Part shown: in pieces, positions 1 to 64,000 of the stretch
Layout of the letters: each line of letters opens with the position of its first letter
Position numbering within the stretch: the first letter of the stretch is position 1
DNA from: a virus
Taxonomy: Duplodnaviria; Caudoviricetes
Direction: 5' to 3' (one strand)
Virus record (IMG/VR): IMGVR_UViG_3300048796_000029
Coordinates: 1-64,000 of that record
Length of the DNA stretch: 64,000 nt
The notes under the pieces: generated by a model
Told to the model about the DNA's origin: nothing
Databases searched by the model: none
The model's input: only the letters and a program-made list of their open reading frames with translations
Made by a program: the position numbers and the translations under genes

Positions 1-6
1 AGATAC

Positions 7-35
7 ATGGTACCACAGATTCACCTGTCTGTCAA
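7..35 (-). promoter_or_regulatory. sigma70-type promoter pointing out of the window (divergent pair with 39-67)
   Basis: Minus strand reads TTGACA-17 nt-TACCAT, with TGTGG directly before the -10. Confidence 0.7.
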
Positions 36-38
36 CAC

Positions 39-67
39 TTGACAAAAAATGAGAAGTGTGGTAGACT
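39..67 (+). promoter_or_regulatory. sigma70-type promoter for the RNase H gene
   Basis: TTGACA(39-44)-17 nt-TAGACT(62-67), TGTGG before the -10; ATG at 74. Confidence 0.75.
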
Positions 68-73
68 AACTAT

Positions 74-529
74 GTGATTGAATATACGCTCCATTTCGAC
101 GGCTCCTGCTGGCCCAATCCGGGCGGCACCGCAGCTTATGGTTTCCTTCTGAAACGCGAGGGATTAGTCGTCGATTCTGGTCACGGTGTGATCGGTTCCG
201 GCCCTCTTATGTCGAACAACTTGGCTGAGTTCTACGCCTTGGGAACCGGACTGAACGCTTTCCGAGATCAGCATTGCGTTGGTCTCGACTTGACTATCCT
301 AAAAGTATATGGGGATAGCGACCTCGTTGTCAAGATGATGATGCGGGTTCAGCGCACAGGGGAGATAAAGGGTGATCCGTCAAAACTCTACTTCCCGGCC
401 TACGAAGGTGCCATCCAAAGTTTAGAGAACATCGCGCGATCCGGCGTTGACGTTGATTTCAAATGGATTCCGCGCGAAGAGAACCAAGAATGCGATGACT
501 TGAGCAAGGCGCATAACGCGACCGCTTGA
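74..529 (+). CDS. rnhA: Ribonuclease HI-like protein
   Basis: LHFDGS, NNLAEF, GDSDLVV and WIPREENQECDDLS match the RNase HI acidic catalytic motifs. Confidence 0.9.
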   Translation: MIEYTLHFDGSCWPNPGGTAAYGFLLKREGLVVDSGHGVIGSGPLMSNNLAEFYALGTGLNAFRDQHCVGLDLTILKVYGDSDLVVKMMMRVQRTGEIKGDPSKLYFPAYEGAIQSLENIARSGVDVDFKWIPREENQECDDLSKAHNATA

Positions 530-555
530 CAAAAGGCGTGTGCTCGTCGTATAAT
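526..555 (+). promoter_or_regulatory. Near-consensus sigma70 promoter
   Basis: TTGACA(526-531)-18 nt-TATAAT(550-555). Confidence 0.8.
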
Positions 556-1107
556 ACAGAGACAGGGGCTTGGACTGTAAGTCCCTTTTGCAGTAAGGTG
601 CAGTGAGGAATGTAAGAGCTTTCTGGGTAAGACCAGTTTTGTCCGGGCTACGCGGCGGTGATGATCCGCTAACAGAGTTAGTTGGTGTGTTTTGTAACTG
701 TCCACCACAAGTGTCTACGGCGATTGCGCCCCGGTCAACAAAAACGTGCATCAGGCAAAAAAGCTCATCAAACTGGCGACTGGTAATGTTCGTTCGACAC
801 TGAAAAGTGGTGGGCGGGGAGGGGAGGGTCGCTCTCAGCACTAGCCAATAGGCTATACTCCATGCTAACTGACTGAAGCATAGTGCTTCAATGCGGAAAG
901 CAAGAACGGAGGGGAGGAACGCCGTACGTGTATCTTGAAGTGGAGGGGTCATGAACTACAAGCCACAGAGTCCAACAAGCCTTTCAATGTCAAAGATTTA
1001 CCGTGACAATAACCACACCACAGGGGAGGATATGCCGTGCGAATCACAGCCCAATGTCCTGCGGAATCGAGAGGGTTTAGTGGTATTTGTAAAGAAAGGG
1101 GTTGTAG

Positions 1108-1212
1108 ATGAACATTGATGAAAGGTTAGACAGGCGTCAAGAGCAAATGCGCAAGCGTTGGGCAGGAAGAAAGCTGACACGTCCGTTTCGGAATAAAACA
1201 GGAGATTTGTAA
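1108..1212 (+). CDS. Small basic hypothetical protein (34 aa)
   Basis: AAAGGGG upstream of ATG; MNIDERLDRRQEQMRKRW...; abuts the next gene. Confidence 0.4.
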   Translation: MNIDERLDRRQEQMRKRWAGRKLTRPFRNKTGDL

Positions 1213-1216
1213 AAGA

Positions 1217-1717
1217 ATGAGCGACTTACCAAAAAAGCAGGCAGCCATGAAGGAAAGACAAGACAGTCGTAAAAAACTCAAGCGCGAGGTTCTCTATCAG
1301 GACCGGGTGTCTGATTTGGAACTGGCGGGATACGATTTGGACTTCTTTACCAAAGAGCATGTCTGTAAATTCTGTCGCAAGAACCCGACGCGTATACGCC
1401 AGTACCGGGGCGAGTTGCTTCCTTGCAAAAGTTGTGCTAAGTTGAAGATTGTACTGAAAAAATACAACCTTACCTTGGATTCATATTGGAGGATGTGGAA
1501 GGAACAGCATGGGTGTTGCGCTATTTGCAACGAGTTGATGACGAGTCCCAGTGTCGATCATTGTCGTGATCTTTTACACTGTCGTGGGATATTGTGCCCT
1601 CGTTGTAACAGCGGCTTAGGGTACTTCAAGGATAATCCGGCTCTATTCCGAAGGGCTGTAATGTACATTGAGAAGAACGATTTGGAGCGGAAGTGGTGGG
1701 TTCAGAAGGATTTGTGA
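1217..1717 (+). CDS. Endonuclease VII-like HNH (homing-type) endonuclease
   Basis: CAIC...VDHC...RGILCPRCNSGLGYFKDN motif. Confidence 0.85.
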   Translation: MSDLPKKQAAMKERQDSRKKLKREVLYQDRVSDLELAGYDLDFFTKEHVCKFCRKNPTRIRQYRGELLPCKSCAKLKIVLKKYNLTLDSYWRMWKEQHGCCAICNELMTSPSVDHCRDLLHCRGILCPRCNSGLGYFKDNPALFRRAVMYIEKNDLERKWWVQKDL

Positions 1718-1946
1718 TTCAAAGTGGTATAAAATAAGTTGTTTATTATCATAGCTTACGTTACTTTTGAGTAGTCAAAATGATCATCCCCATGCTAGAC
1801 TAAAGGTATAGAGATTAGAACGAGATAGGTGCCCGGCTCCTCCTACGCCGCTGCAAAGCGTCGTACCGGGTACCAGTTTTAGTTACACCAACGGCACCTT
1901 TGAGCATCCGCTCAGGTGCCTTTTGTATTGCCCACAGGAGGAAGTT

Positions 1947-2351
1947 ATGAGCCAAGTTGTTGAAGGAACCGAGGATAACCTCACGATCACCCGCCGCGCG
2001 TTGACCGCAGGCAACACGAATGCGACGATGCAGCCGATGGACGTGGCTGAGGCAGCCTACTACAAGCAGCACCCAGAGGAAGCGCCGGGCTATGAGCCTG
2101 CCGCGCCGCCCGCTGGCGAGACACCTGCACCTACCTCGGCACCCGCCGACGCCGCCACGCCCATTGTAGCGCCAGAGGACACCATCGTAGTCTTCACAGA
2201 CTTCGAGATCACCCCGGAGAACGCGGAGACGGTACGGAACTTCGTAACCCGTGGCGAGTTCAACCGCTTCGTGGATGCAACCAACGAAGCATTCCAGATT
2301 CTTGAGGATCGAATCGCCAAATACAACAAGGGCGCATCCCACAAGTTCTAA
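1947..2351 (+). CDS. Hypothetical protein with Pro/Ala-rich linker
   Basis: AGGAGG RBS before ATG 1947, inside ORF 1923-2351. Confidence 0.7.
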   Translation: MSQVVEGTEDNLTITRRALTAGNTNATMQPMDVAEAAYYKQHPEEAPGYEPAAPPAGETPAPTSAPADAATPIVAPEDTIVVFTDFEITPENAETVRNFVTRGEFNRFVDATNEAFQILEDRIAKYNKGASHKF

Positions 2352-2435
2352 GTTCAAAACGCTACCTTCGCTTTACGAGGCGACTAACAGAGTAGCCATA
2401 TCCTGAAGAGGATATTTCAAGGGGGCCATTTGTCG

Positions 2436-2879
2436 ATGACAGTCAATATCGACAAGAATGCGCTCCGCCACTTCCGCACGAAAGCGCGGGACAGTGCTAA
2501 AGAGATCATGGTTTATCTGATCGGCACTGTCAGTACGGATCGTGTCAACGTCGAGAAGTTGGAATACACCACGCGTTACGCACACCAGACGAAGACTTCG
2601 GTCTCTTGGAAGGGGAGCGAGCATCAGCGTATCAAACGGCAGGCAGAGGGGCGCGGGAGGCGCATTGTCGGGTTTCTGCACAGCCATTGTGAAGATTGGG
2701 ATTGCGTCATGTCTCCCGCTGATTATGCAGTTTGTTTGTCTGAGGATTCGATAGTGTGCGGGATCGTTTCTGTTTACGGTCGGACTACTCGGGTGCGGTT
2801 CTGGTCTACAACAAGCCCAGTGCCATGCGAGGTCACACACGATGCAGGTTTATCTAATCCAAAACATGATAAACGGTAA
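2436..2879 (+). CDS. JAB/MPN (JAMM) metalloprotease-family protein
   Basis: E...FLHSH...MSPADY fits the JAMM E-x-HxH-x7-S-x2-D pattern. Confidence 0.75.
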   Translation: MTVNIDKNALRHFRTKARDSAKEIMVYLIGTVSTDRVNVEKLEYTTRYAHQTKTSVSWKGSEHQRIKRQAEGRGRRIVGFLHSHCEDWDCVMSPADYAVCLSEDSIVCGIVSVYGRTTRVRFWSTTSPVPCEVTHDAGLSNPKHDKR

Positions 2880-3444
2880 GTGTTATATCGGGCAACACAG
2901 TCACGATAATCTTCAAAAATACTTCGTTTACAACGCCAGCAGGGCTTTGAGCGGTGCTACCGGAAAGCGCAGGCTTTGGTCTGCTATCCGTAAGTACGGC
3001 CCCAAAAACTTTACCATCCGTTGCATCCACAAATGCGCGGACAAAGCTGAGATGGATCGTGCGGAAAAAGCCTACATCAAACTTTTCGGAACCCGCGACC
3101 CTGAGTTGGGGTACAACTTGACAGATGGCGGTGAAGGCGCTAACGGTCTTCGTCATTCAGAGACTTTCAAAGCAGCCCTGCGTAAGCCCCGTACTGAAGA
3201 GTTGAAAGCAAAGGTTAGTGCAGGGCTGAAGAGGTGTTTTAGTACGCACGAAAACAAAGCGCACCTTAGTCGAGTTTTTGTTACTAAGTCGCATTGCCCT
3301 AAAGATCACGAGTATGACACATCCAATACCTATCTACGGAATGGTGTAAAGTTTTGCAGAGCTTGTGACGCCGCTAGGAAGAAGGCAGCGCGAGATAGGA
3401 AACGGCTGGAGGGCCGTAGTCATGAAACGCCTAACGTCACCTAA
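2842..3444 (+). CDS. GIY-YIG homing endonuclease
   Basis: VYLIQNMINGKCYIGQ N-terminus, GYNLTDGGEG, NUMOD-like tail and C-terminal Cys/His domain. Confidence 0.85.
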   Translation: MQVYLIQNMINGKCYIGQHSHDNLQKYFVYNASRALSGATGKRRLWSAIRKYGPKNFTIRCIHKCADKAEMDRAEKAYIKLFGTRDPELGYNLTDGGEGANGLRHSETFKAALRKPRTEELKAKVSAGLKRCFSTHENKAHLSRVFVTKSHCPKDHEYDTSNTYLRNGVKFCRACDAARKKAARDRKRLEGRSHETPNVT

Positions 3445-3691
3445 GTACAAGCATCTAATCAAATTTCTCGAAGAGATGATGGCCGACCCACGAATGAGTA
3501 TTCGTACTCGTAACGCGGCGGCAGAGAAGTTGTCTCGTATACTTCTACAATCTGAGGCCGTCGCAGAGAAGCGGGCCGCCCGGCGAGACCGGGTGAAAAT
3601 TGCAGTCGCAAACGCAGACGCGGAGCGACCCACGCCTACTGATCCTGTTGTGAATAGCGTCGTCAACTCAGTCGTAGGAGCGAAAGCATGA
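3422..3691 (+). CDS. Hypothetical protein
   Basis: GGAGG upstream, ATG 3422; ATGA overlap with the next gene. Confidence 0.6.
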   Translation: MKRLTSPKYKHLIKFLEEMMADPRMSIRTRNAAAEKLSRILLQSEAVAEKRAARRDRVKIAVANADAERPTPTDPVVNSVVNSVVGAKA

Positions 3692-3897
3692 ACATCCCCA
3701 AGGTAACAGCGGCGCAGGCCGCAGACTTTGCGAAGCACTGGAAGACGCCGGGTGGCATCAGCATCTTTACCGATGACATCCATCACCGCTTTACGGCAGA
3801 CTTTGCGAACATCGTCCTCAAGAGTTTCGTAGAGGACGCGCAGCGAGTTGCAGCTAAGGCCGCGAAAGCCAAGCAGCTTGTGATCGCAACAACCTAG
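3688..3897 (+). CDS. Hypothetical protein
   Basis: Coupled ORF with GGAG RBS. Confidence 0.6.
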   Translation: MNIPKVTAAQAADFAKHWKTPGGISIFTDDIHHRFTADFANIVLKSFVEDAQRVAAKAAKAKQLVIATT

Positions 3898-3903
3898 ATT
3901 TAT

Positions 3904-3978
3904 TGGCCTGTAGCTCAATGGCAGAGCCTTCCGCTGTTACCGGAATGGTTGTAGGTTCGAGTCCTACTGGGTCAGCCA
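3904..3978 (+). tRNA. tRNA-Asn(GTT)
   Basis: Cloverleaf with anticodon arm TTCCG-CTGTTAC-CGGAA, T-loop GTTCGAG, encoded CCA end. Confidence 0.92.
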
Positions 3979-4065
3979 TCCCTCACTTTCTCCTTACCGG
4001 AAAGCGGGGTAGTGCGCTCGGGCACTTCAAAGCCGATGCAACACCCGCGCAAGCGGGACACATCT

Positions 4066-4140
4066 GGGCGATTAGTTCAGCGGGAGAACACCAGCTTTGC
4101 AAGCTGGATGTCCACGGTTCGACCCCGTGATTGTCCACCA
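4066..4140 (+). tRNA. tRNA-Ala(TGC)
   Basis: Cloverleaf with CCAGC-TTTGCAA-GCTGG anticodon arm, G3.U70 Ala identity pair, encoded CCA end. Confidence 0.93.
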
Positions 4141-4283
4141 TTTGACCCATATATGGGTCGTTATCCGCCTTACGGCACCATATATGGGACATTACCGCAC
4201 GGGAACATCACGCGCTATAACGGGAACTCAAGGACACAAAATTCCCGTACGGTGTGTTCAATAATTCCCATTAGGAGCTTTCA

Positions 4284-4457
4284 ATGCTATATCAGCGCAG
4301 AACCTTCACACTTCCCGCTACCAATCCCGGTCAATCCCAGAAGGACTGGGATCGCGCTTTCATGAGCGCAGAGGTATTCATAGCTACCTACGGTGAAGCT
4401 CCTGATGGTGGGCGCACTCCCGAAAGTGTACCGGACGCGACTGGATGCTCCGCCTAG
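4284..4457 (+). CDS. Small hypothetical protein (57 aa; not in ORF track)
   Basis: AGGAG RBS, ATG 4284, MLYQRRTFTLPATNPG... Confidence 0.55.
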   Translation: MLYQRRTFTLPATNPGQSQKDWDRAFMSAEVFIATYGEAPDGGRTPESVPDATGCSA

Positions 4458-4467
4458 CGAGGTACAA

Positions 4468-4977
4468 ATGAAGCCAGTCGATATTGCCCAGTCTCTTTAT
4501 GTCGGAAACGATGCATCGTATGAACTGGTGAAAGATAAGTCGGACTGGAAGACGCTAAGGGTGTGTAAGTTCGGCCCCGGGGGACACAAAGAGAGTTTGG
4601 GGTATAAGACCCAAGGCGCACCGCCCGGCCCCGACTATTTGTCAGTCGTGAAGCAGAACCGCATGGCGTTGAACGCAATCGACGTTGCTGATCCGAACCT
4701 CATTCCCGTAGAGATGATCGAGACCGGACTAAAGTACGTTGACAGCCAGCTTCGATCTGGACACAAAGTTTTGATTGCCTGTAACGCCGGGCATAGTCGC
4801 GGCCCTACCACCGGGCTTTTGTACCTTCGCGCTATCGGAGAGTTTCCCGGAACGACGTTTCAACATGCAGAGCGCATTTATAGAGGCTTGTACCCGATGT
4901 ACAGCCCCGGAATTGGGATGCGCCATTTTGCTAAAACCAACTGGCAATTCTTCGATAATTTGCTGGTCAATAAATAA
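4468..4977 (+). CDS. Dual-specificity/tyrosine phosphatase-like protein
   Basis: VLIACNAGHSRG matches the C-x5-R P-loop; LYVG near the N-terminus; GAGG RBS before ATG 4468. Confidence 0.8.
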   Translation: MKPVDIAQSLYVGNDASYELVKDKSDWKTLRVCKFGPGGHKESLGYKTQGAPPGPDYLSVVKQNRMALNAIDVADPNLIPVEMIETGLKYVDSQLRSGHKVLIACNAGHSRGPTTGLLYLRAIGEFPGTTFQHAERIYRGLYPMYSPGIGMRHFAKTNWQFFDNLLVNK

Positions 4978-4987
4978 GGAGATTTTC

Positions 4988-5326
4988 ATGGATCACGTTA
5001 TGCACGAGGTATCCGCGCACATGGGCGGAGGCGAGAAGCCGAAGAAGGAAGTCAGTCATATCACCATTCACAAATCGGCCACCAAAGGCGATCACGTCGT
5101 TACCCACCACCACACGAGACCGGAACACCACCCGGAAGAGAAGCACACGACCCGTGGAGACGACGAGTTGGCTGCTCATACCCTTGCGACAATGGGAACT
5201 CCAAACCCCGGTGAGACAGCGGACACAGGGCCAGCAGGCCCGGCAACCCCGCCTGACGCAGCGGCAGGGGCAGCAGCAGGCGCAGCGCCAAACGCAGCAG
5301 CAGGCGCACCGCCGATGGCGATGTAA
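4988..5326 (+). CDS. His-rich, Ala/Pro-tailed hypothetical protein
   Basis: AAGGAG RBS, ATG 4988. Confidence 0.7.
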   Translation: MDHVMHEVSAHMGGGEKPKKEVSHITIHKSATKGDHVVTHHHTRPEHHPEEKHTTRGDDELAAHTLATMGTPNPGETADTGPAGPATPPDAAAGAAAGAAPNAAAGAPPMAM

Positions 5327-5337
5327 GGAGAATCCAC

Positions 5338-5562
5338 ATGGCAACGATGAAGAACCATTCCCTGCACCGCGCCTTGGCTTCCCTAAATAAGGGAGGGCTT
5401 CACAGGGCTTTGAATGTTCCCGAGGGCACCGATATTCCAGCCGACAAGCTGGAGAAAGCAAAGAACAGCACCAACCCTCACGTCGCAAAGATGGCGCAGT
5501 TCGCGCACACGATGGAAGGTTGGAAACACGGTAAAAGCGACAACGATGCCGACGACAAGTAA
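5338..5562 (+). CDS. Small hypothetical protein
   Basis: AAGGAG RBS; tight operon spacing. Confidence 0.7.
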   Translation: MATMKNHSLHRALASLNKGGLHRALNVPEGTDIPADKLEKAKNSTNPHVAKMAQFAHTMEGWKHGKSDNDADDK

Positions 5563-5572
5563 GAGGTAGGCC

Positions 5573-5701
5573 ATGCCACTCATCAAAAGCAAGAGCAAGA
5601 AAGCGGTCGGCAAGAACATCGCTACAGAAATGAAAACCAAACCTCGCAAGCAGTCCATTGCCATTGCATTGAGTGTGCAGCGAAAAGCTAAGAAGCGTTA
5701 A
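5573..5701 (+). CDS. Small Lys-rich protein (MPLIKSKSKKAVGKNIATEM...)
   Basis: GAGG RBS; 42-aa ORF directly upstream of terminase. Confidence 0.65.
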   Translation: MPLIKSKSKKAVGKNIATEMKTKPRKQSIAIALSVQRKAKKR

Positions 5702-5716
5702 TCGGCTGGAGGGCTG

Positions 5717-7759
5717 ATGCACATTGAAAAATTGCGTACGCTGTACGCCGAGTGCAGGCATAACCCGAACTATCAATTCCGTGATACCGATGAAGATCAG
5801 TTTTATGCGGACGCACTGAAAAGCTACCAGAAGCTGCCAACATCACAACAGAACAAAGCAGCATCTAGTTGGAAAACCGCTTTAGAGGCCAATGGCGAAG
5901 AACTAAACCAAGAATCGCTGAAAGAGCTTTTGAGACTACGGTACCTGTCACAAACGAATTTGTTTTTTCTGTGCAAGTTGTTGGAGAAATACAACAGAGT
6001 CACCGTCAATACGCATGAAGACATCTGCAACAAATTCTTTGTGGCAAAGCAGCCAATTTTCAACACATTTGAAAAATTCGCAACACAGTACACTGATCTG
6101 AAGGAACGGCTGCTACTCGTTCCACGCGGCGGGTTCAAGTCTTCCATCGACATCGCCGACTGTGTGCAGTGGATCATCTGCTATCCGGCAATCACCATCC
6201 TGATCCTGACGGGTGTCTATGACCTTGCCAGCGACTTCATCAAGGAGTTGAAGAAGCACTTCACTCTTGAAGAGGCGGGTGTGCTTGACAAGAAGGGCAA
6301 GATGACGTTCGGCCCGGCGAAGCTGCTGGACGACGACACTGGGGAATGGTCACCAAGCTATTTTCAGATTCTCTTCCCTGAGCACTGCATCAACCCGGAC
6401 ACCGGGACGCAGCACGAATTTCAAACGCCCGCTGGCGGAGACGACAAAGAGCCGACCGTTCGCGCAGGGTCTATCGAGCAATCATTGGCCGGGCCTCACT
6501 ACGGCATCATCAAGCTCGACGACGTTGTGACCAACGAGAACAGCAAGACGCAAGAGCGTATCGCGGGCATCAACAAACAGATCAGCATCAACCGTGGTGC
6601 CCTTCACCCTTACGGGTTCATGGACATCATTGGTACGTGGTACGACGAGAAGGACTACTACGGAAAGCGTATCAAGCAGGAAGAGTTCTTCGCCAAGGAA
6701 GAGGGCAGCCCACACCTGATCGTAGGTGCAGTGGACGATGGCCGCTTCAACAGCGCCGTCAAGTTGAAGGTGTACCTCCGCGCTTGCTGGTGGTTCACCG
6801 ATGCCGCGAAGAAGGCTGGGAAGATCGAAGCAGAAGCGAAGAAGGAAGACTACGAACTGTGGTTCCCTGAGCGACTGACCTTCGAGTTCCTGAACAATGA
6901 ACGGCAGACAGAGCCGGACGCCTTCCCGATCAAGTACCTCAACAACCCTCGGCAGCTTCACAAGGTGAAGTTTCCCCGAGAGCTTCTGATCCGGCGCACC
7001 GTGCCCGGCAATCAGCTTCCTCCACAGGGAATCGTGGTGACTACCGTTGACACTGCCTACTCAACAAAGAGTTGGGCGGATTACACGGTCATTCTCACAT
7101 GCCTGATTTCAGGCGGGCGCTTCTTCATCATCAATATGAAGAGGGGCCGATTCAACGAGTACGAATTACCCGCAGTCATCGCGGGCGTTGCGCAGACGTG
7201 GAAACCGAAGCGCATCGCTATAGAGGACTCGATGGGCGTGAAGTGGATGGGACAAGAACTGAAGCGCGAGATGAATCGCCTCCAGATTAGTGTGCCCGTC
7301 GAATTTTGCTCATTGGGACTCGGTTCAAAGGCGAAAGCCAAAGCGATGAAGGCCAAGCCAGTCCTCCGACTGCTTGGCGACGAGCGCATGTACTTCCTCA
7401 ATTCGTGCGAGGGACTGAACGAGCTTTACAACGAGCTTGAGAAGTTCACCGGAACGAGCGATGACGCGCACGACGACATTGTTTCAGCCCTTTCGCTTTT
7501 GGCTGAACAGTTCGGTGCGTACGCGGACATGGGAGCGAAGACGCAGGCGGCAGAGACGGACTACGTTAGCGACCGGAAAGCCGCAGCTATGCACCAAGTG
7601 GTTTACGGTTTGGGTCAATACGCGAAGTATAACGCTTCGCAAATACAAGGTGATGACAACCCGACCACCCAGTACCAACTTGAGCAGAACGGTAGGAAGT
7701 TCCGAGATGATGACGGCTCTTCACAAACCGATCCGCTTGCTGACGCAGGGTTGTTTTAG
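5717..7759 (+). CDS. terL: Terminase large subunit
   Basis: LLLVPRGGFKSS (Walker A), IIKLDDV (Walker B), VDTA...HDDIVSALS RNase H-like nuclease residues; lies upstream of portal. Confidence 0.88.
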   Translation: MHIEKLRTLYAECRHNPNYQFRDTDEDQFYADALKSYQKLPTSQQNKAASSWKTALEANGEELNQESLKELLRLRYLSQTNLFFLCKLLEKYNRVTVNTHEDICNKFFVAKQPIFNTFEKFATQYTDLKERLLLVPRGGFKSSIDIADCVQWIICYPAITILILTGVYDLASDFIKELKKHFTLEEAGVLDKKGKMTFGPAKLLDDDTGEWSPSYFQILFPEHCINPDTGTQHEFQTPAGGDDKEPTVRAGSIEQSLAGPHYGIIKLDDVVTNENSKTQERIAGINKQISINRGALHPYGFMDIIGTWYDEKDYYGKRIKQEEFFAKEEGSPHLIVGAVDDGRFNSAVKLKVYLRACWWFTDAAKKAGKIEAEAKKEDYELWFPERLTFEFLNNERQTEPDAFPIKYLNNPRQLHKVKFPRELLIRRTVPGNQLPPQGIVVTTVDTAYSTKSWADYTVILTCLISGGRFFIINMKRGRFNEYELPAVIAGVAQTWKPKRIAIEDSMGVKWMGQELKREMNRLQISVPVEFCSLGLGSKAKAKAMKAKPVLRLLGDERMYFLNSCEGLNELYNELEKFTGTSDDAHDDIVSALSLLAEQFGAYADMGAKTQAAETDYVSDRKAAAMHQVVYGLGQYAKYNASQIQGDDNPTTQYQLEQNGRKFRDDDGSSQTDPLADAGLF

Positions 7760-7769
7760 AGGAGAAAAA

Positions 7770-7871
7770 ATGGCAGATAAGAAAATGGCGGCCTTCAAAA
7801 AGGCAGACGCTAAGCAGGACATGAAGCTGATGAAGAAGATGGCGAAGAAGTCCGACAAGAAAAAGAAGTAG
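7770..7871 (+). CDS. Small Lys-rich protein (33 aa)
   Basis: GAGGAG RBS; MADKKMAAFKK... Confidence 0.55.
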   Translation: MADKKMAAFKKADAKQDMKLMKKMAKKSDKKKK

Positions 7872-7952
7872 TAACCGTAAGGTTCAATATATAGCACCTA
7901 AAGGCGACTTATGGTGCTATATATGCAACCTGTTGAACTTTGAGGAGAGTCG

Positions 7953-8609
7953 ATGCAGGTTTACGCCATAAACAATATAGCCAACGGTAAGATATATGTT
8001 GGGCAGACTATTCGTGATTTGGATGCCTACTTGCGCAGCGATGTTACTAGAGCCTTGAAGAGGACAAAAGATCGCAAGCCCTATTTATACGCTGCCATCC
8101 GTAAGTACGGCCCCAAAAACTTTACCATCCGTTGCATCCACAAATGCGCGGACAAAGCTGAGATGGATCGTGCGGAAAAAGCCTACATCAAACTTTTCGG
8201 AACGCAAGACCCAGAGCTAGGCTATAACCTAGCCGATGGCGGTGGTGGCTCTTTCGGGTATACACGGGTAATAACAAGCGAGCACCGAGAGAAGATAAGG
8301 CTGGCCGGGATCGGTAGAAAGCATTCAGAAGATACTAAGGCTAGGATGAGAGCAGCCGCTGTAGGTAAACCTAAATCTGAGGAGCATAAAGCTAAACTCA
8401 GGAAGCCTAAATCTGATGAAGCTAAAGCAGCTATGAAAGCCGCTTGGACCCTTGAGCGAAAGGCAAAGGGAACTTCATTTTCAAAAGGAAGGGTAATAAC
8501 GGAGGCTATACGAGAAAAAATACGTCAAGCAAATATAGCCTATCAAGTAAGAAAAAGACAGGAGGCTGAATGCAGATTGAATCCGATGGCATTGCCAGCG
8601 GCAGCCTAA
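7953..8609 (+). CDS. GIY-YIG homing endonuclease with NUMOD3-like repeats
   Basis: VYAINNIANGKIYVGQT; repeated HSEDTKARM/KSEEHKAKL/KSDEAKAAM. Confidence 0.88.
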   Translation: MQVYAINNIANGKIYVGQTIRDLDAYLRSDVTRALKRTKDRKPYLYAAIRKYGPKNFTIRCIHKCADKAEMDRAEKAYIKLFGTQDPELGYNLADGGGGSFGYTRVITSEHREKIRLAGIGRKHSEDTKARMRAAAVGKPKSEEHKAKLRKPKSDEAKAAMKAAWTLERKAKGTSFSKGRVITEAIREKIRQANIAYQVRKRQEAECRLNPMALPAAA

Positions 8610-8745
8610 AACCTGCTGATTACGGAAAAGGTGGTGATCTAACCAGCAGTAATGCCGAGTTGACGCTTGTTGTAGGAGCAGCAAAGCAAGCTGAAGAATG
8701 GATCGCTAACAAACAGTGGGCGCTCTTGTGGCGTGATGCAGACCT
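8570..8745 (+). CDS. Portal protein exon 1
   Basis: AGGAGG RBS; frame open to ...WRDAD-CT; joins exon 2 to give DLLYQSPRPM. Confidence 0.8.
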
Positions 8746-8971
8746 CAACATGGGGGTCACTTGCTAGTGATAGCAAGCTGAGAACTTTCTCTGATTGACT
8801 TGGAAGCTGAAATGGCTAACAGGGGGCAAGCTGATAACTTCAGCAGCCTGAACGACTAAGTGAGAGAGCATCTGGAAACAGATGATGCGATAGTCTGACC
8901 TGCATGGAATAACAACATGCAGAGGTAAGCAGAAATGACTTGCCTCGGCGTAAATCGCCGATAACAAAGTG
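8746..8971 (+). mobile_element. Group I intron 1 of portal (226 nt, no ORF)
   Basis: 5' exon ends in U paired to IGS GGGUC; P7 GACTA/TAGTC; GCAGCCTGAACGACTAAG core motif; P9 stems; terminal G; removal restores the frame. Confidence 0.88.
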
Positions 8972-9029
8972 CCTGTATCAGTCACCGCGTCCAATGACAG
9001 TGTACGAGAACACGTATGTACTGGAACCT
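8972..9029 (+). CDS. Portal protein exon 2 (58 nt)
   Basis: C+LYQSPRPMTVYENTYVLEP links exons 1 and 3 in frame. Confidence 0.8.
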
Positions 9030-9264
9030 AAACTACTCATTACAAATGAGTTATTGGGTCACTCTGTAGTGATGCAGATGTGAGAATTTTCTCTGATTGA
9101 CTTGGAAGCTGAAATGGCTAACAGGGGGCAAGCGAAAGCAGCCTGAACGACTAAGTGAGAAAACATCTGGAAACAGATGATGCGATAGTCTGACCTGCAT
9201 GGAATAACAACATGCAGAGGTAAGCAGAAATGACTTGCCTCGGCGAAAGCCGATAACAACGGTG
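9030..9264 (+). mobile_element. Group I intron 2 of portal (235 nt, no ORF)
   Basis: Core nearly identical to intron 1; IGS UAUU-GGGU pairs both exons; terminal G; restores LEP|NVQRF. Confidence 0.88.
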
Positions 9265-11136
9265 AATGTCCAGAGATTTACGGTCGCTAAAGTTTGTAAC
9301 GCGGTAGTTCCTCAACTGTATAAAGGGCTTTTCTATGCCGACCCTCCTATGCTGCTGCGCCCGCGCCCCGGAACCACCCAAGATGTTGTGGACGGCAAAT
9401 CCGCACTGTTCTCTTACCTACTCGACGAATGCCGCTTCAAGACGGAGACGAAGTGGGGACTCGAACAGATGGCTTGCCTCGGCACTGGCATCTGGAAATG
9501 GGGCATCGTCTACAAGAAAGTTGTGACGACCAAGCGCCAAGCCACGGTTACCAACGTGACGACCGGGCCGGACGGCGCACCAACGAATACCGTACTGCCT
9601 ACAGACGACCTACCGAAGATCACGACAACAGAGCGCGTTGTACCCCGCCCGTTCTTTGAGTCGCGGCCACTGAGCCACGTCCTCGTCGATCCTAAGTGCC
9701 CGGTTGGAGACATCCGACAGGCCGACTTCGTAGCAGACGTTCGCTACCTGAATTTTTACGAACTGGACACGATCCGCGAAGCTCTCTCAGAGCTACCGGA
9801 CGATCACCCAGACAAGAAGGGCTGGAATCTTCCGAAGTCTTCGGAGGAGTTGAAGCAGTGGTGGATGCCACCTACTGACAGCGGCCCGCAGTTGCTTTCG
9901 AGTGAAGGTGCAACCTACATCGACGGTGCTGTGTATCATGCGCAGAAAGTTAGCATCGAGGTAACCCCGGACGTACTCTTCGCAAAGAAAGAGGTTCTGG
10001 AATACTGGGATCGCAAGCGCAAGATCATGGTCATCGACCGTGCCAAGGTAATCTTCTCTGGCGACAATCCATTCGGCGTCATCCCGTTCCTTTCAGCGAA
10101 CTGGTGGAATAGACCGAAGGCGTTCTACGGCATGGGACTCGGCCTCATCGTCGGACAGAACCAACGTGTCGATCAGGGAACGATCAACGCCATCCTCAAG
10201 ATTTTGTCTTTCGGCGTCAACCCGATCTACCTGCGCAAGAGGGACACCAATAACCCCACGCAGATGATTCGGACTGGCCTCGGAAAGATTCTCAGCGTTG
10301 ACGGAGAAGTCGAAAAGGCTTACAAGCTCATGGACACCCCCAAGGTGCCCGGCGATATCTGGTCGGCGTTGAAAGAGTCCGAGACAGCAACCGAAAGCGC
10401 GTCAGGCGCAGACCAAGCTCTTGTGCAAGGTTCAAGCGCAGGGCCGCGTAGCTCTATGGGGCGCACGGCTGGCGGAGCAAGTCTGCTGGCAGGAGCGAGC
10501 GCTACCCGACTCGATGGCCCGCTCGACAACTTCATCGAACAGGTGTTCAAGCCGTTCTTGTACATCCTCGACGATCTAATCATGCGGTACCTGTCCGACG
10601 CTGAGATCAGTGCAATCCTCGGCGACGAGATGAGCAAGGATTACGAACTCGACCTAGACGCCTTCCACAAGGCCCGTATCGAGTACGAAGTCTTGGCTGG
10701 ATCAAGCCTCGCCGCGAAGCGGACGATGGCGCAGTCGTTGACCCTCATCACCCAGATTTTCGAGAACCCCGCCATTCAGCAGAACCTCGCTGAGATCAAC
10801 GGCGAGTACATCGACTTCAAGCCCATCGTTTCGATGTGGATGGAAGCCTCTGAGTGGAAGAACAAAAACGACATCATCAAGCCACTCACCCCTGAGATGA
10901 AGGCCAAGCAGCAGGCTCAGTCGCAGCAGGCGCAAGCGCAATCGAAGGCAGCAGTAACTCAGCAATCCAACCAGCAGAAGTTTCAGCAGAAGTCCCAGCT
11001 TGAAGATCAGGCAACTGATAACCGTATCCGGCGCGACATCGTACGCGAGGCGTTCCGAGACAACGGTATGAGCGAGGCAACTGAGGGCACTCCCGCAAGC
11101 GGTGGACTTGAAGGAATGCAGCCTAGCGTCCAGTAA
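9265..11136 (+). CDS. Portal protein exon 3 (spliced product predicted at 701 aa)
   Basis: Size and position after terL; FYGMG segment and Gln-rich C-terminal tail resemble P22-like portals. Confidence 0.8.
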   Translation, partial: NVQRFTVAKVCNAVVPQLYKGLFYADPPMLLRPRPGTTQDVVDGKSALFSYLLDECRFKTETKWGLEQMACLGTGIWKWGIVYKKVVTTKRQATVTNVTTGPDGAPTNTVLPTDDLPKITTTERVVPRPFFESRPLSHVLVDPKCPVGDIRQADFVADVRYLNFYELDTIREALSELPDDHPDKKGWNLPKSSEELKQWWMPPTDSGPQLLSSEGATYIDGAVYHAQKVSIEVTPDVLFAKKEVLEYWDRKRKIMVIDRAKVIFSGDNPFGVIPFLSANWWNRPKAFYGMGLGLIVGQNQRVDQGTINAILKILSFGVNPIYLRKRDTNNPTQMIRTGLGKILSVDGEVEKAYKLMDTPKVPGDIWSALKESETATESASGADQALVQGSSAGPRSSMGRTAGGASLLAGASATRLDGPLDNFIEQVFKPFLYILDDLIMRYLSDAEISAILGDEMSKDYELDLDAFHKARIEYEVLAGSSLAAKRTMAQSLTLITQIFENPAIQQNLAEINGEYIDFKPIVSMWMEASEWKNKNDIIKPLTPEMKAKQQAQSQQAQAQSKAAVTQQSNQQKFQQKSQLEDQATDNRIRRDIVREAFRDNGMSEATEGTPASGGLEGMQPSVQ

Positions 11137-11199
11137 AGAACTGCCCGGTTTGGATGGGGTTCCGGCTTATCAAAAATCCCCATATGCTTAGGAGAGAGC

Positions 11200-11595
11200 A
11201 TGGCCTTTGAACCAGTAATTGAACTGACCGACTTCGAGCGCGGAGAGTTAGCGCAAACATGCGCAACGCCCGGCTTCAAGATTATCCACAAAATCTTGCG
11301 GAGTGAAGTAGACAAGTTCGTGGTAGCACACATGAACACTCCTGTGGAGGATGAGAAGCTGGCCTATGCCCGCTTCGTGCAGTCAAAGACGGCAGCCCAG
11401 ATTTATCAAGGCATGGCCGACCGCATCAACTTAGAGTTGACCGTAGCGGTAGCGCGAAGTAAGGAAGGGCAGACGGAAACTGTAGGCGATTCGACAGAGG
11501 GTCTACTTGACCTCGGAGAGATCGCATCGAGCGATGTACCAAACCTTCTCGGCGAGTACCGAGAGGATGACGCGCTGGAGGGCGCACATAAATGA
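11200..11595 (+). CDS. Hypothetical protein (head module)
   Basis: AGGAG RBS; between portal and scaffold. Confidence 0.75.
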   Translation: MAFEPVIELTDFERGELAQTCATPGFKIIHKILRSEVDKFVVAHMNTPVEDEKLAYARFVQSKTAAQIYQGMADRINLELTVAVARSKEGQTETVGDSTEGLLDLGEIASSDVPNLLGEYREDDALEGAHK

Positions 11596-12686
11596 CCATA
11601 GAAATTGAACAGCGTTCCCCGGAGGAAATTGCTTTACTCGCACAGGCAGGGCTTCAGCCTGACGGAGTTACTCCTCTTGAATCGGTGTCAGATACAGTGC
11701 CAAGCGTAGAAGCAATTCCTGCCATCGAACAGGCTCTAGAACCTGTAGTTTTGGAATATCGCTATCAGCCCAAAGATGAAGCTGGCCGCCCTATGGGTGG
11801 ACAGCAAGTTATCAAGTACACGACCCACGAAGAGCTTGCAGACAAGCTCCGCGACAACAGCATTCTGCTTCTGCGAAAGCTCCGTTTGGAGACGCGCAAC
11901 AATCGCCTAGGCATCACGAATGACGAGGAGATCGCCGACACAGCACCGCGCTACACGCCCGCCGTGGAGTTCAAGCCGCGTGATCTGACGCAGGAGCAAC
12001 GTGCAAAGCTGTCCCGTGATCTTCTCGATCCCGACACCTTCGACCAAGCAGCAGACGAGTTGCTCGAAGCCCGCATCGGCGCAAAGCCGACAGTGCTTGC
12101 GAACACCGTCAATCAGCTTCAGCAGGAGAGCTATCGCCAGAAGGCGTTTGCCGAATCCGAAGCGTTCATGAACTCTAACCCGGACTTCTATCGGTGCGAA
12201 GAGAACGGCATGGCTATCACTAGCTGGTTGGTGCGCTACAAACTAGCCCCTGTGCGCGAGAATTTCCAGAAGGCTTATGCAACCCTGAAAGCCGCTGGAG
12301 TCCTCATTGAAGCCGCCGCTCCGCCGCCGCCCGCGCCCGAGGTAGTCATTCCTCCTCCAGCGCCCGTAGTGGTACCGCCCCCGCCGCCAGCGCCCGAACC
12401 TGTAGTTGAGACGCCGCCAGCGCCGCCCGCCCCGACACCCCGTGCCGGAATCGGAAGCGGTCTGACCCGCGACAACGCATCAGCACCGGGAGTCATCCCA
12501 GCGCGTCCCGCAGGCGATGACATCGTGTACGAGGAAGCCCTACCGGGCGGCCAAGTACGCCGATGGACGGGCCTACAGGCAATCGACCGGATGCCGTCTG
12601 AGATTTACAAGCACCGCCTCAAGACGGAGCGTGACTTCGCAGGCAAGGTGGACAAGCTCGAAGCCGGACGCGGAAAGAAGAAGTAA
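11592..12686 (+). CDS. Probable capsid scaffolding protein
   Basis: Upstream of the capsid gene; helical acidic body plus a long Pro-rich linker. Confidence 0.6.
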   Translation: MTIEIEQRSPEEIALLAQAGLQPDGVTPLESVSDTVPSVEAIPAIEQALEPVVLEYRYQPKDEAGRPMGGQQVIKYTTHEELADKLRDNSILLLRKLRLETRNNRLGITNDEEIADTAPRYTPAVEFKPRDLTQEQRAKLSRDLLDPDTFDQAADELLEARIGAKPTVLANTVNQLQQESYRQKAFAESEAFMNSNPDFYRCEENGMAITSWLVRYKLAPVRENFQKAYATLKAAGVLIEAAAPPPPAPEVVIPPPAPVVVPPPPPAPEPVVETPPAPPAPTPRAGIGSGLTRDNASAPGVIPARPAGDDIVYEEALPGGQVRRWTGLQAIDRMPSEIYKHRLKTERDFAGKVDKLEAGRGKKK

Positions 12687-12823
12687 TGGAAATTTCTTGC
12701 AGCAAATGCAAGCGTACTTTCGGCGTTGAGCCGGACGATGTGCATGGCCGCGTGGTGAACAAGAAAGCCACCAGCGTTATGCAATGCCCGTGCGGGAACC
12801 ATCTGTTCCCGGCAACGAAATAA
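12686..12823 (+). CDS. Small Zn-ribbon protein (CSKC...CPC)
   Basis: TAATG coupling; MEISCSKCKRTFG...MQCPCGNHLF. Confidence 0.55.
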   Translation: MEISCSKCKRTFGVEPDDVHGRVVNKKATSVMQCPCGNHLFPATK

Positions 12824-13158
12824 AACTGCCCGGTGAAATTCCGGGTGCTACCCGTGTCTCGGGCCTAAACAGACATTCCGCTGGTCACGGCGATTCTCGT
12901 GCATTAGGCGGCCCTCCTATGCGGGGGCCGTCTACTATTTGAATTTGGAAGTTGGATCAAGACGGTGGATTACCGTGACTGATCCCCTAGTATGTGCTGA
13001 GGAAGTTTTCGATCTGAGACCCTGATCGAACGACAGAAACCAACGGTCGGATTACCGTTGCGCGGAGTCGAGTGCCATAAAGGGCGATACGCAAGAGAGA
13101 CGCTTCTGGAGGGAAGTCGGCAACCTCGTATCACGTTTCAGGAAGTAAAGGAATCACA

Positions 13159-13224
13159 ATGGCATACACTCCTGCTGGAAACGTCCAGTCAAACCTCCCT
13201 CAGTCCACCGTCAAGTTCTACGAT
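13159..13224 (+). CDS. Major capsid protein exon 1 (22 codons)
   Basis: AAGGA RBS; MAYTPAGNVQSNLPQSTVKFYD joins KKFRENL. Confidence 0.82.
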
Positions 13225-13450
13225 AAACGATAACCTTGTCGTAGTAAAACCTTCTCTGATTGACTTGGAAGCTGAAATGGCTAACAGGGCGCAAGCAATG
13301 CTTGACAAAAGCAACGCAGCGTGAGAGACTAAGTGAGAGGGCGTGAATTGATAACAATTCATGATGCGATAGTCCGAACATACGGGAATAACAACCGTAT
13401 GAGATCAGCAGAAATGACCTGATCCGTGCTCTGAAGCACGTAACACATTG
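13225..13450 (+). mobile_element. Group I intron A of capsid gene (226 nt, no ORF)
   Basis: P1 CTACGAT/GTCGTAG with U.G; shared core block; P7 GACTA/TAGTC; ends TAACACATTG. Confidence 0.88.
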
Positions 13451-14284
13451 AAGAAGTTTCGAGAGAACCTCAAGGCTCAAACACCTTTCATCGCCTGTTC
13501 CGAACGTCTCGATCTGCCCACCAAGAGTGGTAATCAGTACGAGATGTTCATGTACGTTCCGCTGGCTGCAAATCAGGCGCAGACCACGGAAGGTTCAGTG
13601 GGCAACAGTATCACCGTAAACGTTCTCCAGACCACCGCAACTATCGGAGAATACGCAGATTACGCCAACTTCTCCTCGCTGTCTCTGGCAACCGCCATCG
13701 ACAACACTGTCGAGAATGTGGCCCGCGAAATGTCCTACCGTCTGGGCGAGAGCCTGAGCGGTCTGGTTCGCGCAACTGCGGACGGTGCAAACGCGGTTGA
13801 CCCCAGCGTTCTCATCGCTCTCCCGGCAGCTTCGACTTCCAGCTTCACGACTCTCAGCCTGACCGAGATTCGTAACGCTGTCCAGTCCCTCGCTGGTCGT
13901 TCTGTGCGTCCGTACGACGAAGCATCCAAGGCATTCTGCGGTGTAATCCACCCGTTTGCTCTGGGCGACGTTCTTGCGGATACCGCGAACAACGCACCAA
14001 TCGACATCCTCAAGCACACTCCGGTGGGCCTTGCCAAGATGGAAGACCTCCTGAGCACCGACTTGACCGAGATGATCGAACTGCCTAGCTCTGGAGTTCA
14101 CTTCTTCCAGACGAATCAGGTCACCACGACCACGAACTACAAGGGCGTGGCTGGTCTGACGGCACTCCGTACCTACATCTTCGGGCGTGATGGCATCTAC
14201 AGCATCAAGCTCGGCGCTCAGGGCGACACGGAGTTCGGTGACGGCGAGTGGCAGAACATCAACTGCAACATCGTTCAGAACGCT
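13451..14284 (+). CDS. Major capsid protein exon 2 (278 codons)
   Basis: Follows the scaffold; EYADYANFSSL and HP motifs resemble P22/N4-gp56-type coat proteins. Confidence 0.82.
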
Positions 14285-14335
14285 ATACAGTAGGTTTGGC
14301 GTTCTTTTGAAGTTGTGTGGTAACCGTCCTAAATG
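14285..14335 (+). mobile_element. 51-nt core-less group I-like mini-intron B in capsid gene
   Basis: In-frame TAG (14291-14293); IGS 14290-14305 pairs 8 bp with each flanking exon; U.G at the 5' site; TAAC motif; terminal G; removal joins QNA|EPTVAD. Confidence 0.75.
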
Positions 14336-14416
14336 GAACCTACGGTTGCCGATCCCGAGGGGCTGATCCCCGGTTGGACTTCTTACAGAGTCCACTTCAC
14401 AACTTCGCTCGGCCCT
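14336..14416 (+). CDS. Major capsid protein exon 3 (27 codons)
   Basis: EPTVADPEGLIPGWTSYRVHFTTSLGP, with codon style like exon 2. Confidence 0.75.
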
Positions 14417-14643
14417 AAATGCTAAGTATTGGGGCGAGTAATAAACCTTCTCTGATTGACTTGGAAGCTGAAATGGCTAACAGGGGGCAAGCGCGGATGA
14501 AAATCCAAGCAGCCTGAGAGACTAAGTGAGAGGGAACCTGATAAGCACAGGTTATGCGATAGTCCGATCTTGCAGGAATAAAAACTGCAAGAGGTAGGCA
14601 GAAATGTCCTACCTCAGTGACGTAAGTTACTGATAACAATTTG
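14417..14643 (+). mobile_element. Group I intron C of capsid gene (227 nt, no ORF)
   Basis: P1 CTCGGCCCT/GGGGCGAG; P10 GTATT/GATAC; shared core; terminal G. Confidence 0.88.
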
Positions 14644-14694
14644 GATACGACCATCAGAATCCGCGAAATCGACGCCGCAAGCGCGATCAGCTAA
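14644..14694 (+). CDS. Major capsid protein exon 4 (spliced product predicted at 343 aa)
   Basis: DTTIRIREIDAASAIS-stop completes the frame. Confidence 0.75.
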   Translation, partial: DTTIRIREIDAASAIS

Positions 14695-14710
14695 TTGTTC
14701 ACAACAGGTC

Positions 14711-14739
14711 TTGACAAAACACTCATTGTTTGGTACAAT
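14711..14739 (+). promoter_or_regulatory. sigma70-type promoter for the HNH gene
   Basis: TTGACA-17 nt-TACAAT; ATG 7 nt downstream suggests a leaderless or short-leader mRNA. Confidence 0.75.
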
Positions 14740-14745
14740 GTAATA

Positions 14746-15267
14746 ATGAGAAAACTAGACCTAGCAGGAAAACAATACGGAAGGCTGACACTTGTAAAAG
14801 TTGTCGGTGTGAATAAGGCAAAACAGAGAGTGTGGGAATGCGCTTGCGAGTGCGGTAAAACGCATATCGCGGCGCAAGGCCACCTCACAAAAGGTAAGGT
14901 CACCAGTTGTGGTTGCTTCCGAAAGGAACGCGCAACCACACATGGGATGACTCGCACCCCGGAATGGTTTGCTTACCAACACGCGAAGTCTCGGTGCCAA
15001 CCGGGACATGAATGTCATGAGCATTACTTTGATCGAGGTATAACTTTTGGGTTTACCTCCTTCATGGAGTTCTTTTCCGAGATAGGCTTACGCCCATCGA
15101 AGAAGCACTCCGTAGACCGTATCGACAACGATAGGGGATACGAACGGGGTAATGTTCGCTGGGCTACAAAATCCCAGCAAGAGCGTAACCGTAGATGTGA
15201 CAACTGCTGTGAACTAAAAAGCAGGATAGCAGAGCTTGAGAAGCGCATTCTCGAACTGACTAAGTAG
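14746..15267 (+). CDS. HNH homing endonuclease
   Basis: DLAGKQYGRLT...WECACECG; HSVDRIDNDRGYERGNVRWAT. Confidence 0.88.
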   Translation: MRKLDLAGKQYGRLTLVKVVGVNKAKQRVWECACECGKTHIAAQGHLTKGKVTSCGCFRKERATTHGMTRTPEWFAYQHAKSRCQPGHECHEHYFDRGITFGFTSFMEFFSEIGLRPSKKHSVDRIDNDRGYERGNVRWATKSQQERNRRCDNCCELKSRIAELEKRILELTK

Positions 15268-15288
15268 TATCTACACCATAATCATGAG

Positions 15289-15321
15289 AGGGGCAGGCTT
15301 CGGCTTGTCCCTTTTTATTTT
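15289..15321 (+). terminator. Intrinsic terminator
   Basis: AGGGGCAGGC-TTCG-GCTTGTCCCT followed by a T-tract. Confidence 0.7.
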
Positions 15322-15354
15322 GGTGTGTAGCTTCGTTTTTGAAAGGACGAACAC

Positions 15355-15621
15355 ATGAGTTTAGCAACCACAGTATTCAGCGGAGCGCCTACTAGCGCTG
15401 TGAATGCCTCGTCTCGTCAGGCCAACCTCGGCCTCGATCAGGACAGCGGCACCCTGTACTACACAGGGCCAGCAACTACCGGATGGCAGAAAGTAGCCGC
15501 AGGCACAACCACGGGCTTCAGCGGGACTATCGTTACCGCGCAGCTTACGCCTAGCACTGGCACGCAGGGTTCCATCACTGTTGTGAACGGTGTCATTACG
15601 GCAGTCGTAGCGGCTACCTAA
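15355..15621 (+). CDS. Small virion/decoration-like protein
   Basis: AAGGA RBS; Thr/Gly/Ala-rich beta-type sequence. Confidence 0.6.
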   Translation: MSLATTVFSGAPTSAVNASSRQANLGLDQDSGTLYYTGPATTGWQKVAAGTTTGFSGTIVTAQLTPSTGTQGSITVVNGVITAVVAAT

Positions 15622-15651
15622 TAGGCAACGCTTCATAAGGAGATTTCAAAC

Positions 15652-16824
15652 ATGGCATCATATCCTGCTGCAACCACGGGTCTCGGTGTAGCCGCAAACA
15701 TTTTGGTTCAGGGCAACATTCATCCGGGTAACCCTAACCCCGGATACAATGAAGTGTTCCTGTCCCTTGCGGGCACCGATGGGCCTACGACTTTTCAACT
15801 CAACCCCGCAGTTGTTGACGTAGCTGGGACGCCTGTACCTGCGGGTACGGTGTACGTTCTGTCTGCCGTCGCAGCTTCTACTATCGGCGTTCTCACTCTC
15901 ACAGGTGTAGCAGCCGCGTCAGCGGGTGTGGCGGCTTACGCAGGTACGTTCTCTGGCGGCGGCAGCAATGCTTATGTCGGTGACACGTTCACCGTGGCAG
16001 GCTTCACCAATCCTCTGAACAATGGATCGTTCATCTGTACCGCTTCTACCACGTCGGCTCTGACACTGGAGAACCCGCTGGCAGTCGCTCAGACTCAGGC
16101 TGCTACGGCAACCCCTGAGCAGGGCACGGCTGTTTACACCGGCACGTTCACCGGAGCTACCACGGGTAGCCTCGTTGGACAGACGCTCAATGTGGCTGGA
16201 TTCGTGGCTGCCAACAACAACGGATCGTTCCTCGTCACCGCGAATAGCGGTGCGACCACGGTCACGCTGACCAACCCCGTTGCCACCGCAGTTACGGCGG
16301 CAGGCACGGCGACCGCAGAGGAACCCGGAACGGAATACGTTTTGTCGGCTGTAGGAAACGCCTCGGCGGGTTCTACTGTCTACACGGGAACCTTCACCGG
16401 AGCTACCACTGGTAGTCTCGTTGGGAAAACCTTCACCGCAACCGGATTTGTGACGGCTGCAAACAACGGCTCGTTCGTCATCACCGCTAACAGCGGCACA
16501 ACCACCGTCACCGTGAACAATGCGGCGGGTGTGGCTGTGACGGCGGCTGGGTCTGCATTTATCACCAGTGGGCTTGACGATCAGTTGACCTACGTGGCTT
16601 ATGGCGCACGGAACGTCTCGGCGACTGCACCTACTGGCGCAGTTGTTGCGACAGTATCGGCGAGTGGTCTCATCACCGCCGTGACCACGGGTCGCACCAC
16701 CGTTGAAACGTCCTTTCCTACCTTCAACAACACCATCGGAGACATTGTGTCCCCCGGCAACATCATGAACGGGCTTCCCGTCAACAAGGTGTACTCGGAG
16801 ACCAAAGTTACCGTAGGCCCGTAA
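15652..16824 (+). CDS. Virion structural protein with three internal beta-rich repeats and an Ig-like C-terminus
   Basis: Repeats YTGTFTGATTGSLVG...GFV.A.NNGSF..TANSG; VATVSASGLITAV is typical of Ig-like (Big_2) domains. Confidence 0.7.
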   Translation: MASYPAATTGLGVAANILVQGNIHPGNPNPGYNEVFLSLAGTDGPTTFQLNPAVVDVAGTPVPAGTVYVLSAVAASTIGVLTLTGVAAASAGVAAYAGTFSGGGSNAYVGDTFTVAGFTNPLNNGSFICTASTTSALTLENPLAVAQTQAATATPEQGTAVYTGTFTGATTGSLVGQTLNVAGFVAANNNGSFLVTANSGATTVTLTNPVATAVTAAGTATAEEPGTEYVLSAVGNASAGSTVYTGTFTGATTGSLVGKTFTATGFVTAANNGSFVITANSGTTTVTVNNAAGVAVTAAGSAFITSGLDDQLTYVAYGARNVSATAPTGAVVATVSASGLITAVTTGRTTVETSFPTFNNTIGDIVSPGNIMNGLPVNKVYSETKVTVGP

Positions 16825-16891
16825 CAAGAACTAAAGTGGGTGGGGCGTCCTAGTGGCGCTCCGCCTTCTGCTTTGAGCGTGGAGGCGCAAA

Positions 16892-17218
16892 ATGAGCACA
16901 CCGAATTTTGAAGAAGAAGAAGAGCGAAGTATACGCGCAAACAATCGCGTGTTGCGCATTTCCAATAGAAAGATCAGAGAGCGCGAACGCGAAGAGCGCG
17001 AACGCGCGGACGCACTTTACTACGCACTGCTTGAGGCAGACGGTAGTCGAGATGCAGCAATCGAGGCATTCGGGAAACTCTGGGGGAGCGGTGAGTTCGA
17101 TTGTGGCCCAGAGGACGTGGAACTTATCGTCGAGGAGTGCCTGACAGCCGTCAGGATGCTCAAAGCCGCACGAACCCAGCCCGCTGCGCAAGTTTCATGT
17201 GAGCCGAACGAAGCCTGA
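16892..17218 (+). CDS. Hypothetical protein
   Basis: GGAGG RBS. Confidence 0.65.
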   Translation: MSTPNFEEEEERSIRANNRVLRISNRKIREREREERERADALYYALLEADGSRDAAIEAFGKLWGSGEFDCGPEDVELIVEECLTAVRMLKAARTQPAAQVSCEPNEA

Positions 17219-17367
17219 AGGGTGGATTACCCAACAGGCATAAACCGGGCGTTGCTCACGTCAGCATCCACGCGGTCGGCCAACCGAGTGTGAAGCTACT
17301 CCACCCACTGAGCGTCATGAACTTCAGCGGACTGGAGATTCTTTTTGGCACAAGCTGGAGGGCTTGA

Positions 17368-18012
17368 ATGGAGCAAGTAAAAGTTACAGGCACGAACCAA
17401 AACAGGGAAGTCAACCCGTGGGATTCCTACGGTGCAGAGATGGAGACCGTCCTCTCACCTGAGATGGCTGCCGCAGTCGCGGAATACGCGGAGCGCCAGT
17501 ACGACTACGATTCAACAAGCAACCAGAACAAAGAGGCACTCGCTGAACAGAAAGAGTACAGCGACGAGGTAGCAAAGCAGTACCAGTGGATCAAGCCGGA
17601 AGAGTACGCAGACTTTGAACAGCGCATCGGGCGCGTCGTGAGTCACGCGGAGTTTATCACACTTCTGCGTAAGGCCCACGTCATCTGCCACTATCGTCAG
17701 CATCCGCATGAAGACAAGGCCGTGCTCTACGTGAGCAAGGATGTCAACTCGGAAGCGGAGAAGGCGTGTTGGGTACAAGTAGGGCAGATGCCCGAACTAT
17801 CCATCATGAACTTCGACGATCACGGCGCACCGCTTGCGGAACGTCGGCGGGGCTGGCGCACATGCCTGCTGCAACTCATACTCACCGGAAGGATCAGTGA
17901 GGCGATGGCGAACATCACGTTCGGCAGGCCGAAGCGGACCGAGGCGTATGCGCGGTACAACAAGACACTGCTGGCGTTCAGGAACGCGGGCAACAGTCTG
18001 CAACTGGATTAG
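17368..18012 (+). CDS. Hypothetical protein
   Basis: GGAGGG RBS; 214 aa. Confidence 0.75.
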   Translation: MEQVKVTGTNQNREVNPWDSYGAEMETVLSPEMAAAVAEYAERQYDYDSTSNQNKEALAEQKEYSDEVAKQYQWIKPEEYADFEQRIGRVVSHAEFITLLRKAHVICHYRQHPHEDKAVLYVSKDVNSEAEKACWVQVGQMPELSIMNFDDHGAPLAERRRGWRTCLLQLILTGRISEAMANITFGRPKRTEAYARYNKTLLAFRNAGNSLQLD

Positions 18013-18043
18013 TTACAAACCCTAAAGGAGGGGGTAGGAAAGC

Positions 18044-18694
18044 ATGAGTGAAGTTGAGAACCTTTTGAGCGGAGCGCCCGCAGCAACAGCGCCCGCCGCA
18101 GCAGCAAAAGCAAAGGTACCAGAGAAGACCAAGGCGGAATTACTCGCTGAAGAGACCGCAGCCATCGCGCTCGAAAACGCGAAGATGGATCGTGAGTTCA
18201 AGCTCCTCGAACTTGAAGAGAAGCGTCTGACCGTGGAAGCGGCCAAGGCCAACCTTCAGGACACCCGTGAGCGTCTCGATGAGCGCCAGTTGAAGCGCGG
18301 CGTACTTGCCTCGCGTAGCAAGACGAACGGTGCGACCATATCTGCACTCGCGGCCAACGCGAAGAAAGTGCAGAATCGTTGCAACCACAAGAAGGGCGGC
18401 AACGGCATCCCCGGATACGTTGGCGGTCAGGGCAATGACTCGAACTACGCAGTCATGAAGCACACGATGTGCTGGGGCGATACATGGATTCGGTGTATGC
18501 GCTGCGGTAAGACATGGAAGCCCCCAGTCGAGAAGTTCTTTGACTCGAAGGAAGAGTATATCAAGGAGTTCGCAGAGTATCAGGCGGCCTTGAATTACCA
18601 GACCAACAACAGCGGATCAAGCTCGTATCAGTTCCGGTACTCCGACAACGGCGCATTTGCCCGCGAAGTCATGCAGCCGTCAACGCTTCGATAA
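18044..18694 (+). CDS. Coiled-coil protein with C-terminal Cys/His cluster
   Basis: CNH...H...CMRC. Confidence 0.75.
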   Translation: MSEVENLLSGAPAATAPAAAAKAKVPEKTKAELLAEETAAIALENAKMDREFKLLELEEKRLTVEAAKANLQDTRERLDERQLKRGVLASRSKTNGATISALAANAKKVQNRCNHKKGGNGIPGYVGGQGNDSNYAVMKHTMCWGDTWIRCMRCGKTWKPPVEKFFDSKEEYIKEFAEYQAALNYQTNNSGSSSYQFRYSDNGAFAREVMQPSTLR

Positions 18695-18699
18695 ACACC

Positions 18700-18736
18700 A
18701 CAGGGTAGTCCTTCGCGGGACTACCCTGTCTTTTTT
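18700..18736 (+). terminator. Intrinsic terminator
   Basis: ACAGGGTAGTCC/GGACTACCCTGT 12-bp stem plus T-tract. Confidence 0.8.
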
Positions 18737-18752
18737 GCATAAAGGGGACCTC

Positions 18753-19868
18753 ATGGCTAACAGTTCAATCACCCTACAAAACGTAATCGACGACGCGAAC
18801 AGTTTGGGTGACGTAGCCCCAGCACTCGCCACTGGCGGTTTCTCTGATGCGCCCGCACTGTCCATCGCCAACGATGTGATGCAGGCTATCATCAACGGCG
18901 GCCCGAACGCGCAACCTTATAATTGGAAATTCAATTCCTTCAATGTTGCACCCTTTTGCACCATCAGCTACCAGTCGGACTACTTCGTGCCCGGCCTCAT
19001 CAACCTCGGATGGATCGAGAACGCTTGGGCCGTGAATATCAATCAGACCTCGGTGCCAAAGCAGAAGCAGTACCTCGAAGCGAAGAAGAACCTTCAGGTC
19101 ACCTACGACCAGACCGGATACCCCGGAAAGATTTGCTGGATGCAGAACAGTAACCTGTTGACCGGAACATGGGGGCAAGCTCCTCTTGGGCCGACAGCAG
19201 GCAACCCGAACGGCAACATCAACGGACTCGGCCCCGGCCTAACAGGGCAGCAGAACCCCGGCCCGAACGTGATCTATACGAACCCCATCGGCATCCTCAA
19301 CCAGCCGACCAACGCGAGTACCTGCATCAAAGACCCGAACGGGAACCTGTGGGCGCTCACGACGTACGGCACATGCGGCGCAACTCAACCGTCGTGGCCT
19401 ACCAACCCGGTATTCCCCACCCTCACCGCGCCGACCACTGTTGCCACCACAGTGACCGATGGCAGCGTTGTGTGGACTGCTATCAACCCGGCAGGGCAGG
19501 GCTTCCGCCTGAACCCCATTCCGCCATCTAACGGCGTCGTGTGGGTCATCACAGTTGTTGCGCAGATGCGGGCCAATCGCTTTGCCAACGTCGCGCAAAC
19601 GCTCGAACCCATCCCCGACGATTACGAGTGGGCATTCAAGCAGGGCTTCTTTGCGCAGTGCTATCGGCGCAACCCTGATCCGAAAATTCGTGCGAAGTTC
19701 ACGATGGAGCAGCAGCTTTGGCTCAAGTCGCTCGACGACGCTGTACGTCAAGCAGACCGTGAGGAAGACGACTTCGGGTTCTACCCCGGCAGTAGTGTGA
19801 TGGAAAGCGGCATCGGCGTCAACCCGATCAACCCTGCGTATCCGTTCGGCGCATGGAACGGCAACTAA
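18753..19868 (+). CDS. Probable head-tail adaptor-like structural protein
   Basis: AAGGGG RBS; position; YNWKF...EPIPDDYEWAF pattern shared with the next gene. Confidence 0.6.
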   Translation: MANSSITLQNVIDDANSLGDVAPALATGGFSDAPALSIANDVMQAIINGGPNAQPYNWKFNSFNVAPFCTISYQSDYFVPGLINLGWIENAWAVNINQTSVPKQKQYLEAKKNLQVTYDQTGYPGKICWMQNSNLLTGTWGQAPLGPTAGNPNGNINGLGPGLTGQQNPGPNVIYTNPIGILNQPTNASTCIKDPNGNLWALTTYGTCGATQPSWPTNPVFPTLTAPTTVATTVTDGSVVWTAINPAGQGFRLNPIPPSNGVVWVITVVAQMRANRFANVAQTLEPIPDDYEWAFKQGFFAQCYRRNPDPKIRAKFTMEQQLWLKSLDDAVRQADREEDDFGFYPGSSVMESGIGVNPINPAYPFGAWNGN

Positions 19869-19877
19869 GGAGATCGC

Positions 19878-20801
19878 ATGGCATCGACAAGCACCAACAC
19901 TTTGCTGGGTACTCAAACCTTCGCAGAGAAGCTCAACTTCGGACGCCGCGCAAACCTCGGCAACTCTTTGGAACCTGCCATCACCTGTGCGAACATGGTG
20001 ATGCAGGCCATCCTTGGGCCGCCGTTCCGCTGGCGCTGGAACCGAGTCATCACAGGGTTCTATACCGTAGCCAACCAGCAGGACTACACCCTCTTCAACT
20101 ACGTCGCATCGACGCCGGTCAAGCTCGGATGGTTCACCGTAGACGACGCTGGCTACGCGCAGAAATGCACTACAGCGGGCAGCACGGGCGCTTCGGCACC
20201 AAGCTGGAACCACACTCCTACCGGAACCACTACGGACGGCGGCGTCACATGGACGAACGCTGGACTCGTTGATCCCGAAGCTGTAGGATCGTACACCTTC
20301 GGGTGGATCGAGAACGCGTCCGTCAAGGACACGTCCACTGTGAAGTGGATGCCGATGACTCCGATGATTGGCTTGGGACTGGACACCACATCTGGACGCC
20401 CCGGCAACATCTCAGCGCAGATCGACGACGGCCAAGGAAACATCACCTTCCGGCTGATGCCGGTTCCTACAGTGGCCGCCCCTGTGAGCATAACGCTTCA
20501 GGAGAAGCCCGGTGTGTTCTCGGCGACTAGCACCGCAGGCATCAATCAAACATGGGCACCGATCCCCGACGAGTATGCACATCTTTACAACTGGGGATTC
20601 CTAAGTCTGATGTGGCTGTTCTCTGACGACCCTCGGTTCCCTACGGCCAACGCTAAGTTCGTGTCGGCTCTACTTTCCGCAAACCACGGATTGACGGAGA
20701 CAGAACGCAACAACTGGCTGAACAACTGGATGGCTCTCACCGGCCAGCCGATTGATAATCAGATCAAGTTGACGCAGGCCAACCAAGCAAGGGGGTCGTA
20801 A
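19878..20801 (+). CDS. Probable head-tail adaptor-like structural protein (paralog-like to preceding gene)
   Basis: FRWRWNR...APIPDEYAHLY; AAGGAG RBS. Confidence 0.6.
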   Translation: MASTSTNTLLGTQTFAEKLNFGRRANLGNSLEPAITCANMVMQAILGPPFRWRWNRVITGFYTVANQQDYTLFNYVASTPVKLGWFTVDDAGYAQKCTTAGSTGASAPSWNHTPTGTTTDGGVTWTNAGLVDPEAVGSYTFGWIENASVKDTSTVKWMPMTPMIGLGLDTTSGRPGNISAQIDDGQGNITFRLMPVPTVAAPVSITLQEKPGVFSATSTAGINQTWAPIPDEYAHLYNWGFLSLMWLFSDDPRFPTANAKFVSALLSANHGLTETERNNWLNNWMALTGQPIDNQIKLTQANQARGS

Positions 20802-21383
20802 ATGCAGGTTCCTTTTCCAATTACGACCTATACGGACATTGAAGGACGCCCTCTTGTCAACGGTTACCTTTTGATTCAGCTTAGTCAAGACGCTTATGTT
20901 TCCCCTACAACTGTTTTGTGTAGCTTGTCTACAGTGAAGGTTCTACTAAATGACTTAGGTGTTATAACAGGTGACTATGAGTTTTGGCCAAACAGTGAGC
21001 TTACACCGCCAAACACCTACTATACCCTTCGGGCTTACTCTTCTGCCGGTCAGTTAGTATTAGGGCCGCTTTATGTGACTGTGAGCGGTATTATTGTATC
21101 TTCTTTGGTTTTGATAGATACAGTATCAGGTAGTCCATACACGGTTTTTATTGCCAACGGACAGCTTATGGTTGCCGCTGGCGGTACAGGTGGGGTAGAC
21201 AGTTTGGTGCTTATCGACACAGCAACTACAGATTTGTTTTCTTTAGTGGTAACTTCAGGAAACTTGACTCTAAATTCTGGAGGCTCAGGTGGAGTTACGG
21301 CTGTAGATTTCATAGACACTATAACCAGTCTTGAATACAGTTTAGTAGTCACTAACGGTAATATGGTTGTGACGGAAGTTTAG
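20802..21383 (+). CDS. Tail-associated hypothetical protein (AT-rich)
   Basis: Abuts previous stop; three LIDT repeats. Confidence 0.65.
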   Translation: MQVPFPITTYTDIEGRPLVNGYLLIQLSQDAYVSPTTVLCSLSTVKVLLNDLGVITGDYEFWPNSELTPPNTYYTLRAYSSAGQLVLGPLYVTVSGIIVSSLVLIDTVSGSPYTVFIANGQLMVAAGGTGGVDSLVLIDTATTDLFSLVVTSGNLTLNSGGSGGVTAVDFIDTITSLEYSLVVTNGNMVVTEV

Positions 21384-21391
21384 GAGAAAAA

Positions 21392-24300
21392 ATGTTCAAT
21401 ATAAAGAGTAAGGTACTTAGCGCAGTGGTACTTGTACTGCTTGCGGCCCCTGCCTTTGTGATGCCTAGCGTGGCGTCGGCTCAGGGCACGGTTGTGTATA
21501 CTACTAACCCCGTGATTGTGTACGGAATAAAATTCAAGGGAACTTATGGTTTTGGAACCACCTATAACTTGAACGATCTTGTAGTTTCCAGTGGCAATAG
21601 TTATGTGTCACTCATCAACAGTAATATAGGAAACACTCCGGCATCTTCACCTAGTGATTGGCAGGCTGTTACATCTGTGTCGAGCGGTGTGTCGAGCTTC
21701 AATACTCGTACAGGAGCGGTTACTCTAACTGCGTCTGATGTTGATGCCGTAGGCGCTATCACGAACAGCACCAGCGGTAACGCGGCTACGGCTACGGCGC
21801 TGGCGGCTACCCCTACACTCTGTTCGACCGGGAACGCTCCCACAGGTGTCCTCGCCAACGGAAATGCTACGGGATGCGCGGCAATTGGCGGCGGTTCCGG
21901 CACAGTAACCGCGGTTTCAGTCACCACAGTAAACGGCGTGTCTGGCACGGTGGCGAACCCCACTACGACTCCGGCGATCAGCCTGACGTTGGGTGCAATC
22001 ACGCCTTCATCTGTCCAGACGACTGGCCCTAATCCAATGGGCGGAACGGCGGGACTCAACGGCCTTGGTGCGGGCACGTTTGGCTCCTCAGCCATTCCTG
22101 CAGGCGTGTCGCAGGTTGCGCCTACCTCAGTGCCGACAGCGTATGCCGAGGTGCTTCCGTCTGCTGTTCCCACGAGTGGTCAGGTGCGGACGGTAACGGC
22201 GGTCAATTCGGTGACGGGTGGGAGTCAGGTGGTGGAAGGATGGGCTACGCCGAGTGGTGGTTCTGCCATCACAGCCCTAACAGGCGACGTGACAGCATCG
22301 GGGCCGGGAAGCGCGGCAGCAACGTTGGCAACGGTCAACGGATCGCCGGGAAGCTGCGGGGACTCTACGCATGTTTGTCAGGTGACGACGAACGGCAAGG
22401 GGTTGACGACAGCGCAGACGGCGGTGGCGATTGCGGGTGGTGCCGGGGCACTCACTGCGAACGTCCTCAATAGCGACGTAGGCACATCGAACTTCATCGC
22501 CACCGGGCCTTCTGAGGGGCTTATCCTCCACGGCGGCTACCCTGAGAAATTGGCTACAAATCTCGGTATTCCGTCAGGCAATTGGAATATCAATGTGCTG
22601 GGATCGGGCAGCGAGCCGGACTGGTTCTCCTGCTCCAATTCTCTCTGCTCTCCAGCGGGAGCGGTCTATCAGAATGGAACTTGGCCGCTGACGTTTCCGT
22701 TGGGTGTGACCGCGCTGACCAAGACGCTAATCTTCGGCGGATTCAACTCAGTTAGTGCATGGTCTGGCTCACCGACGACAGCACAACTCGACTACTTTCG
22801 GGGCCACTGGCTTGCATGGTCGATCCTCTACGGAGTTCCTGATTCGCTGAAGTATACGGCCTCAGCCAACTGCACCACGACAGGCACTTGGGCGTCTGCG
22901 GGTGCTGGATTCCCTTCGGGATCATTGACGAATACCAGCGGGTCAGGAACCTTGACCTGCACTAACTTCAACGCCAACGATGCAGGCATAATTTTTGTCA
23001 AGAAGGTGAGCGATACTGCTACATTCACACTCTCCGTCAACGGGACTCCGGTACTTGACCCATCAACGGCGAGTGCGACGATTCCGACTTCCGCACCCTA
23101 CACCGGGTCACTGGGAGGCACAAGCGACCTCTACGCGCTTGGCACAGGCAACACTCTGCCCGGTGGGTTGGCTACTATCGTCCTTACCGTGACAGCCTCA
23201 AGCGGCGGCAATGCAATAACAGTGGTGGCTCCGTTTGGGCTCACTCCTTTGTCGGACATTACGAACTCGCCGCCCGTGCTAATTGGGTTGGCTCCGTACC
23301 AGTGCAACAATGGCGTCTCGGCTGGTTCTTGTTCTCCGGCTGCAAACCATTCCGACGCTCAGATCAATCAGGCGCGAGTCCAGCAACAGGCGGTAGTGAA
23401 GGAACTCCGGGGCTTGCTCAACGTCGGAATCTTCGACATGAACGCGGCGACGAACGGAGTCAATCCGAACTCGATCACCGATATGGGTTCGGTTGTCCAG
23501 TACACCGTGACGGCGGGCGGCACAGGATTCGGGACTCCGGTGGTCACATTCAACACCACGAATTGCACGATTGCACCGACCGCGACAGGAGCGAACCTGC
23601 CCACGGTTTCGGGCGGATCGTTGGTTGCCTCGACCTACTACGTGACAACAAACGGAGCTTGCACTGGGACGCCGGGAGTCACCATAACAGGCGGGAGCGG
23701 AGCTACAGCGACGGCGGCCTACTCGCAGGACTTCGTTCACCCGAATTACATCTCTGGGCCGAAGGCTGCGTTGCTTGCACAGAACGCATTGAACTCCGCG
23801 CCTACGCTTGCGGACAAATACAACTACTCTCCCACCGCAGCGGCCACGACTCCGGGCGGGGCCAGTGGGTCGATTCAATACAATAACGGTGGGGCGTTCG
23901 GCGGTAGTTCGGCTACTGTGGACGCGCCGGGAAATGTCGTATTGAAAACTTTGGGGCTGCTATCAACAACCGCACCCACATCGCGGGCCAACCCAATATT
24001 CAATCTCAGTTTGGCAAACTCCGTCTATCCATCAATCGTCCAGAATACGGACGGTTCTACTTATACCTTTGGCTATGGGCAACTGAGTTTGCAACTTTTC
24101 GTTACGATGGACGGATTTACCGCGCACAACCAGTATGCCATGTACCTAAATGGCATCCCAAATAGTCCCAGTTCCCCTTCCAACTCGACACAAGTATTCT
24201 CCCCAGACGGCATAATCCAAGGCAATGGGGAGGTGTATGGCTGGAATGTCAACGCAGGGGCGTGGACGGGAACGGGCGGCGGCGCACTCAGTGCTCAGAT

Positions 24301-24985
24301 GGACACGGGGCTGTCTAGAGCCTCTGCTGGCGTCATAGTTGCGGGCAACGGTACACCGGGCGATCATAGCGGAACCTTCACTGCAGATAACCACATCGCC
24401 GGAGTTGCGTATTTACTCTCTCCTACTGGCAAGATCGAGTGGAACGCCGGTGATACCACACTCTCTCGCGCATCCGCTGGAGTTGTCTCCCTTGATACAA
24501 ATACATCGGGCAACGGGCTTGGCTCCCTACTCCTTGCTAACGTCACCGACTCTGCCCTCACCTCTGGCAACTGCGTACAGGCAGGTACGGCGGGAATCCT
24601 TGCCAATGCCGGTCAACCATGTGTCACGCGTACACCCCATTATTGGAGTATTCAGCCTACGCTTTTCGCCACATCTACGATGCTTGGGCCTGCATACATA
24701 GCAGATACAACCAGCGGGAGCGCGTTTTTCTTTGTAGCGCGACTTTCTGGCACTATTTCATGCACAGTTGCCCCATCCGTAAGCATCATGGATTTGGGAA
24801 CATCGCCCACTACTGTATTCGGGAGTGCGACGACCGCATTCACTCAAGGTACGGGAACCTCGGATGGGGTCTTCTTTACTAATAGTCCAACCGGAACCAT
24901 TGTGGCTGGGCACTACTATGGATTGGCCTTTAGCGCGGGAACCTGCGTTACAGCACCAACTATCGACGTGACACTCAACTGGTAA
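21392..24985 (+). CDS. Tail fibre/spike, probable SGNH-hydrolase-like domain
   Basis: 1197 aa, Gly/Thr/Ser-rich; VSSFNTRTGAVTL repeat; ATGPS...GGFNS...QDFVHPN. Confidence 0.65.
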   Translation: MFNIKSKVLSAVVLVLLAAPAFVMPSVASAQGTVVYTTNPVIVYGIKFKGTYGFGTTYNLNDLVVSSGNSYVSLINSNIGNTPASSPSDWQAVTSVSSGVSSFNTRTGAVTLTASDVDAVGAITNSTSGNAATATALAATPTLCSTGNAPTGVLANGNATGCAAIGGGSGTVTAVSVTTVNGVSGTVANPTTTPAISLTLGAITPSSVQTTGPNPMGGTAGLNGLGAGTFGSSAIPAGVSQVAPTSVPTAYAEVLPSAVPTSGQVRTVTAVNSVTGGSQVVEGWATPSGGSAITALTGDVTASGPGSAAATLATVNGSPGSCGDSTHVCQVTTNGKGLTTAQTAVAIAGGAGALTANVLNSDVGTSNFIATGPSEGLILHGGYPEKLATNLGIPSGNWNINVLGSGSEPDWFSCSNSLCSPAGAVYQNGTWPLTFPLGVTALTKTLIFGGFNSVSAWSGSPTTAQLDYFRGHWLAWSILYGVPDSLKYTASANCTTTGTWASAGAGFPSGSLTNTSGSGTLTCTNFNANDAGIIFVKKVSDTATFTLSVNGTPVLDPSTASATIPTSAPYTGSLGGTSDLYALGTGNTLPGGLATIVLTVTASSGGNAITVVAPFGLTPLSDITNSPPVLIGLAPYQCNNGVSAGSCSPAANHSDAQINQARVQQQAVVKELRGLLNVGIFDMNAATNGVNPNSITDMGSVVQYTVTAGGTGFGTPVVTFNTTNCTIAPTATGANLPTVSGGSLVASTYYVTTNGACTGTPGVTITGGSGATATAAYSQDFVHPNYISGPKAALLAQNALNSAPTLADKYNYSPTAAATTPGGASGSIQYNNGGAFGGSSATVDAPGNVVLKTLGLLSTTAPTSRANPIFNLSLANSVYPSIVQNTDGSTYTFGYGQLSLQLFVTMDGFTAHNQYAMYLNGIPNSPSSPSNSTQVFSPDGIIQGNGEVYGWNVNAGAWTGTGGGALSAQMDTGLSRASAGVIVAGNGTPGDHSGTFTADNHIAGVAYLLSPTGKIEWNAGDTTLSRASAGVVSLDTNTSGNGLGSLLLANVTDSALTSGNCVQAGTAGILANAGQPCVTRTPHYWSIQPTLFATSTMLGPAYIADTTSGSAFFFVARLSGTISCTVAPSVSIMDLGTSPTTVFGSATTAFTQGTGTSDGVFFTNSPTGTIVAGHYYGLAFSAGTCVTAPTIDVTLNW

Positions 24986-25174
24986 GGAGCCATCATGCAA
25001 CTCGACAATTACCGCATCTATCAAGTCGCCACCGGCCAACTGCTCTCTCCCTTCATGTCTAAGCATGAGGCGGAACAGGTCAGGCGCGGATTCCGTGCCA
25101 CGACGGCGGGAACCTCTAATCATGAGTTTCCTCCCTCGTGGCCGGGAAGCTCGGGGAGGGAAAGGAAATAAAAT

Positions 25175-25432
25175 ATGAAGTTTGATTTTTTTAGGTCTGC
25201 GTTTAGTGAGCCAGATGGTACAGGCTCTTCTACTCGTTTGATAATTGCGTGCCTTGTTAGCTTTGTGGTCGGCTCTGGGGTCTCAATGGTCACACACATT
25301 CATGGCCCTATTTCAGTTCAGGATTTCAATTCTTTTTTGAGTTCAGCGGGAGTTTTTCTTGCGACCACTTGTGGCCCTTTGTATCTTATAAATAAAGGTT
25401 CTGCGGTTATGAATCAAGAAAAGAAGGGATAG
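25175..25432 (+). CDS. Small two-TM membrane protein (holin-like)
   Basis: Two hydrophobic stretches and a basic C-terminus. Confidence 0.5.
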   Translation: MKFDFFRSAFSEPDGTGSSTRLIIACLVSFVVGSGVSMVTHIHGPISVQDFNSFLSSAGVFLATTCGPLYLINKGSAVMNQEKKG

Positions 25433-25439
25433 TAAAAGT

Positions 25440-28400
25440 ATGCCGAATAGTATTAGTTTGAATGGTGGTCAGGCCCAAAAAGCAACACGTTTCGCCCCTA
25501 TTTACACTGGGCGTTGGAGTTCTGGACTTTGGACTAACCGCAGCCCCCTGCGTGATGCCAACACCACGCGGCTTGTTGAGAAGTTCTATGGCCCTTCAGG
25601 TGACGCACTCATCGCAGGAAGCAACGTCGAGGTCACCAACCGCTTGACGCTTGCTCGTCGTCCGGGCAACTCGGTGTACGACCCAAACTCATGGAACGCG
25701 CCAGACCGCTTCTATTCGTTCCGCATGTTCGGCAACAGCACAGAGAAGATCGACGTGATGGTCGATCAGGCCACAGCGTTGTACTCTCTCTACAACGGAG
25801 TGAGTAGTCTAGTATGGACGAAGAGCACAGGCGCAGGCCAGAGTTACATGCAATCTGTCGGGAACAGCCTGTACTTTGGGAACGGACAGGACAACAAGAA
25901 GTGGCTTCAGAGTCTCCAGATTTGGCAAGCTGGGGCGAAGTGGAACACTCCGTCTACTCCTTACTTCTCGACCTTCTTGATCGACACCAACGGGAACATC
26001 CAGCAACTCACTGGGACGGCCATCCCGATCAGCACGATTCAGGTGACTAGCGCGGTCGTCACTGTCACGTCGTCCGCGACATTGACGAGCGTACTTGCAG
26101 TCGGCGACAACGTGACCTTCCCGACAACGGGCATGACGGCGACCTTCCTCGAAGGTTTGACTGTCGCGGTAACGGGCGTATCCGGCAGCACGTTCACTTT
26201 CAACCTAGCCTACGCGAACTATGGCCCGACCGCAGATACAGGAACCATAGAAACCCTTGATGGCACTCCGGCGTCTGGAGCTACCGTTCCTACGTGGAGC
26301 ACAGTAGTCCCGGCAGCGGGCAATGACTATCAAGGAGGCATTACACTCGACGGTACCGTGCAGTGGACGAACCGTGGCAACCCGATTGAGAACTGGGGCA
26401 TCGCCAACGACGCGAAGGCCATCACCCCGACCGTGGGAACATCCAACGTGTCGTGGCAGGCGAACACCTTCTACTCGTTGCCCGGCGTCATCATCGACTC
26501 GAACGGCAACCTACAGCAGGTTACCGTAGCTGGCACCAGCAGCGCAGGGCCGGTCACGTGGGCAACCTCGGTCGGCAATACCACTGTAGACGGTGGTGTG
26601 CATTGGAAGATGATTCAGACCGCAGCCTCAATGGTCTGGACTCCGCATACCGCATACACTCCAAGCGTGGCGTTGCAGCTAACGTCCGTGGCGAACAACA
26701 GCGGCGGACACACGGTATACACCGGTATCATCACGGGCGGAGCATCGAATGCGTTCTCAGGGACGACCTTCGTCATCTCAGGCTTTACCAATGGGGTGAA
26801 CAACGGCACGTACCTGTGCAGTGCGTCTACAGCGACCACGCTGACGCTCGTGAACGCCTTGGGCACCGTGGAGACCAATCTCGGTAGCGCCACAACGGAG
26901 GGCACCTACATCATCGCCAGTGCAGGCGGAACTAACTGCTTGTTCCAGTTGGCACCAGCCGTGAACCCCACGGTATCTGGCAGCGTTAGCGCGTATCTGT
27001 ACAGCGGCCCTACGTCCGGCCCGGTCGGTTGCTTCATTCTGACCAACCCGACGAGCACTGGCAGCGCACTCGCCAGTACGACTACCGAGAACAGCTTCAG
27101 CTTCGGCGCTACGGCGCTTGGAACTGGCGCTGCAATCCAGTGGAACGTGCTGAACGGCGCGGGAGAGGTCACCAGCACCAATGACCCGTTCCCGGCGTAC
27201 ACTGCCAACTACCAACTCATCATCTTGGGTTCGTTGAACATCCCCGTAGCAGGGCAGTACACGTTCACGAACGTACACCATGACGGTGTGATTTGGGGCA
27301 TAGGCAGCACAGCGACAAAGGTAAGCGGTACACTGGACAACCCCATCGGGCAAACGATCACTGCCGCACAAGGTTACCCAGTCATGAGCGGCACTAACCG
27401 TGGTCTCGGCGGCGGCAGCGAGTGGACGGACACCCTAACGGTGAACTTCCCAACCGCAGGCATTTACCCAATCGAGATCGACTTCTCTTACTGGTATCAC
27501 TCCGGTCTGCAAATGATCTTGACGTGCAACGGGTTCCCGATTGCAAACGGCGCACCTGAGAGTGGTACCAACCCTCCCGCGTGGCCGGTATGGAGCACTT
27601 CGTTCGCACCCAGCTATCCCAAGGTGACCGAGACCAACGGTCAGTTCACATGGATCAACCTTGGCCCTGCAACCGACTTCTCGTGGCTGCCTGAAACAAA
27701 CTTCACGCTGCCGGACACGCCGATCATCGACACCAACGGCTTTACGGAGTACCCGTATCGCACCGGAGTCAGCGGCACGACAGCGCCGACGTTCCAAACT
27801 GGTATCAACCAATTGACGTTGGACAACCCGAACCTGATTTGGATCAATACGGGAACCGCCGCAGTTGCTCCTACCGGCACGTTGAGCACTTTCAACGGAG
27901 GGTGGCAGTACGGTGTGGCGCTGGTCAACACGTTGGATAACACCGTGTCGAACATGTCCCCCTTGTCCGCCGCGACCGGAAACTTCATCGGTGTGAACGG
28001 AATCTCGATACCCGCAGGGGCAGGCTTGCCTCCTCTCGCAGACATCGACCCACAGTCGGACTATGTGGCGATCTTCCGAACGACCGATGGACAAAGCACT
28101 CCGTTCCTGATCCCCGGCGTGAACACGACGTACACACTTCCGCTCTCTGTGTACTTACAGAGCGGATACACCGACACGACGCCGGACACGGGCCTCAACA
28201 ACCTGATCCAAGGCGCAGCCGCAGGCGAGAACACTCCTCCTGCGCTGGGTGCCATCAACCTGACCTACCATCTCAACCGCATCTTTTTCAGCATCGGTAA
28301 CACGGTGTACTGGACGAGCGGGCCGAACACCCCAGTGGGCAACGGCGTGAATGGTGTCTCGCCTCTGAACTACGACAACTTTCCGTCACTGGTGAAGCGT

Positions 28401-29321
28401 CTGGTTCCGACGACGAGTGGTCTGATGGTCTTCACCGTCTCGGATGTGTACTTGATCCAAGGCAACGGGACTTCGGCCAGTCCGATTCAAAGCGGCATCC
28501 CACTCATGAGTGGCGTAGGCTTGTTGAGCTACAATGCTCTCGATGTGAACGGCTCCATCATCGGGTTCTTCACGACTGACAACCAGTTCGTGATCCTCGA
28601 TCCTTCGTCCGGTGTGGACTACGCAGCATTCCCAATCGGTGACCAGCTTCGCCTGAACAACGGCAATCCGGGTCAGAGTTGGAACGCAGCGAACGTCTAT
28701 GTCGCATGGCACGTCTCTGGTGAAGATCAGGGATGGTACATCTGTGACGGAGCGAACGGATGGTATCGTCTCATGCCAACGCCCGCACCTGAGTCCGGCT
28801 ACACATGGTCTCCGTTTGCGACAATTGTGGGGGGTGCAGGAACAGTGCAGTCTCTTGAAGTATCACCGGGTCAGCATAGTTTACTAATCGGGCCAACAGG
28901 TACAGGGTCTATTTTGAAGCGCGACCTATCAACATGGCAAGACAACGGTAACGTGTACCCGGCTAACGCAGTGGTTGGATCAGCCGTTCTAGCGCAGCCG
29001 GGGCAAATAGCAGTGGTTAGCTTTGTTACTGCTGACTCTGTTCGGGTCGGTACGCCCATGCTCCTTGGGGTTATATTTGACGAGGCTTTGCCTTATTATA
29101 CCGGCCCTTTTGACACCATAGCTGAGTGGGTTGCTGATCCTCCTGAGTCTAAACCATACCCTAGCAAATCGTTTTATCCTCAGAGATTTTACATGTCTGA
29201 AGATGTAACTGAAGCTGCTGCATGTAGGTCTATGCAGATAAGGGTTAGTTGGAACGAAGAAAATGCTCAAAATGAGTTGTTGACCCTGACCGTTTACGGG
29301 GCATTCGCTCAGGAGTCTTAG
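25440..29321 (+). CDS. Large tail/head-closure structural protein with inserted carbohydrate-binding (PA14-like) region
   Basis: 1293 aa; GQYTFTNVHHDGVIWGIG...GIYPIEIDF resembles PA14; repeated DG.V.W motifs. Confidence 0.65.
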   Translation: MPNSISLNGGQAQKATRFAPIYTGRWSSGLWTNRSPLRDANTTRLVEKFYGPSGDALIAGSNVEVTNRLTLARRPGNSVYDPNSWNAPDRFYSFRMFGNSTEKIDVMVDQATALYSLYNGVSSLVWTKSTGAGQSYMQSVGNSLYFGNGQDNKKWLQSLQIWQAGAKWNTPSTPYFSTFLIDTNGNIQQLTGTAIPISTIQVTSAVVTVTSSATLTSVLAVGDNVTFPTTGMTATFLEGLTVAVTGVSGSTFTFNLAYANYGPTADTGTIETLDGTPASGATVPTWSTVVPAAGNDYQGGITLDGTVQWTNRGNPIENWGIANDAKAITPTVGTSNVSWQANTFYSLPGVIIDSNGNLQQVTVAGTSSAGPVTWATSVGNTTVDGGVHWKMIQTAASMVWTPHTAYTPSVALQLTSVANNSGGHTVYTGIITGGASNAFSGTTFVISGFTNGVNNGTYLCSASTATTLTLVNALGTVETNLGSATTEGTYIIASAGGTNCLFQLAPAVNPTVSGSVSAYLYSGPTSGPVGCFILTNPTSTGSALASTTTENSFSFGATALGTGAAIQWNVLNGAGEVTSTNDPFPAYTANYQLIILGSLNIPVAGQYTFTNVHHDGVIWGIGSTATKVSGTLDNPIGQTITAAQGYPVMSGTNRGLGGGSEWTDTLTVNFPTAGIYPIEIDFSYWYHSGLQMILTCNGFPIANGAPESGTNPPAWPVWSTSFAPSYPKVTETNGQFTWINLGPATDFSWLPETNFTLPDTPIIDTNGFTEYPYRTGVSGTTAPTFQTGINQLTLDNPNLIWINTGTAAVAPTGTLSTFNGGWQYGVALVNTLDNTVSNMSPLSAATGNFIGVNGISIPAGAGLPPLADIDPQSDYVAIFRTTDGQSTPFLIPGVNTTYTLPLSVYLQSGYTDTTPDTGLNNLIQGAAAGENTPPALGAINLTYHLNRIFFSIGNTVYWTSGPNTPVGNGVNGVSPLNYDNFPSLVKRLVPTTSGLMVFTVSDVYLIQGNGTSASPIQSGIPLMSGVGLLSYNALDVNGSIIGFFTTDNQFVILDPSSGVDYAAFPIGDQLRLNNGNPGQSWNAANVYVAWHVSGEDQGWYICDGANGWYRLMPTPAPESGYTWSPFATIVGGAGTVQSLEVSPGQHSLLIGPTGTGSILKRDLSTWQDNGNVYPANAVVGSAVLAQPGQIAVVSFVTADSVRVGTPMLLGVIFDEALPYYTGPFDTIAEWVADPPESKPYPSKSFYPQRFYMSEDVTEAAACRSMQIRVSWNEENAQNELLTLTVYGAFAQES

Positions 29322-29323
29322 TC

Positions 29324-29755
29324 ATGCCGAAGCAGTTGAAGTGCCGAAGAGGACATGATAGGACTCCAGAAAACCTAACCAAAGCTGGGTCATGCCGCGA
29401 GTGTAAGAAGATGACACAAGCGGCATGGCTCAAGACTGAGGCGGGTAAAAAGCACATGCGTAGAGGACGCGCAAAGTGGCGAGAACGAAACCCAAACTAC
29501 CATCGTGATAAAGGTTTGAAGGTTCAATATGACCTGACCTATGAACAAGTCATGCAAAAGGTAGAAGAGCAAGGCGGTGGTTGCGCCATCTGCCACTGTG
29601 CTATGGTGCGACCAAACGTCGATCACGACCACAAGACAGGAAAAATTCGAGGCATACTTTGTCCCCAGTGCAACATGGGCATAGGAAACCTAAAGGATTC
29701 ACCTGAAGTTTTGGACAAGGCTGCGGCGTACCTTCGTAGTCACAAAGGAGCTTGA
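29324..29755 (+). CDS. Endonuclease VII-like HNH endonuclease
   Basis: CAIC...VDHDHKTGKIRGILCPQCNMGIG. Confidence 0.88.
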   Translation: MPKQLKCRRGHDRTPENLTKAGSCRECKKMTQAAWLKTEAGKKHMRRGRAKWRERNPNYHRDKGLKVQYDLTYEQVMQKVEEQGGGCAICHCAMVRPNVDHDHKTGKIRGILCPQCNMGIGNLKDSPEVLDKAAAYLRSHKGA

Positions 29756-29756
29756 C

Positions 29757-30455
29757 ATGCCATCGCTTAGTGACGCTTTGAAAACAGACCTGAGCAACTA
29801 CGACCCGGCTGAGTCCGTGTCGCGTATAAATGCGGCTGTCCCTAACGTGGACAGCCAGCCTATTCGTGGGACAATGATGCGCTGTCCGCTACCACCCTTG
29901 TTTCAACCATCACCAGACTCACTTCGTAGTTACTACCTCAAGGGGCAGGTTCCTCAGTTTCGCATTTTCACACCACCTACCCAACCAACCAACGGTGGAA
30001 CCACAACTACCAACGTATTCGCCGCGAGTGGTGGCAGTGGCGGCAGTGGCGGTGGAAGCTCCTCGGTGCCTATAACAGCCTCTATCGCCACTGTGAAGAC
30101 AGGCGTGTTGAGTCCGGGCCAAAGCTACACTGGCACCGTATCAATCTCAAAGTCGTTTCAGCTTCTCAGCCTTAGCGCCAGCGGCGCGATCCGCTTCGAG
30201 CTTTACGGAACCGCCGTCGCGCAGACCTCAGACGCAGGACGCGCCCTCGACGTTCCTCCAGCCGCAGGCACTACGCAGAACATTATCTGCGATGTCGCGC
30301 TCGACACAGCACCCTACCAATGGGTGTACCAGAACCGGGTCGGAGCCAACGGCGACTCGCCTCAAGTAGGCACCGCGTACGTCACGGTCACCAACCTTGG
30401 CACGAGCAGCGTTGCGATGACAGCTACGCTCACCTACGTCGGACTGGAGTCTTAG
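29757..30455 (+). CDS. Structural hypothetical protein
   Basis: AAGGAG RBS; within the tail operon. Confidence 0.65.
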   Translation: MPSLSDALKTDLSNYDPAESVSRINAAVPNVDSQPIRGTMMRCPLPPLFQPSPDSLRSYYLKGQVPQFRIFTPPTQPTNGGTTTTNVFAASGGSGGSGGGSSSVPITASIATVKTGVLSPGQSYTGTVSISKSFQLLSLSASGAIRFELYGTAVAQTSDAGRALDVPPAAGTTQNIICDVALDTAPYQWVYQNRVGANGDSPQVGTAYVTVTNLGTSSVAMTATLTYVGLES

Positions 30456-30456
30456 A

Positions 30457-30735
30457 ATGGCTAATCGAGAAATAGTAGGCATTGCTGCCGGAATATACCC
30501 GCTTATCGGAGACGTGGTTAGCACCGCAGGTAGCCCCCGCGTGGTTGTGGACGGGTTACAGACTGTCCCGGTATCGAGTAGTTTTCCGGGTAATGCCAAC
30601 AACCTTCAGTATAACGCCAACACGAATCAGTGGACTCCAACTGCCATCGCATGTGTCGCGGTGGATGGGGTAGTTGTTTCCTACGATTACATGATTGCCG
30701 TGAACGCGACCAACCCGCCTATTGCAGTGAGCTAA
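30457..30735 (+). CDS. Small structural hypothetical protein
   Basis: Tight operon spacing. Confidence 0.6.
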   Translation: MANREIVGIAAGIYPLIGDVVSTAGSPRVVVDGLQTVPVSSSFPGNANNLQYNANTNQWTPTAIACVAVDGVVVSYDYMIAVNATNPPIAVS

Positions 30736-30744
30736 AGGAGCAAA

Positions 30745-31158
30745 GTGATAACACTAAACAGCACGACCCCCGCCGCACCGACGGGCGGTTATAATGTACA
30801 GTTTCAGCAAGACTCGTCCGGTAACGTATCCGCGTACACCGGATCAGCAGCTAATCCCCCCGTAACTACGGCCCCGGTCGCCGGGGTGCTCACCATCAAC
30901 GCGGCAACCGGAGACAAGCAAAAGATAAACGTCAACGCGGCTATCACGTCCATTGTGGTGAACAATCCTACGGATGGTCAGGTCATAACTCTCTTCTGGG
31001 TGCAGGACGGAACAGGCCATGCGATTACGCTGCCTGCATTCTTCCTTGGAGTGACTGCACCAAGCACCACAGCGAACAAGCACAGCATCCAGCAGATTTA
31101 CTACAACGCCGCCGACACTAATTGGTACGGCGTAGCGGCTGGTCAGGTAGGTTTGTAA
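30745..31158 (+). CDS. Small structural hypothetical protein
   Basis: AAGGAG RBS before GTG. Confidence 0.6.
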   Translation: MITLNSTTPAAPTGGYNVQFQQDSSGNVSAYTGSAANPPVTTAPVAGVLTINAATGDKQKINVNAAITSIVVNNPTDGQVITLFWVQDGTGHAITLPAFFLGVTAPSTTANKHSIQQIYYNAADTNWYGVAAGQVGL

Positions 31159-31661
31159 TGAGTATACCTGTAAACATCAACGGTATACATCAGTTGACTC
31201 TGAACTTTTCAGGTACCACAACAGCAACCACTTCAGCCGGAGTGACAACCATCAATAACACCCCGGCCCAGCAGATTGAGCTTGAGGTCAACGGTACTCC
31301 GAATGGTTCCCAGTCGCTTTTGAATCTAGCTTCTGGGGCTAACATAACACTTACAGACGGAGGTACCGGAACCGTGACAATAGCTGCCAGCGGTGGAAGT
31401 GGCTCGGCTTATACTGTGGCTTTGATCGGCTCAACTTTACCTCCCGGTACTATAGAATATGGTACTACTGCTATTGCAGCTTCGGCTGGTTCCACTTTGA
31501 TAGCAAGCCTTTACGACCCAACCTCGCCGGGGGCGAATGAACTTTTGTCCCCTTTCGCTTATAACCAAAACGGTCTTATTGGTTGGTCAGTGGCGAATAT
31601 ATCCTATACGACAGTTACCTTATTGTCAAGTACGGTTCTGAATATAAGAGTATTTGTGTAA
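31158..31661 (+). CDS. Structural hypothetical protein (AT-rich)
   Basis: TAATG coupling at 31156-31160. Confidence 0.6.
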   Translation: MSIPVNINGIHQLTLNFSGTTTATTSAGVTTINNTPAQQIELEVNGTPNGSQSLLNLASGANITLTDGGTGTVTIAASGGSGSAYTVALIGSTLPPGTIEYGTTAIAASAGSTLIASLYDPTSPGANELLSPFAYNQNGLIGWSVANISYTTVTLLSSTVLNIRVFV

Positions 31662-31671
31662 GGAGAGCAGA

Positions 31672-32055
31672 ATGGTAACAGATCGTTTCCTTGAACACCG
31701 AGACTTGCCGATTCTGGAAAAGAGTCTCGCGCATGACGTACACCATCAGGGCACACCGCCCGAGTTCTTCACCCAAGAGGGTAGCCTGACTAAAGTCTAC
31801 GAGGACGCGGAGGGTGTCATACTCTTTGCTCGTGCAAGTAAGGCTATAAGATTGGATTTACAGTACGTCTCGAACGAGGACACACGCCGCAACATGAAGG
31901 CCATGTTGACTGGGTTTGATGAGTTGGCGAAAAGAGCCAAGGAGAATGGCTTTTTGGAAATCATATTTACCAGCAACTCACCGATGATGCGAAAGTTTTG
32001 CGTTCGTCGTTTTGGGTTCATCGAGGAGCAGAACGAGTTGAGAAAGCACCTATGA
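31672..32055 (+). CDS. GNAT-like hypothetical protein
   Basis: AAGGAG RBS; C-terminal ...RKFCVRRFGF resembles an acetyltransferase fold; sits before ejection genes. Confidence 0.4.
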   Translation: MVTDRFLEHRDLPILEKSLAHDVHHQGTPPEFFTQEGSLTKVYEDAEGVILFARASKAIRLDLQYVSNEDTRRNMKAMLTGFDELAKRAKENGFLEIIFTSNSPMMRKFCVRRFGFIEEQNELRKHL

Positions 32056-32819
32056 CACCGAGAGGCAAAATGAAAATATACACACGAGCACAATACGAAT
32101 GGCACGATGACGTGCTCGTAATGGTTGATGCAGATTTCTTTGAGTACGAAGGAGAAGTGGAAGCAGCGTGCGGGGCGACAGGAGCACAAACCCAGCTTGC
32201 AACGCAGCAGACTTCGGCGTATACTACACTCACGAACCAAGCATCATCCCAGTTCGGGCAGGCGTCGGGCGTCTTCAACGATCTCGTTAGCTCCTTCGCC
32301 CCTATCGTGGCAGCCGGGCCGAATCAACAGGGATTCAGTCCTGCCGAAGTGAGCGCGATGAACTCGCAGGCCATCACCAGCGCCGGGCAGGGATACCGGA
32401 ACGCGAAGGCGGCGGTCGGTAATGCGGAGTCTGCGGTCGGCGGCGGCAACACTGGCGACACGAGCGGCGGCGCTACCGTGGGCGAGAACCTCAGCCTTGC
32501 GGAGAACGCTGCAAACCAGACCTCCAGCGAGTTGAACAACATCACGCAGCAGAATTACGCGACCGGGCGTCAAAACTACTTTAGCGCGGCCTCTGGGCTG
32601 GCGGGCGCACCGAGTGTATTCGGTACAGCTAACCAAGCGGGTTCCGTAGCCACAGGCGCGGGCGAGGCGGCAGAGAAGTCCCAGAACGACGTAGCCTCCC
32701 AAGACAACTCATGGGTCGGCGCAGTCACCGGGGCGCTCGGCAACGTCGCGGGCGTCGCGTCCGGCGCGGCCATCAAGAACCTCGGCAGCGGAGCAACTGG
32801 CGGTAAGAGTACCCCATAG
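32052..32819 (+). CDS. Probable ejection/internal virion protein 1
   Basis: Gly/Ala/Gln/Ser-rich; first of three large coupled genes. Confidence 0.6.
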   Translation: MTPRGKMKIYTRAQYEWHDDVLVMVDADFFEYEGEVEAACGATGAQTQLATQQTSAYTTLTNQASSQFGQASGVFNDLVSSFAPIVAAGPNQQGFSPAEVSAMNSQAITSAGQGYRNAKAAVGNAESAVGGGNTGDTSGGATVGENLSLAENAANQTSSELNNITQQNYATGRQNYFSAASGLAGAPSVFGTANQAGSVATGAGEAAEKSQNDVASQDNSWVGAVTGALGNVAGVASGAAIKNLGSGATGGKSTP

Positions 32820-32833
32820 GGATAAGGAGTAAC

Positions 32834-35359
32834 ATGGCAGATACACCGAACACCGCGCATACTGGCGCACCGATTCCTGATGCACAAGCTGGCACCAGCG
32901 CAGTTCAGCTAGACCAGTCTCAGGTACAGCCGACTCCTAATGCGATGGAAGAGGATCAGTCTCAGAAGGGGCCAGTCGCATCCCCGGATGGAAAGATTCC
33001 ACCCGTTCAGCAGAACGTGGATGTCACCAACAACTCTCAGCAGATGCCTACTGAGAACGCGGACACCAGCAACCTCGGACTAAACCCCGATGACCCCAAG
33101 AACAAGATGCAGCAGACGCCTGCATACCAGACACCATCGCAGCACCCTGCGGTTCAGAAGGCATCCCTCCTGAACGAGATTGCTACGACTCTGGCGGGCG
33201 GCCCGCGCTACTCGACCACCATCGACCCGAACACAGGCACGGTGACTCGCACCAAGGTTCCCTTGTCCACCAAGCAACTCGGTATGGCAATCGCTCTCGA
33301 AGCTCTGTCCGGCGCTATCACTGGCGCGGCACAGCACGGGCCGAATCATGTAGAGGCAGCGGCGGCAGCAGGCTACCAGCAGGGCCAGCAGGAATCTCAG
33401 CAGGTTCAGCAGGCCAACCAAGCGAACGAGGATCAGGCCAAGAACGACTACGCGACCAAGGCCATGATTGCGCACACGAACTTCCAGACGTATCAGAACG
33501 CCGTCACCCTCGGCAAGTTGGAGTACGATGCCAACCATGAACAGGATGCGGCTCACGCACCGATGATCGACGCGCTCCGCAACCAAGGCGGATTGCTCGA
33601 CGAAGGTCTGCGGGGCAACGTCGCCGATCTTGCGAAGAAGTACAACGTCGGCCAAGACCTGTTCATCCGGCAGAACACCGTGCCACGACTCGACCCAACT
33701 ACGGGCCAGCAGGCGAAAGACCCGGAGACGGGACGACTCCTGTGGGATGGTGAGTACGCACTCATCGACCCGAAGGCGAAGATCAGTGTGCCGGACGAGA
33801 CGCTCAAGTATTTGGCAGATCATCACGTCCAAGGCTTCTACCGCATGGACGAGAACGGCAAGTCTGTTCCGATCAACCTGCCAACGAATACGCAGATGCG
33901 GGCAGTCGTCGCGGCCAACGCGATGTCAGCAGCCTCGGCTATTCAGGTGGGCGATCACGCGATGACCGGGCAGCTTGCGCAGCTAAAGGACGGCGACAAG
34001 TTCGTCTCTGAGTTCCACAAGAACTATGAGGACGCCTACAACACCGTCGATCCTTCGGCACTCAAGGTGTTCTCGCGTTACGCGGCAGTCCCTCTCGACC
34101 AGCTTCAAGCGGTGATGATAAAGGACAAGGTTGACCCGGATACTCGCGGTCAAATCATGTCCCTCATTCCGACTGGTGCTGTTGAAGCCTCCCAAAAGGT
34201 TGCCGACCAGAAGAAGGCAGACGCGGCTACAGCAGCGGCAGTTGAGAGAGAAAAAGCTATCGCTCCTATCAAGGAGGGAGAGCATCGCGCCGATGTGAAC
34301 GCTAATGCCGGTGCAGCCGGTGCAACGGAAACCGCTCGTTTGAATGCCGAGATTGCAGTGCGAACTGCACACGGGTTGTCGCCGCTTCCGGGCGGCGCTG
34401 CCGCAGGCGCTATGGGCACAGAGAACATGACCCACCCAGAGCTTGCGCAGTACGCGGAGGATGACAAGAACTACAACACGCCGGACGGAACCAACCAAGC
34501 GTTCCTTCAGGCCATGATGAAGATCGACCCCGAACGCGCCCGCACTATTCAGGCGTATGCGAAGGGTATGGATCGTCAGTCGTTCTACGCTGCGGCCAAG
34601 GCATACGGCGGCGGATTCAATGCCGATCTCCACACGTACGATCCTTCGTACAATGTGAGCGACGTTGACAAGTATTTCCAAGCGCAGAAGGAACTCGGTC
34701 TTGGCGGCAAGCAGCAGAAGACGAACGCGGCATTCAACACCGCTGTCCAGCACATTGCCAAGTTGCACGACAGCATCGGAATCGGCTCGACGGTAGGAAT
34801 GAGCGGTGCGTTCAAGAACCATTTGAACAACGCCGCAACCGAACAGGCCAGCTTCTACGCCAATGGCAACAAGCCGAACGAGCCTGAAATAGCGCACAAC
34901 CGCGACATGTACAACTCGCTCAACCCCATCGTGTCTATCAGCGCTACCAAGTCCTCTCTGGAGGACATGATGGATAAGCAGGTTGCGAACTATGACTCGA
35001 TGGACGCGTCTCTGCCGAAGGGCGTACGGCGTCCATTCTTCATGTCGCAACAGGCGGCACAGGACTACACACGAGTCACTGGCAAGCAAGTTGACAACCG
35101 TCTGGTTTACCATCCACCGGACGGCTCTACCCCGACGTACAACAACACCGGGGTGGTCGTCGCATACACGCTTCCAAACGGTCAGCACGTAAACGCGTTC
35201 GGACAGGGTGCCAACGACTTCGGTCAGAACGCTGCCGCCACGAACGGCAACGGCGGGCCGGGTGCTCCGCACGTCATCCCAGCAGGCGCTCAACCCGCCA
35301 TGCGCAACGGTGTGACGGTCGGCTACCGCGATGCCAAGGGCAACGTCACGATGTTCTAA
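32834..35359 (+). CDS. Probable ejection/internal virion protein 2
   Basis: 841 aa, Ala/Gln-rich; synteny. Confidence 0.55.
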   Translation: MADTPNTAHTGAPIPDAQAGTSAVQLDQSQVQPTPNAMEEDQSQKGPVASPDGKIPPVQQNVDVTNNSQQMPTENADTSNLGLNPDDPKNKMQQTPAYQTPSQHPAVQKASLLNEIATTLAGGPRYSTTIDPNTGTVTRTKVPLSTKQLGMAIALEALSGAITGAAQHGPNHVEAAAAAGYQQGQQESQQVQQANQANEDQAKNDYATKAMIAHTNFQTYQNAVTLGKLEYDANHEQDAAHAPMIDALRNQGGLLDEGLRGNVADLAKKYNVGQDLFIRQNTVPRLDPTTGQQAKDPETGRLLWDGEYALIDPKAKISVPDETLKYLADHHVQGFYRMDENGKSVPINLPTNTQMRAVVAANAMSAASAIQVGDHAMTGQLAQLKDGDKFVSEFHKNYEDAYNTVDPSALKVFSRYAAVPLDQLQAVMIKDKVDPDTRGQIMSLIPTGAVEASQKVADQKKADAATAAAVEREKAIAPIKEGEHRADVNANAGAAGATETARLNAEIAVRTAHGLSPLPGGAAAGAMGTENMTHPELAQYAEDDKNYNTPDGTNQAFLQAMMKIDPERARTIQAYAKGMDRQSFYAAAKAYGGGFNADLHTYDPSYNVSDVDKYFQAQKELGLGGKQQKTNAAFNTAVQHIAKLHDSIGIGSTVGMSGAFKNHLNNAATEQASFYANGNKPNEPEIAHNRDMYNSLNPIVSISATKSSLEDMMDKQVANYDSMDASLPKGVRRPFFMSQQAAQDYTRVTGKQVDNRLVYHPPDGSTPTYNNTGVVVAYTLPNGQHVNAFGQGANDFGQNAAATNGNGGPGAPHVIPAGAQPAMRNGVTVGYRDAKGNVTMF

Positions 35360-35369
35360 GAGGTAACAG

Positions 35370-37445
35370 ATGCTAACACCAAACAACATGGGAAACGCCC
35401 CTGACAATCAGGGGCTAACCTTCGGGCCTGCCGTTCAGCAGGACACTCACGTCGGCGGCCAGCCTGCCGGTGGGAGTCAACCTTCCGGTGGCGGCCAGCC
35501 TGATACCAGTGGCCTGACCTTCGGTGAAGCTGTCCCGCACGACACTCAGGTATCCCAGCCGGATCAGCCGGGCTTCCTTAGCCGCGCCTACGAGACCAGT
35601 GGTCTGAAGGGTATCGTCGATCTCGGCAAAGCCACGGTGCAGCGTCCTATCGACCTCTACCATCAGGCCGTCGAAGCCGCCCAAAAGGGTGACTGGAAGA
35701 CTGCCTCGGAAGCGGCCAACCACCTTCTCTCCATGCCGGTGACAGCCGGACTCGACGACAAGGACAGCCCGCTGCGCAAGGCGGCTACCGCCATCATCAT
35801 GCAGCCGGTGAATGCCGTCGCGGATGAGTTCAAGAACCAGCGCAAGCAGGGACAAGGCAAGGTGCAGGCAGCCGTAAGCACCGCCCAGAACCTCCTCGAC
35901 CCGGCCACACGGGTCATGAATGCCGTCCACACGGCGGCTCCACGCGTCAAGGCTGACATCGCCAGTGGCAACTACGCGGGCGCTGCGGGCGATGTCGTCG
36001 GCGCGGCGACCGAGAACAACGCTGTCGGCGCAGTGCCTCTCCTCGGAAGTGCTGTACAACAGGTTGGTGGAAACCTTGACCAAGACCTTCACGCGCACAA
36101 CTACGGTGCCGTGCTCGGAGACGTGACCGGCCCGCTGGCGACAATAGGTGTAGGCAAGCTCCTTGGCGCTCTGGGACTCGGTGGTGAGGAAGCGGGCGCG
36201 GCAGGTACGGCGGCGGACACGACGGGCGTGAAACCCCCTCCAGTGCCCGGCGAAGTCACCCCTAACGCCAACATCCCCGGTGTCGCACCCGGTACGACCA
36301 ACGTGGCCGGGCAGGAGATTCCTGTCTCGACCAACAACCCAACTCTGGCAGCCGGTCAGGGCGCAGCCTCTAAAGTGCTCTCCTCGGTAGCGTCAAAGGA
36401 AGGCGCAGCCAACTTCGTCAAGAATGAGGTAGCGCCAGCGGCGGCCAAGGCCGTACCGAAGGCGTTCACTCAGTCGGCACTCGATGTGGCAGCTAACCTG
36501 CGAAACATTCGTGGGGATGCTCCTCTGACTCCCGGCACCGCGCCGAAGCTCTACTCCATCGACGACATCGCCAAGTACATGAAGCAGGAGGCCAAGGGCA
36601 CCTACTCCAAACTCGACGAGGCCGCCAAGTCTGACATTCAGGACTGGGACGACAAGTACGGGGACGCAGCGCCGCAAGACCCGAAGACTATCGAGGGTGA
36701 AGGCCCAGAGATACCGGAGCGCCCCAAGTCTTTCACGCAGCTTCAAGATCGGGTTCGCAATGCCAAGGCTACGGCCAACAGCAAGTTTGCAAGTCAGGTC
36801 GATAAGGAGGCGGCGCAAGAGGCTATTCCAAAGTATCAGAAAGAGATGGACGACTTCCTCGAAAACCACAGTGATGTGGTCAACGATGGAGAGCTTGAGG
36901 CGGCCAATAAGGTTCACGCTCAGGGTCTTCGGTACGAGTACATAGCGGATCGTTTGCGCGGTGCGTTCCGAGGAACAACAGGCGGAACCACAACGGCGGG
37001 GCAGCCAACCACGGTCTCCGTGGGGCCATTGCAGCGGCTTGAGAGTCAGTTCGATGTCAAGTACCAGCCCGGCGCGTTCAAGAAGCTCCTCGGCCCTGAT
37101 GGGTACCGGAACTACAACGAAGTCCTCAACACGATGGCTTCGCCGAAGGTCGGCAGTGCGTTCATGGACTGGCTCAACCAAATCCCTCTGAACCTCGGCA
37201 AGGTCGGCACGATCCCGGTATCGAAGATCGCCGATCATCTCCTGTTCAACCCAGAGGCCGGGCAGGCAGCCATCAAGCTGTTCAAGGCCGGTCAGAAGGC
37301 GACGAGCGCAGCAAAGGACGCGGTGAAAGCCACAGCCCGAGTTGCAGCCCCCGCCGCCACAGCAGCGCCCGCAGTCGGCCCAACTCTCCAACAGCAACAG
37401 CAGTCGGTGATGAGTGGCGCAACACAGAACCTCAGCGGAAAATAA
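35370..37445 (+). CDS. Probable ejection/internal virion protein 3
   Basis: 691 aa, Ala/Gly-rich with a hydrophobic Gly segment; followed by a hairpin. Confidence 0.55.
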   Translation: MLTPNNMGNAPDNQGLTFGPAVQQDTHVGGQPAGGSQPSGGGQPDTSGLTFGEAVPHDTQVSQPDQPGFLSRAYETSGLKGIVDLGKATVQRPIDLYHQAVEAAQKGDWKTASEAANHLLSMPVTAGLDDKDSPLRKAATAIIMQPVNAVADEFKNQRKQGQGKVQAAVSTAQNLLDPATRVMNAVHTAAPRVKADIASGNYAGAAGDVVGAATENNAVGAVPLLGSAVQQVGGNLDQDLHAHNYGAVLGDVTGPLATIGVGKLLGALGLGGEEAGAAGTAADTTGVKPPPVPGEVTPNANIPGVAPGTTNVAGQEIPVSTNNPTLAAGQGAASKVLSSVASKEGAANFVKNEVAPAAAKAVPKAFTQSALDVAANLRNIRGDAPLTPGTAPKLYSIDDIAKYMKQEAKGTYSKLDEAAKSDIQDWDDKYGDAAPQDPKTIEGEGPEIPERPKSFTQLQDRVRNAKATANSKFASQVDKEAAQEAIPKYQKEMDDFLENHSDVVNDGELEAANKVHAQGLRYEYIADRLRGAFRGTTGGTTTAGQPTTVSVGPLQRLESQFDVKYQPGAFKKLLGPDGYRNYNEVLNTMASPKVGSAFMDWLNQIPLNLGKVGTIPVSKIADHLLFNPEAGQAAIKLFKAGQKATSAAKDAVKATARVAAPAATAAPAVGPTLQQQQQSVMSGATQNLSGK

Positions 37446-37474
37446 CGTAGTGGGCAGCGGGCTTGGATAGCCTG

Positions 37475-37504
37475 TTGCCCACCTATCGTCGTCTGTGGTA
37501 TAAT
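37475..37504 (+). promoter_or_regulatory. sigma70-type promoter
   Basis: TTGCCC-18 nt-TATAAT with TGTGG before the -10. Confidence 0.6.
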
Positions 37505-37535
37505 GGGGGAGTATGTTTAAAAAAGGAGGCTCACA

Positions 37536-37967
37536 ATTTTACGTCAGGATGACTACTTCAAGGGTAAGCTAGTAGATGTGATGCAGTCGCATGGTGCAGT
37601 GTACGGGGGTCATCTCGCCGGGTGTATGATAGGCTCAATTATAGCCAACCGCGTGCGTAAGGGATGGGGAAACTGGCTAGAGGTTATAGACCGCATCCCG
37701 CGCTTTGCTGCCATCAAGGAGATGCCAGTAGTTATGCCCGAGGTTTGGTCTCCCCTCTTTGTAAAGTTTTTACACGAGGTCGATGCGATCTACGACGGAT
37801 CGAAAAACTACGCCAGCTTCAAGACGCAGGACGGCACACCTGTCGATGCACTTTATTGGTGCGACTCCAGATTCATAGAGACCGACTACTTCCGCGATAA
37901 GATAATCGGGCAGCCGGACATACATAAACGCATCGGAGACATGAACACATTACTCCTGTATTCTTAG
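37536..37967 (+). CDS. Cell-wall hydrolase (SleB/Hydrolase_2)-like protein; start uncertain (ATT 37536 or GTG 37578)
   Basis: IGSIIANRVRKGW...GALYW-like DALYW...IGDMNTL; AGGAGG sits 6 nt before ATT. Confidence 0.5.
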   Translation: MLRQDDYFKGKLVDVMQSHGAVYGGHLAGCMIGSIIANRVRKGWGNWLEVIDRIPRFAAIKEMPVVMPEVWSPLFVKFLHEVDAIYDGSKNYASFKTQDGTPVDALYWCDSRFIETDYFRDKIIGQPDIHKRIGDMNTLLLYS

Positions 37968-37977
37968 AAAGGGCACC

Positions 37978-38295
37978 ATGCAACTTGTAGACAAGGCCAA
38001 GAGTGCCTTCTCCTCCGTCATGGCGTGGGCCAAGACCATTCCGTCTGAACCGAACGGCAGCGGTAGTTCAAGCCGCGTCATTGCACTCATGACGGCAGCA
38101 ACACTTATGGGTTTGATGATTGCGTTCTTTCACGCACGTCACGATCTTCCAACACCGGGCCAGCTTTACGGTATCGCTTCCATCCTCGGCACAGGCATTG
38201 GCGCTTACATGGCGAACAAGCTGCACAAACACGATGACGGAGACGACGACCAACCTGATCCACCGCAAGGAGGAGCAGATGCTTCCCATCAGTAG
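37978..38295 (+). CDS. Two-TM membrane protein (holin-like)
   Basis: Two hydrophobic helices; acidic tail. Confidence 0.5.
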   Translation: MQLVDKAKSAFSSVMAWAKTIPSEPNGSGSSSRVIALMTAATLMGLMIAFFHARHDLPTPGQLYGIASILGTGIGAYMANKLHKHDDGDDDQPDPPQGGADASHQ

Positions 38296-38752
38296 CTTTC
38301 ACGATTTCGTGCAGAGTCCTTTTTACACCGAAGGCAAGTTCTGGATAGCCGCAGCCGGGCTACTCTGGACCCTCTCGCAAGCATCCAACCGCGTCATGAA
38401 CTGGTTCAGGGAAGTGAAGGAAGTTGTCCTGCACAAACTTCAGACCAGCATCGACAAGGTGGGCACCGACCTATCCACACAGACGGTGCAGATGTCCAAC
38501 AACTCGAAGGATCAACTCGAAGCTATATCACGCGGCTTCGAGGGCAATGCCTTTCACATCGTGGAAGGGTTCAAGAACAACACCAATGCAATCGTTGGTG
38601 AACTTCGTGAGCAGCGGGCCGACTTGCGTATGCTGTACATGCAACCTCTCGTAGCCGCCAACGCGAAGGCCCGGCGCAAGCCTGCCAAGCTCGTAGCCAA
38701 CTCCAAGCCCAAGAAGAAACCGCCAATCAAGAAGACTGCCGCCAAGCGGTAG
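38279..38752 (+). CDS. Single-TM coiled-coil protein
   Basis: AGGAG RBS, ATG 38279. Confidence 0.6.
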   Translation: MLPISSFHDFVQSPFYTEGKFWIAAAGLLWTLSQASNRVMNWFREVKEVVLHKLQTSIDKVGTDLSTQTVQMSNNSKDQLEAISRGFEGNAFHIVEGFKNNTNAIVGELREQRADLRMLYMQPLVAANAKARRKPAKLVANSKPKKKPPIKKTAAKR

Positions 38753-38782
38753 TTGACAGGAAACCACAACCTGTGGTATACT
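38753..38782 (+). promoter_or_regulatory. sigma70-type promoter
   Basis: TTGACA-18 nt-TATACT with TGTGG; spacer contains the ACCACA/TGTGGT inverted repeat. Confidence 0.75.
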
Positions 38783-38820
38783 GTTTTTGAAGTAACAGTA
38801 CGGATCGTACATGGAGGAAG

Positions 38821-40161
38821 ATGGGAAGCAAACAAGGCATCAAGCGCAATCTTTTGATTGCCGATCTTCAGGCAGTAGCAGCAAAGAACCCTAAGGTGAT
38901 TGTCACGCGGAATTTCTACCGCAGCCGTGGCAAGTACCCAGAGGCATCGTGGCAGGCTCACTTCGCCACGTTCAGGGAGTTCGCGCAAGCGGCAGACATC
39001 AACGTCATTCCTAAACCAGACCTTATCCACAAACCTACTGAAATCAATGAAGTAGAGGGAGACGTGTGGACAGTAACTCTGCCTAAAACACGCATTCATA
39101 CGCTTCCTGAACTCCTCGAACATTGTAAAGCCGACTTGACTGCGTGGCAGATTGAGAGATTCACCGCAAAGGCGTGGGAGATGGGCTACAAGGATGCCGA
39201 TGGTAAGGGAGATCATTACCCTCTCTATGCGGTATCAGCCACATTCAAGCGTAGAGTAGAGGTCGTAGAAGCAATCGCTGAGTTGGCACGTTTGAAGGCC
39301 GATGCTAAGGCTGCGGCTCATACACCCAAGGCTGTAATTCGCCGGTTAGTAAAGTCTGGTAAGTTACTTGAAGTCTCTCTGTTCGATGCTCACTTTGGAA
39401 AGATGGCGTGGCCCAAAGAGACAGGTGGTATACCTTACGACACCACCATTGCAGAGCACATGTACCTTCGTGCTCTGGACGCACTGATCGAGCGCAGCAA
39501 GGGATTTGAATACGAAGGTATTGTTTTTCCTATCGGAAACGATCTCTTGAACGCCGATGACCTTGAAGGGAGAACCACGGCAGGCACGTTTGTCAGCAGT
39601 GATGGTAGGTTCTATAAAACCTTCACGACCGTGCGTCGAGTCATTACTGAGAGCATCGAGCGACTCCGAAAGTTAGCCCCTGTCAAAGTCATCGTTGTGC
39701 AAGGCAACCATGATCGTGTCAGCAGTTGGTGTCTTGGAGATTCATTGGAGTGCTGGTTTCATAACTACTCAGATGTAGAGATAGATAACAACCCAACTAC
39801 CCGCAAGTATCATCAGTATGGGCAGAACATGCTCATGTTTTGCCACGGTGATAAGGGCAACCGTAATGGGTACCCGCTTCTGATGGCTACCGAGAAGCCT
39901 GAAATGTTTGGAGCTACCAAGTTCCGTGAAGCACACACAGGGCACCTTCACAAGACCAAGCTGGATGAGCAGAACGGTGTTCGTGTTCGTATATTACCTA
40001 GCCTTAGCCCAGCCGACTCATGGCACTCCGAGAACGGGTTTGTTGGCAACCAGCGCAATGCGGAAGCGTATGTCTGGGATAGAGAAGAAGGGTTAGTGGC
40101 GCAATTCTACTATAACGACGATGCCCAGCCGGAGATTGTAACAAAGCGGACGGTGGTGTGA
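38821..40161 (+). CDS. Calcineurin-like metallophosphoesterase
   Basis: DAHFG, GNDL, GNHD, HGD and GHLH motifs. Confidence 0.85.
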   Translation: MGSKQGIKRNLLIADLQAVAAKNPKVIVTRNFYRSRGKYPEASWQAHFATFREFAQAADINVIPKPDLIHKPTEINEVEGDVWTVTLPKTRIHTLPELLEHCKADLTAWQIERFTAKAWEMGYKDADGKGDHYPLYAVSATFKRRVEVVEAIAELARLKADAKAAAHTPKAVIRRLVKSGKLLEVSLFDAHFGKMAWPKETGGIPYDTTIAEHMYLRALDALIERSKGFEYEGIVFPIGNDLLNADDLEGRTTAGTFVSSDGRFYKTFTTVRRVITESIERLRKLAPVKVIVVQGNHDRVSSWCLGDSLECWFHNYSDVEIDNNPTTRKYHQYGQNMLMFCHGDKGNRNGYPLLMATEKPEMFGATKFREAHTGHLHKTKLDEQNGVRVRILPSLSPADSWHSENGFVGNQRNAEAYVWDREEGLVAQFYYNDDAQPEIVTKRTVV

Positions 40162-40613
40162 AAAAGGGAACATTCAAGTCCCACTGTATCCACGGGCATG
40201 TACGGACTGCGGATACAGTGGACAAGAAAAACGGTTGCTGCATAACTTGCCGCGCATTACGTACTAAGAAGTGGAACCAATCGGAGCGTGGGCGAAAGAT
40301 TCATGCGGAGTATAACAAAGGCTGGGCACAACGCAATCCAGAAAAGATACTCAACATAAACCTGAAGCGCATGTACGGTGTAACACTTACCGAGTATAAC
40401 TACATTCTGGAGGAGCAAGGCGGATGCTGCGCCATTTGCAAGCGTGAGCTAACCGCCAGAGCGCAAGGCGGCCCCGGCAGGCCGGTTGTAGACCATAGGC
40501 ACCATGATTCAAAGGTGCGAGGTATTCTTTGCTCAAACTGTAACTGTGGAATTGGATTTCTCCAAGACGATCCTATAATTCTGGAGAAAGCAGCCGAGTA
40601 CCTCAAGAAGTAA
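40158..40613 (+). CDS. Endonuclease VII-like HNH endonuclease
   Basis: CAIC...VDHRHHDSKVRGILCSNCNCGIG. Confidence 0.88.
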   Translation: MKKGTFKSHCIHGHVRTADTVDKKNGCCITCRALRTKKWNQSERGRKIHAEYNKGWAQRNPEKILNINLKRMYGVTLTEYNYILEEQGGCCAICKRELTARAQGGPGRPVVDHRHHDSKVRGILCSNCNCGIGFLQDDPIILEKAAEYLKK

Positions 40614-41075
40614 ATGTCAGGGAGAGACATGGCTGAAGAAACAGGCTTAGTGATCGTACCGCGATCAAAAGCAGGCACCACCAATCCAAAAGACCTCGTA
40701 GGCAACACCAAGGTCTCGCTCACAAAACTACCCGCTGTTGCGGTCGCGCATGGCGCTATGGCTATGATGGATGGTGCTACAAAGTATGGAGCATTCAACT
40801 GGCGCGACAAGGCCGTTGTCTCCAGCATCTATGTTGACGCCGCGATGCGGCATCTCCAATGCTGGTTCGAGGGACAGGAAGTCGCCAGCGACAGCAAGGT
40901 GCATCATCTCGGTCACGCAATAGCATGTTGCGCGATTCTGCTAGACGCGCAAGCAAAAGGCAAGCTCGTGGACGACCGACCGAAAGACGAAGCCGACCTC
41001 GACTTCATGGAGAAGCAACTCGAAGCCCTAAGCACAATCATCAAAGCGAAGCGGGCGGCAAAGGCGGGAGCATGA
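40614..41075 (+). CDS. dATP/dGTP diphosphohydrolase-like protein (DUF5664-type)
   Basis: GATKYGAFNWR...YVDAAMRHL...HHLGHAIAC. Confidence 0.75.
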   Translation: MSGRDMAEETGLVIVPRSKAGTTNPKDLVGNTKVSLTKLPAVAVAHGAMAMMDGATKYGAFNWRDKAVVSSIYVDAAMRHLQCWFEGQEVASDSKVHHLGHAIACCAILLDAQAKGKLVDDRPKDEADLDFMEKQLEALSTIIKAKRAAKAGA

Positions 41076-41269
41076 GCACAGTCGCGCGTAAACACATCAT
41101 CGCCGCAATAGAAGTTGCGGGCACCCTCCTGTCCTATCCGAAGTATGCGATCCAAGCCAGCTACTATCAGGGCAAGGATCGTCGCATCGGTGAGTTCGGG
41201 TGGACAATCAGTGTAGTACCGGAGAAGAAACCAGTTGCCGCGAGACGCAAGCGGAAAGTTCGTCCGTAA
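41072..41269 (+). CDS. Small hypothetical protein
   Basis: ATGA coupling at 41072. Confidence 0.55.
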   Translation: MSTVARKHIIAAIEVAGTLLSYPKYAIQASYYQGKDRRIGEFGWTISVVPEKKPVAARRKRKVRP

Positions 41270-41600
41270 GGACGGTCAACAGTTTGGGACGTACGTCGAT
41301 GAGAAAGGCTACCCGCGCATCAGCGCAGGCCCGTTCACTGGCGTACGAGTCCATACGCTCGTCGCACAAGCTATGCTCAAGCGCGACCTCCTGCCAACAG
41401 AGGACGTAAACCATAAGAATCAGAACAAGCTCGACTGCCACTGGACAAACCTTGAAGTCATAGACCACACGGCCCACGGCTATGTGAGTGCGGCGCAGGC
41501 CCAATACATGCGGCGGAAGGAAGAGTACGAGCGCCAACAGTTTGAGGAACACGAAGCAGAAGCCGTGTCGTTCGATCCGGCCAAGCTAGGAGACGCATGA
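41235..41600 (+). CDS. HNH endonuclease
   Basis: RVHTLVA...DVNHKNQNKLDCHWTNLEV. Confidence 0.82.
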   Translation: MPRDASGKFVRKDGQQFGTYVDEKGYPRISAGPFTGVRVHTLVAQAMLKRDLLPTEDVNHKNQNKLDCHWTNLEVIDHTAHGYVSAAQAQYMRRKEEYERQQFEEHEAEAVSFDPAKLGDA

Positions 41601-41926
41601 ATCGTCGCACCAAGATAACCTTCCCTGTGTTCGGGTACACTATGGTTGTGGTCTTAGCCAAGAACCTAATGCGAACAGGAAAGCGCCTCAAAGTTGATCT
41701 ATCAGATGCCAGAGCAGCTTTCGTCACTGATCCGACGCAGCCAAAGAAAGGTTGGATCATATTCGGCGAGGAGCCGGATGAGAACACCGTAGCTCATGAG
41801 GCTTCTCATGCCGTCCGCACAATGTTGCGCACGGCTGGGGCACGGTGTGACGACGAGGTATTCGCTTACCATCTGGATCATCTTGTACTGCGCATCCACA
41901 AGTTTTTGAAGAGAGGTAGCAAATGA
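41597..41926 (+). CDS. Hypothetical protein with HExxH motif
   Basis: VAHEASH...EVFAY. Confidence 0.6.
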   Translation: MNRRTKITFPVFGYTMVVVLAKNLMRTGKRLKVDLSDARAAFVTDPTQPKKGWIIFGEEPDENTVAHEASHAVRTMLRTAGARCDDEVFAYHLDHLVLRIHKFLKRGSK

Positions 41927-42132
41927 AAGCCAAAGTACGAAGTCTGTTCAAACTGCCGTTCGTCATCGAATCAACTTCGGTGCAACCCGTGGCTCATCCC
42001 GAGAGCCGCTTCAACCCGCAGAACGACGTGGAGAGCCGCTTCAACCCTGAACCCGATCTACAGAGCCGATTCAATCCAACTGGCAAGCCGGACTGCAATG
42101 CCCTGCAAGAAGCCTTCGATGCCAAAGGTTGA
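41923..42132 (+). CDS. Small hypothetical protein with a short SRFNP repeat
   Basis: GAGG RBS; three SRFNP units. Confidence 0.5.
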   Translation: MKAKVRSLFKLPFVIESTSVQPVAHPESRFNPQNDVESRFNPEPDLQSRFNPTGKPDCNALQEAFDAKG

Positions 42133-42242
42133 CAAGTACGTTCTCATCATCGCCGCCGCCCTCGTCTTGCTCGTCAAGATGGGGGTGTCAATTTCGTTCT
42201 AGGATGGAACTAAAGTGGTAGTAAACTTTTAGGAGGGTAATT

Positions 42243-43061
42243 ATGAGTACCGTAACTACACCAGTAACCACGCTGGCTGCTGCATCTGGGTTGGACACAT
42301 TGCGGACAGAGATAACCAAGGTACAATCCACGGTGAAGACCGATGCGAACAAGGCAGAGTCGTGGCTAAAGGTTCACGAGCGCATTATCTTGGCCCTGAT
42401 AATTAGCTTGGCCCTGTTACTCGGCAGCTTCAAGTACCTCGGCGTCGTCGCCGACCGAGACAAACAGCAGGCCAACATCGCCGCCCAGACACTCGCAGTG
42501 CAGCACGACAAGGACGTGGCGCTGGCACAGCAGGCCCAGCAGGACGCTACTAGCTACAAGGCAACTGTTGCGGCGTTGTCTCAGCAGAATGCCCAGCTTG
42601 TTGCGGCCAGCGCCAGCCGCACTATCGTCCTCCAGCAGCAGCAGGCAACCGACAAGACTTTGCCGATGCCCAATCTCGGCAATCGTTGGGCCTCGCTCAT
42701 CGGCGCACAGCCCGGCGATCTGACCGCGACCACCGCAGGCATCACAGTGACGCCGCAGGCCGCGCTGGACACCACTCTCTCGCTCGAACAGGTGCCTGTG
42801 TTGAAGGCGAATCTCGCCGACGCGCAGACACAAATCACCAACGGCCAAGCAGAACTAGCGAAGGCAAACACCGTGATTACGGATCAGGCCCAGCAGATCG
42901 ACGGACTGGGAACCGAACTCACGGATCAGAAGACAGCGGACGCGAAAGAACTGACTGCGGTGAAAGCACAAGCCCGCAAGGGTAAGCTCCACGCGTTCCT
43001 GTATGGACTAGGAGTGGGAGCAGGAGCCGTAACTGGTCTCGTTGTTCACGCTCTGTTGTAA
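42243..43061 (+). CDS. Membrane-anchored coiled-coil protein (spanin-like, tentative)
   Basis: N-proximal and C-terminal hydrophobic helices flank an Ala/Gln coiled coil. Confidence 0.45.
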   Translation: MSTVTTPVTTLAAASGLDTLRTEITKVQSTVKTDANKAESWLKVHERIILALIISLALLLGSFKYLGVVADRDKQQANIAAQTLAVQHDKDVALAQQAQQDATSYKATVAALSQQNAQLVAASASRTIVLQQQQATDKTLPMPNLGNRWASLIGAQPGDLTATTAGITVTPQAALDTTLSLEQVPVLKANLADAQTQITNGQAELAKANTVITDQAQQIDGLGTELTDQKTADAKELTAVKAQARKGKLHAFLYGLGVGAGAVTGLVVHALL

Positions 43062-43079
43062 GAAAAGAGGCGCACTAAA

Positions 43080-44726
43080 ATGCCCGTAGAAATGGGAGCA
43101 TTTGCATTTCGCATCATGGAACAGAAGTATTCCAAAACCAAAACAGACGGAACCAAAGAGACGTGGGAAGAGATAGCTTACCGCGTGGCTAGTAACGTAC
43201 TCAAGACTATCAATGCCTCAGAAGAACAGATACGTCGTACTGCACAACTCATCGCAGAGCGCAAGTTCATCCCCGGTGGGCGATACCTTTACGCATCGGG
43301 TAATGACTTTCATCAGGTGAACAACTGCCTACTCTGTATTGCAGAGGATAGCCGCGAAGGATGGGGCGATCTGGTCAACAAGGCTATGACCGGATTGATG
43401 TCGGGTGCAGGTCTAGGTGTAGAGTATAGTAAACTGCGCGAAGAAGGTGCCCCTATCCGAAGAACAGGTGGTGTATCCAGCGGGCCTATTGCTCTTATGA
43501 ACGCTGTGAACGAGCTAGGACGCGCATCTAAACAAGGCGGAGATCGCCGCGCAGCGATATGGGCTGGTCTAAACTGGAAGCATAAGGACATCTTCAAGTT
43601 CATCCATCTGAAGGATTGGTCGCCAGAGGTTCGAGCACTAAAAGCTAAGGACTTCAACTTCCCAGCTACGATGGACGGGACTAACATCTCTGTCGGACTC
43701 GACACAGAGTTCTTCATCGCCTACGACAACAAATTCCACGCGCTCCACGACCACGCTCATGAGGTTTATTGGGACGCCGTAAAGCAGATGCTCAAGACCG
43801 GAGAGCCGGGCTTTGCTATCGACGCTAATGAGAACGAGGGAGAGGTAGGCCGTAACGCTTGTACAGAGTTGACTACCCGCGATGACTCCGACATCTGCAA
43901 CCTCGGCTCGATCAACATGGCCCAGATTACCTCTCTGGAGGAGATGCGCGAGGTAGTGAGACTGGCGACCGAGTTCTTGGTAGCTGGGACGCTCTACAGC
44001 GATCTGCCGTACGCGAAGGTAGGCGAGGTAAGGGAGAAGAACAGACGGCTCGGCCTTGGCCTCATGGGGCTTCACGAATGGCTACTCAAGCATGGATATA
44101 AATACGGGCCATGCTTCGAGCTTGCCGACTACATGGAGGTCTACGCAACCAGTGGGTTTTACGCCAACTTGTTGTGTGACAAACTAGGCATCAGTCGCCC
44201 GGTCAAGACGCGGGCCATCGCACCGACAGGAAGTATTGCTATTCTGGCGGAGACCACTTCGGGGCTGGAACCAATGTTCTGCGTGGCCTACAAGCGCCGC
44301 TACCTGAAGGGGGCTACTTGGGCCTATCAGTATGTGGTCGATCCCGTGGCAAAACGTCTGATCGACTCTGGGGTTGACCCAGACCTGATCGAGGATTGCT
44401 ACGACCTAGCAGCGGAGCCAGAGCGACGTGTAGAGTTTCAGGTGTGGCTTCAGCAGTATGTTGACCATTCCATAAGCTCGACCTTGAACCTGCCAGAGTG
44501 GGGCAGCGAATTGAACAATGTGGAAGGAGTTCATCAGTTCGGCACCATGCTGATGCGGCACCTTCCCAAGCTGCGTGGCATGACAGTCTACCCAGACGGT
44601 GCGCGTAGCGGGCAGCCCCTTACAAAGGTGAAGCTGACCACAGCACTCAAACACGGCGACGAGGTATACTTCGAGACCGGAGACGTGTGCGACATAACTC
44701 ATTCAGGAGGAACTTGCGGCTCATAA
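43080..44726 (+). CDS. nrdJ: Ribonucleotide reductase, probably class II (B12-dependent)
   Basis: FIPGGR, NNC, RNACTE, LGLGLMG, APTGS and TVYPDGAR; C-terminal Cys pair; no beta subunit seen in the window. Confidence 0.8.
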   Translation: MPVEMGAFAFRIMEQKYSKTKTDGTKETWEEIAYRVASNVLKTINASEEQIRRTAQLIAERKFIPGGRYLYASGNDFHQVNNCLLCIAEDSREGWGDLVNKAMTGLMSGAGLGVEYSKLREEGAPIRRTGGVSSGPIALMNAVNELGRASKQGGDRRAAIWAGLNWKHKDIFKFIHLKDWSPEVRALKAKDFNFPATMDGTNISVGLDTEFFIAYDNKFHALHDHAHEVYWDAVKQMLKTGEPGFAIDANENEGEVGRNACTELTTRDDSDICNLGSINMAQITSLEEMREVVRLATEFLVAGTLYSDLPYAKVGEVREKNRRLGLGLMGLHEWLLKHGYKYGPCFELADYMEVYATSGFYANLLCDKLGISRPVKTRAIAPTGSIAILAETTSGLEPMFCVAYKRRYLKGATWAYQYVVDPVAKRLIDSGVDPDLIEDCYDLAAEPERRVEFQVWLQQYVDHSISSTLNLPEWGSELNNVEGVHQFGTMLMRHLPKLRGMTVYPDGARSGQPLTKVKLTTALKHGDEVYFETGDVCDITHSGGTCGS

Positions 44727-45015
44727 ATGATTGGAAGATACTTGGCGAGGTAGTTGACAAAAGACGCTACTACCTCGTCGAGTGCAAGTGTGGCTACACA
44801 GACAGACGCCGACAGGATCATGCGGACTCAGGCAGATAGGCAAAGGAGGCACATGCGGATCGTAGGCATACTCAAAGTCGCCCGCTGGCGCGGGTTTTAG
44901 CATGGATGGAGTAGTCAAGATCACTGCCCGCTGGCGCGGGTGGTAACAAGTTTCGTCAAACACGACGATGAGATGAAACGAACAAACAAGGGACGACGCA
45001 TAGTAAGCCTACGAC

Positions 45016-45054
45016 AAAAGCCCCACACCAAGTCATCGGTGTGGGGCCATTTTT
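45016..45054. terminator. Bidirectional intrinsic terminator at the convergence of the two gene blocks
   Basis: AAAA-GCCCCACACC/GGTGTGGGGC-CATTTTT. Confidence 0.75.
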
Positions 45055-45082
45055 GCGTTTGTCAAGTTTTGTAGCAGAAAAA

Positions 45083-45322
45083 CTAGCGCATCCTCATCGC
45101 TTCACCAGTCTCTATCAGCAAATCATGGAGGGACACGAACTCGTGGTCGTCACTGAACTGGCTCTTTCTGTGACCTTCCCATCGCTCGGCGCGTCCGCAG
45201 AAACGGACATACTCCCCTTCTCGTTCGAGATGGAAGCAAGGCGGGCCGCCGTTCATGACAACTTGTTGCCAGTCCATGTGGACAGCGGCGGTGAGCAACT
45301 CAGCGGGTACTATTCGGGGCAT
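45083..45322 (-). CDS. Hypothetical protein
   Basis: Last gene of the coupled minus-strand run. Confidence 0.6.
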   Translation of the reverse strand: MPRIVPAELLTAAVHMDWQQVVMNGGPPCFHLEREGEYVRFCGRAERWEGHRKSQFSDDHEFVSLHDLLIETGEAMRMR

Positions 45323-45681
45323 GACTTGAAGCTCCAGTCCCGGCTCTTCTTGGTCGTGATGATGAGTGACCAGCAGACGCCGTACGGGGTGATGACGTTG
45401 TGGGTGTCGGTAGCCCTACGTCTCATGATCGTCCCGGCAAAGCGGCGATTCCATTGTCCCTCGAACCATTCGAGGTAGCCATTCCACAACAGGATCGTAA
45501 CAAAGCTACACGGGTGATCGTGGCACTGCGGAGCCTCGTTGGGCGCGTACAGGCGATGCAGGTAGATGTTGAAACGCTTACCGCGCCAGATGGCGTACCG
45601 GGTGAACTCTTCCCCGATGTCCTTCCAGCCGATCTCTTTGTGCTTCAGCCTGCGCCGCAGGAAGTCAGCTATTAGTGGCAT
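45310..45681 (-). CDS. Cupin-like protein
   Basis: HDHP...E...H metal-binding pattern; ATG 45681. Confidence 0.65.
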   Translation of the reverse strand: MPLIADFLRRRLKHKEIGWKDIGEEFTRYAIWRGKRFNIYLHRLYAPNEAPQCHDHPCSFVTILLWNGYLEWFEGQWNRRFAGTIMRRRATDTHNVITPYGVCWSLIITTKKSRDWSFKSCPE

Positions 45682-45940
45682 GTTTGTATTCGTCCTTTCC
45701 GTAGACGTGCCACAGGTCGTAGTCCACAACCCGGATGGCCTTTGCTTCGAGAACCTCACACGGAACCATCCATGCTTCAGGAGAGAATTTACAGATGGCC
45801 TCGGCCCGCTCCTAGGAGTAGCGCCCGGCCTTCTCAAGGAAGGCCGAGTAGCCCTTTTCATCGGCGGCCCAGAACAGCATAACCCCTCGGGGCCACAGCG
45901 CCTCGTGCGCCTTGGTGATGATGTAGTATTCTTTTCTCAT
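45665..45940 (-). pseudogene. 91-codon gene with one in-frame TAG at codon 43
   Basis: ATGA-coupled start; ...LEKAGRYS*ERAEAICKFSPEAW... remains open to a stop overlapping the next gene. Confidence 0.6.
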
Positions 45941-46134
45941 CCTGCACCCTGTAGCTTCTCTATGGCCATCGTTGGGGCATCGGGCAACAATTCAATAGCC
46001 TCATCAATCGCTGTTCGCAGTATTCCTACCGTTTCCTCCGCTTTGCACAGAGGGCAGTAATTGAAGAATCCGTCATGGGTGCGGAGCACAACGGCCCCAA
46101 CGTGAGCTTCGCAAACGTAGATACATGCGCTCAT
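45937..46134 (-). CDS. Small Cys/His protein
   Basis: CEAH...CPLC; coupled on both sides. Confidence 0.6.
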   Translation of the reverse strand: MSACIYVCEAHVGAVVLRTHDGFFNYCPLCKAEETVGILRTAIDEAIELLPDAPTMAIEKLQGAG

Positions 46135-46307
46135 AGCTTCACCTGTGCCTTGATGAGCAACTCGACCTGATTCAGTGCGCTTGAAATGTGCTCAAAATCA
46201 AGCGCGTTAGTGGTGTCCTTGCCGTAGCGAACCACAGTGTAAAGGTGGTCGTGAATGCTGTTGAGAGCGTCGATAGCCGTGATGGGTTTCAGTTCAGTTT
46301 GCGGCAT
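46131..46307 (-). CDS. Small hypothetical protein (58 aa; not in ORF track)
   Basis: MPQTELKPITAIDALNSIHDHL...; coupled. Confidence 0.55.
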   Translation of the reverse strand: MPQTELKPITAIDALNSIHDHLYTVVRYGKDTTNALDFEHISSALNQVELLIKAQVKL

Positions 46308-46617
46308 ATTCTTCTTTCATGGTATGGGCGTGATGCCCTGTCCCTTCAAGTGGATTTGGTAAAGCTCCGGTGATCTGCTGTGCCCTCACTTTTGACTTGA
46401 GTCCGTTCAACTTCTTGTCGAGTATCTCGATCAGCGTCTCGATCTGGTTGGCGAACTCGCGCAAGGCGATTGCCTCTGGATCGTGCCCGGCGTTGAACTC
46501 AGACTGAGCGTTGGTGCGGGCCTGCTTCACGATGTCCTTGACGACTTCGATCTGCCCGGCGATCATGCCGCGCTCTCCTGCGCGTTCGAGGTCTTGAACT
46601 GTGAATTGCTTTTCCAT
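46294..46617 (-). CDS. Hypothetical protein
   Basis: Coupled ORF. Confidence 0.6.
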   Translation of the reverse strand: MEKQFTVQDLERAGERGMIAGQIEVVKDIVKQARTNAQSEFNAGHDPEAIALREFANQIETLIEILDKKLNGLKSKVRAQQITGALPNPLEGTGHHAHTMKEEYAAN

Positions 46618-47456
46618 TACCGTAAGTCCTCCAACCGACTGACTTGGAATCCAGCGGCGTGAGCATGACCACCTCCTCCGAACTTTGCAGCTACCTTGGA
46701 TACATCCAATCCATTCTCCGAGGAGCGCAGACTGAACTTATAGTAGTCACCGTCGAAGTAGTACGTCGCCGCGAAGGGGGCATCTTTTGCCATCTCGTGA
46801 CCGGCATCGCTTGAATACTGGTACGGCAGGTTGGCCATAGGGACGCACAAACCGTCGATGAACCCTTTGTACTTGATTTGAGCTAGAAGCTCTTTCAAGT
46901 CCTTCGCCTGCTTGCGGCCTATGGCGAGACCCTCGTTCACGAGAACAGACCAGTTGTCGTAACCGTCACACTGCTTGCGCAGTTGGTTCCATGTCTCGAA
47001 CGAGTAGTCGTGAGAGAAGATGGCGTCACATACTGGTCGAGTTTCTGTGTATTGGAACTTCCACAGGTCTCTATCCTCAACGAACAGGATGAGTTGCGGT
47101 ATTTCCTCTCCGTCATGAAACCACTTCCATGCTAGATGAGCGCCCGATCTGCTCATGTTGAACAGACCTGTGACGGAACCATTCTCGAACAGGGGGGAAA
47201 GTTCTTCCTTGGCGGTCACATGGTGGTCGATGACAAACACCGACTTGGCGACCTTGATGATAGCCTCCATCACCGGGCGCTTGTAACTGAAGTCGAGGAA
47301 GTACACGTCCCTATCCTCAAACTTCTCGGTGGGAATAACCGTACCGTGTACTCCGGGGACGAACTCCCAGTCTGGGTGCTTGAGCCAGCAGGCCCATGCA
47401 GCAGTGAAGCCGTCCATGCAGGGGTAGTGAAACACAACTAAAGGAACTTTGCTCAT
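46617..47456 (-). CDS. DHH/DHHA1-family phosphoesterase
   Basis: HYPCMDG, FLDF, IDHH and GGGGHAHAAGF motifs. Confidence 0.88.
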   Translation of the reverse strand: MSKVPLVVFHYPCMDGFTAAWACWLKHPDWEFVPGVHGTVIPTEKFEDRDVYFLDFSYKRPVMEAIIKVAKSVFVIDHHVTAKEELSPLFENGSVTGLFNMSRSGAHLAWKWFHDGEEIPQLILFVEDRDLWKFQYTETRPVCDAIFSHDYSFETWNQLRKQCDGYDNWSVLVNEGLAIGRKQAKDLKELLAQIKYKGFIDGLCVPMANLPYQYSSDAGHEMAKDAPFAATYYFDGDYYKFSLRSSENGLDVSKVAAKFGGGGHAHAAGFQVSRLEDLR

Positions 47457-48295
47457 CTATTATCTCCTGATCCAGCGATCTTGTTGCGCTTTTGCCTGCT
47501 TGCTAACTTTTCCAAGTTTAGCACAGGGACGGTTGAGAAGTCAATGTCCAGTTCTCGGCACAGTTGACTAAGGTACCACAGTGAGTCACCGACCTCATGG
47601 GCAATGGCTTCTCGCGCTGCCGCTGGGAACTCACCCCCGTTGTCTCTGTATACCTTTTTTATTTTGTTGAGTAATTCCCCAATTTCTCCAGATGCGCCCA
47701 AGGCACAGTATATAACACCCATGAACTCCCCCTTGCCGGGGTACTTGGCGGTCATAGACGCTTTGTTCTGGTACTCACTAAAGTTTATGCGCTTAGGCAT
47801 GGAACGTCTATTATTGGATTGCTGTTTTGCGGTAGCCCACTTCACGTTACCCGGCTCATAATTACCGTTTACATCTTCTCGATCAAGGGAGAAATCAGGA
47901 CCGGGCCTTTCTCCCACATCAGAGAGAAAGTCCCAAAAGCTATCCTGCCAACGCTGGCACACAGTGATTCCCCTCCCTCCATATAGAAAGAAACCGGAGT
48001 CGGAACGGTTGGTGCAGCGATAGATCATTGCCTTCCAGCATCCGTAAGCTGGGTTTTTACTCTGCCCGTTCTTAGGGGCGTGGTTGGTTCTGTCCCCACA
48101 ATGAACGGACTTCTTGATGTTAGTACCAGACCTGACAAACCCTTTACCACACGTACAAGTGCAATTCCAGAATGTCGCTTTCTTGGTGATCCTGTTCAAT
48201 CCCTCAACCTTCACACTGCCGAACCTCTGACCTGATAGGTCTTGGAACTTAGGACTGCGTGTGTTTTGATCTCTAAAATATACTCCCTTACTCAT
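47453..48295 (-). CDS. HNH homing endonuclease fused in frame to a MazG-like NTP pyrophosphohydrolase
   Basis: N-part DLSGQRFG...SLDREDVNGNYEPGNVKWAT; C-part GEIGELLNKIKK...HEVGDSLWYLSQL. Confidence 0.78.
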   Translation of the reverse strand: MSKGVYFRDQNTRSPKFQDLSGQRFGSVKVEGLNRITKKATFWNCTCTCGKGFVRSGTNIKKSVHCGDRTNHAPKNGQSKNPAYGCWKAMIYRCTNRSDSGFFLYGGRGITVCQRWQDSFWDFLSDVGERPGPDFSLDREDVNGNYEPGNVKWATAKQQSNNRRSMPKRINFSEYQNKASMTAKYPGKGEFMGVIYCALGASGEIGELLNKIKKVYRDNGGEFPAAAREAIAHEVGDSLWYLSQLCRELDIDFSTVPVLNLEKLASRQKRNKIAGSGDNR

Positions 48296-48485
48296 GGTTC
48301 TCCTTAGTATCCTGCGTCGTCGAGGTAATCGGCCAAGTCCCGCACCGCTTCACTCAGACAGTAACCCGTGCCAGAGAACTCAAGAACCTGAGCGTCGGTG
48401 TGGGATACAGTTGTGGAGGCTACGAACTCGCCGTCGCGCTCCGTGATCTCGATAGGGGCTACGGTTGCCCTAGTGGATACGCCAC

Positions 48486-48968
48486 TCATTGTTGTACCGT
48501 GTAGAGCGACCACACCCTGCTCATATCGCCTGCGGCAAATGCCGCTCTGTCTGTGCCTCCGGGTGATGCTGGAATGTTTCCCAACTGGAAGTGCGGGTAG
48601 TCTTTGATGCTATGCCAGTCCCCACCCCAGACCAAACCCTCAGCCTTCATGAACTGCACCATCTGCTGAAACTCATGATCTGAGGGATTCCAGTCAAGCG
48701 CACCGGAGTCACCCGCGGTGAAGGGATAGCAGTCAACTGCCATGCCGAAGTTGTGCCACGAGTAGCCACCGGGTGCGTCCGTTACCTTTGGCCCCGGTGC
48801 GGTGCGCCCTTTAGCATAGTCGGCATCAGAGTCTTGGTAGCTGCGCACACATTGCGCCACCCTAAAGCCGTTGCCGATTGCGGAAAGCATCTTGTCATGC
48901 GCGGTCTTTACCTTCAGCGCCAGCGCAGGTATGCCAGCAGCCAATCTTTGTTCACTTAGTGGTTCCAT
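48486..48968 (-). CDS. Endolysin, M15-family peptidase
   Basis: RS...SWHNFGMAVD...WGGDWHSIKDYPHFQ. Confidence 0.85.
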   Translation of the reverse strand: MEPLSEQRLAAGIPALALKVKTAHDKMLSAIGNGFRVAQCVRSYQDSDADYAKGRTAPGPKVTDAPGGYSWHNFGMAVDCYPFTAGDSGALDWNPSDHEFQQMVQFMKAEGLVWGGDWHSIKDYPHFQLGNIPASPGGTDRAAFAAGDMSRVWSLYTVQQ

Positions 48969-49109
48969 TGATTCTCCTTACTATGTGGTCGCAAAAATGC
49001 GATCCACTGAGCCGGGCACCAAGGGCGAACGTCTCAGATGTGATTGCAGGCTTGGACTTCGGCTTCGCTTGCTGCCCCCAAACAGGGAAGGCAAGCAGGA
49101 ATAAAAAGA

Positions 49110-49412
49110 TTATTTTTTGCATGTCAGAAATTTTCCTCCTATATGTAAAGTCTCGCCACCAGATACCAAACTGGAGGCTTTATTTGTCGCTTGCTCTTTA
49201 GTCTCGTAGTTTCCGTAAAGAGCACCGTTTCCGCCCCACACCTCCCACGTACCATCGCGTTCAAGTTGAACTCCTGCGACCGTCATGCCGGTGCTATTGC
49301 AAACAAGATGATCTTGTTCGTCATACAACGGGTCTGGAACTCGCTTCCAATGCGTTGGGCCTGCCGCGCATCCAACTATGGCAAGCAGGAATAGTGCTAG
49401 GATTGGCTTCAT
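49110..49412 (-). CDS. Predicted lipoprotein
   Basis: MKPILALFLLAIVGC signal with lipobox. Confidence 0.65.
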   Translation of the reverse strand: MKPILALFLLAIVGCAAGPTHWKRVPDPLYDEQDHLVCNSTGMTVAGVQLERDGTWEVWGGNGALYGNYETKEQATNKASSLVSGGETLHIGGKFLTCKK

Positions 49413-49469
49413 TTTGTCTCCTTTGCTTCCGTATACTTCAGCTATGGCGAGGAGCACAGCGGCCTCCAG

Positions 49470-49757
49470 CTATGCTTCAGCCTTCGGAGCGGAACGGAAT
49501 GGGATGATCCCTTCCTTGTTGAGCTTGCGTGTTACCTTGCAAGACTTGCGGCACTGAGTGCAACGCCAGTGTCCCAGTGATGCCTTCCGATCCTCGAACT
49601 TCACGCCACGGTCGATGACACAGGCGTCTTTCTTTGCCAGTTCGCCGCAGCACTCAGACGTGTAAAGGAACGCCGGGGCGCGTTCGTCGCGCACCACAAC
49701 AGGGGCAGATTTACTTTTGCCCTTGCCCTGCTTCTTGCCTTGGTACTTGCTTGCCAT
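49470..49757 (-). CDS. Basic Zn-finger-like protein
   Basis: SECC...C...CTQC. Confidence 0.6.
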   Translation of the reverse strand: MASKYQGKKQGKGKSKSAPVVVRDERAPAFLYTSECCGELAKKDACVIDRGVKFEDRKASLGHWRCTQCRKSCKVTRKLNKEGIIPFRSAPKAEA

Positions 49758-49765
49758 GATTCTCC

Positions 49766-50731
49766 TTAGAACATCCTGTCGATGATTTCAACCAGATAGG
49801 CGGTGTTCACCTTCTCCGGGTCTTTCTCCTTCAGCCGCTCGATGAGTTGGACGAAATACGCTGTGTCCACACCAGTCAACTGATCCTGCAACACCCTGAT
49901 GTCAGTCAGGTCAAGCTCACTGACTTGCATCGACATCTTGAGAACCTGCCCAGCATTGATGCGCCAGCCGCGAGAGATGAACTTGCGCAGGCGCACCAGC
50001 GAACAGATGGGGTACTTACTGCCGACGTACCGAAGCTCCTTGGACAGGATGCTCTCCAGCGCAGCCGGGCGGAGCACAAGCTGGCCGTCCCAGTTCTGGT
50101 AGTACGACGTACAGTGTACGAAGTCGTAGTTCTCGTGAATCTCGTCCGGCGATCCGAAGAACCGGAGCACGATCTGAATCTTGTCACTCAGCGTGATGGC
50201 GTTGCCACTGAGGAACACCGGACGGAACTTGCCCTCTCCCTCTACACGCTTCGCCTCGATGCTTGCGTCCTCGTGTACATCCTCAATCTCTTCCGGGTTG
50301 TCCATGACGCGGGACACGTAGGCCGATCCTTGTTCGTCAGGGAATGCCTCGAAGTATTTGTACTCTCCTGCGGAGTTCTTGCCTTCATCCCCGGCGATGC
50401 CTGCGGACTTAGCCACGATTGCAACGCGGTCGTTGCCGCGCCAGTCTGGTTCGGTTGAGACGTAAAGCTCTAAGTCCGTCTTGTTGGTCTGCTTCTCCTT
50501 GAACTTGGCGACGTAGTATTCCGCCACAGCCAGCGCCGTCTCCCGGTTACGCAGGTAGATGTCGAAGTCGTTGACATCCTCACCTAGCAGCATCGACACG
50601 ATGCAACCGCCAGTCACGATCACGTTGTTCTTGAGGAGGGCTTTGACCTTCTCGTCTTCGACCGATTCGATCCACGCGTTCAGCTTCTTCGTGATGATGG
50701 CCTTGATGGTCTTCGCTTTGTATCCGGGCAT
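49766..50731 (-). CDS. Nucleotidyltransferase-like protein
   Basis: VTGGCIVSMLLGEDVNDFDIY resembles the GG...DxD Pol-beta/CCA-enzyme head; YDF.HC; RLRKFISRGW. Confidence 0.6.
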   Translation of the reverse strand: MPGYKAKTIKAIITKKLNAWIESVEDEKVKALLKNNVIVTGGCIVSMLLGEDVNDFDIYLRNRETALAVAEYYVAKFKEKQTNKTDLELYVSTEPDWRGNDRVAIVAKSAGIAGDEGKNSAGEYKYFEAFPDEQGSAYVSRVMDNPEEIEDVHEDASIEAKRVEGEGKFRPVFLSGNAITLSDKIQIVLRFFGSPDEIHENYDFVHCTSYYQNWDGQLVLRPAALESILSKELRYVGSKYPICSLVRLRKFISRGWRINAGQVLKMSMQVSELDLTDIRVLQDQLTGVDTAYFVQLIERLKEKDPEKVNTAYLVEIIDRMF

Positions 50732-50751
50732 TCGATTCTCCGATCTCTTTC

Positions 50752-50780
50752 AGTCTACCACTACGCTATGTTCTTGTCAA
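50752..50780 (-). promoter_or_regulatory. sigma70-type promoter
   Basis: Minus strand TTGACA-17 nt-TAGACT with GTGG before the -10. Confidence 0.7.
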
Positions 50781-51042
50781 GTTCCTCGATCACGCGTTTA
50801 GCTTTGAGCGAGGTCGAGTTGCCCAGCACGAGCTTCAAGAGGTCGAAGACGTGCCGGGCCTTACGAGGAAAGTTCTTCACTACAGCGGCGCGGAACGGGC
50901 GGTTGCGCCTGTCCGTCAGGATGGCTTTGTAGTTACCGCGAGTGGGTGTGCCAGAGGCATCGTTTGCGATGAACGCTTGCCCTAGTAGTCGGGCCTTGGT
51001 TTTGTCGCCTCTCGGCCATATCTCCACTCGCACGTAAACCAT
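50761..51042 (-). CDS. Hypothetical protein
   Basis: Coupled to the recA stop. Confidence 0.6.
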   Translation of the reverse strand: MVYVRVEIWPRGDKTKARLLGQAFIANDASGTPTRGNYKAILTDRRNRPFRAAVVKNFPRKARHVFDLLKLVLGNSTSLKAKRVIEELDKNIA

Positions 51043-52265
51043 TACTCAGCAGCCTCCGCCATCTTCGCCTTCTGGTCTTCAAGCTCGGCATCACGGATGG
51101 CCTTGAGAGCCTTCTTCACGCCTGCCTTGACCTTGGCGAACTTCTCTGGATCGTCTCGCAGCAGCGCGACCGTGTTGGCAACGCCCTGCGCAAGTCTCTC
51201 ACCATCGAAGTATATCCAACCTCCGCCCTGTTTGTCAAGTACACCGATCTTCACGGCGTAGTCAACCATGTCGGCGAAGCGATCCACGCCGACTCCGTAG
51301 ATGAGGTCAACGATGGTAGAGCGGAATGGGGCCGCGCCCTTGTTCTTGATGGCCTTGATCTTCATCTTGTGGCCGACCAGAACTTCTCCGCTCATGATCT
51401 CGCCGCCGTCCGTCTTCGACACGCGCCGGATGTCCAGCCGTACCGATGCGTAGAATTTCAGCGCCTTACCGCCGCTCGTGACTTCCGGGTTGCCGAAGCT
51501 CACACCGACCTTCTCCCTGATTTGGTTGATGAAGACCAGCTTCACGCCGTTGATGGCCGCGATGCCACGCAGCTTACGCATGGCCTGCGACATGAGACGG
51601 GCCTGAAGACCCATGTGGGCATCTCCCATCTCACCGTCAAGCTCCGCCTGCGGCACCAGCGCCGCCACAGAGTCGATGACCACGATGGAGACCGCCCGGC
51701 TACGCACCAGCGCCTCGACCGTTTCGAGCGCCTGCTCTCCCGAGTCTGGTTGTGCGATCTGAAGCATCTTCACATCGACGCCCAGCTTCGCCGCATAGTT
51801 CGGATCAAGCGCGTGTTCTGCGTCCACGAACGCCGCGAGGTTGCCAGCCTTCTGCTCTTCGGCAATGAACTCAAGCGCGATGGTCGTCTTGCCTGAAGAC
51901 TCAGGGCCAAAGATTTCGATGATACGTCCATCCGGCACACCGCCGATGCCCAACACGTCTTCGTCTAGCGACACGATGTTGGTTGGTGTGTGTGGAATGT
52001 CTTGGCCGATACGACTGCCCAGAGTCATGATGGAGTTGGTGATGATGGTCGTGTTCGTGCTGAACTGCTTGTTGAGCTTCGCGCGAACGTCGTCGAGCGC
52101 CTTCAATTTCTGCGCTAAAGACAGTGGGGCAGAAGTGACCGTCAGTGCTGCCTTGGCATCCTTCTGCTCCGCTTTGTGCTCTTTCTTCTGCGCCGCTATC
52201 TCGAACGGCTTGGGCTTCGCGGCAGAGTTAGTGACTGCCGCGAGAGCCGCGAGGGGGTTAGACAT
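51042..52265 (-). CDS. recA: RecA recombinase
   Basis: GRIIEIFGPESSGKTT, DSVAALVP, GLQARLMSQAMRKL, FINQIREK, GGKALKFYASVR. Confidence 0.97.
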   Translation of the reverse strand: MSNPLAALAAVTNSAAKPKPFEIAAQKKEHKAEQKDAKAALTVTSAPLSLAQKLKALDDVRAKLNKQFSTNTTIITNSIMTLGSRIGQDIPHTPTNIVSLDEDVLGIGGVPDGRIIEIFGPESSGKTTIALEFIAEEQKAGNLAAFVDAEHALDPNYAAKLGVDVKMLQIAQPDSGEQALETVEALVRSRAVSIVVIDSVAALVPQAELDGEMGDAHMGLQARLMSQAMRKLRGIAAINGVKLVFINQIREKVGVSFGNPEVTSGGKALKFYASVRLDIRRVSKTDGGEIMSGEVLVGHKMKIKAIKNKGAAPFRSTIVDLIYGVGVDRFADMVDYAVKIGVLDKQGGGWIYFDGERLAQGVANTVALLRDDPEKFAKVKAGVKKALKAIRDAELEDQKAKMAEAAE

Positions 52266-52872
52266 TCTCAAGACTCTCCTTGTACAAGGCAACAGTGCTC
52301 ATGAAGCGCAAAAAATGCTTCAAGAACTTAGCTCCACGAAGCTGCTTGATTAGTTCTGCCCCAACTTCTGTACCCTTACTCTGGTAGGCTTCTTCCACTG
52401 CCTTAGTAACTTCACCGAAGACTTGGAAATAAGATAACCAGCACTGGTCACAATTAGTATGACGCGGGCCGTTGTGGTCTGCGACCAGCTTGTGCCCACA
52501 GGGAAGTGGGTGGTGCTTGACGGTGAACTCCTTCAACATGCCGCGCTTGTACTCGGCCTTGGTGATGGGGATGATCGTGCCGTCCGTGGTCTTGCGGTAG
52601 TAGTCCGGCAGCTTGCCGTCCTTCAGCGGTGCGTTGGTCTTCTCGTAGACGAGTTCAGGATCAGCACCGGATGCGGCGTAAGCCTGCTCTTCCGCTACGG
52701 CGATGAGGTCGGCGGCCTGCGCCTGAACCTCTGGTGAGGGGAACAACTCCTGTTGCTCGGTCGGCGGATAGACCACGAGGTCGGACTCGGGCCAGTTCTT
52801 CGGATCGTACGCTTCGTTAGTCTCTGGCTGCACGGCGTCTCCTTTTCGCTTCGAGCTTCTTGCGGTTTTCAA
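52258..52872 (-). CDS. Hypothetical protein with Cys/His cluster
   Basis: CGH...CDQC. Confidence 0.6.
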   Translation of the reverse strand: MKTARSSKRKGDAVQPETNEAYDPKNWPESDLVVYPPTEQQELFPSPEVQAQAADLIAVAEEQAYAASGADPELVYEKTNAPLKDGKLPDYYRKTTDGTIIPITKAEYKRGMLKEFTVKHHPLPCGHKLVADHNGPRHTNCDQCWLSYFQVFGEVTKAVEEAYQSKGTEVGAELIKQLRGAKFLKHFLRFMSTVALYKESLENV

Positions 52873-53062
52873 TCACGGCCAGTTCAGAGGTCGTGAAGAC
52901 GGGCGGGATGAGACCGTACTTCTGTAACAGCATCCCACGCTGGACGGGTGTGTTGTCCTCGTCAAGCTCTGCGTTCATCTGCCTGCGAACATCTGCTAGG
53001 ATGTCCGGTGCTACTACCAGTGCGTCTATTGGCGTCACTGGGACGGTGTCTACTTCTGCCAT
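52817..53062 (-). CDS. Hypothetical protein
   Basis: GAGG RBS; 81 aa. Confidence 0.55.
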   Translation of the reverse strand: MAEVDTVPVTPIDALVVAPDILADVRRQMNAELDEDNTPVQRGMLLQKYGLIPPVFTTSELAVIENRKKLEAKRRRRAARD

Positions 53063-53134
53063 TTATTTCCTCGTCATCATTCCGGGTTATGAAGCTCTGT
53101 GGTTTGTTTGGGGACTTATATACATGACTCCCTT

Positions 53135-53368
53135 TCAGTCCCATGTCGATGCAACTGCATCAGGTTTACCGGGGTCAGTGCCCCAATCTGGATTCCAGTT
53201 GGCACGGATGCTCTCGGCGATAGTCGAATTTCCTCCTTGCTCCACAAACCGAGCTAACATCTCGCGCATTGCCTGTAATCCGTCGCGGAAAGCATCGTCC
53301 ATACGGGCTTCGGTGAACCCTCGACCCTCGTCAATATCGCCGTCATTGCCCCATGCTCCTAAGCTCAT
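53135..53368 (-). CDS. Hypothetical protein
   Basis: ORF in the operon direction. Confidence 0.5.
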   Translation of the reverse strand: MSLGAWGNDGDIDEGRGFTEARMDDAFRDGLQAMREMLARFVEQGGNSTIAESIRANWNPDWGTDPGKPDAVASTWD

Positions 53369-53461
53369 TGTCTCACGTCGCTTTCTCTCCCAAGGGAGTC
53401 ACGTATGTAATTCCCTTTGTTTGATGCTCGGTATTCTGGAGTGTTATACATTCCATGATTT

Positions 53462-53902
53462 TCACGAGGCATTTTCTCCAGCCTTTCTGCGCTCTACTCG
53501 GAAATAATTGAGCACCGGGCTGATTTTCTTAGCCAACAGAGCGGCACCAACCTCTTGCTCGATCTGTTGACGCGTCTTTGCTGAGAAGATCGTGTCATCT
53601 TCGTCGTAGATGTACGTCTTCATGAACCGCTCGTAGCTCGTCTGCGACTGCATCACGTCGAGAACAATCTTCTCTACGTCACAGAAGAAGTCAGAGATGC
53701 TAGGAGAGCACGGGTTCTTTGTTGCATGGGTGTCGTCGGAATACTCCAGCGCTCCCACAGGACTGCGAGTTTTGAATCGCAGGTAGTGACCTTGCAGCGG
53801 CTCGGGCTTGATGAACGGGTTGCCGAACACTTCCTCGAATGCCACTTTGTTGCGTTGGAACCGGGCCTTACCTTCCGCCCGACTCGTATTGCTATCTGCC
53901 AT
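53462..53902 (-). CDS. Hypothetical protein
   Basis: AAGGGGG RBS. Confidence 0.6.
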   Translation of the reverse strand: MADSNTSRAEGKARFQRNKVAFEEVFGNPFIKPEPLQGHYLRFKTRSPVGALEYSDDTHATKNPCSPSISDFFCDVEKIVLDVMQSQTSYERFMKTYIYDEDDTIFSAKTRQQIEQEVGAALLAKKISPVLNYFRVERRKAGENAS

Positions 53903-54209
53903 TTGCCCCCTTCAAGTTGAAGTCTGTGTAGAAGCTCTTCGCCATGTTTTCGAGATACTTCATCATCTCGTCTCCACGCTCTGCTTCCGGCCCTTCAATG
54001 GAAGCGTGGTCACGCGCTACGCTGTAGCACATCACCAGCTTGCCATCCCTACGTTCGATCCACAGCACCAAGTACCCTGCCGCGTCTTGCACATCCAGAG
54101 GATAAGGGATTGCCTCCCGGTTCTCCATGTCTGGATAGTCGATTCGTATTTTCATCGTTCTCCTTACGCCTTCAACAACCGCACAGGATTTAAGCCCATG
54201 CGTAACCAC
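53892..54209 (-). CDS. Hypothetical protein
   Basis: AAGGAG RBS before MKIRIDY. Confidence 0.55.
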   Translation of the reverse strand: MVTHGLKSCAVVEGVRRTMKIRIDYPDMENREAIPYPLDVQDAAGYLVLWIERRDGKLVMCYSVARDHASIEGPEAERGDEMMKYLENMAKSFYTDFNLKGANGR

Positions 54210-54445
54210 TGAGCAAACGCGTCGTCACACGAGACCTCCGACGTTGCCAAGAGACCGTCCGACTCGAAGCCGGAAACGAAGTAGTACCGCCCTTTGGGAT
54301 CAACCTCTGTCGAGTACACGCAGTCCTCGGGTTCGGTAATCACGTTGTCAACGACTGGCGGGGCTGCCAGCGGGTTTATCTGCTCGGGCTTTGCGGGTGC
54401 GCACCCTACGAACAGGAGCGACAGGAACAACAATACTTTCTTCAT
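54164..54445 (-). CDS. Predicted lipoprotein
   Basis: AGGAGG RBS; MKKVLLFLSLLFVGC lipobox. Confidence 0.65.
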   Translation of the reverse strand: MKKVLLFLSLLFVGCAPAKPEQINPLAAPPVVDNVITEPEDCVYSTEVDPKGRYYFVSGFESDGLLATSEVSCDDAFAQWLRMGLNPVRLLKA

Positions 54446-54806
54446 TCAGCCTCCTGATTAGTTTCGCTCTCTTCTTTGATCCAACCTTGCCCGGCGCGGA
54501 ATACCGTGGCGCTCCGAGTACAGCGGTGAACGGCGGGTTAGTCAAGTATGCTGCCGCCGCTATGATCTTGTCAATGTCATCCCTGAATCCGCCGATGGCC
54601 CGGTTACAATGCCAGCAAAGGAGTCCTCGGAGGAGTCCGTCTAGGTGCCGGTGGTCAATCGCCAACCGTGTCTTGAAGTCTGTTACTGGGCGCTTGCATA
54701 TGGCACAACGGTGCTTTTGATAGGACAACACCGCTTCGTACTCGGCTAGAGTTATATGGTATTCGCGTTTGAGTCGAGACTCTCTTGCCTTGTCCGCACT
54801 TGTCAC
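54348..54806 (-). CDS. Endonuclease VII-like HNH endonuclease
   Basis: CAIC...IDHRHLDGLLRGLLCWHCNRAIG. Confidence 0.85.
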   Translation of the reverse strand: MTSADKARESRLKREYHITLAEYEAVLSYQKHRCAICKRPVTDFKTRLAIDHRHLDGLLRGLLCWHCNRAIGGFRDDIDKIIAAAAYLTNPPFTAVLGAPRYSAPGKVGSKKRAKLIRRLNEESIVVPVAPVRRVRTRKARADKPAGSPASR

Positions 54807-55321
54807 TTCTTAGACTTTCGCTTCGGTGCCGGTACCTTGCGTGAAAAATAACCGAGGTCGATGAACCGGAAGTCACCCAGCTTACCCTTGCCGACGTTCC
54901 AGATGTGCAGGTCGCAATACTTGCCCATTGCCGCGCCCGCCAGCTTGCCCAGTTCGGCGACCCTCTTGTGGTCAGGCTTGGCGACCGCCCGATACTCTGG
55001 CATAAGGATCATCCCAGTCCGCGCATTGTACGCCAGAATCTCAGGCATGTAAAGCTGCATGTTCACGTAGCGCCGCTTCGACGCCATGATCCTGCGATAG
55101 GCCCGCATCTCACCTTGGGAATGCCTGCGCCCCTTCGCACCGATGGGCACCTTGACGACGAGTTTTGTGCCAACAATTCTGTAGACATTCCTGAACAGGC
55201 CGCCGCCGACGTACTTCAGCGTGTACCCGTGTTGCAGGAGGTCAACCTCGTTGCTCAGGTTGTAGCGCCGTACGGTATCTCGTACCGACGCTACATCCAA
55301 TTCCAGCTTCATCTTGACCAT
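54803..55321 (-). CDS. Protein kinase-like fold protein
   Basis: VGGGLFRNVY (Gly loop), VVK, CDLHIWNV (catalytic loop), FIDLG (DFG-like). Confidence 0.7.
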   Translation of the reverse strand: MVKMKLELDVASVRDTVRRYNLSNEVDLLQHGYTLKYVGGGLFRNVYRIVGTKLVVKVPIGAKGRRHSQGEMRAYRRIMASKRRYVNMQLYMPEILAYNARTGMILMPEYRAVAKPDHKRVAELGKLAGAAMGKYCDLHIWNVGKGKLGDFRFIDLGYFSRKVPAPKRKSKK

Positions 55322-58300
55322 TAGACTGTTATCTCTCCGCCGTCCTCCGCCGATACTGCGCTTTGAGGCGCTACGGGGGTCACAGCAGCCTCGGGCGCTT
55401 TGCCGGGGGCGATGGGTGGTTGAGCCAGCGCCGGGGCCGTGGCAGCCTTCAGAGCGGCAATCTTAGACCCTTGGTCTTCGACCTTGTGGGAGTCCTTGAT
55501 CTTACTCTTGATGGTTTCGTTCCGTTCAAGCACCGTGCTCCGGGCACCGTCATACTCCAGCGTCGTCGTGCCGCCCTGCGAATACCGGGTCAGCCCAGCC
55601 GTGACAACCATCCCAGTCTCGAAAGCGCCGTCGCTCTCGATGTGCTGCAACTGGTCAAACTGTTCCTGCGTAAGTTCCGCCTTGCGGTTCCGGTGGAGGG
55701 TGACCATGCAGTCGCAATCCTTGGCGATCTGCGAGGAGCCGTCCACGTTGTCAGTGGTGACCATCTTGCCAACCATGATGCGGTGAGGTTGAAGGATGCG
55801 GATCATCTGGATGTTGTAATCCTTGGCGATCTGCGATGTCACCTTACTGATCTGCGACAGGTGCTCAGTTCGATTCGTACCCTTGGCCGATGACGTGGTG
55901 TCAGCAAGCCGTTGGATGTTGTCGATCATGATCCACTTGACGCCGTACCGCCTGATGCAGTCCTTCATCAGGTCGTAAATCTCTTCCTTGGTGCTGTACT
56001 TCGGATAGCAGAAGTAGAGCGTCCCCTTTCGTTCCCCGGCCATTGCCTGCACCTTGGGGATGGCGTCCATGAACTGATCCTTCAGGAACGTCGCTTCCTC
56101 TGACGACTTGGGGATGTTGTCTTCGATCCCGGTGACGTGGCAAATCCACTTCCGGGCCATACGTGCCCGCGTCATTTCGAGGCAGATGATGACACCATCC
56201 TCGCCGTACGCGGAGACCATGTGCTCCATGATGTTCAGGCCGAAGGTCGTGTTGTGGGTAACGATGAAGTCGTCTGTAATGTACAGCTTTGACGGATGGC
56301 TCACCGAGATGCATACTGCCTCATGCTCACCTACATATTCAATTTTCTCGAAAGTCAATCTAGGATCGTTTGTGCCATCTTTCTGGTTTACCAACTTACG
56401 CTTCCGTTCCAATGAAAACACATCCCTTCGCACCGCAGCCGGAAAACGCGCCACAATTATATAAGCGTCTTGACCTGTGCGAAGTTCTCCTTTGTATCGA
56501 AAGGATTTATTCTGTGGTTTACCTACTTTAGCAAGTCCTCCAAGAGACCGCACAAGGTATACAAAGTCTTCGGCAAGTTGCTTGCTTATGGTGCAGTAAG
56601 ACGGCGTTCCATTCTTATTGCCAGCGGTGCCATCCGTGTCCATAAGACCGCGGAGAAGCTCCCAACGTGATTCCTTATCTGCCTCTAGGTAAACCTTTGG
56701 AATGAACTTTGAGTTAGCCTTGTGGCCCCATAGACCTAACTTTCGTAGCGCCTCGGTAGTGGAATTGCCTAGCTCCCCACCACTCACCATAAATTTCTTC
56801 AATGTTTGTGATGAGGCTTTGACATGACCGTTCTTCCAAGTATCCCTGTGGATACCCGTAGCGTTGAGTACGTCTCCCCTCTCTGCTACTTTTTTTTCCA
56901 ACTTCCGCGCCATATACTCATCCACCGTGGTGAAAGAAGGACTCCCACCTACAAATGAACCGTCACCAATAAGAGCGCCTAGCGCCCAAGGATCAATTGG
57001 TAGGGTTGCAGAGCATCCGTAATCCCCCGATGCCAGAGGAATATGTACCTTGCTATGGTGCCTACCATTGCAGTGATCTTGTTGGATACCGTCTGTAGTC
57101 ATAACACGAGGGCCGTTTTCCCACGGATTCACCCCGTCAACCTGCCATAGGTGGGGTTTGCCCGCCAATACAGAACGACCATCGGCAAAGGAGCACCGCA
57201 TAATAGGTTGTACTCCCTGTGGATAAACACCTGTGACATAAGATTCTTTTCCATCTATGGAAGCCACTTGGTCTCCCACCACAAGGTCTCTAATCATTTT
57301 CTTGGAACCGTCTCTCATTATTATGTAAGTTGTTGATTCTAAAAACTTGCCTACCTTCTCTGGCGCTAGGATGTCGATGACATCGCCCTCGTCAATTCCC
57401 AACACCTTGTTGAGTGTCGGCCAAGCCGTCTGGTACTTCGGTTCGACACCGTTGCCCAGAAGGTCTTCGTAGAACTCTTGGACGGAATCGTGTGATGATG
57501 CTACACCGTCAACGTCGAAGAGTCGTGCATCCTCTTTGAGCTTCTGAAGCGCCTCAGCCGTGCCCCCACCAGACACAAACCACTCGTTGAGGTCTTTGCC
57601 TTTGCGGTGCTTTCCTTCGTCCGTGACCACATCGAAGTCCGGCAGCACGATCTTCCAGCACTTCTCAATGCCGATTCGCGCTGCCAAAGTCTGCGCTGCC
57701 TTCTGACCAACCTTGTCCTTGTCGTAACAGATGTATACCTTCTCCACGCCTATTCTGTCAAGCGTGTCGATCCAGTCGGCCTTCTTGAAGTTCGCGCCGG
57801 GGACGCCGCAAATGTCAGTGACACCGTGATCCAGCGCCGCGATGCAGTTCGCCTCGCCCTCGACAAAGAAGACCTCCTTCAAACCTTCGCGCAGTATCTC
57901 GCCGTTGTAGAGAGGAACGTCCCAGCCCTTCAGACTGGAGAATGCCTTCGGCACTTTACCCGGTTGACCAACAATCGGTAGGGTGCGGAAGTGCATGAAG
58001 ACGGCATTCTGGTTTACCAAGTAAGGATACACCAACGCCCGAACTTCACCGCATTCACGAAAGTATCTCTTGGTGAGACCTAACTTCTGCTTTTCAACGA
58101 TCTCACGAGAGAACCCTCTACCATTTATAAGGTAGTCCATCGCAGGATCATCGGCCAGCAGAGCTTCGTGCATGGCTTCAAAGTCAGGCATCTCCTCCAT
58201 CTTAGAGGATTCGCCCTTGCTTCCGCCGTAGCTAGACGTGCTCTCCATCGCCGGGTTCACCAGCTTCAGCTTGTCTTTCAGGCTGAATAGGTTCCCACCC

Positions 58301-58542
58301 TTGCCGCAGTGGTGGCACATGTGCAGGCCGTCGCGGTTCTGATCTGCATCTCCCGCGCCGTGAATCTCCATGCGGAAGTGGTAATTTGAATGTTTACAGT
58401 AAGGACAAGCCTCAATCTCTATGTTAGGAGACGATGCTTCCCGGTAAGTCCAGCCTTGGGACATCACAAGCTGGAACGCCGGACTTCCTTGATATTCTGC
58501 TGGTATGCTCATCGTCTCCTGTGTTTTCTTTTTTTCATCCAA
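55321..58542 (-). CDS. Primase-helicase fusion (Zn finger, TOPRIM, DnaB-like helicase) containing an intein
   Basis: CPYC/CHHC; VEGEANC and CYDKD TOPRIM motifs; Walker A APEKVGK|TT split by the intein; IMIDNIQ. Confidence 0.9.
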   Translation of the reverse strand: MDEKKKTQETMSIPAEYQGSPAFQLVMSQGWTYREASSPNIEIEACPYCKHSNYHFRMEIHGAGDADQNRDGLHMCHHCGKGGNLFSLKDKLKLVNPAMESTSSYGGSKGESSKMEEMPDFEAMHEALLADDPAMDYLINGRGFSREIVEKQKLGLTKRYFRECGEVRALVYPYLVNQNAVFMHFRTLPIVGQPGKVPKAFSSLKGWDVPLYNGEILREGLKEVFFVEGEANCIAALDHGVTDICGVPGANFKKADWIDTLDRIGVEKVYICYDKDKVGQKAAQTLAARIGIEKCWKIVLPDFDVVTDEGKHRKGKDLNEWFVSGGGTAEALQKLKEDARLFDVDGVASSHDSVQEFYEDLLGNGVEPKYQTAWPTLNKVLGIDEGDVIDILAPEKVGKFLESTTYIIMRDGSKKMIRDLVVGDQVASIDGKESYVTGVYPQGVQPIMRCSFADGRSVLAGKPHLWQVDGVNPWENGPRVMTTDGIQQDHCNGRHHSKVHIPLASGDYGCSATLPIDPWALGALIGDGSFVGGSPSFTTVDEYMARKLEKKVAERGDVLNATGIHRDTWKNGHVKASSQTLKKFMVSGGELGNSTTEALRKLGLWGHKANSKFIPKVYLEADKESRWELLRGLMDTDGTAGNKNGTPSYCTISKQLAEDFVYLVRSLGGLAKVGKPQNKSFRYKGELRTGQDAYIIVARFPAAVRRDVFSLERKRKLVNQKDGTNDPRLTFEKIEYVGEHEAVCISVSHPSKLYITDDFIVTHNTTFGLNIMEHMVSAYGEDGVIICLEMTRARMARKWICHVTGIEDNIPKSSEEATFLKDQFMDAIPKVQAMAGERKGTLYFCYPKYSTKEEIYDLMKDCIRRYGVKWIMIDNIQRLADTTSSAKGTNRTEHLSQISKVTSQIAKDYNIQMIRILQPHRIMVGKMVTTDNVDGSSQIAKDCDCMVTLHRNRKAELTQEQFDQLQHIESDGAFETGMVVTAGLTRYSQGGTTTLEYDGARSTVLERNETIKSKIKDSHKVEDQGSKIAALKAATAPALAQPPIAPGKAPEAAVTPVAPQSAVSAEDGGEITV
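56251..57345 (-). mobile_element. 365-aa intein with LAGLIDADG endonuclease and class 3 signature
   Basis: Inserted in the P-loop between K and T; LGALIGDG and LRGLMDTDG; ends VTHN|T; starts with Phe; has HLW and AVCISV. Confidence 0.9.
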
Positions 58543-59069
58543 GAGACTATCTGCACAATCTCTTGAAGTGAGGCATCACCCTTTATCCTGTTAGCTCTCT
58601 TAGAGATAACGGTAATGTTTTCGGGAATGTAGCCTAGTTCAGGTATGAATTTGTCCACGGTAGGAGAGTTGTCTGTAGCGTGTTTGCCGTAAGAGAACTT
58701 CAACGGTATGCCCAGAACTGGACAAAATTCAGGAACCATTATGTCTTCAGATGTGATGGAGAAGGGCAAGCCCTCCAGCTTGGCCCTTCTCCTAGCCAGT
58801 ATACACAAGTAGTTGCCGGGACTTTTGGCTTTACGTTCGTTGCGCTCCACAACAGTTCGCTTACCGTAGTCTCGTGCCTTCTTACGCTGACTCTCAAGAT
58901 TATTCCAATAGTACAGCTTTGCTAGTTCAGCCTTGCAAGGTCTGCACCATGAGTCTAGGCCGTCTTTCTTTCTGGGATGAAAATTGAACAAAGATGTGTC
59001 TTGCTCTTTTTGGCATTTAGTACACACCTTGGTAATCCCAGTGATGGGTCTTTTAGACTTTACCATCAA
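58509..59069 (-). CDS. HNH homing endonuclease
   Basis: KVCTKC...DSWCRPC; CPVLGI...SPTVDKFIPELGYIPENITVISKRAN.IK. Confidence 0.82.
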   Translation of the reverse strand: MMVKSKRPITGITKVCTKCQKEQDTSLFNFHPRKKDGLDSWCRPCKAELAKLYYWNNLESQRKKARDYGKRTVVERNERKAKSPGNYLCILARRRAKLEGLPFSITSEDIMVPEFCPVLGIPLKFSYGKHATDNSPTVDKFIPELGYIPENITVISKRANRIKGDASLQEIVQIVSWMKKRKHRRR

Positions 59070-60309
59070 CCTCCAAGAATTTGTTGGAAACTAACTTCAA
59101 CTGCACCCTTCCCAGACCCTTCGCGTGACGGCCAACGATGGGCTTGGCGACCACACCTTCGCGGATGTGACGAGCGCCTGGCACCAGCGAGTTGCCTGTT
59201 GCCTTGTCCTCCAGAATCTCCTTAGAGAACGGCCCGAAGTAGAGGAACGGGACGCGCCGCGTGTCGGAAGGACGGAAGTCGTACTCAGTAAAGTCATTGA
59301 AGTCCACCCACTTGTTCTCGGGGGTGAAGATGTCGAATACGAAAAACTTGACATCGCCGGGCTTGCAGCCGTAATTGAACTTCGCCTGTGTCGGAGTGAC
59401 TTCGCCGTAAAGTGCGTGGCCGGGGAACTTCTTCAGCCACTCCTCGATCCACGGGTTCTGCTCCAATGCTTTGTGCCACACCGTTCCGGTGCCGGGAGCC
59501 TTCCACTGGTTTCGGGAGCCGACGTATATCACACCGTCGAGACAGATGAACCGGGCGTTCGACCCATGAATCTTCTCGGTCATGACGACGGTCTCGCCTT
59601 CTTGCAGGGCGTCCTTGTAGTTCTTGTAGCCCTCCACGTCGTACACCGGGAGATGGAAGCTCACGTCCTGCGTGAGGTCATCGCGGCGGTTCGGATGGAA
59701 GGTGATCCGACGCCAGATGAAGTTGAACCATCCACGAAGAGTTCGCGGGTAGCGACGCTTCTTCACCTTCGGCGCGTTGGCGGTCTCGCCCTTGGTGCTC
59801 TGTTTGTCCGCGTCTGGGTCGTAGTGCGTGATGCCGAGAAGCTCGGACACGTCGTATCCGGGTACGAGTACGACACTTTTATTGAACGATGGAAAGGTAA
59901 CTCTTCGCACCGGAGGATTCACACTATTGTCCCACCCTCCACCGTAAGGATAAAAGTAGTTATCATCTTGGGTTCCGAAGTCGGAGAGAGGAAGCAGTAG
60001 ACCTTCCGACCACTGACCACGGAACTTGCGAACGGTTATCCTACGCCGTTTCTCAGGAACCGTACCGTCAAGTCCAATGTGGTCATTCCAGATGAAGCGG
60101 AACGCCTCGGTCTGAGGAACCACACTGTCAGGTTGAATGTAGACTGCCAAGTCCCCAACTTTGAACTGATCTTTGCGGACAACGACTTGGTAGTTCTCCA
60201 CGTCGATCAGTTCGAGGTTGGTGGTGTCCGGGTCGGGGTGAGGGCGGAACATGCTTGCGGCAAGCAGCACGACAGGTGCCCGGTGGTTGGCTTTCTTCTC
60301 TTCAGTCAT
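59053..60309 (-). CDS. ATP-dependent RNA ligase (Rnl2/DRB0094-like)
   Basis: TEKIHGSNAR adenylation motif, GEV, FDI, REGVVAK, LKLVS; N-terminal tRNA-binding-like OB region. Confidence 0.8.
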   Translation of the reverse strand: MTEEKKANHRAPVVLLAASMFRPHPDPDTTNLELIDVENYQVVVRKDQFKVGDLAVYIQPDSVVPQTEAFRFIWNDHIGLDGTVPEKRRRITVRKFRGQWSEGLLLPLSDFGTQDDNYFYPYGGGWDNSVNPPVRRVTFPSFNKSVVLVPGYDVSELLGITHYDPDADKQSTKGETANAPKVKKRRYPRTLRGWFNFIWRRITFHPNRRDDLTQDVSFHLPVYDVEGYKNYKDALQEGETVVMTEKIHGSNARFICLDGVIYVGSRNQWKAPGTGTVWHKALEQNPWIEEWLKKFPGHALYGEVTPTQAKFNYGCKPGDVKFFVFDIFTPENKWVDFNDFTEYDFRPSDTRRVPFLYFGPFSKEILEDKATGNSLVPGARHIREGVVAKPIVGRHAKGLGRVQLKLVSNKFLEVDGKV

Positions 60310-60469
60310 GATTGAATCCTCTTTACAAATTCCAAAAATGATTGCAATACATCCGGTTCAAGGAAAACTTTATTGGTAATCTGTTCCCCGTTTGAAGTGT
60401 AGAGCATGACGGCCCCGTCATAGAAAGACTCCGCGTATGCTCCGTCTCCCAAGTATGTTTTTTCAATAC

Positions 60470-60796
60470 TCATTGAATCCTCGGTTTGCTGTGTTGATGA
60501 AACAGTTGGAACCCGATCTTTGTTACAGTATACACCCGGTAGGGACGTTTTGTCAAGCCCTCCTCGGTCTGCACCTTCAGGACACGATCAAGACTCGACA
60601 CATAGTCCGTCGTCGAATCCTTCATGAAGCCAAGCGTCACGAGGTCTCCGATCATAGCAAGGTTCTCTTCGATGACAGCCTTATTCTCGCCACCATCTTC
60701 GGGAGACAATCCGGCGACTAGCAAGAAGCGGGCCTCACCCTCGGTGAGTTGCTTCATCTTATCGCACTGAGTTTGGCACATCTGGTAGAACGCCAC
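60470..60796 (-). CDS. Hypothetical protein
   Basis: ORF in the operon direction. Confidence 0.5.
   Translation of the reverse strand: MAFYQMCQTQCDKMKQLTEGEARFLLVAGLSPEDGGENKAVIEENLAMIGDLVTLGFMKDSTTDYVSSLDRVLKVQTEEGLTKRPYRVYTVTKIGFQLFHQHSKPRIQ
60527..60556 (-). promoter_or_regulatory. sigma70-type promoter
   Basis: Minus strand TTGACA-18 nt-TATACT. Confidence 0.7.
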
Positions 60797-61022
60797 TTTT
60801 GGTCTCCTTGTAGACTCGCACTGCCCTGTGAAGCTCGAACTCGGCCCGCACTGCGTTCTGTGCGATACCGATCAAGTCGATGGCGTTTACGTCAGCCCTC
60901 GACACATTGCGCTTGAGCAAGTAGTTCTGCACCCGCGTCAGTTGATAAATCGCGTAGCTCAGTTGATGTTCTGGCCCCATTATAATCTCCTTGCCCAATC
61001 TCCTAGCAGCATTAGGTGTCAC
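60759..61022 (-). CDS. Hypothetical protein
   Basis: AAGGAG RBS before MGPEHQ. Confidence 0.5.
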   Translation of the reverse strand: MTPNAARRLGKEIIMGPEHQLSYAIYQLTRVQNYLLKRNVSRADVNAIDLIGIAQNAVRAEFELHRAVRVYKETKSGVLPDVPNSVR

Positions 61023-62671
61023 GCCTTCCCAGCAAGATATGAACCGATTATACGGCTGGCAGCGCCTTTAGTCAAGTCTGGAGGAATTGCCTTCCCCTTG
61101 TAAAACTTCTTCAGGGTTTTCAACTGACCCTCCGTTGCCGGGTCTCCGTGCCACTTCTCTTCCCTATTCAAAATCTTCAGGGCTTCAGGGCAAGTCTTCT
61201 GTACCAGACCGTCAGCCGCAGAGAAGATTTCATCGAGCGATTCACGATCCCCTCTGTACTTCTTTCCCTTGATGGTACCGAATACTTCCCATTTGTCAAG
61301 AAGGTTTTGTTCGATCTTCAGAACGTCCTTGTCGGGCAGCATCAGGGTATAGCCACCTGTTGCCGAAGGATACCAACTCAATTTGGAGTTCTCGGTTACC
61401 GTCTCGTCGAAGTGTATCTCGAACAAGTTTACAGACTGAATGTACGACTGCAACTGCGATATATCTGGCAGCGTGTTGAAGTCGATGTGTGGGAAATCCT
61501 TCTGTGCCTGCTCAAGTTGTTTCACAGACTCAAAGAGACTCTGCCCCTTCAGGTCTAGGCTGGCAGACATACCGAAGAGGGTGGGGACAGTCAAGAGGGT
61601 GTTCTTCTTATAGGCATCCACCACATCTATGACCAGAAGGAACTTCTTGCCTTCAAAAAGGCGTGTCCCGCGTCCAACTGCCTGCGCAAAGAACACTCCG
61701 CTGCGTGTGGGTCGGGCCAGTACGATGCAGGCAACTGCCGGGCAATCCCATCCCTCAGTGAGAACTCCACAATTCGTTAGGACTTCAGTCTTACCGGACT
61801 CAAGTCGAGCTATCTTGGCAGAGCGATCAGGGTCGTCTCCCCAAACAGCTTCAGCCTTGACACCGTACTCGCAGAGCATGTCAGCAAGGTCTTGGGCATG
61901 TTTGATGTCAACCGTAAACATGACGGTTTTTAGACCCTTGGCATTATCTAGCCATGCCTTAGCAATGAGTTGGTTGCGCCCCGGAGTGTTCACGGTGTTA
62001 GCAAGCTCTGTCTCATCGAATTTACCACCTGTTGTCTTTACATAGTCTAGACAGGTGTTAGTGGTCACCCTGATGCCTTTTACGTCGGTAAGGTAGCCTT
62101 CTTCGATTGCTTGACGCATCCCATAACTAAACACGATCTTGTCGTAGATGGCGTGTAAGCCTTCGCCGTTGCCTCGGGTCGGTGTGGCAGTGAAGCCTAC
62201 GTGTAGCTTGTGCGTATCGGGACGAAGCACATCCGCGAGTTCATAGAGGTTCAGGTACGACGCAGCGGTCGAGTGGTGGCACTCATCGGTGATGACCTTG
62301 GTGATTTTGTCCCAATCGAAACGAGCGGCGCGTTTGGTACCCTTGCGCCCAAGCGTAGCCGTAGAAGCGACAATGATGTCGGCGTTCTCATCGCCCACGG
62401 CGGTGCCCATCTCCTTCGTCACAGTGACGTTAGGATTGTAGAGCTTCAGCTTCTTGACGTTCTGATCGAGAATCTCTTCACGGTGAATCAGAACAAGGGT
62501 CTGACCGGGCAGCACGTCCTTCATGACTTCAGGGATGTGGGCAAAAGTAACAGTTTTCCCAGTACCGGTCGCCGCCACCGCCAACTGGCGGTGAACCCCT
62601 TTGGCGTAATTGTCCTTGATGGCTTCGAGGTTCTTAGTTTGGTATGGTCTTAGCATTATGAGGGTTTCCAT
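61019..62671 (-). CDS. SF2 DEAD/DEAH-box helicase
   Basis: LRPYQ, AATGTGKT, ITDECHH, GFTATP, VLTEGWD, QAVGRGTR. Confidence 0.92.
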   Translation of the reverse strand: METLIMLRPYQTKNLEAIKDNYAKGVHRQLAVAATGTGKTVTFAHIPEVMKDVLPGQTLVLIHREEILDQNVKKLKLYNPNVTVTKEMGTAVGDENADIIVASTATLGRKGTKRAARFDWDKITKVITDECHHSTAASYLNLYELADVLRPDTHKLHVGFTATPTRGNGEGLHAIYDKIVFSYGMRQAIEEGYLTDVKGIRVTTNTCLDYVKTTGGKFDETELANTVNTPGRNQLIAKAWLDNAKGLKTVMFTVDIKHAQDLADMLCEYGVKAEAVWGDDPDRSAKIARLESGKTEVLTNCGVLTEGWDCPAVACIVLARPTRSGVFFAQAVGRGTRLFEGKKFLLVIDVVDAYKKNTLLTVPTLFGMSASLDLKGQSLFESVKQLEQAQKDFPHIDFNTLPDISQLQSYIQSVNLFEIHFDETVTENSKLSWYPSATGGYTLMLPDKDVLKIEQNLLDKWEVFGTIKGKKYRGDRESLDEIFSAADGLVQKTCPEALKILNREEKWHGDPATEGQLKTLKKFYKGKAIPPDLTKGAASRIIGSYLAGKA

Positions 62672-62934
62672 CCCTTCAGCGCGATGAACTGCACATCCAA
62701 GTTGTCCGGCAGTAGTTCACGGACAACGATCTTTAGCCTGCCCCCATGTACACCCTCGATGTGGCAGCAGTGGCACAAGGTAAGAAGGTTGTTCAAAGCG
62801 TCCGGCCCTTGGTGTGATTTATATATCACATGGTGGGGATGGAGACCGTTTCTGTTATTGCAAAAACGGCAGCGAAAACCATCCCTTCTATAACAAGCCA
62901 ACGCTATCTTAGGGTCAAGCAAACTCACAACCAA
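62656..62934 (-). CDS. Small HNH endonuclease
   Basis: RDGFRCRFC...HH...NLLTLCHCCH. Confidence 0.8.
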   Translation of the reverse strand: MVVSLLDPKIALACYRRDGFRCRFCNNRNGLHPHHVIYKSHQGPDALNNLLTLCHCCHIEGVHGGRLKIVVRELLPDNLDVQFIALKGWKPS

Positions 62935-63272
62935 ACGTGCTCCGTTGGCGTCAAGACGCCCATCGTGAGCTTGATGTCGTCGGCGATCCTCTGCGCATCC
63001 TGCTCTCGGGAGAACCGGATTGCGTCCTCCACGTCAGTTGTCAGTATGGGCTTGCCACCGTTGACGATGTGGTTCAAGTACAATGGAGCGCCATCTTCTA
63101 ACTTAGCCTCCAGCAGCCATGCGATGTCTGGTACCACCATGTCAGCAGGGTAGGCAGCGCACGGGCCTTTGTGACCCTTCTTGCCGCCGCATATCCATCC
63201 CTTCGGGGGCTTTTGGCATGTGTTTGCAGTCTTACTCATCAGCTTCCTCTTCCGTGTCAACCAGCGATCCAT
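62925..63272 (-). CDS. Hypothetical protein
   Basis: ORF in the operon direction. Confidence 0.55.
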   Translation of the reverse strand: MDRWLTRKRKLMSKTANTCQKPPKGWICGGKKGHKGPCAAYPADMVVPDIAWLLEAKLEDGAPLYLNHIVNGGKPILTTDVEDAIRFSREQDAQRIADDIKLTMGVLTPTEHVWL

Positions 63273-63942
63273 TGTTAGCCGGATTGTTCAGGTACTCAAC
63301 TGCAAGCATCTGCGCCGCGAACTCGTTGGATACATCCTTGCTCATACCATCGGAATCCTTACCTGCCGATCCCGCATTGTGCTTCGCAAGCTCTATGGCC
63401 TTGTCCCACTCGTTCTCAGCAACTTCTCTCTGGAACAGCAGGTTGCGCCACGTTTTGTCATTCTCCCCAACAATTCCTTTGAGAGTTCTAGTATGGGTTT
63501 TGAGCAAGTCCATACTTATAGCGTCTCCCTTTTCTACGAATCCTTTGATAAAATCTGCCAACGAGGTTTTGTTCAAGGTTTCAGGATTTGTCCATTCCCC
63601 TTTAGGATCAAGAGAAGTAATCACACGAAGCCGGGTAAGACCCAGCGGCTCGTAAGTCGAACGCGGGATACCGACCGCGTTCATGACTTCTACCATCTTG
63701 ACTAGATACTGGCTCTTGGACTCCTTCAACTTCAAAGTCTTTGCAAATTCACTGAAGGTACTAAAACCCCAACTAACATAGAAGCTCTTTGACTTAGCAG
63801 TGAAAAGAAGCTCAGCGATGTCGAACTGTGATTTACTTGTGCCCTCGATCAGCGTCTCTAACTCTTTCCTTACTGAAGCAGATTCCCCTGCCACAGCCTC
63901 ACCGTAAATTGCAGGCTGGCTTACAATGCTGAACTCGTTCAT
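63232..63942 (-). CDS. Hypothetical protein
   Basis: GGAGGAG RBS; 236 aa. Confidence 0.7.
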   Translation of the reverse strand: MNEFSIVSQPAIYGEAVAGESASVRKELETLIEGTSKSQFDIAELLFTAKSKSFYVSWGFSTFSEFAKTLKLKESKSQYLVKMVEVMNAVGIPRSTYEPLGLTRLRVITSLDPKGEWTNPETLNKTSLADFIKGFVEKGDAISMDLLKTHTRTLKGIVGENDKTWRNLLFQREVAENEWDKAIELAKHNAGSAGKDSDGMSKDVSNEFAAQMLAVEYLNNPANNGSLVDTEEEADE

Positions 63943-64000
63943 GCTCCTCCGATATGCTTCATAATTCTTGCTACATGAGTTAGGAACTCTTCATATCCCT

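What the first reader, a model, noticed from the sequence alone, without database searches (positions are those of the whole stretch)
13159..14694. Capsid gene in four exons, all junctions phase 0, so in-frame isoforms are possible
Seen: exons of 22, 278, 27 and 16 codons. Retaining the mini-intron gives a 302-aa protein ending QNAIQ. Joining the mini-intron 5' site to intron C's 3' site would skip the 81-nt exon in frame. Inference: the most abundant virion protein depends on three splicing events, so splicing could gate capsid output or yield minor isoforms. The ORF track's 281-aa call is truncated at both ends.
Basis: partly seen in the sequence, partly recalled or inferred. Interest (0 to 1): 0.7.

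Follow-up and report, generated by a model that had tools for sequence, protein, structure and literature searches.

The report
Phage capsid gene with borrowed-ribozyme mini-intron
A soil phage's capsid gene is split by two ordinary self-splicing (group I) introns and by a 51-base mini-intron that keeps only the splice-site guide and no ribozyme, so it probably borrows the catalytic RNA of the next intron downstream; the proposed in-frame protein isoforms are unlikely.

Summary
Compared with the uninterrupted 343-aa major head gene of Tunturiibacter phage Tunturi_3, the window's capsid gene has exons of 22, 278, 27 and 16 codons. Three inserts separate them: 226 nt (13225-13450), 51 nt (14285-14335) and 227 nt (14417-14643). 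The two long inserts are compact, ORF-less group I introns of one family, which has two more copies in the portal gene. The 51-nt insert has no catalytic core. It follows a U, ends in G, and carries one continuous 16-nt guide that pairs 8 bp with each flanking exon (P1 with U.G at the splice site, and P10). In related IMG/VR phages I found 31 distinct mini-introns (32-98 nt) at 11 capsid sites. Their guides change in step with their exons. All 28 that could be evaluated have a full group I intron 40-215 nt downstream. Best reading: a non-autonomous group I-type intron excised by the downstream intron's ribozyme. This is inferred; no RNA evidence was obtained. The isoform idea is not supported. 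Phase 0 is coincidental, and the C-terminal 43 residues are the most conserved part of the protein. Other follow-ups in this scan reported the same phenomenon in other genomes.

The parts
13159..13224 (+). Capsid (major head protein) exon 1, 22 codons, ends ...UACGAU
   Evidence: Aligns with codons 1-22 of Tunturi_3 gp6.
13225..13450 (+). Intron A: 226-nt ORF-less group I intron. Guide GUCGUAG (13238-13244) pairs with the exon end CUACGAU, with U.G at the splice site. Terminal G at 13450.
   Evidence: Absent from Tunturi_3. A member of the family alignment, whose consensus helices carry compensatory changes. nhmmer score 159 bits. The same site is occupied by 566-616-nt relatives in L007, L008, L014 and L020.
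13451..14284 (+). Capsid exon 2, 278 codons, ends ...CAGAACGCU
   Evidence: 86.7% identical to Tunturi_3 gp6; junctions.
14285..14335 (+). Core-less mini-intron, 51 nt. Loop 14285-14289; P10 guide GUAGGUUU 14290-14297 (pairs with the exon 3 start GAACCUAC); P1 guide GGCGUUCU 14298-14305 (pairs with the exon 2 end AGAACGCU, U.G at the junction); 29-nt tail 14306-14334; terminal G at 14335. Three in-frame stops.
   Evidence: An exact 51-nt insertion relative to Tunturi_3, with unambiguous borders. P1 8 bp plus P10 8 bp. No room for P3-P9. Homologous minis in relatives carry compensatory guide changes.
14336..14416 (+). Capsid exon 3, 27 codons (EPTVADPEGLIPGWTSYRVHFTTSLGP)
   Evidence: Protein identical to Tunturi_3, with 14 synonymous codon changes.
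14417..14643 (+). Intron C: 227-nt ORF-less group I intron and the proposed helper ribozyme. Guide GGGGCGAG at 14431-14438. P7 GACUA/UAGUC with a bulged A. Terminal G at 14643.
   Evidence: Rfam RF00028 21 bits, E 0.014, below the gathering score. 78% identical to intron A. Family covariation. The same site is occupied in 10 or more related genomes.
14644..14694 (+). Capsid exon 4, 16 codons plus TAA
   Evidence: Protein identical to Tunturi_3, with 8 synonymous codon changes.
14746..15267 (+). Free-standing HNH endonuclease gene directly after the capsid gene (context; a possible driver of intron mobility)
   Evidence: phrog_374 HNH endonuclease, E 2e-41. Absent at this place in Tunturi_3. 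Not strictly linked to C-terminal introns in relatives.
8746..9264 (+). Two sibling full introns (8746-8971 and 9030-9264) around a 58-nt micro-exon in the portal gene (context; a tandem pair of complete introns)

Best explanation
This is the major capsid (head) protein gene of a Tunturi_3-like podovirus assembled from a peat metagenome. The 343-aa protein is made only after three RNA segments are removed. Two of them (13225-13450 and 14417-14643) are compact, ORF-less self-splicing group I introns of one family. The third (14285-14335, 51 nt) is a non-autonomous group I-type mini-intron. It keeps the substrate side of a group I intron: a U.G pair at the 5' splice site within an 8-bp P1, an adjacent 8-bp P10 on the same internal guide, and a terminal G. 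It has lost the whole catalytic core. The guide lines up both exon ends. The chemistry (guanosine attack at the 5' site, then exon ligation at the terminal G) is most likely supplied by the core of intron C, which starts 81 nt downstream on the same transcript. The long P10 selects exon 3 rather than exon 4 as the ligation partner. Shown here: the exon and intron map, the guide pairings, their covariation in relatives, and the strict mini-then-full-intron arrangement. Inferred: that excision happens at all in this phage, that it uses group I chemistry, and that the helper acts in cis.
For: (1) Insert borders are fixed by the uninterrupted Tunturi_3 gene. Exons 3 and 4 show 22 synonymous and 0 non-synonymous codon changes, so they are translated.
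(2) All three inserts follow U and end in G. The mini has P1 8 bp plus P10 8 bp on one continuous guide, exactly at the homology-defined borders.
(3) There are 31 distinct minis (32-98 nt) at 11 capsid sites in related IMG/VR genomes. Each guide fits its own exons (mean 13.5 bp) and not those of other sites (mean 2.6 bp, maximum 4.4 in 20,000 permutations).
(4) Compensatory changes occur within sites. At site 900, AGAACGCU/GGCGUUCU in the window becomes AGAACGUU/GACGUUCU in L092. At site 906, CGAGCCU/GGGCUCG becomes UGAGCCU/GGGCUCA. Site 940 has three P1 versions and matching P10 versions. At site 921, GAAGGCU/AGCCUUU becomes GAAGGUU/AACCUUU.
(5) Removing every insert at U|...G restores a 343-350-codon ORF in every complete gene, including genes with five inserts.
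(6) All 28 evaluable minis have a full group I intron 40-215 nt downstream. Many have no intron upstream. None of 104 insert-free genes has a mini.
(7) Minis share sites with full introns (60, 66, 156, 161), and some share the 5' guide region, which suggests decay of the upstream member of a tandem pair. Tandem complete pairs exist, for example in the window's portal gene.
(8) The helper family is a genuine group I fold: 30 of 37 consensus pairs carry compensatory changes, and P7 has a bulged nucleotide that covaries G-C/A-U.
(9) P10 is longer in minis than in full introns (site-level Mann-Whitney p = 0.025).
(10) Engineered precedents show that a group I core can excise a core-less segment, or use a guide it does not carry itself (PMC4094466, PMC2532722, PMC2709566).
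Against: There is no direct RNA evidence. The RNA-library contigs laid on the region come from 90-95% relatives that lack the insert, so they cannot separate spliced RNA from intronless DNA. The exact spliced junction was not found in JGI metagenome contigs.

The genome is a metagenome assembly estimated 76% complete, so viability is unproven.

A guide score of 16 occurs somewhere in 6 of 40 shuffled genomes. Its weight therefore rests on falling at the homology-defined borders and on the family comparison.

Intron sites cluster in conserved N- and C-terminal regions, which inflates proximity statistics.

No conserved tether between mini tails and the helper was found (z from -3.3 to +1.8), so nothing in the sequence proves cis rather than trans help.

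Intron C scores only 21 bits against Rfam RF00028, whose gathering score is 50.
Confidence: 0.62

Rival explanations
1. One reading: the three splicing events are used to make alternative in-frame capsid isoforms (343, 316 and 302 aa) or to gate capsid output.
For: The arithmetic is right: all junctions are in phase 0, retention gives a 302-aa product and exon 3 skipping stays in frame. If intron C's core acts on the mini's 5' site, ligation to exon 4 is chemically conceivable as a by-product.
Against: In-frame status is not conserved. Related minis are 34, 35, 37, 40, 43, 46, 47, 53 and 61 nt long and lie in phases 0, 1 and 2. The missing residues are the most conserved in the protein and show 0 non-synonymous changes. 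The mini's P10 fits exon 3 with 8 bp and exon 4 with only 2 bp. No RNA or protein evidence exists.
Confidence: 0.05
2. The mini is excised by group I chemistry, but the helper is any free or nascent full-length intron RNA acting in trans (intron A, the portal introns, or excised introns), not specifically intron C in cis.
For: The genome holds four sibling cores. Engineered ribozymes excise core-less segments in trans, also in E. coli cells (PMC4094466). No conserved tether to the downstream intron was found.
Against: A purely trans helper would allow minis far from, or downstream of, full introns. Instead 28 of 28 have a full intron 40-215 nt downstream, and in several genes that is the only full intron (L027, L055, L122, L148).
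Confidence: 0.15
3. The mini is an autonomous minimal group I ribozyme that uses exon RNA for folding. This has been claimed for the 56-81-nt degenerate introns of fungal SSU rDNA (PaSSU, 67 nt).
For: The fungal minis are described with P1, P7, P10 and a helix between the mid-intron and the 3' exon, with in vitro splicing reported when long exon context is present (PMC3160393). In the window, the tail GGUAACCGU (14320-14328) can pair with ACGGUUGCC (14342-14350) in exon 3.
Against: Tails of 15-19 nt in the 32-35-nt minis leave no room for a P7 or a G-binding site. Tail-exon pairing is not above shuffled controls across the family. The strict need for a downstream full intron would be unexplained.
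Confidence: 0.08
4. Non-ribozyme removal: a protein endonuclease plus a phage RNA ligase cuts and rejoins the RNA at the P1/P10 helix.
For: Tunturi_3 encodes two RNA ligases and an RNA 2'-phosphotransferase, and the window's genome has homologs of both ligases.
Against: The invariant U.G at the 5' site, the terminal G, U before the terminal G in most minis (all but 4 of the 31), and a guide laid out exactly as in group I introns are signatures of ribozyme recognition. Such ligases are usually tRNA-repair enzymes (established knowledge). No candidate endonuclease was identified.
Confidence: 0.05
5. No RNA removal: translational bypass across the gap (as in T4 gene 60), a split capsid made from two ORFs (the mini ends in AUG in frame with exon 3), or simply a dead gene in a defective phage.
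For: The gap size (51 nt) resembles the 50-nt gene 60 gap (established knowledge). A stop follows two codons after the junction. AUG at 14333-14335 is in frame with exon 3.
Against: There are no matching take-off and landing codons (GCU versus AUG). Related gaps range from 32 to 98 nt. At site 940 the junction lies inside a Trp codon, with no in-frame start. No Shine-Dalgarno sequence precedes the AUG. None of these models explains the covarying P1/P10 guides. Recurrence in dozens of assemblies, and purifying selection downstream, argue against a dead gene.
Confidence: 0.04

Closest known systems
Phage genes with several group I introns (Staphylococcus phage Twort orf142; T4 td, nrdB and sunY; capsid-gene introns of crAss-like phages, PMC7886860)
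   Same: Self-splicing group I introns interrupt conserved essential phage genes, sometimes several per gene, with homing endonuclease genes nearby. Introns A and C fit this pattern.
   Different: Every described intron in those cases carries its own catalytic core. None is reported as a 32-98-nt guide-only element that depends on a neighbour.
Engineered 'spliceozymes' and trans-excision-splicing ribozymes (Tetrahymena, Pneumocystis, Candida; PMC4094466, PMC2532722)
   Same: A group I core removes an internal core-less segment from another RNA and joins the flanks, using P1- and P10-type pairings, a U at the 5' site and a terminal G. This is the reaction proposed here.
   Different: These are laboratory constructs. 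The guide sits on the ribozyme, whereas here the guide lies inside the excised segment and the helper is itself an intron of the same transcript.
Small 'degenerate' group I introns of fungal nuclear SSU rDNA (Phialophora PaSSU 67 nt, Arthonia, Porpidia; 56-81 nt; PMC3160393)
   Same: Natural inserts far below ribozyme size that retain P1 and P10. They are thought to derive from full introns by deletion.
   Different: They lie in eukaryotic rRNA genes and form one monophyletic origin. They are described with their own P7 and claimed to be self-sufficient given exon context. PaSSU ends in U, not G. No paired full intron lies downstream.
Azoarcus ribozyme working with an exogenous internal guide sequence (PMC2709566)
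   Same: It shows that a group I core can act on a P1 formed with a guide it does not carry itself.
   Different: This is an in vitro system with a 3-nt guide supplied as a separate fragment.
Euglena plastid group III introns and non-autonomous mobile elements such as MITEs (established knowledge)
   Same: Streamlined derivatives that kept end signals, lost the catalytic or coding part, and depend on complete relatives.
   Different: A different intron class (group II-derived) or DNA transposons. The likeness is an analogy only.

Membership tests
Group I self-splicing intron (introns A and C) | P1 helix between the 5' exon end and an internal guide, with a U.G pair at the splice site | tested here: met
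   Intron A: CUACGAU/GUCGUAG. Intron C: GCCCU/GGGGC, extended by CUC/GAG across a one-base bulge.
Group I self-splicing intron (introns A and C) | Terminal G at the 3' splice site | tested here: met
   G13450 and G14643. All family members end ...UAACA(N)nUG or a close variant.
Group I self-splicing intron (introns A and C) | Conserved core helices P3-P9 supported by covariation, including the P7 pseudoknot with a bulged nucleotide | tested here: met
   In the RNAalifold consensus of 23 sequences, 30 of 37 pairs carry compensatory changes. P7 is GACUA/UAGUC, with a flanking G-C or A-U pair that covaries.
Group I self-splicing intron (introns A and C) | Match to Rfam RF00028 at the gathering score | tested here: not met
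   Intron C scores 21 bits (E 0.014) against a gathering score of 50. A second intron family in related capsid genes reaches 38.6 bits, E 6e-7. The curated model is weak on such compact forms.
Group I self-splicing intron (introns A and C) | Self-splicing activity with guanosine and Mg2+ | not testable with these tools
   Needs an in vitro splicing assay.
Group I intron (the 51-nt mini, 14285-14335) | P1 with U.G, P10, and a terminal G | tested here: met
   P1 8 bp, P10 8 bp, G14335. The pairings covary in relatives.
Group I intron (the 51-nt mini, 14285-14335) | Own catalytic core (P3-P8, G-binding site in P7) | tested here: not met
   Only 29 nt lie between the guide and the terminal G. There is no nhmmer or Rfam core match. 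It is therefore not filed as a self-splicing ribozyme, only as a group I-type substrate element.
Programmed translational bypass (T4 gene 60 type) | Matching take-off and landing codons flanking the gap | tested here: not met
   The codon before the gap is GCU and the triplet before exon 3 is AUG. The other sites also show no match.
Phage major capsid (head) protein | Homology to known major head proteins and position in the head module | tested here: met
   86.7% identical to Tunturi_3 'major head protein'. phrog_1357 major head protein, E 4e-18. It lies downstream of the portal and a scaffold-like gene.
Phage major capsid (head) protein | HK97-type fold | tested here: inconclusive
   The AlphaFold model of an intronless homolog was poor (pLDDT 31). 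No Pfam match. A weak PDB sequence hit to a phage capsid, E 0.051.

The most novel reading that the evidence does not exclude
These mini-introns are a natural class of non-autonomous group I introns. They keep only a two-sided guide and a terminal G, and they survive by using the ribozyme of the next intron on the same transcript: one ribozyme, two introns. They arise repeatedly when the upstream member of a tandem intron pair loses its core. They would then ride along both at the RNA level (borrowed catalysis) and at the DNA level (co-conversion with the neighbour). That would be a living example of self-splicing introns evolving into introns that depend on a separate catalyst.
Probability: 0.55. 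Interest if true: 0.9.

Novelty: new variant of a known kind. Interest (0 to 1): 0.78.

Why it matters
If excision by a neighbouring ribozyme is confirmed, this would be a natural counterpart of laboratory 'spliceozymes'. It would also be a group I parallel to the proposed path from self-splicing group II introns to trans-dependent introns. It would show that an essential, highly expressed virion gene tolerates dependence on a borrowed catalyst. On the practical side, 30-100-nt stop-containing or frame-breaking gaps in phage structural genes are likely to be mis-annotated as truncated or split ORFs, frameshifts or pseudogenes. Here the ORF caller reported 281 aa instead of 343. The guide rule (U|...guide...G with P1 and P10) gives a way to repair such annotations.

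Tried and rejected
- RNA evidence: of 24 runs found, three RNA runs and the probable source DNA run were laid on the region. The RNA contigs are 90-95% relatives that lack the insert. They could be intronless DNA or RNA, or spliced RNA, so they give no verdict.
- An exact search for the window-specific spliced exon 2/exon 3 junction in JGI metagenome contigs found nothing.
- An exact search for the window's mini in IMG/VR found no second copy.
- No intronless twin of any mini-bearing gene was found that could be a cDNA-like contig; the best match was about 97% identical.
- My idea that the mini's tail (GUCC or UAGUCU) mimics the helper's P7 3' strand was dropped, because the tails of other minis lack the motif.
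- A 'tether helix' between tail and exon or helper was tested as a family feature. RNAduplex z-scores ran from -3.3 to +1.8; only L027 and L029 stand out, and the window scores -1.1. It is not a general feature.
- The genome-wide uniqueness of the guide score is not significant on its own: 6 of 40 shuffles reach 16.
- The structure prediction meant to place the C-terminal 43 residues in the fold gave a poor model (pLDDT 31), so no fold search was run.
- A link between the downstream HNH gene and C-terminal introns does not hold. The HNH gene also follows intronless capsid genes (L025, L042, L054) and is absent from several intron-bearing ones.
- Literature searches found no description of core-less phage introns.
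Full report
**What the window is.** The window is the first 64 kb of a 72,325-bp IMG/VR viral contig, estimated 76% complete. Its closest cultured relative is Tunturiibacter phage Tunturi_3 (PP885686.1), a 97.6-kb podovirus of Acidobacteriota from Finnish tundra soil (PMC11924767). Gene order around the finding is portal, two small genes, then the capsid gene, as in Tunturi_3. The best DNA holder among public runs is a peat metagenome.

**Checking the observation.** Tunturi_3 gp6, annotated 'major head protein', is an uninterrupted 343-aa ORF. A DNA alignment and spliced-alignment scripts show that the window's gene is the same gene with three insertions:
- 13225-13450 (226 nt), after codon 22
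- 14285-14335 (51 nt), after codon 300
- 14417-14643 (227 nt), after codon 327

The exons are 13159-13224, 13451-14284, 14336-14416 and 14644-14691, followed by TAA. Joined, they give a 343-aa protein 88.6% identical to gp6.

The borders of the 51-nt insert cannot be slid, because the bases on either side differ. The insert holds TAG, TAA and TAA in the exon frame. The 302-aa read-through product, the 316-aa exon-skipped product and the truncated 281-aa ORF call all follow. The insert is not an assembly artefact: an independent Logan contig from the probable source run covers 13260-14472 without a difference.

**The two long inserts are group I introns.** They are 78% identical to each other and to two further copies inside the portal gene, at 8746-8971 and 9030-9264 around a 58-nt micro-exon. 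Each follows a U and ends in G. Each has a guide that pairs with its own 5' exon, with U.G at the junction.

A 23-member alignment from the window and related IMG/VR contigs gives a consensus with P3, P4, P6, P8, P9 and P9.1. In it, 30 of 37 pairs carry compensatory changes. The P7 strands GACUA/UAGUC are invariant and are flanked by a bulge and a pair that covaries G-C or A-U.

Rfam's RF00028 model finds intron C only weakly: 21 bits, E 0.014, against a gathering score of 50. A second, longer intron family in related capsid genes reaches 38.6 bits, E 6e-7. None of the window's four introns holds an ORF. Free-standing GIY-YIG (7953-8570) and HNH (14746-15267) endonuclease genes flank the portal and capsid genes.

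**The 51-nt insert.** It is far too short for a ribozyme, but it has the complete substrate side of a group I intron.
- The exon 2 end, AGAACGCU, pairs 8 bp with GGCGUUCU (14298-14305), with U.G exactly at the junction.
- The adjacent GUAGGUUU (14290-14297) pairs 8 bp with the first eight bases of exon 3.
- The last base is G.

This is one continuous internal guide forming P1 and P10. A score this high occurs somewhere in 6 of 40 shuffled genomes. The single case is persuasive only because it falls exactly on the borders fixed by homology. The family comparison carries the argument.

**Family comparison.** I drew on two protein-guided scans of IMG/VR and one scan for the intron core. Together they gave 169 capsid genes, of which 104 have no insertion. 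In the rest I found 31 distinct short inserts of 32-98 nt. They lie at 11 sites, at CDS nucleotides 53, 60, 66, 93, 155/156, 161, 900, 906, 911, 921 and 940. One of the 31 (L133, at a locus end, with no P10 pairing) is probably an alignment artefact.

Apart from that one, all follow U, end in G, and carry a contiguous P10 and P1 guide of 4-8 and 6-13 bp. Guides fit their own exons (mean 13.5 bp) and not those of other sites (mean 2.6 bp; maximum 4.4 in 20,000 permutations).

Within sites the pairings change by compensation:
- Site 900: C to U in the exon with G to A in the guide (window versus L092).
- Site 906: C-G becomes U-A (L027 versus L029).
- Site 940: three P1 versions (CCGGUU/GACCGG, CCGGAU/GUCCGG, CCUGGAU/GUCCAGG) with matching P10 versions.
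- Site 921: C-G becomes U-A in P10 (L103).

Lengths are often not multiples of three, and sites lie in all three codon phases. One site splits a Trp codon and another a Met codon. Removing every insert at U|...G restores a 343-350-codon ORF in every complete gene, even with five inserts. These elements must therefore be removed precisely, and their guides are under selection at the RNA level.

**Dependence on a neighbour.** All 28 minis whose locus extends far enough have a full-length group I intron 40-215 nt downstream. In several genes that is the only full intron (L027, L055, L122, L148). Every full intron at the C-terminal sites 957, 981 and 992 (18 distinct gene structures) has a mini upstream, although at five different positions.

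Minis and full introns share sites 60, 66, 156 and 161. At sites 156 and 161 they also share the 5' guide region. Tandem pairs of complete introns about 60-110 nt apart also exist: the window's portal gene, and L151, L154 and L156. The simplest history is that the upstream member of a tandem pair lost its core because the downstream core can act on its P1, which lies 5' of the core as in a normal intron.

P10 is longer in minis than in full introns (site-level p = 0.025). That fits a greater reliance on the guide to choose the 3' splice site. Most minis (all but 4 of the 31) have U before the terminal G, as do nearly all full introns.

Caveats: intron sites cluster in conserved regions, part of the sample was selected for having a full intron, and lineages are not independent.

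**What was not found.** No conserved pairing links mini tails to the helper or the intervening exon. The window's 9-bp tail/exon 3 helix (14320-14328 with 14342-14350) is not above shuffled controls. My P7-strand mimic idea did not generalise. No RNA evidence could be obtained. Whether help is in cis or in trans is therefore inferred from arrangement alone.

**The isoform interpretation.** Phase 0 at all three junctions is coincidental, given the family's mixed phases and lengths. Exons 3 and 4 are identical in protein to Tunturi_3, with 22 synonymous and no non-synonymous codon changes. The last 43 residues contain 33 invariant columns among 17 homologs. The mini's P10 matches exon 3 with 8 bp and exon 4 with 2 bp. 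The 302- and 316-aa forms are therefore at most splicing failures or by-products. Nothing supports a function for them, although this was not tested with RNA or protein data.

**Comparison with what is known.** Multiple group I introns in phage structural genes are known (Twort orf142 and T4 from established knowledge; crAss-like capsid genes, PMC7886860). The proposed reaction has been engineered:
- 'Spliceozymes' remove core-less introns from mRNA in E. coli (PMC4094466).
- Trans-excision-splicing ribozymes excise internal segments (PMC2532722).
- An Azoarcus core works with an exogenous guide (PMC2709566).

The nearest natural precedent is the 56-81-nt degenerate group I introns of fungal rDNA. 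These are claimed to be self-sufficient, with their own P7 (PMC3160393). I found no description of guide-only introns in phages paired with a downstream full intron.

Earlier notes of this scan describe the same mini in this window and similar ones in other genomes (25 notes in at least 16 genomes hold the search words). They are AI notes, not independent evidence. I re-derived the points I use.

**Verdict.** The most interesting part of the finding is the 51-nt element. On comparative evidence it is a non-autonomous group I-type intron, probably served by intron C.

Noticed in passing
window 8571-11136 (introns 8746-8971 and 9030-9264): The portal gene is split by two sibling full group I introns around a 58-nt micro-exon (8972-9029). 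The called 633-aa ORF starts inside intron 2. This is a tandem pair of complete introns, the state from which minis may arise.
   Followed up: partly
window 13159-14694 versus L007 and L008: Mosaic divergence from the nearest relatives. Spliced CDS nt 296-737 differ at 2 positions from L007, while the flanks next to intron sites differ by about 14-15%. L007 and L008 lack the mini and intron C. This looks like recombination or co-conversion tracts that travel with the introns. The window has U at both splice-site positions where L007 has A or C.
   Followed up: partly
window 14746-15267 and 7953-8570: Free-standing HNH (phrog_374, E 2e-41) and GIY-YIG/NUMOD3 (PF01541, E 1.4e-8) endonuclease genes flank the intron-bearing capsid and portal genes. 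The HNH gene also follows intronless capsid genes in L025, L042 and L054, so its link to the introns is not strict.
   Followed up: partly
window about 56434-57345, minus strand: The primase/helicase homolog of Tunturi_3 gp60 is interrupted by an insert of about 900 nt. Another first-stage note calls it an intein. I did not test this.
   Followed up: no
L092 (IMGVR_UViG_3300050821_002142), L090, L094, L144: Related capsid genes carry up to six interruptions in about 1 kb of coding sequence (L092: minis at nt 161 and 900, full introns at 268, 566, 870 and 981). Two distinct full-intron families are involved, one of 600-900 nt with ORFs.
   Followed up: partly
Tunturi_3 (L088) gp64, gp74, gp90; window genome 59059-60330 and 65098-66222: Tunturi_3 encodes two RNA ligases and an RNA 2'-phosphotransferase. 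The window's genome has homologs of both ligases. They are probably for tRNA repair, but they bear on a non-ribozyme splicing rival.
   Followed up: no
genome 1403-1675, 29504-29734, 40341-40610, 54462-54860, 67458-67595: Five ORFs resemble Tunturi_3 gp58 (annotated endonuclease VII) and are scattered through the genome. They may be further mobile nuclease genes.
   Followed up: no
L002 (MW202674.1, podovirus from Manatee Spring) 2984-3185: A member of the same compact intron family splits a P22-type coat protein gene in an unrelated 36.6-kb phage. The annotation there lists two 'P22 coat protein' CDS and a small hypothetical ORF.
   Followed up: no
window 3904-3978 and 4066-4140: tRNA-Asn(GTT) and tRNA-Ala(TGC) genes.
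   Followed up: no

What the first reader, a model, noticed from the sequence alone, without database searches (positions are those of the whole stretch)
14277..14343. A 51-nt core-less group I-type mini-intron interrupts the major capsid gene
Seen: capsid exon 2 ends ...CAG AAC GCT(14284). Then 51 nt with an in-frame TAG follow, and the frame resumes at GAA CCT ACG(14336). The insert holds a contiguous 16-nt guide (14290-14305). Its 3' half GGCGUUCU pairs 8 bp with the 5' exon, with U14284.G14298 exactly at the junction (P1). Its 5' half GUAGGUUU pairs 8 bp with the 3' exon GAACCUAC (P10). It ends TAAC-CGTCCTAAAT-G, echoing the TAAC...G ends of all four full introns here. It has no P3-P8 core and no GACTA/TAGTC P7. 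Established: P1 with U.G, P10 and omega-G define group I splice sites, and catalysis needs the P3-P9 core. Inference: this substrate-only intron must be excised to make full-length capsid but cannot self-splice. I do not know of a described phage example, but could not search.
Basis: partly seen in the sequence, partly recalled or inferred. Interest (0 to 1): 0.96.

Follow-up and report, generated by a model that had tools for sequence, protein, structure and literature searches.

The report
Core-less mini-intron borrowing neighbour's ribozyme
A 51-base insert that breaks a soil phage's capsid gene keeps only the splice-site helices of a self-splicing (group I) intron, and comparison with 11 related inserts suggests it is cut out by the catalytic RNA of the full intron 81 bases downstream, a helper-dependent kind of intron I could not find described in the literature.

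Summary
Window 14285-14335 is a 51-nt insert with an in-frame stop, lying exactly between QNA and EPTVADP. That stretch is contiguous in more than 100 intron-less 343-aa homologues, including a 99%-identical one. Its 16-nt guide pairs 8 bp with the 5' exon (U.G at the junction) and 8 bp with the 3' exon, and the insert ends in G. There is no catalytic core.

I found 11 more distinct mini-inserts (33-47 nt, mostly not multiples of 3) at five sites of the same capsid gene, in independent metagenome assemblies. All share this architecture and show compensatory changes in P1 and P10.

Three results tie each mini to a full intron 45-107 nt downstream (in L266 a further endonuclease-bearing intron intervenes):
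- A full intron lies downstream in every locus.
- The mini's tail pairs, with covariation, with the exon stretch directly 5' of that intron's own P1 strand.
- The base before the mini's terminal G co-varies with the helper's J7/9, as the helper's own does.

Ribosomal bypass fails its defining test: no matched take-off and landing codons. RNA evidence could not be obtained, so splicing itself is inferred.

This scan has noted the same kind of element on other phage DNA. I found no published description.

The parts
13159..13224 (+). Capsid exon 1 (22 codons, MAYTPAGNVQSNLPQSTVKFYD)
   Evidence: tblastn of the intron-less homologue P0003; sequence read
13225..13450 (+). Full group I intron A (226 nt), a member of the four-copy family in the window
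   Evidence: Shared 30-nt core block at 13256; P7 motifs at 13327 and 13368; family alignment A3
13451..14284 (+). Capsid exon 2 (278 codons). Its last 8 nt, 14277-14284 (AGAACGCU), are the exon strand of the mini-intron's P1
   Evidence: Translation; 99-78% identity to 120 listed homologues
14285..14335 (+). Core-less mini-intron (51 nt). It comprises a linker (14285-14289), the P10 guide (14290-14297), the P1 guide (14298-14305), UUU, the anchor strand GAAGUUGUG (14309-14317), an 18-nt tail, U14334 (omega-1) and the terminal G14335
   Evidence: The insert is absent from L001 and from all 343-aa homologues
14336..14416 (+). Capsid exon 3 (27 codons). Positions 14336-14343 are the P10 exon strand. 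Positions 14398-14406 (CACAACUUC) are the anchor exon strand. Positions 14408-14416 (CUCGGCCCU) are the exon strand of intron C's own P1
   Evidence: Between mini-bearing loci there are 13-18 synonymous against 0-2 non-synonymous differences
14417..14643 (+). Full group I intron C (227 nt), the proposed helper. Its P10 and P1 guides are at 14426-14438. The 5' strand of P7 lies near 14520 and the 3' strand at 14558-14564. The J7/9 bases A14567 and U14568 are the proposed P9.0 partner. The intron ends ...AAUUUG
   Evidence: Weak Rfam Intron_gpI match at 14407-14591; family alignment A3; J7/9 table
14644..14694 (+). Capsid exon 4 (16 codons, DTTIRIREIDAASAIS, plus TAA)
   Evidence: tblastn 14644-14691, 94% identity to residues 328-343 of P0003

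Best explanation
The 51 nt are a non-autonomous derivative of a group I intron. The insert keeps the substrate parts: the P1 helix with the U.G wobble at the 5' splice site, a contiguous P10 guide that holds the 3' exon, and a terminal G. It has lost the whole P3-P9 catalytic core.

Proposed arrangement on the pre-mRNA:
- Nine bases of the mini's tail (14309-14317) pair with exon 3 at 14398-14406.
- That exon stretch lies one base 5' of the exon strand of intron C's own P1.
- The mini's P1/P10 stack therefore sits beside the P1 of the full intron C, joined through a junction with 3-nt and 1-nt linkers.

Proposed sequence of events:
1. Intron C's folded core docks the mini's P1 instead of its own.
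2. Exogenous G cleaves after U14284.
3. G14335 enters the G-binding site, helped by a P9.0-type pair between U14334/A14333 and J7/9 A14567/U14568.
4. Exon 2 is ligated to exon 3, releasing a roughly 52-nt RNA.
5. Intron C then docks its own P1 and excises itself.

What is shown: the anatomy, its conservation and its covariation. What is inferred: the splicing itself, its order, and the use of intron C's core.
For: 1. The insert must be removed or skipped.
- It carries an in-frame stop.
- Related inserts are 33, 34, 37, 38, 39, 40, 46 and 47 nt long, mostly not multiples of 3.
- The exon downstream shows 13-18 synonymous against 0-2 non-synonymous differences between mini-bearing loci.

2. The group I substrate signature is present in all 12 distinct minis, at 5 sites.
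- U.G at the 5' splice site, the P10 guide directly 5' of the P1 guide, and a terminal G.
- P1+P10 sums are 9-16 bp, against a mean of 4.35 (maximum 7) for guides taken from other sites.
- Compensatory changes occur in both P1 and P10.
- The conserved G.U pairs mean the pairing exists only in the + strand RNA.

3. A helper is always present. In all 15 mini-bearing loci a full family intron lies downstream of the mini; in 14 the intervening exon is 45-107 nt. In L266 a further, endonuclease-bearing intron lies between the mini and helper C. This holds for six different mini-site and helper-site combinations.

4. The anchor helix.
- The tail, starting 0-6 nt (mostly 1-3) after the P1 guide, pairs with the exon stretch that abuts the helper's P1 exon strand. 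This is true whichever site the helper occupies.
- In alignment A4, 90.8% of cells are paired, against 36-50% in slid controls. One anchor pair shows AU, CG, GC and UA in the four sequences.
- In alignment A5, 88.8% of cells are paired, against 28-50%. Nine pairs changed on both sides. A Ser codon switch (AGC to UCG) is matched by the tail.

5. P9.0. The base before the terminal G, in both helper and mini, is complementary to the first J7/9 base of the helper. It is U with A in 10 loci and A with U in the 2 loci whose helper has GUUC (L027, L269).

6. It is not an assembly artefact. Identical minis occur in independent assemblies: L002=L265, L011=L258, L027=L259, L261=L264.
Against: - There is no RNA evidence.
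- The covariation tests rest on only 4 sequences per alignment, and those sequences are related.
- Single-sequence energies of the anchor helix against shuffled tails are mostly modest (z -0.6 to -4.4).
- The second P9.0 pair is complementary in only 6 of the 12 minis.
- In L266 an 870-nt endonuclease-bearing intron lies between the mini and the helper whose neighbouring exon its tail matches, and that match has one C.A mismatch.
- No natural case of a group I core acting on a second, covalently upstream substrate helix is documented. Steric feasibility is assumed, not modelled.
Confidence: 0.68

Rival explanations
1. Group I chemistry, but in trans. Any free, already excised copy of the intron family excises the mini (the window has four copies). 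In this reading the anchor helix only helps local folding or sets the order of splicing.
For: - Four near-identical cores are transcribed from the same late region.
- From memory, group I cores can accept a P1 duplex supplied in trans in vitro (Doudna and Szostak, 1989).
- In L266 another intron separates the mini from the helper that its tail matches.
Against: - The anchor helix pairs with exon sequence abutting the helper's P1, not with the intron. It therefore tethers the mini to a core only while that helper is still unspliced.
- The mini lies upstream of the nearest helper in all six site combinations, which free diffusion would not require.
- The omega-1 base tracks the adjacent helper's J7/9.
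Confidence: 0.12
2. Programmed translational bypass. The ribosome hops over the 51 nt, as in T4 gene 60 or the byp elements of yeast mitochondria. In this reading the P1-like hairpin acts as a take-off stem-loop.
For: - The size (33-51 nt) is in the range of the 50-nt gene 60 gap.
- A hairpin includes the last translated codons.
- An in-frame stop lies within 1-3 codons.
- The context is rich in homing endonucleases, as for the gene 60 cassette (bioRxiv 10.1101/2022.08.31.505936).
Against: [quoted passage not shown] None was found in any of 77 codon-aligned placements tested across 11 of the minis.
- At sites iii-v the junction splits a codon. At site iii only a hop between unmatched codons (GUA or GUU to UGU or UGA) gives the conserved residue.
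- The invariant U.G at the junction, the invariant terminal G, the covariation with the 3' exon and the co-variation with the neighbour's J7/9 have no role in bypassing.
Confidence: 0.05
3. The insert is not removed. It is a decaying remnant of an intron, and the gene is broken or yields a truncated 302-aa capsid protein ending QNAIQ. The contig would come from a defective phage.
For: - The contig is a metagenome-assembled virus estimated at 76% complete.
- No expression data are available.
Against: - Twelve distinct versions persist in diverged lineages with compensatory changes.
- The exons downstream remain under strong purifying selection.
- The 41 C-terminal residues are nearly invariant in all homologues.
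Confidence: 0.04
4. Protein-catalysed unconventional splicing. An endonuclease cuts at both ends of the insert, which are displayed on the P1/P10 pseudoknot, and an RtcB-type ligase joins the exons.
For: The two splice sites abut in a quasi-continuous helix, a geometry that a ligase could use. A distantly related phage (Tunturi 5, not the window's relative) is reported to encode a tRNA splicing ligase (PMC11924767).
Against: - I identified no such enzyme pair in the window, though I did not search for one systematically.
- The U.G wobble, the terminal G, the P9.0 match and the tether to a ribozyme's P1 are specific to group I catalysis.
- The minis occur only next to full group I introns.
Confidence: 0.04

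Closest known systems
Self-splicing group I introns of phages (T4 td/nrdB/sunY; Staphylococcus phage Twort orf142 with three introns in one gene; from memory) and the four full 226-235-nt introns of this window
   Same: P1 with U.G at the 5' splice site; a P10 guide contiguous with the P1 guide; a terminal G; a P9.0-type match. The mini is placed in a highly conserved stretch of an essential gene, with several introns in one gene.
   Different: The mini has no P3-P9 core, no P7 G-binding site and no P2. At 51 nt it is about a quarter the size of the smallest known natural group I introns (about 200 nt, from memory). It therefore cannot be autocatalytic. It carries an extra helix to the exon next to another intron's P1.
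Group III introns of Euglena chloroplasts (degenerate group II introns of 90-120 nt lacking domain V, thought to need trans-acting RNAs or proteins; PMC4424553)
   Same: An extreme reduction of a self-splicing intron to its splice-site-defining parts. It sits in essential genes and excision presumably depends on catalysis supplied from elsewhere.
   Different: The ribozyme class and chemistry differ: group I with exogenous G and a linear product, against group II with a lariat. Here a specific helper can be named, the adjacent intron, tethered in cis. For group III introns the helper is unknown.
T4 gene 60 50-nt coding gap and its homologues; byp elements of yeast mitochondria (bioRxiv 10.1101/2022.08.31.505936)
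   Same: A short (27-55 nt), stop-containing, non-coding insert in an essential phage gene. A hairpin covers the last codons. The insert is associated with homing-endonuclease cassettes.
   Different: There are no matched take-off and landing codons. The junctions can split codons. The conserved pairings are to both exons and to a neighbouring ribozyme's surroundings.
Engineered group I ribozymes that act on a P1 duplex supplied in trans (Doudna and Szostak 1989; from memory, not checked here), and naturally fragmented trans-spliced group I introns (from memory)
   Same: The core recognises a P1 helix through tertiary contacts and does not need to be covalently continuous with it in the usual order.
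   Different: Those cases are laboratory constructs or split cores that reassemble by base pairing. Here one intact natural core appears to serve two complete substrate sets in series on a single transcript.

Membership tests
Group I self-splicing intron | P1 helix between the 5' exon and an internal guide, with a U.G wobble at the 5' splice site | tested here: met
   Positions 14277-14284 pair with 14298-14305 (8 bp, U14284.G14298). The same holds in all 12 minis, with C-G to U-A and other compensatory changes.
Group I self-splicing intron | Terminal guanosine (omega-G) at the 3' splice site, and P10 pairing of the 3' exon with the guide | tested here: met
   G14335 is the last base. P10 is 14336-14343 with 14290-14297 (8 bp). 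All 12 minis end in G. P10 is 4-8 bp and covaries.
Group I self-splicing intron | Conserved catalytic core P3-P9, with the G-binding site in P7 | tested here: not met
   Only 30 nt follow the guide. The family's P7 motifs are absent. Rfam Intron_gpI matches only 14407-14591, not the 51 nt, even at E up to 10.
Group I self-splicing intron | Autocatalytic excision in vitro with GTP and Mg2+ | not testable with these tools
   This needs transcription and splicing assays. No RNA reads were obtainable.
Gene 60 / byp-type translational bypass element | Matched (identical or wobble-equivalent) take-off and landing codons flanking the gap | tested here: not met
   0 of 77 codon-aligned placements in 11 of the minis. 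The feature is as defined in bioRxiv 10.1101/2022.08.31.505936.
Gene 60 / byp-type translational bypass element | [quoted passage not shown] | tested here: inconclusive
   In the window the stop is the third codon after GCU (AUA CAG UAG). In L002 and L266 it is the second codon. Several site iii minis have none adjacent.
Helper-dependent (core-borrowing) mini-intron, as proposed here | A full intron of the same family downstream on the same transcript | tested here: met
   This holds in 15 of 15 mini-bearing loci. The intervening exon is 45-107 nt in 14 of them; in L266 another intron lies in between. It holds for six site combinations.
Helper-dependent (core-borrowing) mini-intron, as proposed here | A covarying helix between the mini's tail and the exon abutting the helper's P1 strand | tested here: met
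   Positions 14309-14317 pair with 14398-14406. Helix 3 in A4 and A5 has 2 and 3 pairs changed on both sides. By eye the helix is also present in L263, L269 and L011 site iv.
Helper-dependent (core-borrowing) mini-intron, as proposed here | The mini's omega-1 base matches the helper's P9.0 partner in J7/9 | tested here: met
   12 of 12 are complementary. The two helpers with GUUC instead of GA(A/U)C have minis ending AG instead of UG. This amounts to only two, possibly related, switches.
Twintron (intron within an intron) | One intron interrupts the sequence of another | tested here: not met
   The mini and the helper are separated by 81 nt of conserved coding exon.

The most novel reading that the evidence does not exclude
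One group I ribozyme core serially excises two introns. The first is a tethered, core-less mini-intron upstream and the second is the core's own intron. These 33-51-nt minis would then be a class of non-autonomous group I-derived introns. They would be the group I counterpart of group III introns, and a living example of splice-site elements separating from the catalyst, recurrent in structural genes of soil phages of Acidobacteriota-type hosts.
Probability: 0.62. Interest if true: 0.9.

Novelty: new variant of a known kind. Interest (0 to 1): 0.86.

Why it matters
If the model holds, four things follow.

1. The smallest natural intron that uses group I chemistry drops from about 200 nt to 33-51 nt.
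2. A self-splicing intron can evolve into a substrate-only element that depends on a catalyst encoded elsewhere on the transcript. That step has long been postulated for the origin of spliceosomal introns from group II introns, but has not been seen for group I.
3. There is a practical consequence. Gene callers truncate these capsid genes, for example at QNAIQ* or QNVN*, and Rfam-type searches cannot see the minis. Phage structural genes in metagenomes are therefore mis-annotated.
4. The design is compact and testable: guide, tether, P9.0 match and a neighbouring core. It could be used to build ordered, multi-site RNA splicing devices.

Tried and rejected
- Rfam at gathering thresholds finds only two tRNAs in the window. 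At E up to 10 only intron C gives a weak group I match.
- A whole-window scan for further P1/P10/omega-G candidates found nothing else that interrupts a gene. The 8+7 bp candidate at 43002 lies inside an intact ORF. Shuffles give similar numbers at sums of 12-16.
- The search for related loci returned 80 capsid loci, almost all intron-less, because contiguous matches rank first.
No reads were therefore laid and there is no RNA evidence.
- I looked for a spliced-form protein among the 120 listed homologues. Three share L002's junction (QNV|APTV), but they are 80-93% identical relatives, at least one of them on a long DNA contig. They are not transcripts.
- Tail-versus-exon duplex energies against shuffled tails are mostly weak taken singly. 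The case rests on position and covariation.
- The automatic helper splice-site finder misplaced L260 and L266; I corrected these by eye.
- L270 (P0098) diverges into unrelated sequence and was not used. L268 (P0073) has two full introns and no mini.
- Six literature searches found no description of a core-less or helper-dependent group I intron.
- Pfam gives no family for the ORF at 14746-15264 or for the capsid protein.

Full report
**What is there.**
The window is the first 64 kb of a 72-kb metagenome-assembled virus record. Its closest cultured relative is Tunturiibacter phage Tunturi_3, a podovirus of Acidobacteriota (87% amino-acid identity over capsid exon 2; PMC11924767).

The major capsid gene belongs to what JGI names the 'N4-gp56 family' and is in pieces:

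| Part | Coordinates |
|---|---|
| Exon 1 | 13159-13224 |
| Full intron A | 13225-13450 |
| Exon 2 | 13451-14284 |
| The 51-nt insert | 14285-14335 |
| Exon 3 | 14336-14416 |
| Full intron C | 14417-14643 |
| Exon 4 | 14644-14694 |

The four full introns of the window (two in the portal gene, two in the capsid gene) share an identical 30-nt core block. They align as one family of about 200-235 nt. Rfam's group I model recognises intron C only weakly (21 bits).

- More than 100 homologues of 343-344 aa read ...NIVQNA EPTVADPEGLIPGWTSYRVHFTTSLGP DTTIRIREIDAASAIS without a break.
- The 99%-identical contig L001 lacks exactly the 51 nt, and also lacks intron C.
- The insert reads IQ-stop in frame.
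- Its 16-nt guide pairs 8 bp with the 5' exon, with U14284.G14298 at the junction, and 8 bp with the 3' exon. The insert ends in G14335.
- A free scan of 64 kb would throw up a 16-bp P1+P10 combination about once per strand by chance.
- With the boundaries fixed by homology, shuffled inserts reach even 12 bp in only 0.07% of trials.

**It is a family, not a one-off.**
Pattern scans anchored only on the flanking codons found the same kind of insert in 14 further loci from independent assemblies. Together with the window this makes 12 distinct sequences at five sites of the gene.

| Site | Position in the gene | Insert lengths and loci |
|---|---|---|
| i | QNA/V\|EP | 51, 47, 39, 37, 37 nt |
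| ii | QNAEP\|TV | 34 nt |
| iii | inside the Val codon of EPTV | 40, 40, 38, 33 nt |
| iv | inside the Met codon of QYEMF | 46 nt (L011) |
| v | inside the Trp codon of PGW | 38 nt (L269) |

All 12 share these features:
- The exon ends in U, and that U pairs with the first G of the P1 guide.
- The P10 guide lies immediately 5' of the P1 guide.
- The tail is 17-30 nt long.
- The last base is G.

The guides differ from site to site and match only their own exons: sums of 9-16 bp, against a mean of 4.35 and a maximum of 7 for cross-site combinations.

Within a site, exon changes are compensated in the guide. For example:
- P1: AGAACGCU/GGCGUUCU against AGAACGUU/GACGUUCU.
- P10: GAACC/GGUUU, GCACC/GGUGU and GAGCC/GGCUU.
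- The same is seen at site iii.

The conserved G.U pairs mean the structure exists only in the sense-strand RNA. Identical minis in separate assemblies exclude mis-assembly.

**The insert has to go.**
Most of the inserts are not multiples of three. Exon 3 differs between mini-bearing loci by 13-18 synonymous but only 0-2 non-synonymous substitutions. It is therefore translated in frame in these lineages.

**Ribosome hopping is unlikely.**
Gene 60-type cassettes always have matched take-off and landing codons (bioRxiv 10.1101/2022.08.31.505936). No matched pair appears in any of 77 codon-aligned placements tested across 11 of the minis, and at three sites the junction splits a codon.

**Link to the neighbouring intron.**
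Three independent observations point to the full intron downstream as the catalyst.

1. *A helper is always there.* A full family intron lies downstream of the mini in all 15 loci and in six different combinations of mini site and helper site. The intervening exon is 45-107 nt in 14 of the loci. Most capsid genes of this family have no intron at all.

2. *The anchor helix.* The mini's tail, beginning a few bases after the P1 guide, pairs with the exon stretch that directly abuts the exon strand of the helper's own P1.
   - In the window, GAAGUUGUG (14309-14317) pairs with CACAACUUC (14398-14406). One base later comes CUCGGCCCU, intron C's P1 strand.
   - This helix moves with the helper: after residue 327, 319, 331 or 89.
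   - It covaries. One pair shows AU, CG, GC and UA in four sequences.
   - A serine codon switch from AGC to UCG is matched in the tail.
   - Overall, 89-91% of cells are paired, against 28-50% when partners are slid by 1-3 columns. No shuffle out of 500 reaches the observed covariation score. The caveat is that each alignment has only four related sequences.

3. *The P9.0 match.* Among the full introns, the two bases before the terminal G covary with the two bases following ATAGTC(C/U)G. I read this as P9.0, by established group I nomenclature.
   - The mini's base before its terminal G follows the same rule with its neighbour's J7/9.
   - It is U opposite A in ten loci.
   - It is A opposite U in the two loci whose helper reads GUUC (L027 and L269), which carry different minis at different sites.

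**Model.**
The mini's P1/P10 stack, the anchor helix and the helper's P1 meet in a junction with linkers of about 3 nt and 0-1 nt. Seen from the mini, the anchor helix and the helper's P1 hairpin occupy the place of P2/P2.1 in front of an ordinary core, and the 3' splice site sits in the loop closed by the anchor helix.

The helper's core would dock the mini's P1, carry out both transesterifications and release a roughly 52-nt RNA. It would then dock its own P1 and leave.

Because the anchor is made with exon sequence, it can tether the mini to the core only while the helper is unspliced. That predicts the order: mini first. It also explains why minis lie upstream of helpers. All of this is inference from sequence. 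No RNA data could be obtained.

**Comparison with what is known.**
The element passes the substrate-side tests of a group I intron and fails the core test, so it should not be filed as a self-splicing intron.
- The closest analogue in concept is the group III intron of Euglena plastids. These are 90-120-nt remnants of group II introns that lack domain V and are thought to rely on trans-acting factors (PMC4424553).
- Laboratory work, recalled from memory, has shown that group I cores accept P1 duplexes supplied separately.
- I found no natural, published case of a core-less group I intron, or of one core serving two introns.

**Earlier notes of this scan.**
- First-stage notes on this same window proposed the tether, and a P9.0 match in title only (e1-5899598, e1-5899606). 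I found the tether independently before reading them. I tested the P9.0 lead afterwards.
- The scan has also reported core-less mini-introns beside full group I introns in capsid and portal genes of other phage genomes (e1-3409714, e1-3580882, e1-3580881, e1-3432269, e1-3282333, e1-5754449).
- One of those notes states that the mini is spliced out of the RNA. I did not check those reports.

**Verdict.**
The element is real, recurrent and under selection. It is most probably a helper-dependent derivative of a group I intron, excised in cis by the next intron. Direct RNA proof is missing.

Noticed in passing
L011 1095-1140 and 2996-3032 (IMGVR_UViG_3300050821_002142; identical in L258): One capsid gene carries four full introns and two mini-introns, at sites iv and i. 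One of the full introns holds an ORF with a LAGLIDADG-like motif (LIDGEG). That makes six interruptions in a 343-codon gene.
   Followed up: partly
L266 (minus strand) about 1448-575: An intron of about 870 nt containing an endonuclease ORF sits after WTS, between the site i mini and helper C. The mini's tail (GAAGCUGU) still matches the exon next to helper C (ACAACUUC) with one C.A mismatch. This implies that the middle intron is removed first, or that this mini is decaying.
   Followed up: partly
window 14711-15267: A consensus-like promoter (TTGACA-17-TACAAT) is followed by an ORF at 14746-15267 directly after the capsid stop. The ORF has Cys-rich and DRIDNDRGYERGNVRWA motifs that look HNH-like. 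Pfam gives no family at E up to 0.01. It could be a free-standing homing endonuclease that targets the intron-rich capsid 3' end.
   Followed up: partly
window 8746-9264: Two near-identical full introns lie in tandem in the portal gene (SU10_portal family), separated by a very short exon. This is the kind of tandem arrangement from which a mini could arise by loss of the upstream core. I did not verify their exact boundaries.
   Followed up: no
window 14320-14328 with 14342-14350: The extra length of the window's mini tail contains GGUAACCGU, which can pair with ACGGUUGCC in exon 3, overlapping the end of P10 by 2 nt (MFE fold, z = -4.9). L002 and L011 have a 5-bp equivalent (AACGG/CCGUU). This may be a helper helix at the 3' splice site, or a structure that competes with P10.
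   Followed up: partly
window 14336-14416 compared with L001 7836-7916: Upstream of the mini the window and L001 are almost identical in DNA. Downstream they differ at many synonymous sites. This looks like a co-conversion tract imported together with the mini and intron C.
   Followed up: no
L270 1570-2054: The capsid ORF of P0098 runs after WTS into unrelated GC-rich sequence that carries an opposite-strand ORF. This is probably a chimeric contig or a recombination junction, not an intron.
   Followed up: no

Follow-up and report, generated by a model that had tools for sequence, protein, structure and literature searches.

Group I introns are the textbook example of self-contained ribozymes, and the locus described here raises the question of how an insert that carries the splice-site signals of this class, but no catalytic core, could be removed from a phage gene. 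It lies in a window of 64,000 nt (positions 1 to 64,000 of IMG/VR record IMGVR_UViG_3300048796_000029, to which all coordinates refer), taken from a metagenome-assembled virus contig of 72,325 bases that is estimated to be 76% complete. A preliminary description of this DNA had proposed that the insert, a mini-intron in the capsid gene, is tethered to the next full intron downstream, intron C, whose core would be tuned to the 3′ splice site of the mini-intron and would remove it before removing itself. We analyzed the locus together with related capsid genes from viral and metagenome contigs, and the comparison suggests that the mini-intron is probably removed by the partner ribozyme.

Results

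Organization of the interrupted capsid gene

The nearest named relative of the window, Tunturiibacter phage Tunturi_3, comes from Finnish soil and is an acidobacterial phage; its major head protein is encoded by a single uninterrupted ORF of 343 residues with the C-terminus ...NIVQNAEPTVADPEGLIPGWTSYRVHFTTSLGPDTTIRIREIDAASAIS, whereas in the window the capsid protein is split into four exons by intron A, the mini-intron and intron C (Table 1). The junctions were set with this intronless homologue (...NIVQNA|EPTV...SLGP|DTTIRIREIDAASAIS) and are in frame, and the predicted spliced sequences read CAGAACGCU|GAACCUACG between exons 2 and 3 and GGCCCU|GAUACG between exons 3 and 4. Both the capsid protein and the product of the HNH gene that follows were matched by PHROGs, and Pfam recognized neither of them. 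The HNH gene has its own σ70-like promoter (TTGACA...TACAAT, at approximately 14711–14739, as read from the sequence), and a GIY-YIG endonuclease gene with a NUMOD3 motif (7953–8609; Pfam E 1.6e-8) is located directly upstream of the intron-bearing portal gene, which it overlaps. Since both endonuclease genes are free-standing and lie beside introns without ORFs, the layout is that of collaborative homing. Two tRNA genes (3904–3975 and 4066–4137; Rfam 59.6 and 62.8 bits) are found upstream of the packaging and head genes.

The exact arrangement of the window is known from one metagenome contig, and the capsid genes of three loci that are 98–99% identical to it in exon 2 (L006, L007 and L034) contain neither the mini-intron nor intron C. 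These observations, the incompleteness of the contig and a block of 38 nt that is identical in its four group I introns and could mislead assemblers would all fit an insert that is never removed, either because it is a dead remnant in a capsid pseudogene or because repeated intron sequence was misassembled. The repeated core sequence, however, is absent from the mini-intron, and the relatives described below bear further on this explanation.

Table 1. Features of the capsid region, with positions in the window.
Feature	Position	Strand	Remarks
Capsid exon 1	13159..13224	+	MAYTPAGNVQSNLPQSTVKFYD; residues 1–22 of the Tunturi_3 major head protein
Intron A	13225..13450	+	full group I intron, 226 nt; paralogue of intron C, core 78% identical
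Capsid exon 2	13451..14284	+	PHROG major head protein, E 1e-10; spliced alignment to uninterrupted coding sequence
Last 8 nt of exon 2	14277-14284	+	AGAACGCU; 5′ strand of mini-intron P1
Mini-intron	14285..14335	+	core-less, 51 nt; exact insertion relative to Tunturi_3 and to L006/L007/L034
P10 strand of the mini-intron	14290-14297		GUAGGUUU
P1 strand of the mini-intron	14298-14305		GGCGUUCU
Tether strand in the mini-intron	14308..14317	+	UGAAGUUGUG; pairs with 14398-14407; in the MFE fold; covaries in relatives
Proximal-helix strand in the mini-intron	14318..14327	+	UGGUAACCGU; directly 3′ of the tether; pairs with 14342-14351
Capsid exon 3	14336..14416	+	EPTVADPEGLIPGWTSYRVHFTTSLGP; peptide identical in Tunturi_3
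P10 target in exon 3	14336-14343		
Proximal-helix strand in exon 3	14342-14351		
Tether partner in exon 3	14398-14407		
5′ strand of intron C P1	14408-14416		
Intron C	14417..14643	+	full group I intron, 227 nt; proposed helper ribozyme
Guide of intron C	14426-14438	+	GUAUU+GGGGCGAG
P3 of intron C	14446-14452/14528-14534		
P7 of intron C	14520-14524/14560-14564		
J7/9 of intron C	14566-14568		G-AU
Capsid exon 4	14644..14694	+	DTTIRIREIDAASAIS, then stop; identical to the Tunturi_3 C-terminus
HNH endonuclease gene	14746..15267	+	free-standing; PHROG 374 HNH endonuclease, E 2e-41

The full introns of the family

Four paralogous cores, approximately 78% identical, are present in the contig, and the portal gene and the capsid gene have two each. 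The portal copies (8746–8971 and 9030–9264) are near-identical full group I introns separated by a micro-exon of 58 nt; each contains a P2-like hairpin (GUCACU...AGUGAU) that is absent from the capsid introns. P1 of intron C is formed by CUCG(G)CCCU at the end of exon 3 and GGGGCGAG (14431–14438), with U14416·G14431 at the 5′ splice site, P10 pairs GUAUU (14426–14430) with GAUAC (14644–14648), and the terminal base is G14643. The RNAalifold consensus of 17 members from the window and related contigs contains P3, P4, P5, P6, P8, P9 and P9.1, with compensatory changes in 32 of its 40 pairs; P7 (GACUA/UAGUC) makes the usual pseudoknot, and its outer pair covaries between G–C and A–U across a bulged base. 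Intron A, whose P1 is CUACGAU/GUCGUAG, aligns with the family and has P3–P9.1. The 3′ end of the full introns consists of UAACAA, a few bases and then G; (G/A)UAACAA is invariant in the alignment of the full introns of the family and lies 3–5 nt ahead of the terminal G.

Intron C and its siblings share with the small group I introns of T4 (td, nrdB and sunY) and of the Azoarcus tRNA-Ile gene (RF00028) the presence of P1, P3–P9 with the G-binding helix P7, P9.0, P10, a U·G pair at the 5′ splice site and a terminal G, within 200–235 nt. They differ in that the capsid copies lack P2 and have P9.1/P9.2 and the conserved UAACAA tail, and in their low score on the corresponding Rfam model, Intron_gpI: with relaxed filters on a stretch of 521 nt, intron C matched RF00028 end to end with only 21 bits (E 0.004) against a gathering score of 50 bits, and no intron was returned by Rfam when the gathering score was required or when E values of up to 10 were accepted over 30 kb. 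The conserved pairings identify the family as structured group I ribozymes, for which self-splicing is predicted.

Anatomy of the mini-intron

The mini-intron contains three in-frame stop codons, is preceded by U and ends in G14335. Its guide is a contiguous segment of 16 nt in which the P10 strand precedes the P1 strand, the same order as in intron C; P1, of 8 bp, is made with the end of exon 2 and has U14284·G14298 at the cut site, and P10, also of 8 bp, involves the bases with which exon 3 begins. All of the signals of a group I substrate, namely P1 with its U·G pair, P10 and the terminal G, are present. The mini-intron has no catalytic core (P3–P9) of its own and no similarity to the core of the family, and there is no room for one, because only 30 nt are left after the guide and these are used by the tether and the proximal helix described below.

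An insert of this kind might be skipped by the ribosome, as in the bypassing of T4 gene 60 and the mitochondrial ‘byps’, or removed by a protein factor of the host or the phage. Bypass elements such as that of gene 60 are similar in size, have an in-frame stop early after the take-off site and form a hairpin at the 5′ junction, and in all three respects the mini-introns (33–98 nt in the loci described below) look alike. Translational bypassing was nevertheless rejected, because the take-off and landing codons do not match (GCU before the insert, AUG before the GAA that follows it); nor does bypassing predict the 4–8 bp pairing between guide and exon, the universal U·G pair, the terminal G or the linkage to a downstream group I intron. 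We regard skipping or protein-mediated removal as highly improbable.

Pairing between the mini-intron and exon 3

The preliminary description had reported that positions 14309–14317 of the mini-intron (GAAGTTGTG) are complementary to positions 14398–14406 of exon 3 (CACAACTTC), directly 5′ of the P1 strand of intron C, and the sequence confirms that the two are exact reverse complements. A U·G pair (14308/14407) lengthens this helix, the tether, to 10 bp, so that it abuts the P1 strand. A Watson–Crick run of at least 9 between the mini-intron and exon 3 was obtained in 81 of 5000 dinucleotide shuffles (p ~0.016, for the window alone); this is a modest figure, and the strength of the tether comes from the relatives. 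The MFE fold of 14270–14445 contains the P1 hairpin of the mini-intron, the tether and P1 of intron C (z = −6.1).

The tether had also been thought to extend by UGG/CCA across a bulge. Such an extension is present, across a CTT bulge, but the bases concerned pair better within a second helix of 10 bp, the proximal helix, in which 14318–14327 pair with bases +7 to +16 of exon 3, and whose loop holds both the terminal G of the mini-intron, at the 3′ splice site, and the P10 target. The proximal helix overlaps the last 2 bp of P10, and the two pairings may alternate. Similarly, the TAAC described as following the tether is found at 14321–14324, but its position is not conserved in the relatives; it is most likely a remnant, considering that full introns end with UAACAA and that the mini-introns of L120 and L123 keep UAACAG.

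Mini-introns in related capsid genes

A protein-guided scan of viral contigs provided 80 capsid loci, a scan with a conserved core block provided 24 loci, and a metagenome scan with the 5′ region of intron C provided 23; each locus was aligned to an uninterrupted capsid coding sequence by a spliced aligner. Most capsid genes, including the three near-identical ones mentioned above, have no interruption at these positions, and others are heavily interrupted, with up to eight insertions per gene. At least 20 distinct core-less mini-introns of 33–98 nt were found in viral and metagenome contigs. All those examined follow a U, end in G and carry a contiguous P10+P1 guide fitting their own flanks, with a P1 of 6–12 bp whose first base, G, is opposite the last U of the exon, and a P10 of 4–8 bp; both pairings covary.

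A full intron was located 26–208 nt downstream of every resolved mini-intron, a linkage that the preliminary description had suggested looking for in related capsid genes. In reference coordinates, mini-introns at site 60 are followed by a partner at 86 or 268, those at 66 and 93 by one at 161, those at 155, 156 and 161 by one at 268 or 275, those at 900 and 921 by one at 981, that at 906 by one at 956, and those at 940 by one at 981 or 992; the distinct sites at which a mini-intron precedes a full intron thus number at least six. In the one remaining case, L092, the contig stops approximately 80 nt after the mini-intron and does not reach a partner. In L026, L028 and L054, nothing but the mini-intron and its partner was detected as an insertion in the aligned capsid gene.

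This linkage bears on the possibility that the mini-intron is spliced in trans by any paralogous ribozyme, such as excised intron A, intron C or the portal introns, while the helices help the short exon to fold, prevent exon skipping, set the timing or have some other role. The four cores of the contig could act without a tether, any core could in principle dock P1 because the mini-intron has a complete guide of its own, and the cores differ in their P9.0 dinucleotide (AU, AA or AC), only some of which the end of the mini-intron fits. Splicing in trans leaves unexplained, however, why every resolved mini-intron has a full intron of its own gene a short way downstream, why this is so even in L026, L028 and L054, and why the tether is aimed at the exon beside the P1 of the partner and covaries with it, as shown in the next section. 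We consider it unlikely.

Depending on the genome, sites 66 and 161 are occupied by a full intron or by a mini-intron with a similar guide; this alternation indicates an origin by core deletion, and the mini-introns are for this reason best read as core-deleted derivatives. Homologues of the mini-intron of the window with the same guide occur in the independent assemblies L120, L123, L129 and L090, and an assembly artefact was rejected on these grounds. A dead remnant is likewise very improbable, since P1, P10, the terminal G and exact in-frame junctions are preserved in mini-introns of many samples, and such conservation, together with the compensatory changes, requires selection on the RNA. 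In L120, L123 and L129, an ORF-bearing intron of 872 nt (site 949) is inserted between the site-900 mini-intron and the tether-matched intron at site 981; either this intron is removed first or the tether acts at long range.

The site-940 mini-introns of L087, L091, L095, L116 and L130 are longer (94–98 nt) and have, between guide and tether, an additional long hairpin (CUAGUAAAU...UAAUUACUAG) with a GC-rich inner stem, as well as a conserved UGUAAGA/UCUUACA helix with the 3′ exon. The capsid gene of L091/L125 (1044 nt) carries up to eight insertions, among them three mini-introns and several elements of 660–1670 nt; several of these large elements are without the P7 motif of the family and could be members of different intron families or carriers of endonuclease ORFs. 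A pattern scan for site-900 mini-introns gave no match, its spacing having excluded the type found in the window, and a scan with a bare 14-mer was non-specific, with at least 118 unrelated matches.

Covariation of the tether and the proximal helix

In most mini-introns, a stretch of the 3′ half is complementary to the exon 0–3 nt 5′ of the P1 strand of the partner (Table 2). In the window and in L102, L120, L088, L087, L095, L091, L093, the L112 group and L090, the partner is at site 981; the exon next to it specifies Thr-Thr-Ser by differing synonymous codons, and the tether of the mini-intron changes to match them. With partners at other sites, as in L026, L028, L054 and L107, the tether sequences are unrelated but obey the same rule of complementarity. 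Covariation of the tether, which the preliminary description had suggested looking for, is thus observed.

Table 2. Strands of the tether and the proximal helix in mini-introns and exons.
Helix	Locus	Mini-intron strand	Exon strand	Remarks
Tether	Window	GAAGUUGUG	CACAACUUC	
Tether	L102, L120	GAAGUUGUAG	UUACAACUUC	
Tether	L088	GUUAGUUGU	ACAACUAGC	
Tether	L087, L095, L091	GACGUAG(U)	(A)CUACGUC	
Tether	L093	UGACGUA	UACGUCA	
Tether	L112 group	GAGGUU	AACCUC	
Tether	L090	GAUGUG	CACAUC	
Tether	L026, L028	UAACUAGUC	GACUAGUUA	next to CAGGGU
Tether	L054	UAUCUaCCCAAG	CUUGGGccAGAUA	next to CUACGAU
Tether	L107	UAUUGGUUG	CAACCAAUA	partner-proximal
Tether		CCCAAG	CUUGGG	further pair
Proximal helix	L120	GGCAACU	AGUUGCC	
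Proximal helix	L129	AGCAACU	AGUUGCU	
Proximal helix	L123	GCAACACUG	UAGUGUUGC	
Proximal helix	L090	AACGG	CCGUU	

When the tails of the mini-introns were scored against the exon target classes, each tail's own class ranked first in 11 of the 14 rows of the matrix, and second or third, 1–2 points behind other classes, in the remaining three. The summed score of the tethers on their own targets was 225, compared with 158.6 ± 10.8 after permutation, and none of 200,000 permutations reached 225, a significance that is inflated by shared ancestry among the 13 systems tested, which cover seven partner sites. The distinct classes of tether sequence are independent compensations despite this kinship. 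Scores were those of a contiguous helix against a fixed target window, as RNAduplex applied to whole tails and exons over-extended the pairing through loops and returned uninformative p-values. The tether is only 5 bp long in some systems (L097, 66>161; L091, 156>268) and contains a C·A mismatch in L123 and L129. G·U pairs in the tethers argue for pairing at the level of the RNA rather than for complementarity of the DNA, and an inverted duplication of the DNA as the source of the complementarity was judged unlikely in view of these pairs and of the compensatory changes.

A helix of the proximal type, at +6 to +17 of the exon, was found in 16 of the 18 systems scored; L093 and L102 were scored on a different or weaker pairing. 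The helix is conserved and covaries in L120, L123, L129, L090 and L128. With the tether and the proximal helix taken together, the 3′ half of the mini-intron forms a splint between the beginning of the short exon and the sequence beside the P1 of the partner, which suggests that the mini-intron is tied to the next full intron by short helices.

Fit of the 3′ splice site to the partner core

The preliminary description had paired the dinucleotide of J7/9 with the two bases before the terminal G, and its base-pair arithmetic is correct. J7/9 reads G-AC in both portal introns, where GU precedes the terminal G, and G-AA in intron A, where UU does; in intron C, G-AU follows P7 and UU precedes the terminal G, and the AU of this core fits the AU before the terminal G of the mini-intron, which has no J7/9. 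Among 21 systems, which are partly redundant, the 3′ dinucleotide of the mini-intron complements J7/9 of the partner in 14 (permuted mean 7.9, p ~0.002), informative examples being L054 and L127, which combine AC with GU, and the window and L102, which combine AU with AU, so that the 3′ end of the mini-intron looks adapted to the partner core in general. The partner's own 3′ end complements its J7/9 equally often (14 of 21). The stronger proposal, that the core is tuned to the mini-intron rather than to itself, agrees with the window, L102 and L087/L130, but the relation is reversed in L026/L028, L093, L107 and L128, and it is a detail of certain lineages and not a rule.

Discussion

The comparative evidence sustains the preliminary description in part, namely in the linkage and the tether, whereas the tuning of P9.0 finds support in some lineages only. 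We think it fairly probable that the mini-intron of the window is a core-deleted, non-autonomous group I intron that is docked by its splint and for which the core of intron C carries out both transesterifications. For the broader proposal, a natural family of ribozyme-less group I introns in which a splint docks the guide hairpin on the next core, so that one ribozyme removes two introns in order, we lean slightly towards acceptance. From the pairings we infer catalysis by the partner core in cis, the three-dimensional arrangement and the order of excision, as follows.

The first part of the splint (14308–14317) would pair with the exon bases that abut P1 of intron C, and the second part (14318–14327) with the start of exon 3, presenting the 3′ splice site of the mini-intron in a loop. 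The P1 hairpin of the mini-intron would be joined to the 5′ end of the tether strand by 0–6 nt (2–3 nt in the window) and the exon strand of the tether to the P1 of the partner by 0–3 nt; both linkers being this short, the foreign P1 would hang where the guide of the partner joins the core, and the tether and the partner P1 would take the place of P2/P2.1 in larger group I introns. The P3–P9 core of intron C would then dock the foreign P1, cleave with guanosine and bind the terminal G of the mini-intron, and exons 2 and 3 would be ligated on the mini-intron's own P10. The tether would depart with the excised mini-intron, and intron C would splice itself then, or also. Excision of the mini-intron first would be the order in which the tether is useful, because after prior splicing of intron C the tether would no longer connect the mini-intron to the core.

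In a literature search that covered a minority of subscription journals, we found no natural core-less group I intron dependent on a neighbor. Among engineered systems, the closest analogues are the trans-excision-splicing ribozymes derived from Pneumocystis, Tetrahymena and Candida (PMC2532722) and the Tetrahymena ‘spliceozymes’ (PMC4094466). In these, as proposed here, a group I core cuts an internal segment from a core-less RNA and joins its flanks, and base-paired helices recruit the substrate. They differ in being laboratory constructs with the guide on the ribozyme, whereas the mini-intron is natural and has its own P1/P10 guide, and the ribozyme would here be an intron of the same transcript, recruited via exon sequence.

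The closest natural analogue is the exon skipping of Staphylococcus phage Twort orf142, a gene in which Landthaler and Shub, in 1999, reportedly described three group I introns. There too, closely spaced group I introns share one phage gene and a core can use the splice site of a neighbor; all of the Twort introns, however, have their own core and the cross-reaction is a side product, whereas for a core-less mini-intron it would be obligatory. Fragmented, trans-spliced group I introns are also known from organelles, for example in cox1 of placozoans and Gigaspora, and they resemble the present case in that a catalytic structure is built from separate RNA segments by pairing; in those a single core is split, whereas here a second pair of splice sites would use an intact neighboring core. 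Loss of the catalytic part and survival through the machinery of an intact relative are otherwise features of non-autonomous mobile elements and of spliceosomal introns, which have been proposed to derive from group II introns. Those examples involve transposases, or group II introns and snRNAs, and the present one would involve group I introns.

If this interpretation is true, group I introns can lose their autonomy in the way that transposons do and that has been suggested for spliceosomal introns, and the mini-introns would provide a group I counterpart of the shared-catalyst step proposed for the origin of spliceosomal introns. They would offer a natural design for cis- and trans-excision ribozymes in which the guide is on the substrate. 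They would also account for short inserts containing stop codons that disrupt gene calls in phage genomes rich in introns, and the splint would be the means by which core-deleted mini-introns persist in an essential phage gene.
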